Source: Octopus bimaculoides (taxonomy: Eukaryota). From it: a stretch of DNA of 50,631 nt. Position 1 is the stretch's first letter. Each line of letters opens with the position of its first letter. Shown here piece after piece: positions 1 through 50,631 of the stretch. The notes below the pieces were generated by a model that saw only the letters and a program-made list of their open reading frames with translations, ran no database searches and was not told the DNA's origin. Made by a program: the position numbers and the translations under genes. The stretch lies in NCBI RefSeq assembly GCF_001194135.2, contig NC_068981.1, forward strand, positions 133,894,684 to 133,945,314, given 5' to 3'.

Positions 1-190
1 ATATATATATATATATATACATATATATGACGGGCTTCTTTCAGTTTCCGTCTACCAAATCCACTCACAAGGCTTTGCTCAGCCCGAGGCTATAGTAGAA
101 GACACTTGCCCATGGTGCCACGCAGTGGGACTGAACCCGGAACCATGTGGTTGGTAAGCAAGCTACTTACCACACAGCCACTCCTGCGCC
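1..190 (-). mobile_element. SINE family A (tRNA-derived head), 5' half, cut by window edge
   Basis: Reverse complement begins GGCGCAGGAGTGGCTGTGTGGTAAG with a B-box-like GGTTCAGTCCC; near-identical to copies at 13381, 35134 and 40086. Confidence 0.9.
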
Positions 191-739
191 TATTGTCATC
201 AAACATTTTACAAGCCTTGTAAGTGGAATTAAGGAGACAGAAACTGCAAGATACTTGTTGAATTGATGATACCTGTTCTGGGGTGGTAGATTTTATTTGG
301 CATCCAGTTTAATCACCACCACCTAACACTTGGGTACCCTCAGTAGGGAGTTCCCTCCATGGTTAAACCAGATCTAAGGACTAAGGATATCTTGATAGCT
401 TCGTGCATCACTTGCTACTGCACCAAGACAAGAAAGTTATGGTTTCTTATTCAATTTCTGCTACCTGTCTTGGAGGCCCCAGGAAAAAGACATGGGTGCT
501 GCTTTCCTTCTTTTGAATAAACCATTTTACACACACACACACAGACACACACTCACACCCAGAATGCCTTGCAACCTTTAATTATTTTATCTTTCTACAT
601 TTAAGTTCAAATCCTGCCAACCCGAAGTTGACTTACTGTTATTGATTTCTTTCAGTCAGTTATTGAACTAAACATCATAAAGTGGTCACTCCCATTGACT
701 AAAGCTTTGAATATAACTAAATAAATGAATAAGTACACA

Positions 740-981
740 TCTTTTATTTTTCATCTTTTATTTGTTTCAATCATTAGACTGAGGTCATGCTAGGACACAG
801 CCTTAATGAATTTTTAGCCAAATGAATCAACCCCACTCTTTTTTTTTTTTTTTTTTTGTAAACCCAACACTTATTCTATCAGTTTCTTTTGCTGAACCAC
901 AAGGTTATGGGGGCATAAACACACCAACACTGATTGTCAAGCAGTGGAGGGGGACAAACAAAGGTACACATGCATAGATAT
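740..981 (-). mobile_element. SINE family A, older copy, 3' half (its head is at 1477-1631)
   Basis: Diverged match to the family-A 3' half; stops at the internal AT-rich tract where the 982-1476 block interrupts it. Confidence 0.7.
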
Positions 982-1372
982 ATTCTTTTACTTGTTTCAG
1001 TCATTTGACTGTGATCATGCTGGAGCACCGCCTTTAGTCGAGCAAATCGACCCCAGGGCTTATTTTTTGTAAGCCTAGTACTTAATCTATAGGTCTCTTT
1101 CGCCAAACCGCTAACTTACAAGGACGAAAATGCATGTGCATCGGTTGTCAAGCAATGTTGTGGGGGACAAATACAGACACACAAAACACACACACACATA
1201 CACACATATATATGACAGGCTTCTTTCAGTTTCCGTCTACCAAATCCACTCACAAGGCTTTTGGTCAGCCCGACATTATAGTAGAAATTGCCCAAGGTGC
1301 CAGGCAGTAGGACTGAACCTGGAACCATGTTGTTGGTAAGCAAGCTACTTACCACACAGCCACTCCTGTGCC
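982..1372 (-). mobile_element. SINE family A, full length
   Basis: Head (rc GGCACAGGAGTGGCTGTGTGG) through TGAAACAAGTAAAAGA tail; roughly 90% similar by eye to young copies. Confidence 0.9.
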
Positions 1373-1375
1373 TAT

Positions 1376-1476
1376 AAAATATAGAATGCTTTGCAAATCT
1401 GCATGTCAACCTTGCGCAGGGACCCATGCTAATCTTCTCTGTACTTTTCCAGTTTTAGAATATGTACTACTGTAGC
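1376..1476 (-). pseudogene. U6: U6 snRNA retropseudogene (lacks first ~6 nt)
   Basis: rc reads GCTACAGTAGTACATATTCTAAAACTGGAAAAGTACAGAGAAGATTAGCATGGGTCCCTGCGCAAGGTTGACATGCAGATTTGCAAAGCATTCTATATTTT, about 83% identical by hand to the U6 genes at 47127+; no upstream U6 promoter. Confidence 0.92.
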
Positions 1477-1631
1477 TTCTTTTAGTTTCTGTCTACCAAA
1501 TTCACTCGCAATTATTCGGTTGGCCTGAGGCTATAGTAGAAGACATTTGCCCAAGATTCCATGCTGTGAGACTAAACCTGGAACCATGTGATTGAAAAGG
1601 AAACTTCTTACCACACAGCCATGCCTGCACC
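1477..1631 (-). mobile_element. SINE family A, older copy, tRNA-derived head
   Basis: Diverged head that abuts the U6 retrocopy at a shared GC. Confidence 0.8.
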
Positions 1632-1861
1632 CCCACATACACATAAGCTTTGAATATGCAACATATGTAATATACAACTCACTTTATATTCCTTATCTAT
1701 CTATCTATCTATCTATCTATCTCTCTTTGTCTTTTTATCTATCTATTTAATTATCTATTTCTCCTCCATTTGATTTGAATTTTACTAAATCTGTGTTTGT
1801 GTTTATCAAAGGATTTCAGTTCAATGATCTAAAACTTCTTTCTGCTGTCTATCTTTATCAG

Positions 1862-2029
1862 TATGTTGATCTAAAGAATGCTTACCTATGTGGCTATCTG
1901 AAAATCAAAGGGCTTACAGAAGAATATCCAATACTTACAACATTTTTCGACGGTGAAATCATCAGTGAAAAGCATCCATTTTTAACTCGTAAGTGGGATG
2001 CTGATGAAGATGTGGACAGGAAACACTGG
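1862..2029 (+). CDS. GID4: GID4 internal coding exon (168 nt, phase 0/0)
   Basis: CAG acceptor ending 1861, GTATGT donor at 2030. Encodes [56 protein letters not shown], nearly identical to the vertebrate GID4 segment as I recall it. Confidence 0.96.
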
Positions 2030-2040
2030 GTATGTAAAAT

Positions 2041-2098
<58 letters not shown>
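2041..2098. repeat. (CT)n(AT)n compound microsatellite
   Basis: Directly visible. Confidence 0.95.
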
Positions 2099-2099
<1 letters not shown>

Positions 2100-2716
2100 C
2101 TCTTTCTGTTGAGATAACAACATGATTTGGATTTCTAATGACCTTATCAGTAAAGCATAAAATTGAAACATAGCCATACTTACCTCCCTTACTTATCAAG
2201 AAAATGATGTTTAATTGATGATTGATACTGCTTTTTCCTTGCTGAATATGTTAAGCTTTTTAAATATGTTTACACTAACTTAATTAGAATTAAATAGTAT
2301 AAAGACAATGATAATAATGTCAGGAAGATTTTTTTTTTCCTATCATCATCTAAGAATGATATCCTCAGGGAAATTAGTGGAAACTTAGAACATTCAGTCA
2401 AGGATGAAAGTATCATCATCATCATCATTTTACATCTAGTTTTCCATATTGGCTCAATTAGGCAAGTTGACAAACCAGAATAGTTCTTATTTGGAGTCAC
2501 TGCTTTAATATGTGTGTGTGTGTGTATCCATGCGCACATATGTGTGTAACTGAGTTTTCAGTATATCCATAAGTTTCATAGGTGTAAAGCTCTCCTGAGA
2601 TATAATCATCTCTCCTCCTCCTCCTCAAACATCCCCCCACCACCACCACCACTTAATCAAGAGGACCTTCCTCTTTCCCTTGTTCCCCCCCCCCATTTCC
2701 CTTTCCTTGTCCTTTC

Positions 2717-2953
2717 CAGTCTTGCAAGTTACTTAGCAACCCCATTTGTGTGAGTGGCAGGAAACAAAACATCCAGTCCACACTATAAAGTGGTTAACAT
2801 TAGGAAGGGTATCCAGCCATAGAAACCATGCCAAAGCTGACATGGAGCATGATGCAGCTCCCTGGCTGGCCAGATCCTTTCACATTATTGTTGGATGGTT
2901 TGACATCTATGCCAGCATGAAAAACAAATGTTAAATGATAACAATGATGATGA
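2717..2953 (+). mobile_element. SINE family B 3' part with RTE-like (GAT)n tail, diverged
   Basis: TTAGGAAGGGTATCCAGC...CAGCATGAAAAAC...TTAAATGATAACAATGATGATG matches the tail of the copies at 7438 and 20310. Confidence 0.7.
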
Positions 2954-3431
2954 TATGCCACTTTTTACCTCTTTCTGATTCTACCTGATCATTCCCATCC
3001 TCCCTTCTAAAATGTGAGTAGTCTTGTAGTTCCTCTTAACCCTTTACCTACCAGTGATCTCATATGAGATCACTTAAAAATTACAAATTTCGTAATTATC
3101 TGTCAATATTTACACATATCTAACCTTTTTGCTATATCTACTAGGTATATTTCTCTGATATTCAAATGAGGTTTGCTAATTTTTCACCCAATATCTCACT
3201 TATTTCTATTTAAAATGTTATTTTGATCATTCCTGCGTGTTTCTAAGACTGTTTTATGCTAGAAATCAAAGTTTCATAAAAAAAAATTCCAGTTAATAGA
3301 ATTATGGGAGGTAATGGGCTAAGCAAGAAACCTACTAGACCTAGTACATGAGTAAAAAGTCTAATACAGTCCCTATTCATGCCCTGAATATAATATATGA
3401 TTAAATTATTGTTATTTCTCTCTTTTCACAG

Positions 3432-3533
3432 GGGAAATTTTTATCATTTTTTAAATTAGCAAAAAGTTTTAATTCCGACACATTTGACTATGATGAACTT
3501 CAAAAGACAGATTGTGTATTTATGCGGTGGAAG
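3432..3533 (+). CDS. GID4: GID4 internal coding exon (102 nt, phase 0/0)
   Basis: TTTTCACAG acceptor, GTAAGT donor at 3534. Encodes [34 protein letters not shown]. Confidence 0.96.
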
Positions 3534-3576
3534 GTAAGTTATTCCAAATGCTACATGTAGCCATGCCTTTCTACTT

Positions 3577-3595
3577 CCTCCTCCTCCTCTCTCTT

Positions 3596-3684
<89 letters not shown>
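3577..3684. repeat. (CT)n microsatellite
   Basis: Directly visible. Confidence 0.95.
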
Positions 3685-3687
<3 letters not shown>

Positions 3688-3751
3688 CAGTCTCTCATTC
3701 TTAACTCTGTGATACCTATGTTAAGGAGTGCATTTAAAGCCAAAAGTAATA

Positions 3752-3968
3752 CAAGCAGGTGCTGAAAGCTTCCTGGCTATGGGTAAAAGAAAATACAGGA
3801 GGATCAGTTAATTACGATTTTATTCAACATATTCCCCTCTCAGTTTCACACACTTATTGCAGAGGTCCTTCAGTTTTTCTAATCCCTGTGAAAGAACTCA
3901 GGAGGCTGGGCCTCCAACCAGGTCATTCACAATACCCTTAAAGCCAGGAACTTACCAGAACCCCTTCA
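3752..3968. mobile_element. Mariner-type MITE, diverged copy
   Basis: TA-flanked; termini CAAGCAGGTGCTGAAAG...ACCCCTTCA; body homologous to 17512-17729. Confidence 0.8.
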
Positions 3969-4242
3969 TATATGAGCAAGATGTGGAATCTCTGACTTGT
4001 CTAGTAGAGCAGTAATTTGTCAAATCAAAGACAGCATGGGTAGCAGACATAAAATGGTGATGGTGTCCGCTTAGTTTATTTAAGTGTCACTAACTTTGTA
4101 ACAGCTACCAGATATATTATTTGTTTGCATGCAATAATAGTTATTCAAATGCATTATAACTTTAATGCTCATTGGAGCTTTAGATTTTGTTGTTTTGTTC
4201 TTGTAAAAGTTCAATGTTTGAAGCACCAAAAAATAATTTTTC

Positions 4243-4445
4243 CTTCTAATTTTGACACAAGGCCAGCAGTTTTGAGGGGAGGGTGAAAGGTTGATTATAT
4301 TGACCCCAGTATTTGACTGGTACTTATATTATTGAAAGGGTGCAAAGCAAAATTAACCTTGGTAGAATTTGAATTCAGAATGTAAAGAGCAGGAGAAAAA
4401 TGCTGCTGTGCATTTTGTGTGACATGCTAATGATTCTGCCAAATT
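4243..4445 (-). mobile_element. SINE family C (tRNA head plus GCCTTTCATCC...GATAAAATAAGTACCAG-type core)
   Basis: Homologous to copies at 20945, 33335, 37112 and 40525. The core resembles the Meta/MESC-type domain from memory (unverified). Confidence 0.7.
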
Positions 4446-5019
4446 GTGATGCCTATTAGCAATATATCACAGAGTTAAGAATGAGAAACAGGTGTTTTTT
4501 ATCATGGCGCCAGCACTAAAGAAGTTGTCATATCCTCAACAAGACTAAAGACTCCTCTTTACTTCTCATCGCTACTTACTCATTAAGGCTTTGTAAGTAA
4601 AAAGTTTGCTTCCCAACCCCACAATTTCAAATTCAGTTCCACTGTGTTGTACCTTGGGCAAATATCTTCTATTACAGCTTCAGGAAAAAAGAAAAGATGG
4701 CCACCACAGAAGGAATGCTTTTAATCATAATATTGCTCAACCAAGGCTAAACAACAACAATTAAAAGAAGCCTAGCAGTGGAATTCATTGATATTTCCAA
4801 AAATGTGGCAAAATAAATCTAAAGACCCTGTCTTGGGTGAAATAACAGTGCTAATTATTGTTGGTTGAACAGATTATTTCATTCAACACGAGCATTTATA
4901 ATTTTTTCTTATTTTGTTAAAATGAGGATCAATGTATATGTCACATTGCTGTACTTAAGAAGACCCACCCACAACAGCATAATTGAGATCCTAAAACCAA
5001 AGAGTCACGTAAAAAGGAC

Positions 5020-5362
5020 TGATACTGGTGTCAAATAAAAAGCACTGGTGCTGCTGCCACATAGAAAGCGCTGGTGCTGGTGCCACATAAAAAGCACTGG
5101 TGCTGGTGCCTCATAAAAAGCACTGGTGTTGGTGCCACATAGAAAGCACTGGTGCTGGTGTCACATAAAAAGCACTGGTGCTGGTGCCACATAAAAAGCA
5201 CCCACTACACTCTATAAAGTGGTTTGCATTAGGAATGGCATCCATCTGTAGAAACCAAGCCAAAACAGATTATGGAACGTGGTACGGCCCCTGGCCTTGC
5301 CAGCTCCTATTAAGCCATGCAACTCACCACAGCATGGGAAACAAACATTAAATGATGATGAT
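5020..5362 (+). mobile_element. SINE family B 3' part containing an internal minisatellite
   Basis: After the repeat array comes AAAAGCACCCACTACACTCT...TTAGGAATGGCATCC...TTAAATGATGATG. Confidence 0.75.
5044..5199 (+). repeat. 26-bp minisatellite x6 (ACTGGTGCTGGTGCCACATAAAAAGC)
   Basis: Six head-to-tail units starting at 5044, 5070, 5096, 5122, 5148 and 5174. Confidence 0.95.
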
Positions 5363-5655
5363 TGCTGAATCCTTTAGCTAAGGAACTGAAAGTTTAGAAT
5401 TAAATGTCCTTCCTATTCACACGCAACATAACACTTATAAAAGCTATGTTTTTAAAATACACAAGCTGGTAATCCAATATCTTATTATTCAGCTATTTTA
5501 CTCATATTTGTTTATCTTCAGATGACATAAACACCTTATCTGACATCTTTGTGTCTTATCTTTGTCAGCAATAGTTTATTTCTTATGTCATTTTGTAACA
5601 GATTGAAGCTTTCTCCCTTTAAGACATATATAATGTGAAAGTGTTCTTTAGAGAG

Positions 5656-5696
<41 letters not shown>

Positions 5697-7287
5697 ATGT
5701 CATTACTCTAACGTCTACTCTTTTCCATGCTTTGCATGAGTCAGACAAAATTCATTAAATCAGATTTTCTATGGCTAGGTGCTCTTCCTGTTGCCAACCC
5801 TCACCCATTTCCAAACATGGTAATATTTCCCCTTGTCTTTTGAACACAAACAGCACAGTGGCAAGACATGTTTTCGTGGAAGGTTGCAAATGAACAGCAT
5901 CATTCGTGTTACAGTAACAATTAGTATGGTGCCAAGAAAAGGAGACATGAACATACACGTATATCTAAATTGAGGCAGTGGAACAGGTAAAATCCAGGCT
6001 ACGTATGTTTCCTAGCTAGCAGATCCTCTCGTGTAATAATTACTCACCGAGGAGTATTCAACTAGCTACACATCAGGCCAAACATACCTTAATTATATGA
6101 AGGTTATATTGTCATTTGGGAATCTTGTTGCTAACCGTGAGCTATACAAAAATTTCTCAGCTATTAAGCTTCAATATGGGAAAGCCTACAACCTGATGCC
6201 AATAAATTATTATTGTTCCTGAATATTGCTTTTTATACCTATCACAGACTGCTCAAAGCTTACAAAGTTCCGACATTTACATGTGTGTGTGTGGTGTGCT
6301 CCTTTCAGCTTCAGTCTATCAAATCTAATCACAAAGCTTTTGTTCATCCCAAGGCTACAGTAGAAAGCACCCAAGGTGCCACATTGTGGGACAATCCAAA
6401 CCCTGTAGATGTGAAGTAGCAAGCTTCTTAACCATAAAACCATGCTTGTGTATGTATGTATGTGTGTGTTATTATGTATGTATGTAGAACTATTTTAAAA
6501 GAGTAGGATATGGTTTATGAGAGATTTAGCTGCTATTTTTAGTGGATTCAGTGACTACACAAAGGCTTCCACAGGAATATGTTAGCCAATTACTTTTACC
6601 TCCTCATCTGGTGCCGCTGAGTTTTCCTAATTATCAGTTCATAGGTACTGAATAAGTATCTTCTGGCAATATACAGGTTTTCTCTTGGAAGATTCTTCTA
6701 ATTTGTGTAGAGCTAAATATAGGCTTCACACAGCATTGGTTGGCCCAAGCTATATAGTGGGAGAAAATAAAACAACTCTCTTTTTTTATTTCCTTTGCAA
6801 TTATATTTGCTCATTGTTCAACTTGATTGTGTCTGCATAGCTGGAAACATAGATAGGAGTTAATACCTTGCAGAGTGTGACATTGCCAAAAGGAATCCAG
6901 GTAGCAGCATCCCAGAGCTGTGAATCACTAGTTTTGGAATGCTACAGACAAATCTAATTCCATGAAATCTGAGATAAGCCCAATCCAAAACCAGCCTTCA
7001 CAAAGTCGACATGGCTAGCATACTTAACGGAGCCAACAAAAATAATTTCAGTTAACTAAAATCACTTCTGCAGTGTTGACCAATAAATATAACTGCTTCA
7101 ACTAAAGTATTAATGAAATTTGTTCATAGAGAAGAGCAACAACTCTGAAATTTTAATTAAAATATATGGTGGCAATTCCAGATAAATTTCATTCAAATTA
7201 GTAAACTTAATCTCTGTGTGCTAAGTCTTTTCCAGTTCTTGTCAGATCTTGTGATAAAGGTATACAAGAAATGTACATGAGCTGATC

Positions 7288-7801
7288 CAGGTGTGACTGT
7301 GTAGTTAAGAAACTTGCTTCCCAACCATATGGTCTTGGGTTCTGTCCCACTGTGTGGCACTTTGGGCAAGTGCCTTCTACTATAACTCCTTGCCAACTAA
7401 AGCTTTGTGAAAGGATTTAGTTGACTGAAAGAAGACCATCATATCGTGATGGCACCTGTGCCCAGTGTCGCCTTTCTAGCACTTGTGCCGGTGGCACGTG
7501 TAAAGACTTTCGAGCGAGATCGTTGCCAGTGCCGCTGGACTAGCTCTTGTGCAGGTGGCACGTAAAATACACCATTTTGAGTGTGGCCATTGCCAGTACC
7601 GCCTGACTGGCCTTCATGCCAGTGGCACGTAAAAACACCCACTACACTCTCAGAATGGTTGGCGTTAGGAAGGGCATCCAGCTGTAGAAATTCTGCCAAA
7701 TCAGATTGGAGCCTGGTGTAGCCATCTGGTTCACCAGTCCTCAATCAAATCGTCCAACCCATGCTAGCATGGAAAGCAGACGTTAAACGATGATGATGAT
7801 A
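7288..7801 (+). mobile_element. Family-A head (7288-7435) joined to a family-B body and RTE-like tail (7438-7801)
   Basis: tRNA-like head; body matches 20310-20660; ends GACGTTAAACGATGATGATGAT. Confidence 0.85.
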
Positions 7802-7959
7802 TACGTATAAATCTGACATGGGCGATTCTTTCTTGTCTTGGGATTCACAGTAAAACGGCTGGGTGGAACTGCACAAAAAATTACACAGATGTGTTGAATG
7901 ATCCAGTGGTGATGCTGGGCTTTGTATTTTTTTCATAGTTCTCATGGTTACTGAGGTAA

Positions 7960-8407
7960 TCTACTATAATAATACTCTTGTGTTTATGAATGAGAAAGAA
8001 AGGAGTGATAGATGAATAAGGAAGGAAAGGGTGATGTCATACTTAGTAATGGGATGATGAAAACTGTACGCTGAAAAAAATAGATCAAACAGTGTTTCAA
8101 CTATGTGTGAATATATGTGTGTGTATGTAATAGGGGGGTATTGAGTGTGTTTGTGTGTGTGCGTGTGCACGCGCAATGGAAGTGAGATGGTTTGTCTTTG
8201 TTCACTTAGTATTTGGGTTTATTTTTTGATTTGGTTGAATCTTGGTTGGTGTTTTTTTTTTAGTGTTTTTTAGTGTTTTTTTTTTTAGTGTTTTGACAGA
8301 AAAATCTCATTCTAAAATTGTTTTTTAACATAAGCATGCCCAAACAAGAGTAGGTTTTACAGCCACATCATCCAAACCGACTGGGTGAAGCCGGGCTTAG
8401 CTGCTAG
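7960..8407 (+). mobile_element. Probable non-autonomous Helitron
   Basis: A|TCTACTATAATAATA 5' end; subterminal GC-rich hairpin remnant (CTGGGTGAAGCCGG); CTAG|T 3' end; A/T insertion site with no TSD. Confidence 0.6.
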
Positions 8408-8431
8408 TATATATATATGTATGTATGTATG

Positions 8432-8700
8432 TGAAGGCACATGGCTTAGTGATTAGAGTGTTGCACTCACGATTATGAGATCATGTGTTTGATTCCCAGA
8501 CCGGGCATTGCATTGTGTTCTTGAGCAAAGTACTTCATTTCACATTGCTCTGTGATCATTTTGTCATCTGACATGTGCAGGTAGTGTCAATCTGATGGAG
8601 GAAATGAGCTTATGTGTACACAAACATTTGATCACTATAAACAAAATCATCTGTGTGGTTGTTCGGTAAGAAATTGTTGAACCCTCATACATTGTCTAAT
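8432..8700 (+). mobile_element. tRNA-derived SINE (family D head)
   Basis: GAAGGCACATGGCTTAGTGATTAGAG A-box, GTTTGATTCCC B-box, then TGTTCTTGAGCAAAGTACTTCATTTCACATTGCTC. Confidence 0.7.
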
Positions 8701-8931
8701 GACGGGAAAGTCCATTATTATGTATGTATGTGTATGTGTATATATGTNNNNNNNNNNNNNNNNNNNNNNNNNNNNNNNNNNNNNNNNNNNNNNNNNNNNN
8801 NNNNNNNNNNNNNNNNNNNNNNNNNNNNNNNNNNNNNNNNNNNNNNNNNNNNNNNNNNNNNNNNNNNNNNNNNNNNNNNNNNNNNNNNNNNNNNNNNNNN
8901 NNNNNNNNNNNNATATATATATATATATAAG

Positions 8932-9270
8932 GTAAACACCCCCTTCGGTCATGAATGATCATGGGATTGCACCTAGAAAGTTCACCTCTGGGCTACAAGT
9001 CTGGGCAAGGTAGTCTATGAAAGACTAGCAGTCACCCATGCATGCCAACCTCTCCTTTCCATGCCACTGATGTTATCCAAGGGAAAGGCAAAGGCCAGTA
9101 CAGCTTAGCACCAGTGACATCAAAACTCATTTCTACAGTTGAGTGAACTGGACCAAGATGAAATAAAGTGTCTTGCTCAAGAACACAACACACAGCCCGG
9201 TCCAGGAATTGACCTCACTACCTCATGACTGTGAGCCTGACGCTCTAACCACTGAAACATGCGCCTTCAT
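8932..9270 (-). mobile_element. tRNA-derived SINE (family E), near full length
   Basis: rc starts TGAAGGCGCATGTTTCAGTGGTTAGAGCGTC with B-box GTCAATTCC; shares the TTGAGCAAGACACTTTATTTC segment with family D. Confidence 0.8.
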
Positions 9271-9654
9271 ATACATAATGTGTTTGTGTGTGCTTTTGTG
9301 TTTCCTTGTCCTGACGTCACATGATGATTGCAAATGAGCATCATCACCATACAGTCCTTTGTGACAAACATGTCTAGCTGTGAGGAAATATTACCTTGCT
9401 TGGAAACAGGTGGAAGTTGGTGATAGGAAGGACATTCAGTCATAGAAAATTTGCCTCAACAAATTCCATTTGATCCAAGGAAGCATGGAAAAGTGGATAC
9501 TGGATAATGATGATTGGCATAATGACTTCTAATGACCGAGGGGAATCACATAAAGCACAGTTGTTGGGTGAGTGTAACATAATGTAGACAGTGAAGCAAT
9601 GAGAGAAGAAAGAGAGAGAGGGAGAGAGTTTCAGAAATGGTCAGATATAAATTC

Positions 9655-9975
9655 TTTTATCTTTTACTTCTTTCAATCATTGGGCTGTGGTTATGCTAAG
9701 ATACCATCCTGAAGGGTTTTGTCAAACAAACTAACCCCTGTACTTTTTTTTTTAAGTTCGGCACTTATTCTATCAGTCTCATTTGCCGAAACCACTAAGT
9801 TACAGGGATGTAAATGAACCAACATCAGTTGTCAAGAAGTGGAACATACACATAAGTAAAGGCACACACACAATGGGTTCAGTACTTAGAAAGATTGTTA
9901 TTTGATTCTAATTCTATAAAAAGCAAACACATATACAAACACATGTATATATAAATATATATACAACAGGCTTCT
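9655..9975 (-). mobile_element. SINE family A 3' half, diverged
   Basis: Matches the family-A tail; abuts the truncated integrase end of the Gypsy element. Confidence 0.65.
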
Positions 9976-12900
9976 TGGATTGAGGGTCACTCTGTATATT
10001 CTTAAGAAATTTGTCAATGCTTCATTGTTACTTAATTCATTTTTCGCTTTTCTTAATGCTCTCTTAAAAGTGTCCACAAATCTTTCTACCTGCCTGTTTG
10101 ACCTGGGGTGGTAGTGTGGAGTGAAAATATGCTTTATCACATGCCTCTTACAGTTCTTGAATTCATACCCAGAGAACTGCGCTGTTGTCTGAAACTAATG
10201 TGTCAAGGACATTATATTACGCAAACAATTCATATCAGACTTTATAGTTGTCTTAGAGGTTGGTCTATAGCGCCTGCAAACCTCTAAGCCACTTAGTACA
10301 GCTATTTACTATGATTAAGTAGTAAGCGTCGTTTACCGGTCCGGCATAGTCAATGTGTAACCTAGACCATGGGTTCTCTGTCTCTGGCCATGATTAATAT
10401 TTTACCAGCAGGGCTTTGGCTACGAGTGCACAGCCTTGGCATGTTCTCATCAAGTTTTCAATATCTTGGTCCATAGACAGCCAATAGACATAACTACTCA
10501 TCAGAGCCTTCATCCTTGCCATTCCTGGATGTCTGCTGTAAAATTGTTGCAGTACATCTTTTGTAGTTAGAACCACCACTCTTTGGGCATACATCAGAAT
10601 ATTATCACAAATTGAAAACCTGCTGTCATCTGAATTTTTATTTTGTTAATTTTTTTAAAGCTTCTTTCATTTTCATAATATACTCATCACCTACAGCTTT
10701 CATTCTTATATCCTGTGCAGTCACTGGTAGTTCTTGGATAATCTTCATCATAACACTTTTAATTTCACTTTCTGCCTGCAGTGCAGCTATAATAAGTCTC
10801 TTCTAGTAGTTCCATATTTTTTGGAATTGACTGATTTTTTTTTTCAATGGAATGTATTGCATTTTGAAATTATAGTTCAGTAATATTACACCCCAACATT
10901 GCAGGCAGTTCACAGTATGAGTTGGTAACCCTTTTTTAGACCCATAAATCAACAGCAAAGGTCTATGGTCTATTTGCAATAAAAAAATTTCAGCCATGCA
11001 GAAACCTGTGAAATTTTTTAACAGCAAAAATAATTGCTAAGGCCTCCTTTTCAATTTTACTATATCTCTTCTCTGCAGCTATTAGCAAGCGCAAAACATG
11101 AACCACTGGTTTTGTACTTCCGTCTTCATATTTATGAAGTAGAACAGCACCTAATCCATGCTCAGAAGCATCAGACACTACAATGATGTCCATTTCGAGA
11201 TGATAATGTGCTAACAACAGGTCTGAGATGAGAATTTTTTTTATTTCTTCAAAAGTGGCATTTACTCCTTTTTTTAATAAGTCATTCAATGGAGCTCTTA
11301 ACTTGTGCATATTAGGAATGTAATTTTGGTTGTAGTTTGCCAGCCCAAGAAATGCTTGTAAAGTTGGAATATTTGTCAGCGCAGGCATATTCCTTATTGC
11401 ATCTACCCTTGATGGGTCAGGACGTCTACCACTTTTATCAATTATTTGCCCTATGTACTTAATTTAGGGTAGAAAGAATTCGCATTTTTCTTCACTCAAA
11501 GTGAATCCAAAAACTTTAGTTCCACATGCTGTTCGCGAGAATTACTCTTGATCAAAATATCGTCCAAGTATGGGATTGCAAATTCACAATCAGATAGCAN
11601 NNNNNNNNNCAATCCTCTGTGTGTATTTATTGTCAAATACTTTGAGCATTTTTCATTTACTTCTCTCTGTAAATAGGCTTCAGACAGATCTAATTTGGGA
11701 AAAAATTTTCCACCATTTAGCTTTGAAAAAATGTCCTCTGCAGTTGGGGTGGATGGTGGTATGTTTTTAAGCAGTTGTTCAATTCTGTAGAGAAATCAGC
11801 ACACTGCCTTTTTTTTTTTTTTTTTTAATACATACCGTGGGTGCTGCCCACTTTGAGTAACCCACCTTTTTGATGACTCCACTCTTTTTGAGTCTGTCCA
11901 ACTCTTCATTTACGGTTTGAATTGCCCCAAATGGCACTTTTCTGTTTGCTTTAAATACAGGTACAGCGCTTTCACTTACTTGGAAATAGGCTTCTGTCTT
12001 TCTACAGCATTTTATTTCACTTTTTTTCTTCAGTTCTTCCAAAGACTTGTTTTTAACGGGACAACTATTTATGTTATTGCAGTAAAGGTTTATGGGGCGA
12101 TACCAAAAATCAAATAGTTCTAACCAATCTATGCCAAACAGATGGATTGTATTATCCACAATGAATAATTATGCTTCGCTGTCTCTCCTTGAAATGTGAC
12201 ATCGATACATGTTTTGCCCATGAAATGTAATTTATCACCCATTACACCACACACTATTTTTGCTGTTTTACGTAATCTTGGTTTACCAGTTTCCTTCCAA
12301 GTATCCACATTTATAATCAAGATGTCACTACCTAATTTGGTATTCACATCATTTATTTTTATGAGCATAAGTCTTCTTGTTTTTCCATTGCAATCACTCT
12401 CTGCTGAAAACACCTTAGAACTTTTTGTGTTTGAGTCTCATAGTCTTGTTCTACAATGAGAACTCCTGTGTCTCCCAGCTTCTGACAACTGTAGCACTTT
12501 TTGTTTTTAAACGGGCAATCCTTTTTGTAGTATAGTCCTCCACAACCATAATACAGATTAGGGCCTGACACATTTTTTTATTGTACTTTCCGGGACAACA
12601 CATTTGAATTTTTGCAGAGTCTTTATCTTGTATCTTTTTCACATCATGTTTAAGATTTACCATAGTCTGACATTCTTCTGCAGTGGTTTATAGAGATAAA
12701 TCCTGGTTCTCTTGCTCCATTTTTGAGAGAATCCTTGCCTGAATTTCTTTATTTTCGAGTGCTATAAGTCCTTGCACAAAGATAAGTGATTTGAACTTAT
12801 CCTGAGTGAGAACCTGAAGTTTGAAATTTTCACACATACGGTTCACTACACCAGCATAGGTGATAAAATCATCCTCCTGATTCTTTATTAAGTTCCAACA

Positions 12901-13345
12901 CTCCATTCTGGTGTTGAATAATGAACTTCTATCACAAAAATTTTTTCAAAGCAGTTCCACAATTTCTTAGAAACCAATCTCACTCGACTTTTTGGGCAGA
13001 ATAAAGTTTCCGTAACACTCATCTTCCAACTATGACTTGCACTCATTAAAAATTTCCTCATGTCTTCTATAATACACAGGAAACGTAATATCCTCCTCCA
13101 AATTATACATAAATTCAGAAATTGCATTAGCCATGCCATCTGGTGTAAACGAACTTACTGGATTTTCGGACTTCACCGACTGTAGCTCAATTAATTGTTG
13201 TTATAGTTTTTGTTTTGTTTTTGCAACTCTTGTAGTTGTTCCTGTTGCTTCCATTGAAGCTGTACTACTGCAGCTAATAGGTTTTCTATGACACAAAAGT
13301 TGTCAAATAACCAATGTGAGTTTCGAATGATCCTTGTCACCAGAT
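9976..13345 (-). mobile_element. Degenerate Ty3/Gypsy LTR retrotransposon internal region (gag-protease-RT-RNaseH-integrase), antisense in a GID4 intron
   Basis: Fragments in Gypsy order: Q-rich gag N-terminus and FKLQVLTQDKFKSLIFVQGL; CCHC-like knuckle; protease region; RT (PVFKANRKVPFG, KLDLSEAYLQ, YLDD at rc 11559-11570); RNaseH (SDASEHGLGAVL, YSKIEKEALAIIFAVKKFH); integrase (HPGMARMKAL, YHPRSNRQVERFVDTFKRAL). Many stops and frameshifts. PBS-like TGGTGACAAGGA at rc 13331-13342. No paired LTRs recognised. Confidence 0.92.
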
Positions 13346-13380
13346 ATTATATCCTTATGAATAAATGAATACACTGCAAC

Positions 13381-13779
13381 AGTGTATGGCTGTGTGGTAA
13401 GTAGCTTGCTTACCAACCACATGGTTCTGGGTTCAGTCCCACTGCATGGCACCTTGGGCAAGTGTCTTCTACTATAGCCTCGGGCCGACCAAAGCCTTGT
13501 GAGTGGATTTGGTAGACGGAAACTGAAAGAAGCCCGTCGTATATATGTATATATATGTGTATGCATGTGTATATGTTTGTGTGTCTGTGTTTGTCCCCCC
13601 AACATCGCTTGACAACCGATGCTGGTGTGTTTACGTCCCCGTTACTTAGCATTTTGACAAAAGAGGCCGATAGAATAAGTACTAGGCTTACAAAGAATAA
13701 GTCCTGGGGTCGATTTGCTCAACTAAAGGCGGTGCTCCAGCATGGCCACAGTCAAATGACTGAAACAAGTAAAAGAGTA
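13381..13779 (+). mobile_element. SINE family A, full length
   Basis: Head, internal (AT/GT)n tract and TGAAACAAGTAAAAGAGTA tail. Confidence 0.92.
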
Positions 13780-13916
13780 TTGATAAGAGATCAGGAGATG
13801 ACTGGTATGGGTGGGAGGATGAGAGATATACAGAGGCAGAGATAGAGAGGTAGAGAGAGAGAGAGATTTTTATTAATATCTCTTTGTTATATTTATGTTT
13901 GTCTGTCTGTCTGCAG

Positions 13917-14047
13917 GAACACTTCTTAGTGCCAAACCACAAGATTACAGACATAAATGGAGCATCATTTGCTGGATTTTACTACATCTGCTTCTGGAAA
14001 TCTAATTCTACCATTGAAGGTTATTATTATCACCGAAGTTCTGAATG
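13917..14047 (+). CDS. GID4: GID4 internal coding exon (131 nt, phase 0/2)
   Basis: CTGCAG acceptor, GTAAGT donor at 14048. Encodes [43 protein letters not shown] plus TG of Trp. Confidence 0.97.
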
Positions 14048-14709
14048 GTAAGTTGATATCCTTACAGTTTATTTTTAAATCAGATCAATTCTAACAATAT
14101 TTATGCTTTGTTTGAAATTCATCTTCTTCTTCTTCTTCCCTCATCCAACATCTTAGTTTTGTATATCACAATATCATCAAGTTAATACATTCTCAGTTTA
14201 TATTTTATGCAAAACATAAGAATTGAAGTAAATGTAACAGTGTGGATGTTTTAGCTGTGAGGGAAAATAATAACAATATAAACACATTACCTTTTATGCT
14301 TTTGATGTGCAGATAAAAGAGGTGAGGGAGACACATGATAAGCTGTTTCCTTCAGCTAGTCAGTAGCAATAGAATAGTTACCTGTTATAAAAAGAAGTCA
14401 TAAATCTAGTTATAACCATACTGGATAGCTTAATTTGCATATTTTTGCTTATAACTGCTCATCATTAATTAAACAATGTATATTTTAGGTATATAGGTGC
14501 ANNNNNNNNNNNNNNNNNNNNNNNNNNNNNNNNNNNNNNNNNNNNNNNNNNNNNNNNNNNNNNNNNNNNNNNNNNNNNNNNNNNNNNNNNNNNNNNNNNN
14601 NNNNNNNNNNNNNNNNNNNNNNNNNNNNNNNNNNNNNNNNNNNNNNNNNNNNNNNNNNNNNNNNNNNNNNNNNNNNNNNNNNNNNNNNNNNNNNNNNNNN
14701 NNNNNNNNN

Positions 14710-14752
<43 letters not shown>

Positions 14753-14957
14753 GTGTGTCTGTGTTTGTCCCCTCACCATCACTTGACAACTGATGCTGGT
14801 GTGTTTACATCCCCGTAACTTAGTGCTTTGGCATAAGAGACCAATAGAATAAGTACTAGGCTTACAAAGAATAAGTCCTGGGGTCGATTTGTTTGACAAA
14901 AGGCGGTGCTCCAGCATGGTCACAGTCAAATGACTGAAAGAAATAAAAGAGTGAAAG
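14710..14957 (+). mobile_element. SINE family A 3' half (head in N gap)
   Basis: Matches the family-A body and tail. Confidence 0.88.
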
Positions 14958-15037
14958 AAAATACAACATGACTCAGAAGGATTGAAATAAATTTAATTAT
15001 TAGAAAGCCTTAGCTTATTTAATTGCTTCATCTTTAA

Positions 15038-15236
15038 CCCTTTAGCATTCAGATTACTCTGTCAAGTGTAATGCTTATTTATTCACATTGGTTTAAATTA
15101 ATCATGCATTATCTTGTAGATCTGAAATTTCAATGATGTGATTGTAGTAGGTGTGAGAGGCCAGATCTGCCCAGTTTGAACATAAAACAAGTAGAAAATT
15201 TGGGGGCTGGATATGGCCAGTTTAAATGCTAAAGGG
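15038..15236. mobile_element. piggyBac-type MITE family 1
   Basis: TTAA|CCCTTTAGCATT...AATGCTAAAGGG|TTAA. Further copies at 36888-37106, about 27023-27226 and about 26022-26178. Confidence 0.85.
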
Positions 15237-15707
15237 TTAAATGGCACAAAATATCAACTGCAGTTGTAGACCCTATCAATCGAGCTGTTGTATGGTATAG
15301 CTGACAAACCAGAGGTCTCTGCCAAGCTCCAGTATGGTTTCTACTGCAGGATGCCTTTCCTTGCACCAACCACCGGACTGAACGTACTGGACGCTTTTTA
15401 CATGGCACCAGCACCAGTGAGGTCACCAAGTAACTTACAAAATAAGACACCCCGCCATCCTTTCAATTGAGGGAGGTGGCTTTGTGCCAGGTGATGAGAG
15501 ATATGATAGAGGAACAAAAACAGATGTCTTGCTGTAGAGGAGATCCATTAGTATGAATAATTTTGACAGCTAAAATAAGGTTTTGTTAACTGAAGATGTA
15601 AAATGACTATATTTACTCCATTTAATACCACTTTATTTATATTTCCTATCAATAACATTCTTTCTTTATTTCTGCATTATTTTATTTTTTTTTGTTTTTT
15701 GTTTTAG

Positions 15708-15771
15708 GTACCAGTCCTTAAAACTGGAACACGTCAGTGAACAGAGCGCCCCTGTCTATGCATTCCGATGA
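15708..15771 (+). CDS. GID4: GID4 terminal coding exon
   Basis: Poly-T tract plus TAG acceptor; the first G completes Trp; encodes YQSLKLEHVSEQSAPVYAFR then TGA at 15769-15771. Confidence 0.96.
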
Positions 15772-17511
15772 CAAGTGTGAGTTCTCAGTGTGGGCATAGT
15801 GCGTATGTGTCTAACTGCTTGCCTAAGTGAGTGCATGTTTGCTGCCAAATAAAAACAACAAAAAACAAACAAAAAAGATGCCCTCCTCTTGTCCCACGCC
15901 CCTCTTCCCCCAGCCCACCACCAGCTGCTAACTCTATTTCTTCAAGTGCCATAAGTGGTAGCCTCCTGCATCATGCTAGCAACAGCATACTACTTACTAT
16001 ACTAGCATTANNNNNNNNNNNNNNNNNNNNNNNNNNNNNNNNNNNNNNNNNNNNNNNNNNNNNNNNNNNNNNNNNNNNNNNNNNNNNNNNNNNNNNNNNN
16101 NNNNNNNNNNNNNNNNNNNNNNNNNNNNNNNNNNNNNNNNNNNNNNNNNNNNNNNNNNNNNNNNNNNNNNNNNNNNNNNNNNNNNNNNNNNNNNNNNNNN
16201 NNNNNNNNNNNNNNNNNNNNNNNNNNNNNNNNNNNNNNNNNNNNNNNNNNNNNNNNNNNNNNNNNNNNNNNNNNNNNNNNNNNNNNNNNNNNNNNNNNNN
16301 NNNNNNNNNNNNNNNNNNNNNNNNNNNNNNNNNNNNNNNNNNNNNNNNNNNNNNNNNNNNNNNNNNNNNNNNNNNNNNNNNNNNNNNNNNNNNNNNNNNN
16401 NNNNNNNNNNNNNNNNNNNNNNNNNNNNNNNNNNNNNNNNNNNNNNNNNNNNNNNNNNNNNNNNNNNNNNNNNNNNNNNNNNNNNNNNNNNNNNNNNNNN
16501 NNNNNNNNNNNNNNNNNNNNNNNNNNNNNNNNNNNNNNNNNNNNNNNNNNTGATGCAATGTTAGTCAGGTTAAGGTACTGGGCTGCTAGTCACACTGTCC
16601 AATGGTCAAACCTTACTACTGTCGTTGTGTTGTGCTCCTGAGCAAGGCACAAAATTCTTGTTTCTGTTTGCCTGACTGAAAAAATAAACAGCAACATTCA
16701 CACTGCTATTTCATTGTTGAATGGTTAATTGAAGAAAGGGCATCCAGTGACAAAAACAATTGCTCTATTTTAAACAAAAAAAACCCATCCCATCCATGCT
16801 TGCATGGAAAAAGCAATGGATGTAAAATAGTAAAAGATAAAAGGGACTCTTTATTCTCAAGACTCAATGGAAATTTCATTGTTTTGTCCATTTAATTGTT
16901 TTTGTTTTGTTTTTGTTGTTTTTTCGTCCACCTTGTTGAAAAAAAATTACAAAACAAAATTGGTATGAAATTTTATGTACCCTCATCTATCAAAATCTGG
17001 ATCTTGTTGATGCAGATGTCTAGCCAATGTGCCAAGTTCCATTCTCATCATTACCTTTGTTGCTATTAAAATTTTTAAAAGAAGGAAAAAAACATCTCTT
17101 TTTTTTCTTTTGTCCTTTTTTTTTGCAATTTAAAAAACCATTTCTCCTCTTCCTGAGATCCTTGTTCTTCATTCCTCTTCAAATCTTTTACATTTTTTTA
17201 ATATCAAGGTTAATGTACCTGACATCATATGCAATGCATTCAAACCATATCCAAGAAAAGGTGATCTTCCAGCTATAGAACACATTGGACACTTTCTGAC
17301 ATCCCATAGTCCCTTTTCAGTTGTTCCCAGGCTCCATCTTTTTCTACAGTCACTGCAGCAACATTTGCTTCATTGAACTTAATGATTCTTCATCACCATC
17401 TAACACTAATTATGCACCTTGTTTTCTTTCTTTTCTTTCTTTTCTTTCTTCAGTTATTTCAACTGATCCCATACTAAAAACATTGCTCATTATATATCAA
17501 CCCCATAACTA

Positions 17512-17729
17512 TGAGGGGTGTGCTGAAAAGTTCCTGGTTTTTGGTAAAAGAAAATACAGGAGGATCAGTTAATTATGATTTTATTGAACATATTCCCCTC
17601 TCAGATTCACACACTTATTCCAGCAGTCCTTCAGTTTTTCTAAGCCCTGTAAAAGAACTCAGAAGGTTGGGCCTCCAACCAGGCCTTTCACAATATCCTT
17701 AAAGCCAGTGACTTTTCGGCACCCCCTCA
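17512..17729. mobile_element. Mariner-type MITE
   Basis: TA|TGAGGGGTGTGCTGAAAAGTTCCTGG...CCAGTGACTTTTCGGCACCCCCTCA|TA; second copy at 3752. Confidence 0.88.
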
Positions 17730-18289
17730 TACACACTTTGTTTTCATTTTCACCTGAAGCTATCAATGTGCAATGAATCAAATTGTTGAGCATTAATTCA
17801 CTTCACTAATCCAGTGAGAGATTATAAAAGTTATGGAAACTCACTACCCTACCCCTACTTCTTCTGACAAAAACAAACAAAAATCTCATTTCCCACAATT
17901 CCATACTATTGAAACATTTTTTGTTTTTTGGGGTTTCTTTAAGCAACATGAAAATTTGAAATGTATTCCTTGGAGATAAGATGATTTAATTGAATATTAT
18001 TATTACATTTTAGAATTAGAAGTCAGCAAAAGTTTTTGGTTGAGGACTAGACTAAATACATAATATCATTCAGTTTTGTCGTTCTACGTTGTCAATTTTA
18101 CCTACTTCACTGGAGTAGGTAAATTACCAGGTTTAAATAAATGCCATGTTTGGGGGAAAGGAAGAGACTAATTCAATAGCTATATAATTATAAATGAGTA
18201 AGAAATTACTAATATTATGTTTTCATGGCATTTGCCATATTGTAACAATAAGTTGTCTTCTTCTCAACTTTTCAGTTGCCTGTGAAACC

Positions 18290-18700
18290 TAAACCATCAG
18301 CATATACCTGCCAAGCCCTTCTATTCCATGCAAGCCTTTTTATCAACTTCCAGTTCATTGAGTCTTGGTGGTTTCCAGGAAATTAGGATCTTCTGTGCAT
18401 CATTAGACAGCATTAGTGTCATTTCTTTGTGTAAGGACCTCAACTTTTTTTATATTTTGAGGTTAGAGGGTGCCTCAGCCTCCTTAGAAGGGTCCTGACC
18501 AGAGGATATCTTCAGTCTCTGAAGTAGAGAGCTCCCTTACATAAGACTGACAGGCCCTGTTTTGTCTTGTGTTGAAAGCAGCAGAACTATACCAACGCTC
18601 AATCCTGTACCGGTCATCAGCATGCAAGACGAGAATGTTGTAACTGTAAACCAGCAGTTGGTGCCATTTTTTATATCCCCTGGAGAGAGTCCTGCATATA
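18290..18700 (-). mobile_element. Possible highly decayed RTE-like LINE 3' fragment
   Basis: Weak peptide resemblance (SYNIL, DDR, YVREL...EDILWS, DPN-WET) to RTE C-terminal motifs; an unrecognised exon is not excluded. Confidence 0.3.
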
Positions 18701-18921
18701 AACTGGGCAAAAATAAGTTGAAATCATTTCACCTTACTTAGCTTGGAGTGGAGAGCATGATCATTATGACTTTATACTTTCTATGACATCATAGCTAAAG
18801 AAGGGGCCCTTACTACAGCCACTTGGCCTGCTAGATGTTGTAGCTAAATCTGCCTCAAACACAGCCTACTATCTTCCATAAAAAAGGATATATTAACAAT
18901 GTAGCCCTCTATATTATATAT

Positions 18922-19190
18922 TCTCTTTTACTCTTTTACTTGTTTCAGTCATGTGACTGCGGCCATGCTGGAGCACCGCCTTTATTTGAGCAAATCGACC
19001 CCAGGACTTATTCTTTGTAAGCCTAGTACTTATTCTATCGGTCTCTTTTGCCGAACCGCTAAGTTACAGGGACGTAAACACACCAGCATTGGTTGTCAAG
19101 CGATGTTGGGGGGACAAACACAAACACACATATATATACATATATATGACGGGCTTCTTTCAGTTTCCGTCTACCAAATCCACTCACAAA
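18922..19190 (-). mobile_element. SINE family A, 5'-truncated, young
   Basis: High similarity to 13381-13779. Confidence 0.92.
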
Positions 19191-19921
19191 TATATATATA
19201 CATACATGAAGATGTAGGGTGGGGATGAGTTTACATATATATATATATATGTAAAGGTGGGATGCTTACAGTGAGAATCCTTTGATCATAGGTCTCTTGA
19301 TTAAAGCTAGCCTTGGGTTGAACAACAACAACAACTCATTTCATGGCTTGTTTTTTGTTGTTAGTATAGCAGAGACAGTACAACTTCTATGTTGAAAAGC
19401 ATCTGGTGTAATCACTTGTTACATTCAACCATTGATTTCTCAGGGGTCAAGAAAGTAAATTAAAATAAACAACTGTAATATTTCACACCAGAGTCAGTTA
19501 CTACATCCATCTTAGCATGCTTATTGAAAGGAGTTGAGTTTTCGCACTGTTTTGCATTGTTTAAGAATATTTAATGAATCCATATGAAATAAAATCTTGT
19601 CTTCAAATATTTCAGGATAAGAAAATTTTGCACAATCACTAGTGAGTTAGCCAAAATCTTTGCATATCTGGTACTCAGCTTTTATATGCCAAATTCAAAT
19701 CCTACCAGGTTTGACATTTCCATTTCTTCCCTTCTTGGATCCCTGAAAAAATACCAGTAATACACTGTGATCAATGAGAAACCTTAGTCTTTATATAAAA
19801 ACAAGACAGAAATTACATTATTGTTACTGTTGTTATTTAATTTTGTCTTTCATCTGATAGGAGACTGGTCTCAATATGTTTTAATACTTAGTTTTGTCCA
19901 TTTTTATGCAGATTCTTCTTA

Positions 19922-20150
19922 GATCATCATCATCATCATCATCATTTAACATCCGTATTCCATGCTGGCATGGGCTGGACGATCTTAACAGGAGCTGGTC
20001 AGCTGGAGAGCTGCACCAGGCCCCAGTTGACTGTTTTGGCATGGTTTTCTACAGTTTCAATGCCAGTCACTTTACAGAATGTACTGGTGTTTTATACATG
20101 ATACCAGTACACATGCATTTTACATGGCAACAGCATGGGTGCTTTTTATG
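19922..20150 (-). mobile_element. SINE family B 3' part
   Basis: (ATC)n tail then TTTAACATCCGTATTCCATGCTGGCATGGG. Confidence 0.75.
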
Positions 20151-20309
20151 TGGCACCAATAAAATATTTATCAGTCACATACTAAGTTGGTTTAATTGTG
20201 CCTTATCTTCCTCAAAATATTCATCCCTGAACACTGGAAAAAATTCTCTGCAGTATTTGCTCCAAGTTTTTACATTTTGAGTTCAAGACCTATTGGGGCA
20301 AGCGAAAGC

Positions 20310-20660
20310 GAAACCATCAATGGCACCTGTGCCCAGCATCGCCTTCCTGGCACGTGTAAAGACTTTTGAGCGAGATCATTGCCGGTGCCGCCGAACTGGC
20401 TCTTGTGCCGGTGGCACGTAAAATACACCATTTTGAGCATGGCCATTGCCAGTACCACCTGACTGGCCTTCGTGCTGGTGGCACGTAAAAGCACCCACTA
20501 CACTCTGAGTGGTTGGTGTTAGGAAGGGCATCCAGCTGTAGAAATCAGATTGGAGCCTGGTGTAGCCATCTGGTCTCACCAGTCCTCAGTCAAATCGTCC
20601 AACCCATGCTAGCATGGAAAGCGGACGTTAAACGACAATGATGATGATGATGATGATGAT
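20310..20660 (+). mobile_element. SINE family B body with RTE-like tail
   Basis: Near-identical to 7438-7801; ends GGACGTTAAACGACAATGATGATG. Confidence 0.9.
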
Positions 20661-20944
20661 CTTGCCAAGATCAACTTTGCCTTTCATCCTTTCAGAATCA
20701 ATAAAATAAAGTATCTGTCTAGTACTGGAGTCAACGGGTTCGACTAACCCCTCTCCTCAAAATTTGTGACCTTGTGCTGAAATTTGAAACTATAAGGAAC
20801 AGACTGAGAGTATTAAGGGCCCTCAGGCATAACTGTTTACCGGGCCCCTTAGCATTGATATCAGTAGAGTTAACATGTAGAGTACGGACCCCTCATAGCT
20901 CCGGGCCCTCGATCAGTGCCCGATTGACTGATAGCTCAGTCTGC

Positions 20945-21155
20945 CCTTCAGCTGATAGAATCATTAGCACATCAGACAAAATGCTTAGTGGTATTTTCTC
21001 AGGCTTTTACATTCTGAGTTCAAATCCTACTGTAGTCAAGTTTGCCTTTTATCCTTTCAGCATCAAGGAAATAAAGTATTAGTCAAGTCCTGGTATCAAT
21101 GGTATTGACTGATCCCATTCCCACCAAAACTGCTGGCTTTGTGCCTAAATTGAAA
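20945..21155 (+). mobile_element. SINE family C
   Basis: Head GAATCATTAGCAC...GAGTTCAAATCC, then core TTTGCCTTTTATCCTTTC...ATAAAGTATTAGTC. Confidence 0.75.
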
Positions 21156-21425
21156 CCATAATTATTATAACTACTACTACTATTACTACTACTGCTACTA
21201 CTACTACTGCTACTACTACTACTTTTCCCTTTTTACTTCCAGCTTTATATCCTGTAGAGTTAGGTCCTAACTATGGTCATGGGGTGTTACAGAGTAAGAT
21301 GTCACTCAGTTACTTTGCAATCACATGGCCTTGAGTTCAATCCCACTCCAAAACCTTGTGAATGGATGATTTGATAAGCAGAAACTGGAAGCAGTCCATC
21401 ATATGTGTGTATATTTATGTATATT

Positions 21426-21772
21426 GTCATCATCATCATCATTTAGCATCTGCTTTCCATGCTGGTATGGGTTAGATGGTTTGACTGGAACTGGTAAGCT
21501 GGAGAGCTGCACCAGGCTCCAATCTGATTTGGCATGGTTTCTACAGCTGGAGGCCCTTCCTAAGGCAAACTACTCTAAGAGTGTAATGGGTACTTTTTAC
21601 ATGCCACCGGCATGAGTGTTTTTATGTGCCACCAGCACAGGTGCTCTTTTGTACCACTGGCCTGAGTGCCAGTTACAGGACAGCAGCATATCGCCAAAAG
21701 TCTCGGTCATTTGTCATCTCCTCTGTGAGGCCGAATGTTCAAAGATCGTGTTTCACCACCTCGTAACATGCA
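21426..21772 (-). mobile_element. SINE family B-related copy
   Basis: (ATC)n tail and family-B 3' sequence; a similar copy lies at 22084-22420. Confidence 0.75.
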
Positions 21773-22926
21773 TGTGTGTCTGTGCATTTGTTACATTTGT
21801 GTCTATGCTTTGAGATGTGTTGCTGTTGTCACTTCTATTGACAAATCATCCACTCGCTTTGCACCTTCAAAGATATGTGGAACATGATTCATTACTTGAA
21901 AAACAGGTAAGGATCAGTGACAGGAAGAGCATCCAGCTGTCAAACAATGTCTCGATATTTTCATCTAACCCATGCTATCATGCAAAACAGACATAAACAA
22001 ATTATTTCCAAAGTATTACTTGCCATTTGACAGGTAATATTCAGAGTATACCGTGGTTAATTTCAGGAAATGTTACCTAGGTATTATCATCATCATATTT
22101 AGCGTCTGCTTTCCATGCTGGCATTGGTTAGACTGTTTGACTGAAACTGGAAGCTGGAGAGCTTCACCAGGTTCCAATCTGATTTGGCTAAGTTTCTATA
22201 GCTGGATGCCTTCCTAATGCCAACCATTCCAAGAATATAGTGGGTGCTTTTTACATGCCAGTTACATGACACCAGCATCAGTCACAACTACGCTTTCACT
22301 TGGGTTGACAAGTCTTCTCGAGCACAGCATATTGCCAAAGGTCTCGGTTAATAGTCATTGCCTCCGTGAGGCCCAACGTTCAAAGATCATACTTCACCAC
22401 CTCGTCCCATATCTTCCTGGGTCTACAATATTTATATTACTTTTCCAAATTTCTTAGTCCTTATACAAAATAATGGAATCACACTAATTTTAAAATAAAA
22501 ATATTCATTAAATTCAAACAAATTTCTCAGGCATATGCATGGCTGTGTGGTTAGAAGTTTGTTTCCCAACTGTGTGGTGTAGGGTTCAGTCCCACTATAT
22601 AGCAGCCTGGGCAAATGTCTTCTGCAAAGCCCTGTGAGTGGATTTGGTGAATGGAAACCGAAAGAAGTCCAATGTGTACCTGGGTGTGCCTTTGTATCTC
22701 TCTATATTCCCCACTGTTTCATAACCAGTGTTGGTTTGTTTACATCTCCATAACTTAGCAATTCTGCAGAAACTGATAGAATAAGTATCAGACTTCAAAA
22801 AAACAAACAAGTATTGAGGTCAATTTTTTTGACTAAAACCCTTCAAGGTTGACTTCATGCAGTCATTGGACTGCATGGCTGTAGTCCAATGATTGAAACA
22901 AGTAAGGGATAAAAGATATGTTATCA

Positions 22927-23283
22927 GGCATGGCTGTGTGGTAAGAAGCTTGCTTCCCAATCACATGGTTCCAGGTTCAGTCTAACTGCATGGCACCTTG
23001 AGCAAGTGTCTTCTACTATAGCTTCAGGCCAACCAAAGCCTTGTGAGTGGATTTAGTAGACAGAAACTGAAAGAAGCCCATCATATATATGTATATGTTT
23101 GTCCCCCACCCACCCACCATCACTTGACAACCAATGGTGGTGTGTTTACATCCCCGTAACTTAGCAGTTCAGCCTAAGAGACTGATAGAATAATTACTAG
23201 GCTTACAAACAGTAAGTCCTGGGGTCGATTTGTTCAACTAAAGGCAGTGCTTCAGCTAAATGACTGAAACAAATAAAAGAATA
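22927..23283 (+). mobile_element. SINE family A, full length
   Basis: Head-to-tail match; an older copy lies immediately upstream (about 22535-22912). Confidence 0.85.
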
Positions 23284-23496
23284 ATAGCAAAAGACTGTTT
23301 ACCTATCAATTGATTACAAGAGTTGTATCTGAAACTACCAATCGTGGCAAAAATATGTTCCCAGCATAACTTGTTATATGACACTCTAAGTAGTATATAT
23401 AATGACCAAGAGAGATAAACCCATTAGGATTATAGTTATCTCCCTTTAGGGGACACACAAACAGAAGCAGATGGAGACACACTGTCAATTATGTTA

Positions 23497-23835
23497 TCTT
23501 TTACTTGTTTCAGTCATTAGACTTGGATATCACCTTGAAGAGATTTTACTCAGGATATTTTTTAAAGCCTTGGTCTCTTTTGCCAAACTACTAAGTTATG
23601 GAGATGTAGATAAACCAACACTGATTGTCAAAGTAGTGGGGGACAAACAGAGACACACACATATATATATATATGTGTATATATATATAACAGGCTTTTT
23701 TTCAGTTTCTGTCTACCAAATCCACTCACAAGGCCTTGTTCAGTCTGAGACTATAGTAGAAGATACTTGCTCAAGATACCATGTAGTGAGACTGAACCTG
23801 GAACCATTCGGTTGGGAAGCAAACTTCTTGTCACA
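23497..23835 (-). mobile_element. SINE family A, diverged
   Basis: Tail-to-head match in reverse. Confidence 0.8.
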
Positions 23836-25261
23836 CATTACTGAAATAAAGTATTGAATATAACCGAGACAATAGAAAACCCGACTAAATATACCATAGT
23901 ATTTAACAATTGCTTCATATCCAAGTTCAAAGTACAAATCCCACAATACCTCATTCTCCTTTTAATAGTCTCATCATCATCATCATCCTTTAGTGTCCAT
24001 CTCCCATGCAGGCATGGGTTGAACGGTTTGACAGGAGCCAGCCAGGCAGAAGACTACCCCAGGCTACTGTGTCTGTTTTGGCAAGGTCTTTACGGCTGGA
24101 TGCCCTTACTAACACCAAGTCTTTTTAAATAATACTCAGTAATATACTTGGGGTCATTACAATTGACTATATCTCTTAATTTTAATCATTGGTTATCTAC
24201 CAAAGTATAAATCGTCGTTAAGACTGACCAGCCTGGTGCAAGAACAGTCCATTAAGCAAAGTTCGGTTCTTCATTGAAACTAATCTACTTCATTTATGTC
24301 AGTATTTCTTAAGGATGGAAACTTGTGAATAGTAAAAAGGAGTAGACAAATTGATATGTTTAATAGAATTAGATTGTTTTAAACATTTTTCAGTTTGTCG
24401 AACATCATAGCAAAGAAGGAATTATATGGATGTAGAGGGTATCAGCAATCTTGGAAGGAATGCTGTACAGAGAACGTCACCTTTTAAGTGCATGAAGACT
24501 AAAATGGCAGATAAGGCAAAAGAACCCAGCATGGGTAAATGGTTCAGAAGGCATTACAGTAAGATGTATGGTACATCTAGAGTACTCTCTTCATGGAATA
24601 CAAGCTTGTGGCCAGTCTCTATGGAAGGGATTGGGACCCTACCATGTACATAATTGCATCCATAGTAAATCATGGATCTTTGACTAACTGAATAGAGATC
24701 TTTGATATTCAACTTGCTGAGAGCAGAAAGCAGGTGGTGGACCAGCTGAATCATTAAAACATCTTATGGTATTTAGTTATAGCTCTCTATATTCTGAGTT
24801 CAATCCTACCTAGGCCAGCTTAGCTTTTCATCCTTCTAAAATCAATAAGGTACAAGTCGAGTCCTGGAGTTGATTTAATCGACTAAATACTTCCCTAAAA
24901 AAATTGTCCCTATGTAAAACTACATTGAATTTATATGTATTTGGTAGTGGGGCAGTTTAAATGCCTTATATAAAATTAGCCCTTTTTCTCTAGTTTGCCA
25001 TTGTTGCTTACAAGAAGACAGTGTGTTATTGTTGTTTATCTCCAATAAACCAGACCTATGATCAATATGATTCCAGCCATGACTATCCTGTCTTTCTTTC
25101 CAAGTATAGTTTATCTAGAACCATATGCAATATGTTTTTAACGTACTTTTCAACTATAGAATGTGACTTGACACATTTGGCTGCTATTTCTAGCAGGACC
25201 ATGTAGAGATTCCTCTGTTGACTCATGGACAGTGAAATCAGTGCTGAATGTACTGAGTGAA

Positions 25262-25940
25262 GCTGGTATCATCATCATCATCATTATCACCATCACCACC
25301 ATCATCGTCATCATCAGCTTACATCCATTTTTCCATCCTTAAAATAGCCTGGACAAGTCTTTTTCTGCCACCATATCCACTGTAGTCTTTGTCATCCCAA
25401 TCATGAAATTCAGCCACTTGAGATCAGCTTTTACCACTTCTTCCCATACTTACCCATTCGACAGGTTCCTTTCATTTGGCACTTCTTTACCCAATTGTCA
25501 TCTTGGGTATACATCACATGTCAATCTCAGTTCAGTCTTCTCCCTTTTACACACAACATTTTATTTCTCTTACACCCAGTTTTCTTTTTTCTATTTTCTT
25601 TTTTTTTTTTTTTTTTTTTTTTTGTCACAGCTCATGTGTGCTCCGTTATTCATGTGCTAACATAACACATTCATTGGAGCATGCTTACCTCATTTCTTTG
25701 TTTGCAAACATCATACATCCGCTGCATGAATCAAATAACTAAGTTCCTCTTCCATGCAACATTGCACTTCATACACAAGCATACAATTCTCCCTTCACTC
25801 AGAGAAAGAATCCTTTTGTTGTCAACAAAGGTAATAGCTTCCTGAACTTCTTCCATCTTGTCCCTACACAGGTTGCTATGCTTTCAGAATCCCTACTACC
25901 ACTGCTAATTAGTCACCTGAGAAACAGAAGCTATCAACTA
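25262..25940 (-). mobile_element. RTE-clade LINE, degenerate 3' fragment with (GAT)n tail
   Basis: rc gives broken RTE C-terminal motifs (VDSFC...GD.ISSG, WKKFRKLLPLL.TKG, KG.LY..V.S.MLHG, KLGVR) followed by GGATGGAAAAATGGATGTAAGC(TGA)n. Confidence 0.82.
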
Positions 25941-27275
25941 ATTTAAGGAAACCTTTGAAAAAGTTAATTTCAGAAGTGCTTTTCTAACTACTCCTTTATA
26001 GTATTTTATTCAAATACCTTAAACCCTTTAGCATTTAGAACCAGCCACATCCAATCCGATATTCTACCTGTTTTATGTTCAAACTAACCAGATCCTGCCT
26101 CTCACACCTACCCTACATTATCATTCTAAAAATAAGCAGTCACATCATTGAAACCTTAAAGTTATGAGATAATGCATGTTGGGCCTATTGCTCCTTACAA
26201 AATCACACACATGCATGTGTGTGTGTTCACACACTACACACATATATATGTTCATGAATGTGTATCATCATCATCCAAAGGTGCCATCAATATCATTGTT
26301 TTTGAGTCCATTTTTCTATAGTGTCATGTTGGGTTGACAGTAGCTGAGTCAGTTCTTTTTTGAGTTAAGCTCTCCTAGACAGATCAGAGGATACATCTCC
26401 AATTTGGCATGTTTTTCCACATTTCGATGCTCTTTCTAATACCAGCCGCATTACAGAGTGTATTGGTGTATTTTTGTCATGGCAGTAGCACTAGAGAGGT
26501 TGTCATGCCCCTAACAAGGCTAAACAGTTATCTCTACTCGGTTCTTCAGCCACTTTACAGAGTGTACTGAGTGGAGTTCATTTTATTGTGACAACAGTAC
26601 TTGTGGAACTGAAGAGACTGTACAACTCTGATGGGGAAAATAGGAAAGGGAGTAATGACTTTAAGCAAGATATTGAGAAAAGGTGAAGTATGATAGGAAT
26701 AACAGTTCTGTGGTGGTGGTGGCGCTGGTGGCAGTGGACAGTGTAACAAAAGAGAAAGTGTTGAGAGTAGTAATTTTCTTTTAACATTTTTGTCCCAAAC
26801 AACACTCAAGCTCTCTGTAGCATAAGGGACCACAAAGAAGGGGGCCAACAAATTCAAAAGAAAGCTTAAAGGATTGAATATCATAGAGCAGAGGAAAACG
26901 AGACAATGTTAGTGAGTTCTAGAGAGCAACAGTTCAAGGAAAAATGCTATTAGAATATAGAGGACTTATGAATTATTGGAACTTCAATAGAAAAATGGTA
27001 TGCCTGAAAAGAGAAGTGGGTGACATTTAAACCGGCCAAAAGTATTCTGCCTATTCTATGTTCAAACTGGCCAGATCTGGTCTCTCACACCAACCCTACA
27101 ATATCGTTTTAAAGATTAACAGCTACCTCATCAAAATCTCATAGCTACGAGTTAATGCATGATTAGTTCAAAACAATGTGGATAAAAAAGCATTAATTAT
27201 GGCAGAATAATGTGAACACTAAAGGGTTAAAGGTCTTGACAGCGAGTACTAGATCAGAAAGTTCATCAGAGCAAT

Positions 27276-27437
27276 CATCATCATCATCATCGTTTAACGT
27301 CCGCTTTCCATGCTAGCATGGGTTGGACGATTTGACTGAGGACTGGTGAAACCGGATGGCTACACCAGGCTCCAATCTGATTTGGCAGAGTTTCTACAGC
27401 TGGATGCCCTTCCTAATGCCAACCACTCTGAGAGTAT
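27276..27437 (-). mobile_element. SINE family B, young short copy
   Basis: Near-identical to 32930-33089; flanked by AGCAAT direct repeats (27270-27275 and 27438-27443). Confidence 0.9.
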
Positions 27438-27479
27438 AGCAATGACCATGGAAATACTTATTGAAAAGGCATAACAAAG

Positions 27480-28085
27480 CTGCATTTCAATGATGAACCA
27501 AAAACTTCAATCTAGGAGAAAGAAGAGAACCCACTGTGTTAACATGATTTTGAATTTGATCAAGTGATTTAAGACTCAAAGAAGGTGCCAACTCAAAGAT
27601 GACAGCAGCATTCAATACAAGGTCAAATGGTGGCCTTATAGAGATACATCATACTCTCAAGCATAAGAAATTTGCAAGCATGGAGGAGAGATCCAACCTT
27701 TTTGGAAGCTGACATAGTGATTGACCAAGCAAATTTATTCCAAAAGAAACCCCTAGTCAAAGTCAAGAGGTCAGATATTGAAACTTTCTGGTAGGTCAAC
27801 CCTGCTAGCAATCGGAGAAAGAAATGGCTACCTATGATGATTAATTGACATACACTTTGTCTTGCCTGCATTAAAATTCATCAGCTAGTCATTATCCCTC
27901 TCCATAATTATGCAAAGATCATTCCCAAGAAAGACAGGTTGATCAAGACTGCTAATTTTATCATGACAAGAGTAAACAGCAGTATCATCAGAATAGATGG
28001 TGAATCTAGAAATATGATCTGAAAGTTCCTTAATGAAAAGGAGGAAAAGAATAGGAGCAAGTACAGAACCTTGAGACACTCCTGC
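27480..28085 (-). mobile_element. CR1/L2-group LINE reverse transcriptase fragment, degenerate
   Basis: SQGSVLAPILFLLFIKEL...IYSDDTAVY (PQGSVLGP and YADD motifs) and KVGSL...YLYKATI. Confidence 0.82.
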
Positions 28086-28202
28086 ATTGATAGCATATGA
28101 CTTTGCTTGCTGACGATCATGTTGTTGTTTAGCCCCAGTTTAGCCCTGACTGAGCAGACTTATGATCAAAAGCATTCCACTTGTAACCATTTTTAAAAAA
28201 TT

Positions 28203-28402
28203 CTTTTACTTGTTTCAGTCATTTGGCTGTGGCCATGCTGGAGTACCGCCTTTAGTCGAACGAATCGACCCCAGGACTTATTCTTTCTAAGCCTAGTACT
28301 TATTCTATCGGTCTCTTTTGCCGAACCGCTAAGTTACGGGGACGTAAACACACCAGCATCAGTTGTCAAGCAATGGTGGGGGGGACAAACGCTTACATAC
28401 AC
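28203..28402 (-). mobile_element. SINE family A 3' half, young (runs into gap)
   Basis: Near-identical to 18922-19190. Confidence 0.92.
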
Positions 28403-29274
28403 NNNNNNNNNNNNNNNNNNNNNNNNNNNNNNNNNNNNNNNNNNNNNNNNNNNNNNNNNNNNNNNNNNNNNNNNNNNNNNNNNNNNNNNNNNNNNNNNNN
28501 NNNNNNNNNNNNNNNNNNNNNNNNNNNNNNNNNNNNNNNNNNNNNNNNNNNNNNNNNNNNNNNNNNNNNNNNNNNNNNNNNNNNNNNNNNNNNNNNNNNN
28601 NNNNNNNNNNNNNNNNNNNNNNNNNNNNNNNNNNNNNNNNNNNNNNNNNNNNNNNNNNNNNNNNNNNNNNNNNNNNNNNNNNNNNNNNNNNNNNNNNNNN
28701 NNNNNNNNNNNNNNNNNNNNNNNNNNNNNNNNNNNNNNNNNNNNNNNNNNNNNNNNNNNNNNNNNNNNNNNNNNNNNNNNNNNNNNNNNNNNNNNNNNNN
28801 NNNNNNNNNNNNNNNNNNNNNNNNNNNNNNNNNNNNNNNNNNNNNNNNNNNNNNNNNNNNNNNNNNNNNNNNNNNNNNNNNNNNNNNNNNNNNNNNNNNN
28901 NNNNNNNNNNNNNNNNNNNNNNNNNNNNNNNNNNNNNNNNNNNNNNNNNNNNNNNNNNNNNNNNNNNNNNNNNNNNNNNNNNNNNNNNNNNNNNNNNNNN
29001 NNNNNNNNNNNNNNNNNNNNNNNNNNNNNNNNNNNNNNNNNNNNNNNNNNNNNNNNNNNNNNNNNNNNNNNNNNNNNNNNNNNNNNNNNNNNNNNNNNNN
29101 NNNNNNNNNNNNNNNNNNNNNNNNNNNNNNNNNNNNNNNNNNNNNNNNNNNNNNNNNNNNNNNNNNNNNNNNNNNNNNNNNNNNNNNNNNNNNNNNNNNN
29201 NNNNNNNNNNNNNNNNNNNNNNNNNNNNNNNNNNNTACTAGCCCGCGCTCATAACCACTATGCCATATGCCCAT

Positions 29275-29345
29275 GGGCATATGGCGTAGTGGTTAAGAAC
29301 ATGTGCTACTAACCCCAAGATTCCGAGTTCAATTCCAGGCAGTGA

Positions 29346-29387
<42 letters not shown>

Positions 29388-29575
29388 CATCGGAAAATTC
29401 CTTAGGAATGAGAACCTAGGTTCGAAATTTCCCCCAAGACACCTGATGAAGGCTGGAGGGTACATCAGCTGAAAAATTGTGTTAACAACTAACAAGATGA
29501 GGACAAATATCCATCAAATGTAAATAATGTACATAATTCCTCATCTCTTAAATATAGAACTGTAATATATATATA
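29275..29575 (+). mobile_element. tRNA-headed element with (AAT)n tract and a Penelope-like 3' module; preceded by an inverted second head (29236-29272)
   Basis: A-box TGGCGTAGTGG, B-box GAGTTCAATTCC, (AAT)n, then a CTGATGA...GAAA hammerhead-like core. Confidence 0.7.
29438..29483 (+). ncRNA. Degenerate minimal type-I hammerhead ribozyme motif
   Basis: Stem I GACAC/GTGTT; CTGATGA at 29443-29449; stem II GGCTG/CAGCT; GAAA at 29471-29474; stem III region AATT is imperfect. Confidence 0.55.
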
Positions 29576-30445
29576 TATATTATGTATATAATTTCATATT
29601 GGGGTGGTCTTGACTTGTTAGTCATCGTTTTAATGAATTAACTTATTATTTCTAACATACATTTCTCATTAAAAAAAATATTTTAAATATTTTTTTTTAG
29701 TTACACTTCTCTTCCTTAATTGAAGCATAGTTTTACATTCTTTATTAACCTATAGTTATTTTCCATCACTAGAACAATATCTGAATTGTGTTAGCAAAAT
29801 AGGTTATTAAAATTTTCATTTACTTAATTTGTAAATTACTGACTACAGTTGAATGAAAGAAACTAGTAGAAAAATAAAAAAGAAATATTTATTTGAAGTT
29901 TAGCTAAAGTAAGTACACATATAATAATGTTTGAAAATTTACATATGAACTATACTTGCACTTTAATTAGTATTTGATATCGATTTATAGATTGATTAAT
30001 TTATATATTCATTTCATTCTTTCTTTTTACCTTGTCTAGTTTCTGTAATCCTTATTTTAATGTCCTCTTCATAGCCATAACAGCATTTTGATTTCTTCAC
30101 AGAAAACTGCAATTGGGAACCGGCCGTCATTGAATAGTCTGTGAAGACCTTTGGTGAACATGTCAGTCTATATATTTGAATATATATATACAGCCTGCTG
30201 TGCTCCCTCTCTTTTTTTCCCTCCCTATCCGCCACTCTTTACTACTCGAAAACTGGTGATGACAGTCCTGCTTCCGGAGACTGGAAGGAGCATACACACA
30301 TATACACACACCTGCAATTTTAGGCAAACTTCCTGTGGACATTGGAGTTTTGTGACTGGCTAGTTGGCTGGTTGTCACTCTGTACCCTTAATGTCTTCCC
30401 TTTTCTCACTCTGTACACATTTACATAAATGTACACACACATACA

Positions 30446-30446
<1 letters not shown>

Positions 30447-30511
<65 letters not shown>
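30447..30511. repeat. (AT)n microsatellite
   Basis: Directly visible. Confidence 0.95.
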
Positions 30512-30515
<4 letters not shown>

Positions 30516-31477
30516 CCTCCCCAGCTCTCCATTCTGTGAATTAACCCTAGCTGCTGATTTTAACACCCAAAACCATTTTTATACTGTGACATTTGCTTGA
30601 CTTCTTTTGCAAAAATGTTCGTCTTTGTTAATTATTATTTGCAAGGCATGAATGTCACTCGGTCTCATTCCTCCCCGACTCTCCTTTATCCAAAGCATTT
30701 TCTACACAAGTAAGAAATTATTTATGATCAAACACATGCTCTCTCTTTGTTGCACACACATATGAAATATCTCTCACATATGAAATATCTCTCACATACA
30801 CGCACATACAATCTCTCATGCATTCACACACATATACAAGCTCTCTTACATACATACACACACACATATACAATCTCCCTTACACACACATATACAATCT
30901 CATATACATAAACATGCAATCTCTGTCATATACACATATATACTATTTCTCTAACATACACATACACATACATACATTCACTATCCCTTTTGTAGTTACA
31001 AATACACACATAAATCCTTTGTGTCTACATACTAAACACACAGGTAACAAATCAAAATTTCTACTGTTATATACACAGTTGTAAAAGACAATTTCTGCTA
31101 ATTTTGTTCCTGCTTCTTTTCCTCTTACTTGTGTTCATATTTTGATTCAGTTTTGGTTTACAGAGTGGGAGAGAAATAGCTTAGATTTTTTTTCGTTTTA
31201 TTTAGAATCGCAGTTAATGGGATGAAATTTTAACCTTTTATTGTTTACATTCTGTTTTTAAGATTTAAGTCAGAGGAAAATCTCAAATTCTTATAGGGCT
31301 GGAGATTCTTAACTGTTTGTGGGGTAGGGGAAAGAGTTACCATGGAGCTTCTTTGATTTACTGAATATTTTCATAAACCACCACTTGAGCATAGAAATCA
31401 ATGAACTTACATCCAAAATGAAATGAAACTAATTCAGTTAAACATCAAATTATGCAAACAATTAACAAAACAATTAA

Positions 31478-31711
31478 CCCTTTGCCTATCCAAAGCATTT
31501 TCATAAGTTTGTTCTAAATGTCCATGCTTGATTTCAGACTTTTAGTTAGCCCTTATTTCACACATTCTAAGTAATATAAAGCTTTCCTTTCATAAATCCT
31601 GAGTTATTCTGGTGGTTTAAAAGAAGTTGGGGATGTGTATCATATACGATGCATGGATTCCAGGGAAATATGTCTTGTGTGTCACACGTGAGATACAGGT
31701 CAGGCAAAGGG
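31478..31711. mobile_element. piggyBac-type MITE family 2
   Basis: TTAA|CCCTTTGCCT...AGGCAAAGGG|TTAA; internal sequence is unlike family 1. Confidence 0.78.
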
Positions 31712-32581
31712 TTAAAATATGCAAATGCGTAAATACATACCGACAAACTCTAATATTTAACACTACTGTAATATGTGGTAGATGGTTTTTGTCAAGGACC
31801 ATTTATGGTCCAGAGGTCACCCCGTTTGGAAGCACTGTTATAGGAAATTGTGAAATGTCCTTTATTTATTAGTTGCTGAGAGATGTTAGATATTAAATGA
31901 TTTTGATAGGAAGTTGCCTAAAGAAGCTGGTGGGAAAAGCTCTTCAGGAGATTTTAGGCAAGCCATTTTTGGATGATTCTTATTATGCAGGATCATATTT
32001 TTTTTTTTTTTTTAATGATATTCATCCTTTTCATTAATATTAATTTATTTTCGTGCTAAGGTTATTTTAAATAATACATTTATTTGTATACATTAAATGT
32101 AAATGTTGACATAGATACAATTTAAACAGAAAATGGTAGGGACAAGTTGAACATCAAGTGGAACCTTGTTTTGTTTGAAGTTCTTTGTTGTTTTGGGTTG
32201 TTTTTTTAAGTGAGGTGCAGTAACACAATATCTATCTATATCCATGTTTACATTTAGTAATCTACAAATTAGATTATTCATTTTTATTGAAATGATGTTG
32301 GATTATTTAACCATTTCACATTACCCTCTCCTAACACAAAACATTTGTTCCCCAAACTACCTTCTCCTCTCCTAGTTCCAGTTATATGGTAAATAGTGAG
32401 GAAAAAATTATCATGGCAGATACAAAAAATAATAATGAATTTATTAATAGTAATAAATTGTATTGTTTTACAACATGTTTTTTTTTGTATTTTTATGAAA
32501 TAAAATTTGTAAAAGATTATGAAATGCATAGTATAATCCACGGTGCATTTTACATTATATATATATATATATAGTTGTGTG

Positions 32582-32746
32582 CAAGCATATTTAACCTGTT
32601 TGTGTATATTCAGATGTGGAAAGACAATACCCTGCACAAGTTGTTTCAAGATATTGCCTATAAGAAGAATTTCTTCTCTCAAGACATCTTGTGCAGTGTA
32701 TTGTCTTTCTATGTCTGAGTGTATATGAACATGTTAAATATTCCTG
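32582..32746 (+). other. 70-bp-arm inverted repeat with 25-nt loop (long RNA-hairpin candidate)
   Basis: Arms 32582-32651 and 32677-32746; hand pairing gives 54 Watson-Crick, 9 G.U and 7 true mismatches. Confidence 0.85.
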
Positions 32747-32929
32747 TACATAACTATACTTCATTCAAGACTGCTTAGTGCACAACTTATAAATATATAA
32801 GTACATACATACATATGTTTGTATGTATGTATGTATGTATGTATGCATGTGTGTATGTATTTGTGAATATCTCTATATGTATGTATATATATATATATAT
32901 GACATCAAGCAAGGTGAAAGTGTTGTAAT

Positions 32930-33089
32930 CATCATCATCATCGTTTAACGTCCGCTTTCCATGCTAGCATGGGTTGGACGATTTGACTGAGGACTGGTGA
33001 AACCGGATGGCAACACCAGGCTCCAATCTAATTTGGCAGAGTTTCTACAGCTGGATGCCCTTCCTAACGCCAACCACTCAGAGAGTGTA
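32930..33089 (-). mobile_element. SINE family B, young short copy
   Basis: Near-identical to 27276-27437; GTAAT direct repeats at 32925-32929 and 33090-33094. Confidence 0.9.
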
Positions 33090-33334
33090 GTAATGGCTAC
33101 CTAAAAATTTTAAACATACACGTTGCTATCTTCAATATTCTTTTTTTATTTTATTTTGTGTTAATAGGTAGCAGAATTCATTCCACCTCTCTGCGTTCAA
33201 ATTCCACCAAGGTCATCTTTGCTGATAATTTTTTTCAGGACTGATAAACAATGTACCAGTCCAAGGCAGCTGATTGGCGGACTTGTTAATATTATTAAAG
33301 CAAAATATCTTCCAATATCTGTTCCAGTTAATGT

Positions 33335-33540
33335 GTCAAACTGACAGAGTCGTTAGCATGCCAGACAAAATACTTAGCAGCATTTTGCTCATCTTTACAT
33401 TCTGAGTTCAAATACCACTGAGGTTGGCTTTGCCTTTCTTCCTTTTGGGGTCAGTAAAATAAGTACCAGTTGAGTGTTGCAGTTGATGTAATCAACTTAC
33501 CCTCTCTCCTGAAATTACTTGTACCAAAATTTGAAACCAA
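33335..33540 (+). mobile_element. SINE family C
   Basis: Head GAGTCGTTAGCATGCCAGAC...GAGTTCAAATACC; core GCCTTTCTTCCTTTTGGGGTCAGTAAAATAAGTACCAG. Confidence 0.82.
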
Positions 33541-34324
33541 TATGTGTTTCAGTTCTTTGCATTCTGAGTTTAGATTCTGTCAATAGCCATGGCTGGCCAA
33601 CTGACCACAGGAGTGCACCTACTCCACCCTCTACCTCCTTCACACACACAAACACAAAACTTGTAATTGGCCCATCTGGATAATTTAGGGCCTCTGTCAG
33701 TCAATGTTGACCACATGTCTATACATATATCTGCACAGCCTAGTGTAAGATTTTTTTCTTTAGGAAGAGTAGCGGTTACCCATACATGCATGTCTCTCCT
33801 CTCCATGTCTCCAATATCTATCAAAAGGAAAGACCACCAACTTGGGCTGATACAACTTAACATTGGTGTCATCACAAGAATTGGTATCAGAATACAAAGA
33901 ACCAGGACAGATACTGCAAGGCATCTCATCCAGCCCTTTAGCAGTTCTACTAGTCCATTACCCTAGATTAGTACATTTTTATCAGCCCTGAAAGGATAAA
34001 AAATAAAGATGAATTTGACAGGATTTGAACTCAGAATGCACAGAATCAGAGGAAACACTGCAAGACATTCTATCCCACACTTTAATGTCTCTACCATTTC
34101 ACTGCCTTAGTGTCCATAATTATGCTTATAGCCAGCATAAGTTCAACCAGCAACTACAAGCTGAGGTTTCTTTGTCAGTGGATCAACCACAGTTGAATGG
34201 AGTGGAATTATTTTGCAGTGTAAACTATCTAACAGTTTCTTTGTACATCATTGATTTTATGCTTGACACAATTCCACTGCAGCTTTGACACTGTGTAACC
34301 ATAACACTGTCTCAAAATCAAACA

Positions 34325-34548
34325 AAAATGAATATCTGTGTGTGTGTGTGTCTGTGTTAGTTCTCCTCCCCACCATCACTTGACAACCGATATTGGTGTG
34401 TTTACGTCCCCGTAACTTAGTGGTTTGGCAAAAATGACCGACATAATAAGTACTTGGCTTACAAATAATAAGTACTGGGGTCGATTTATTCAATTAAAGG
34501 TGGTACTCCAGCATGGCCACAGTCAAATGACTGAAACAAGTAAAAGAA
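34325..34548 (+). mobile_element. SINE family A 3' half
   Basis: Match to family body and tail. Confidence 0.85.
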
Positions 34549-35133
34549 TAATGGCTTGTGTGGTGTGTGTGTGTGTGTTATATCGACTATTATGACTCTT
34601 CCACAAACATAAATGTTTCAGTTTGAATACATGAGCTCATATATAATGTACACACACACATGTATGTATATTTGTGTGTGCGTGTGTGTTAACTCTTTTA
34701 TTTTCAGTTATTGAACTGTGGCCATGATGGGGTACAACCTGTGAAGATTTAGTCCCAATACTTATCTCAGTTTGGTATATACTTTATCAGTCTCTATTTA
34801 TTGAATTACTAAGGTTAAAGAGCCTTAGCATAAACAAAACTATTGTTTAGACAGGGATAAACATAGCTACAAATACACACAAACATGTACACATAACTGC
34901 TTTTGCACAATTTCCCTCAACAAAATAACATTCAAAATTCACAAGTTTGTAGTTTCACCATCATAGTAAATTGTATTATTTTAGTTACTGCTCTATAAAG
35001 AGTAATATAACATTGAACTGTTGTTTATTCTCTTCTGAATACACTGATAACAATATTAATTATTTTAAGATTAGATTGTTCAATACACTAACCTTATTGA
35101 CTGTGTGATTGATCCATGTCAGTCTTGATTTCA

Positions 35134-35541
35134 GGCGTAGGAGTGGCTGTGTGGTAAGTAGCTTACTTACCAACCACATGGTTCCGGGTTCAGTCCCACT
35201 GCATGACACATTGGGCAAGTGTCTTCTACTATAGCCTTGGGCCAACCAAAGCCTTGTGAGTGGATTTGGTAGACAGAAACTGAAAGAAGCCCATTATATA
35301 TATATATATATGTATATGTATGTGTGTGTGTATATGTTTGTGTGTCTCTGTTTGTCCCCCCAACATCGCTTGAAAACCGATGCTGGTGTGTTTACGTCCC
35401 CGTAACTTAGCGGTGCGGCTAAAGAGACCTATAGAATAAGTACTAGGCTTCCAAAGAATAAGTCCTGGGGGTCGATTAGCTCGACTAAAAGGCGGTGCTC
35501 CAGCATGGCCACAGTCAAATGACTGAAACAAGTAAAAGAGT
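35134..35541 (+). mobile_element. SINE family A, full length, young
   Basis: GGCGTAGGAGTGG head to AAAAGAGT tail; ATTTCA direct repeats at 35128-35133 and 35542-35547. Confidence 0.94.
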
Positions 35542-35972
35542 ATTTCAATATCTAGTACATCGTTCACTTAAACGATAAAGGCAATAATACATCTTATCAA
35601 CCCATTGGTTGGCTGTTTCTCAAAATCTGAAGCACAAGTTTTGTACTTGCACACAAGACATAACCGAAGTTCATCTAGCTATGGAAGGGAAATGAGGTGT
35701 GTTTTTTTGTTTTTATTACATAAAATTATCTTCAATACAGTGATGCCTTAGCTTGAGCAAGATATATTTCTCAAAGGTATCTTGATTTCAGAACTGAGTA
35801 TATGAATTCCTGCATTTCATTAAAACATTAACACTAACCTATTTACTAAGATATGGCAGAGATATTAATTCTTAGAACTGAACTAGTATGTGTGTGTGAG
35901 TGAGTGTTTGAAAAACCTGTGATCAGTATGGGCAAGGAATTAATTAAAATATGTAAAGTGACACCAATGAAA

Positions 35973-36235
35973 GAAAACAAAGATGAAAATATTGTGTTAC
36001 TTAACATGATCCTAGAATATTTCAGGAAAAATATCCTTTTTCAAATACAAGAAGTAAAATAACCAAAGTCTGGAGAAATGTGTTGCTGTTAGCAGCAAGC
36101 CATCCTAGTGGTTCACCAATAAGAACACATTTCTCCAGGCTTAGATTATTTTCCTTCTTTTATTTGAAAAGGAGTATTTTTCCCAAAATATTATGGGATC
36201 ATGCAAAGTAATACAATACTTTTATCTTTGCTTTT
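35973..36235. repeat. Decayed foldback/MITE-like inverted repeat (arms ~110 bp, 39-bp spacer)
   Basis: Arms about 35973-36084 and 36124-36235, with a perfect 15-bp core CTGGAGAAATGTGTT/AACACATTTCTCCAG. Confidence 0.8.
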
Positions 36236-36887
36236 GTAAGAGTTGTTTTTCTTGAATTATCATAAGATCAGTAAATAACCTATGTAAGGTAATAAGATAT
36301 CTTTATTTGTATTTTTATTCATGAATATCACCTTACACACTTTGATTGAGTCCCCACCTGCATTGCTCAAATGTTCTGGAAACAACTCATTTACACACTG
36401 CAATTCTTCAATCAAATTACAGTGCATTTTTAGAGGAGGAAAGACGAAGAAATAAAAGGAACAGTCAAGGTAAAAATCACTAAATGGAACTTGTCTACAT
36501 CTGACACACACACGTTATAAATGTTCTTAGTTTTATCAAAGAATAGCATGACCAATTTGAAAAGATCTAATAAGGCATTGCTATTCTCAGACAAATTTTA
36601 AAACATATACGAGATAGAGCATGGCTTCTATAACCAGTATTTAAATAGCATTATTACCTAAAAGGTAAAATATGGTGAAGCCCTGGGCTTGCAGCTACAT
36701 AAGTACTGATGGCAAATCTATAGTTTAAGCTTTGATATAGACTACAGTTGAGAAACACTTGCCAAACACAACTCTTTCATCACAATTAAGGACCATAGAA
36801 ATAATTGTACAGCCAACCCTGGCTGTTAATAAACCCTGCCAAATCAAAGTTAGGTCTCATCAGTAAGAAAATACCAAGAAGCATTAG

Positions 36888-48897: not shown

Positions 48898-49153
48898 GGT
48901 ACTACTAAAGCAGCGCGGACCCGATCGCTCAGTCGCGCGACAGGGCTAGCTAGTCGTGAGTGGTCGATCCTAACCCTAACCCTATTCCTAACCCTAAACA
49001 CGTATTCATTTGCACACGCGGGTTAGGGTTAGGGATAGGGTTAGGGACAGGGTTAGGGTTAGGGGATAGGGTTAGGGTTAGGATCGACCACTCAAGACTA
49101 GCTAGCGCGGACGCGCGACTGCGCGTTCGGGTCCGCGCTGCTTTAGTAGTACC
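48898..49153. mobile_element. 256-bp non-autonomous long-TIR element (Mutator/foldback-like) with inverted telomere-like repeats
   Basis: About 100-bp TIRs starting GG; exact 9-bp TSD CAAAAGTGC (48889-48897 and 49154-49162); empty sites at 47407-47415 and 50545-50553; (CCCTAA)-like tract 48969-48997 and (TTAGGG)-like tract 49020-49082. Confidence 0.95.
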
Positions 49154-50186
49154 CAAAAGTGCTTTTACAAGTATCTTTGCTTCCATTAAATTCCAAGTAC
49201 ATGTACTTCAATATTTTTCAAAATAAACAGAGAAAAAGTTATAATAACATTTAAAACAGAAAAAACCCCAGCGATTTCACAATATCGGGTTTCCCATACC
49301 AATTTTTTAACTCCGTTTTTAATTTCACGGTTAAAATTGTTAATATTTTTTCCTCAATTTGTTAATTTTTAAAAGTTATCCCCTCCCCTATTTCCATTCG
49401 GACTCTAAACTTGTCGTTCACCTTCGCATGCGTGTATGAAGATTTTGCAATCAACTAGACGATAGCCGGGCCACACTTCATGTGGTCGTTCGATAAGCTA
49501 GAAACAAGAATCAATTCTCCTTGAAAGCACGTTTTTCTAACGACTTATATATAAAACGAAAGATACATCGGACATATATATAGTCCAAGAGAGATTCTTT
49601 CGATTTGTGATACAAACATGAAAGTGGAAATAATAACGATATTTAGCAACGACCAATCAAACGTGTTCAATATCATGTTTCGTTTTTTCATAATTTCCTC
49701 GGATTCTAATATTTTCAACAACACTACAAATATGTAGTGAGAATTTATTGTATTTCTGTTTTGGTAAAGCTTCATCATGGAAGCCCTTTATTAAAGGCAT
49801 TCATTCAATGAAACGTGTACACTTGTTTCAGTTGTGTACTCTACACTACATTATGACATGAGGTATTGTTGAAATAAAAGTGAAATATTGCAGTATTTCC
49901 TAGATGTGATGGACTTCATATGTACTCAATCGTTGGCTTTTTTCATGAAGCGTTCACACTGGGATAGTTTTGACAATTTTAAAGAGCCTGTCTTGCGCCT
50001 AATTTGAATCATCAGCGGTCTTCCAATAAAAAAAAAATACACCGAGCGAAATATGCATTTGCGTACAAAACACATGATTTTCAAAGATTTAATGCAAACA
50101 GATATGATATGGACAATCGTAACTAGGAATGAAAAATATGATAAACACCTTCTAGAATTTACTATATCATTATTATTATTACAAAT

Positions 50187-50264
50187 ATGCAAATGAGGCA
50201 GCCTATTATGGGTAAGTGTACGAGATAGGGTATGTATATATTACGAAGCTTAGTAAACGCTATT
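50187..50264 (+). promoter_or_regulatory. U6 copy 3 promoter
   Basis: ATGCAAAT at 50187-50194, TATATAT at 50235-50241; ATTTGCGT at 50057 (-208). Confidence 0.8.
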
Positions 50265-50288
50265 GTACTAGCTACGGCGGTACATATT

Positions 50289-50321
<33 letters not shown>

Positions 50322-50372
50322 GGCCCCTGCGCAAGGATGACACGCAAATTCGTGAAGCGTTCCATATTTTTT
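50265..50372 (+). ncRNA. U6: U6 snRNA gene, copy 3
   Basis: Identical to copies 1 and 2. Confidence 0.98.
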
Positions 50373-50631
50373 CTTACTATTTCTACTGACATGGATATCC
50401 ATTTTTTTCTTGTTGTCATTCTCTTCTATTCCATGAAATTTATTCGTATCTTCCGTAACTTTCAGAAATTTCATCTAAAACTGTATAGTTCCAGTGAATA
50501 TATACAGAAATTGGTGAGCGTAACGAATTCCTGCGCAAGCCTTTCAAAAGTGCTTTTATAAGTTTTTTTGATTCCATTAAATTTTAAGTACAAGTACTTC
50601 AATGTTTTTTTTAAATAAATAGAGAAGAAGA

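What the first reader, a model, noticed from the sequence alone, without database searches (positions are those of the whole stretch)
32582..32746. 165-nt hairpin whose arm differences are mostly G.U wobbles on the + strand
Seen: 70-bp arms with a 25-nt loop. In the central 60 bp all 9 transition differences give G.U pairs on the + strand and none give A.C; the 3 A.C/C.A mismatches lie at the ends. A neutrally decaying DNA palindrome should give both kinds about equally, as the 35973 repeat appears to. It lies about 80 bp past the AATAAA of the candidate gene. Known: coleoids have many lineage-specific miRNAs and heavy ADAR editing. Inference: a strand-specific selected RNA structure (pri-miRNA, hairpin siRNA precursor or editing substrate). 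Alternative: a TTAA-bounded MITE, since TTAA occurs near both outer ends.
Basis: partly seen in the sequence, partly recalled or inferred. Interest (0 to 1): 0.7.

Follow-up and report, generated by a model that had tools for sequence, protein, structure and literature searches.

The report
Decaying palindrome with marginal G.U skew
A real ~190-base inverted repeat sits in repeat-rich non-coding DNA; its one-strand excess of G.U "wobble" mismatches is only borderline significant, so it is most likely an ordinary decaying palindromic element, not a proven RNA gene.

Summary
The hairpin is real and longer than reported. The arms are 32570-32651 and 32677-32758 (82 nt, 78% complementary) with a 25-nt spacer. 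Read on the + strand, the arm differences are 11 G.U, 3 A.C and 4 transversions.

The + strand RNA folds far better than the - strand. The skew itself is borderline:
- Binomial p = 0.057.
- p = 0.065 after merging CpG-type double sites.
- Fisher p = 0.039 against six other inverted repeats in the window, which pool to 34 G.U : 40 A.C.
- Two-sided p = 0.013 by folding energy over all 2,048 polarity assignments.

Eight of the G.U pairs lie in two TG/TA-type tracts, where changes may not be independent.

No Rfam family matches, and the stem is twice the length of a canonical pri-miRNA stem. There is no second copy in the window and no coding gene nearby. The nearest gene is GID4, whose stop codon lies 16.8 kb upstream. 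The inverted repeat runs 21 bp beyond both TTAA sites, so a TTAA-bounded MITE is rejected.

Copy number, orthologs and expression could not be tested, because no close relative of the source genome is in any collection on hand. Best reading: a neutral palindromic relic (about 0.6). A selected RNA hairpin remains possible (about 0.2).

The parts
32570..32651 (.). Left arm of the inverted repeat (82 nt).
   Evidence: the repeat finder pair I1; pair table.
32652..32676 (.). 25-nt spacer or loop, TATTGCCTATAAGAAGAATTTCTTC. It contains a small off-centre sub-hairpin, GAAGA-ATT-TCTTC.
32677..32758 (.). Right arm of the inverted repeat (82 nt).
32601..32618 (+). Left-arm tract TGTGTATATTCAGATGTG, which holds 8 of the 11 G.U mismatches. 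It pairs with 32710-32727 (TATGTCTGAGTGTATATG). Both arms read GTGTATAT on the + strand.
   Evidence: Pair table and sequence contexts.
32710..32727 (+). Right-arm partner of the G.U-rich tract.
32619..32640 (+). Best-preserved 22 nt of the left arm, GAAAGACAATACCCTGCACAAG. It pairs 21/22 with 32688-32709. This is the only place a miRNA-like duplex could sit, but a window this clean is not unusual (permutation p = 0.22).
32688..32709 (+). Best-preserved 22 nt of the right arm, CTTGTGCAGTGTATTGTCTTTC.
32556..32573 (.). (TA)9 microsatellite that abuts and overlaps the outer end of the left arm. It makes any 'TA' target-site duplication unreadable.
32591..32594 (.). Internal TTAA. It pairs with the TTAA at 32734-32737. 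Arm complementarity continues 21 bp outside it.
32734..32737 (.). Internal TTAA, partner of 32591-32594.
32499..32504 (+). The hexamer occurs 1.17 times per kb on this strand.

Best explanation
This is a roughly 189-bp near-palindrome. It is either the relic of a foldback or MITE-like DNA element, or a local inverted duplication. It lies in non-coding, microsatellite- and SINE-rich DNA 16.8 kb downstream of the GID4 stop codon.

The two arms were once (near-)identical inverted copies. They have since drifted apart by ordinary point mutation. The transition-to-transversion ratio is 14:4, the same as in the other inverted repeats of the window. Part of the change is CpG decay: three paired dinucleotide sites read TG/TG, TG/TG and CA/CA.

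The excess of G.U over A.C on the + strand is a moderate sampling fluctuation. It is inflated by clustered, possibly non-independent changes in two TG/TA-type tracts. It is not a signature of selection on an RNA.

Shown: the structure, the mismatch spectrum, the absence of coding sequence and of any known RNA family, and balanced spectra in the control repeats. Inferred: neutrality and a transposon or duplication origin.
For: - The inverted repeat and its mismatch table are established.
- Its transition:transversion ratio of 14:4 matches the control inverted repeats: 13:5, 17:3, 25:9 and 13:4.
- The window is strongly CpG-depleted (observed/expected 0.35, TpG 1.25, CpA 1.30) and no CpG is left in the hairpin. 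Six of the 14 transition mismatches sit in three paired dinucleotide sites, TG/TG twice and CA/CA once, as expected from CpG decay in both arms.
- The skew is weak by count: p = 0.057, or 0.065 for 9:2 events.
- Tight palindromes are common here, three in 50 kb (32570, 35974, 48898), so one skewed example is unremarkable.
- No Rfam family reaches gathering score. The sub-threshold hits on the hairpin are generic ones: MIR2599 at 32 bits against 120, and let-7 at 26 bits against 53.5, the latter on both strands.
- There is no recognisable coding exon in 29.2-34.3 kb. SINE copies start 170 bp downstream.
- The 22-bp clean duplex is not significant (p = 0.22).
Against: - The energy-based polarity test is nominally significant. 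Only 0.7% of the 2,048 polarity assignments fold as well on the + strand, two-sided 1.3%.
- The Fisher test against the control repeats gives p = 0.039.
- The three A.C mismatches sit where they cost least, at the base and next to the loop.
- No second copy was found that would prove a transposon origin.
- The target-site duplication is unreadable.
Confidence: 0.6

Rival explanations
1. The hairpin is a + strand transcript element under selection to stay double-stranded. Candidates are a young, palindrome-derived miRNA or hairpin-siRNA precursor, or an ADAR substrate. Mutations that give G.U are tolerated in the RNA, while those that give A.C are purged from the stem core.
For: - G.U: A.C is 11:3, against 34:40 in the control repeats (Fisher p = 0.039).
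- The observed polarity is within the best 0.7% for + strand folding energy.
- The + strand is 20-28 kcal/mol more stable than the - strand, whereas the control hairpins differ by 1-5 kcal/mol.
- A 21/22 duplex at 32619-32640 / 32688-32709 has miRNA-duplex length.
- MITE-derived miRNA hairpins are a documented route, for example Made1 giving rise to mir-548 (PMC1784062, listed).
Against: - The p-values are borderline and the pattern was selected by eye.
- Eight of the 11 G.U pairs lie in two TG/TA-type tracts.
- Seven destabilising mismatches remain (3 A.C and 4 transversions).
- A continuous 70-82 bp stem is about twice the length of a canonical animal pri-miRNA stem.
- No Rfam family reaches threshold.
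- No gene or promoter was identified. AATAAA is frequent by chance.
- There is no evidence of expression or conservation.
Confidence: 0.2
2. The skew is mutational rather than selective. The region is transcribed or replicated asymmetrically, so C>T and A>G accumulate preferentially on the + strand. That automatically produces G.T rather than A.C in any palindrome.
For: - The + strand just upstream (31550-32300) has G>C (GC skew +0.19 to +0.26) and T>A (AT skew -0.10 to -0.16).
- All 11 G.U sites are compatible with + strand C>T or A>G changes.
Against: - Skew over the hairpin itself is near zero (GC skew -0.07 to +0.08).
- The palindrome 3.2 kb downstream is balanced, 6:7.
- From general knowledge, known transcription-coupled asymmetries are modest. 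They are well under two-fold and partly of opposite sign for C>T, which is far from the roughly four-fold needed here.
Confidence: 0.12
3. The element is a TTAA-bounded (piggyBac-type) MITE, as the first reader proposed as an alternative.
For: TTAA occurs at 32591 and 32734, symmetrically in the two arms. PiggyBac and MITE families are reported in an octopus repeat annotation (PMC13282606).
Against: - The arms stay complementary for 21 bp outside both TTAA sites, 16 of 21 pairs. Flanks of an insertion should not do this.
- The sequence inside the TTAA sites does not start with the CCC...GGG ends typical of piggyBac (general knowledge).
- No other copy was found.
Confidence: 0.03

Closest known systems
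MITEs and foldback-type palindromic DNA elements (for example human Made1, a mariner-derived MITE)
   Same: It is short (189 bp), AT-rich (67%) and non-coding. It is almost entirely made of two inverted arms with a short spacer, and folds into a very stable hairpin. It sits among other transposon relics. Its outer ends are TA-flanked, as in Tc1/mariner-type elements.
   Different: - No second copy was seen.
- The TA flank merges with a (TA)9 microsatellite, so no target-site duplication can be read.
- Similarity of the outer ends to the Hsmar1 end (sequence confirmed present in PMC5714172 and PMC9062482) is weak and confined to one arm (shuffle p = 0.04 for arm 1, 0.85 for arm 2).
- Comparison with two other Tc1/mariner ends written from memory was also not significant.
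Transposon-derived miRNA hairpins (mir-548 from Made1; PMC1784062)
   Same: A palindromic element that would give a long, nearly perfect hairpin if read through by a polymerase. The inner 22-bp duplex has miRNA length.
   Different: - Made1 hairpins are about 80 nt, whereas this one is 165-189 nt with a 70-82 bp stem.
- There is no hit to the mir-548 model or any other miRNA model at threshold.
- There is no expression evidence.
Long hairpin RNA (hpRNA) endo-siRNA loci and ADAR-edited inverted repeats
   Same: A long, near-perfect intramolecular duplex of at least 70 bp is the substrate type used by Dicer for endo-siRNAs and by ADAR for hyper-editing (general knowledge).
   Different: Neither transcription, small RNAs nor editing can be checked here. 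Described hpRNA arms are usually several hundred base pairs long.

Membership tests
Canonical animal miRNA precursor | Imperfect hairpin with a roughly 22-nt duplex of at least 16 paired positions. | tested here: met
   32619-32640 pairs 21/22 with 32688-32709. Such a clean window is expected by chance (p = 0.22).
Canonical animal miRNA precursor | Pri-miRNA stem of about three helical turns (about 35 bp) between the basal and apical single-stranded junctions. | tested here: not met
   The predicted stem is continuous over 70-82 bp, with a further imperfect ~10-bp upper stem and a 25-nt loop.
Canonical animal miRNA precursor | Match to a described miRNA family. | tested here: not met
   Rfam 15 has no match at gathering score. 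The best hits on the hairpin are MIR2599 (32 bits against 120) and let-7 (26 bits against 53.5). Lineage-specific MirGeneDB entries could not be compared, because the supplements of PMC9699675 hold no miRNA sequences.
Canonical animal miRNA precursor | Small-RNA reads from both arms with 2-nt 3' overhangs. | not testable with these tools
   No read data are available.
Canonical animal miRNA precursor | Conservation of the hairpin in related species. | not testable with these tools
   No close relative of the source genome is in the collections. The nearest loci align only over the GID4 exon, at 81-84%.
MITE | Terminal inverted repeats. | tested here: met
   82-nt arms, 78% complementary.
MITE | Small size and no coding capacity. 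| tested here: met
   The element is 189 bp. ORFs across it have no homolog.
MITE | Target-site duplication flanking the inverted repeats. | tested here: inconclusive
   The ends read TA|TAGTT...AACTA|TA, but the left flank is a (TA)9 microsatellite. TTAA is internal, so it cannot be the duplication.
MITE | Multiple dispersed copies in the genome. | not testable with these tools
   - There are 0 further copies in the 50.6-kb window, while SINE families recur 8-11 times.
- The source genome is not available.
- Scans of metagenome and prokaryote collections gave only chance matches.
hpRNA / ADAR substrate | Transcribed long intramolecular dsRNA. | not testable with these tools
   The structure would qualify if transcribed. 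There are no transcription data.

The most novel reading that the evidence does not exclude
The palindrome is a lineage-specific, + strand-expressed hairpin, caught at an early stage of domestication from an inverted repeat. It would be a young miRNA or endo-siRNA precursor, or a dedicated ADAR substrate. In this reading selection already filters arm mutations, so that only wobble-compatible changes survive in the stem core.
Probability: 0.15. Interest if true: 0.5.

Novelty: new member of a known kind. Interest (0 to 1): 0.25.

Why it matters
If the skew were real selection, this would be a single-sequence signature of a newly born structured RNA. It would also suggest a cheap way to screen genomes for such births, by testing the polarity of transition mismatches in palindromes. 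As the evidence stands, it is one borderline case among common palindromic relics. Its main value is as a worked control: in this window the polarity statistic is balanced in six other inverted repeats and skewed in one.

Tried and rejected
1. Protein-space search for other copies or orthologs. The 132-aa ORF over the left arm, a six-frame concatenate of the hairpin and the 61-aa + ORF were searched against the large protein collections. There were no hits. This is uninformative, because the collections lack close relatives of this genome.

2. DNA pattern scans with the conserved arm core. The JGI metagenome scan gave 2 hits, both unrelated coding sequence. The prokaryote genome scan gave 31 single hits. 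That is at or below the roughly 70 expected by chance for 17 fixed bases in 596 Gb on both strands (my arithmetic).

3. Rfam, at gathering score and at E <= 10. Only generic sub-threshold hairpin hits were found.

4. Literature.
 - Full-text search for 15-mers of the hairpin found nothing.
 - The supplements of the octopus miRNA paper PMC9699675 contain no miRNA sequences. A let-7 control string was also absent, so this is no test.
 - Search for the neighbouring SINE core found nothing.

5. Mariner-type end. Similarity to the Hsmar1 end is weak and limited to one arm. I dropped it as evidence.

6. TTAA-bounded MITE: rejected, because the inverted repeat continues 21 bp beyond both TTAA sites.

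7. 'Retro-copied, ADAR-hyperedited hairpin' as the source of + strand A>G clusters. I considered this and set it aside. There is no poly(A) tail or other retroposition mark at the ends. The 3' neighbours of the mismatched G are mostly T, not the G that ADAR prefers (the ADAR preference is from general knowledge).

8. A nearby gene end. No Pfam-recognisable exon lies in 29.2-34.3 kb. GID4 ends at about 15770.

Full report
**Observation**

The sequence at 32582-32746 is part of a larger ungapped inverted repeat. The arms are 32570-32651 and 32677-32758, 82 nt each and 78% complementary, separated by 25 nt.

A pair-by-pair table read on the + strand gives 64 Watson-Crick pairs, 11 G.U, 3 A.C and 4 transversion mismatches. 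All nine G.U pairs lie between 32601 and 32645.

The 165-nt + strand RNA folds at -78.1 kcal/mol, against -29.6 +/- 3.6 for shuffles (z = -13.6). The - strand folds at -58.4 (z = -8.8). For the full 189 nt the values are -96.3 and -68.0. The hairpin and the strand difference are therefore real.

**Is the skew more than chance?**

By counts it is borderline. The figure of 9:0 (p = 0.004) holds only for a sub-window chosen after looking.

Six other inverted repeats in the same window serve as controls. Their G.U:A.C counts are 6:7, 8:9, 11:14, 4:9, 2:1 and 3:0, which pool to 34:40. Against these, Fisher's test gives p = 0.039.

I also enumerated all 2,048 ways of assigning polarity to the transition mismatches, treating paired dinucleotide sites as one unit. 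The observed + strand energy is matched or beaten by 0.7% of assignments, two-sided 1.3%. This is the strongest figure. It reflects the A.C pairs lying where they cost least.

Three points weaken the skew:
- Non-independence through CpG decay. The window is strongly CpG-depleted (observed/expected 0.35, TpG 1.25, CpA 1.30) and no CpG remains in the hairpin. Three paired dinucleotide sites read TG/TG (32601-02 with 32726-27), TG/TG (32615-16 with 32712-13) and CA/CA (32647-48 with 32680-81). That is what CpG decay in both arms produces. These sites account for 4 G.U and 2 A.C. Counted as events, the ratio is 9:2 (p = 0.065).
- Clustering. Eight of the 11 G.U pairs lie in 32601-32618, in two TG/TA-type tracts. 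Both arms read GTGTATAT on the + strand there. An alternating purine-pyrimidine tract can only mismatch by transitions, and microsatellite-like tracts can change by slippage, so the effective number of events may be smaller still.
- Selection by eye. The pattern was picked out among three tight palindromes in 50 kb.

The transition-to-transversion ratio of the arms is 14:4. The controls give 13:5, 17:3, 25:9 and 13:4. Only the polarity of the changes is unusual, not their amount or kind.

**Context**

The window carries GID4 (Pfam PF09783) exons on the + strand at about 1.9, 3.4, 13.9 and 15.7 kb. The last coding exon ends at about 15770. The hairpin is therefore 16.8 kb downstream of that stop codon.

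No ORF between 29.2 and 34.3 kb matches a Pfam family. The nearest recognisable coding remnant is a reverse-transcriptase fragment on the - strand at 27888-28079.

The stretch 31000-32927, hairpin included, has no other copy in the window. SINE-like families that start at 32928, 33341 and 34320 recur 8 or more times.

The hairpin is bounded on the left by a (TA)9 microsatellite. It is followed within 40 bp by (TACA)n and (TATG)n runs.

AATAAA at 32499 is one of 57 on this strand, or 1.17 per kb. It does not by itself mark a gene end. Base-composition skew over the hairpin is close to zero. Upstream, at 31.5-32.3 kb, the + strand is moderately G- and T-rich.

**What it is not**

- No Rfam family reaches its gathering score in the hairpin. 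The window's only Rfam matches are four U6 genes. In E-value mode the hairpin gives generic sub-threshold hits: MIR2599 at 32 bits against 120, and let-7 at 26 bits against 53.5, the latter also on the - strand.
- The continuous 70-82 bp stem is about twice the stem length of a canonical animal pri-miRNA (general knowledge). The cleanest 22-bp stretch, 32619-32640 with 32688-32709 at 21/22, is not unusual for this mismatch density (p = 0.22).
- A TTAA-bounded MITE is contradicted. The TTAA sites at 32591 and 32734 are internal, and complementarity continues 21 bp beyond them.
- A mariner-type end was a lead from memory. The Hsmar1 end sequence is confirmed in PMC5714172 and PMC9062482. The similarity is confined to one arm and is weak (p = 0.04 and 0.85).

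**What could not be tested**

Copy number, orthologs, transcription, small RNAs and editing could not be tested.

- ORFs across the hairpin have no relatives in the protein collections.
- Scans of metagenome and prokaryote DNA with the conserved arm core gave only chance matches.
- These negatives carry little weight. The nearest loci in the collections align with the window only over a GID4 exon, at 81-84% nucleotide identity. That means no close relative of this genome is on hand.
- The supplements of the octopus miRNA study PMC9699675 hold names and seed-site k-mers but no miRNA sequences. A let-7 control string was not found either.
- I could not confirm the source organism with the tools.

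**Most likely explanation**

The feature is most likely a neutral palindromic relic, either a foldback or MITE-like element or a local inverted duplication. Its arms have diverged by ordinary transitions, CpG decay included. Their polarity happens to favour the + strand (confidence about 0.6).

If the region is transcribed on the + strand, the RNA would be a long near-perfect duplex. It would then be a natural Dicer or ADAR substrate. Transposon-derived miRNA hairpins are a known precedent (PMC1784062).

The rival reading, real selection on a + strand RNA, keeps about 0.2. This rests on the energy-based test and the contrast with the controls. A mutational strand asymmetry keeps about 0.1.

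**Novelty and verdict**

This is a new instance of a known kind of object. Interest is low to moderate, because the single intriguing property is statistically marginal and every decisive test lies outside the data available here.

Noticed in passing
window 46979-50553 (U6 genes at 47127-47233, 48612-48718 and 50265-50371, + strand) and 1375-1470 (- strand): There is a tandem array of three full-score U6 snRNA genes (113 bits each). The repeat unit is about 1.5-1.65 kb and its flanks are 86-95% identical. A weaker U6 copy (73 bits) lies on the opposite strand at the other end of the window.
   Followed up: partly
window 48898-49153: A tight palindrome (102-nt arms, 88% complementary, 52-nt spacer) lies inside the U6 repeat unit. 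Its outer arms are CpG-rich, and CCCTAA/TTAGGG telomere-like runs sit at its centre. A 48-nt perfect partner of one arm lies at 48313-48360.
   Followed up: no
window 45120-46129: Nested inverted repeats surround the N gap at 45455-45701. One is 130 nt at 100% (45325-45454 / 45784-45913) and the other is 134 nt at 96% (45120-45253 / 45996-46129). This is either a large foldback element or an assembly artefact at the gap.
   Followed up: no
window 35974-36234: This is a second hairpin-type palindrome: 111-nt arms, 84% complementary, 39-nt spacer. Its mismatch polarity is balanced (6 G.U: 7 A.C) and its folding energy is nearly equal on the two strands (-120.8 and -122.0). I used it as a control.
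   Followed up: yes
window 1751-2122, 3405-3557, 13854-14048 and 15607-15768 (+ strand): These are exons of a GID4 / Vac_ImportDeg (PF09783) gene. The last coding exon ends ...SAPVYAFR followed by a stop at about 15770. The best database matches to one exon are 90-95% identical at the protein level, from unnamed ENA and Logan contigs.
   Followed up: partly
window 32928-33095 and at least 8 other places (for example 27277-27444, 7641-7800, 20497-20648): A SINE-like family begins with (CAT)n followed by GTTTAACGTCCGCTTTCCATGCTAGCATGGGTTGGACG. Copies are 72-96% identical. Two further short repeat families start at 33341 and 34320. A literature search for the core sequence found nothing.
   Followed up: partly
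whole window: CpG is strongly depleted (observed/expected 0.35), with matching TpG and CpA excess (1.25 and 1.30), at 36% G+C. There are six N gaps (8748, 11600, 14502, 16011, 28403, 45455), which points to a gapped scaffold assembly.
   Followed up: no
window 10990-12159 (- strand) and 27888-28079 (- strand): These are retroelement coding remnants. One is an RNase H / RT-connection-like ORF pair. The other is an RVT_1 fragment (E = 7e-6, just below the Pfam cut-off).
   Followed up: no
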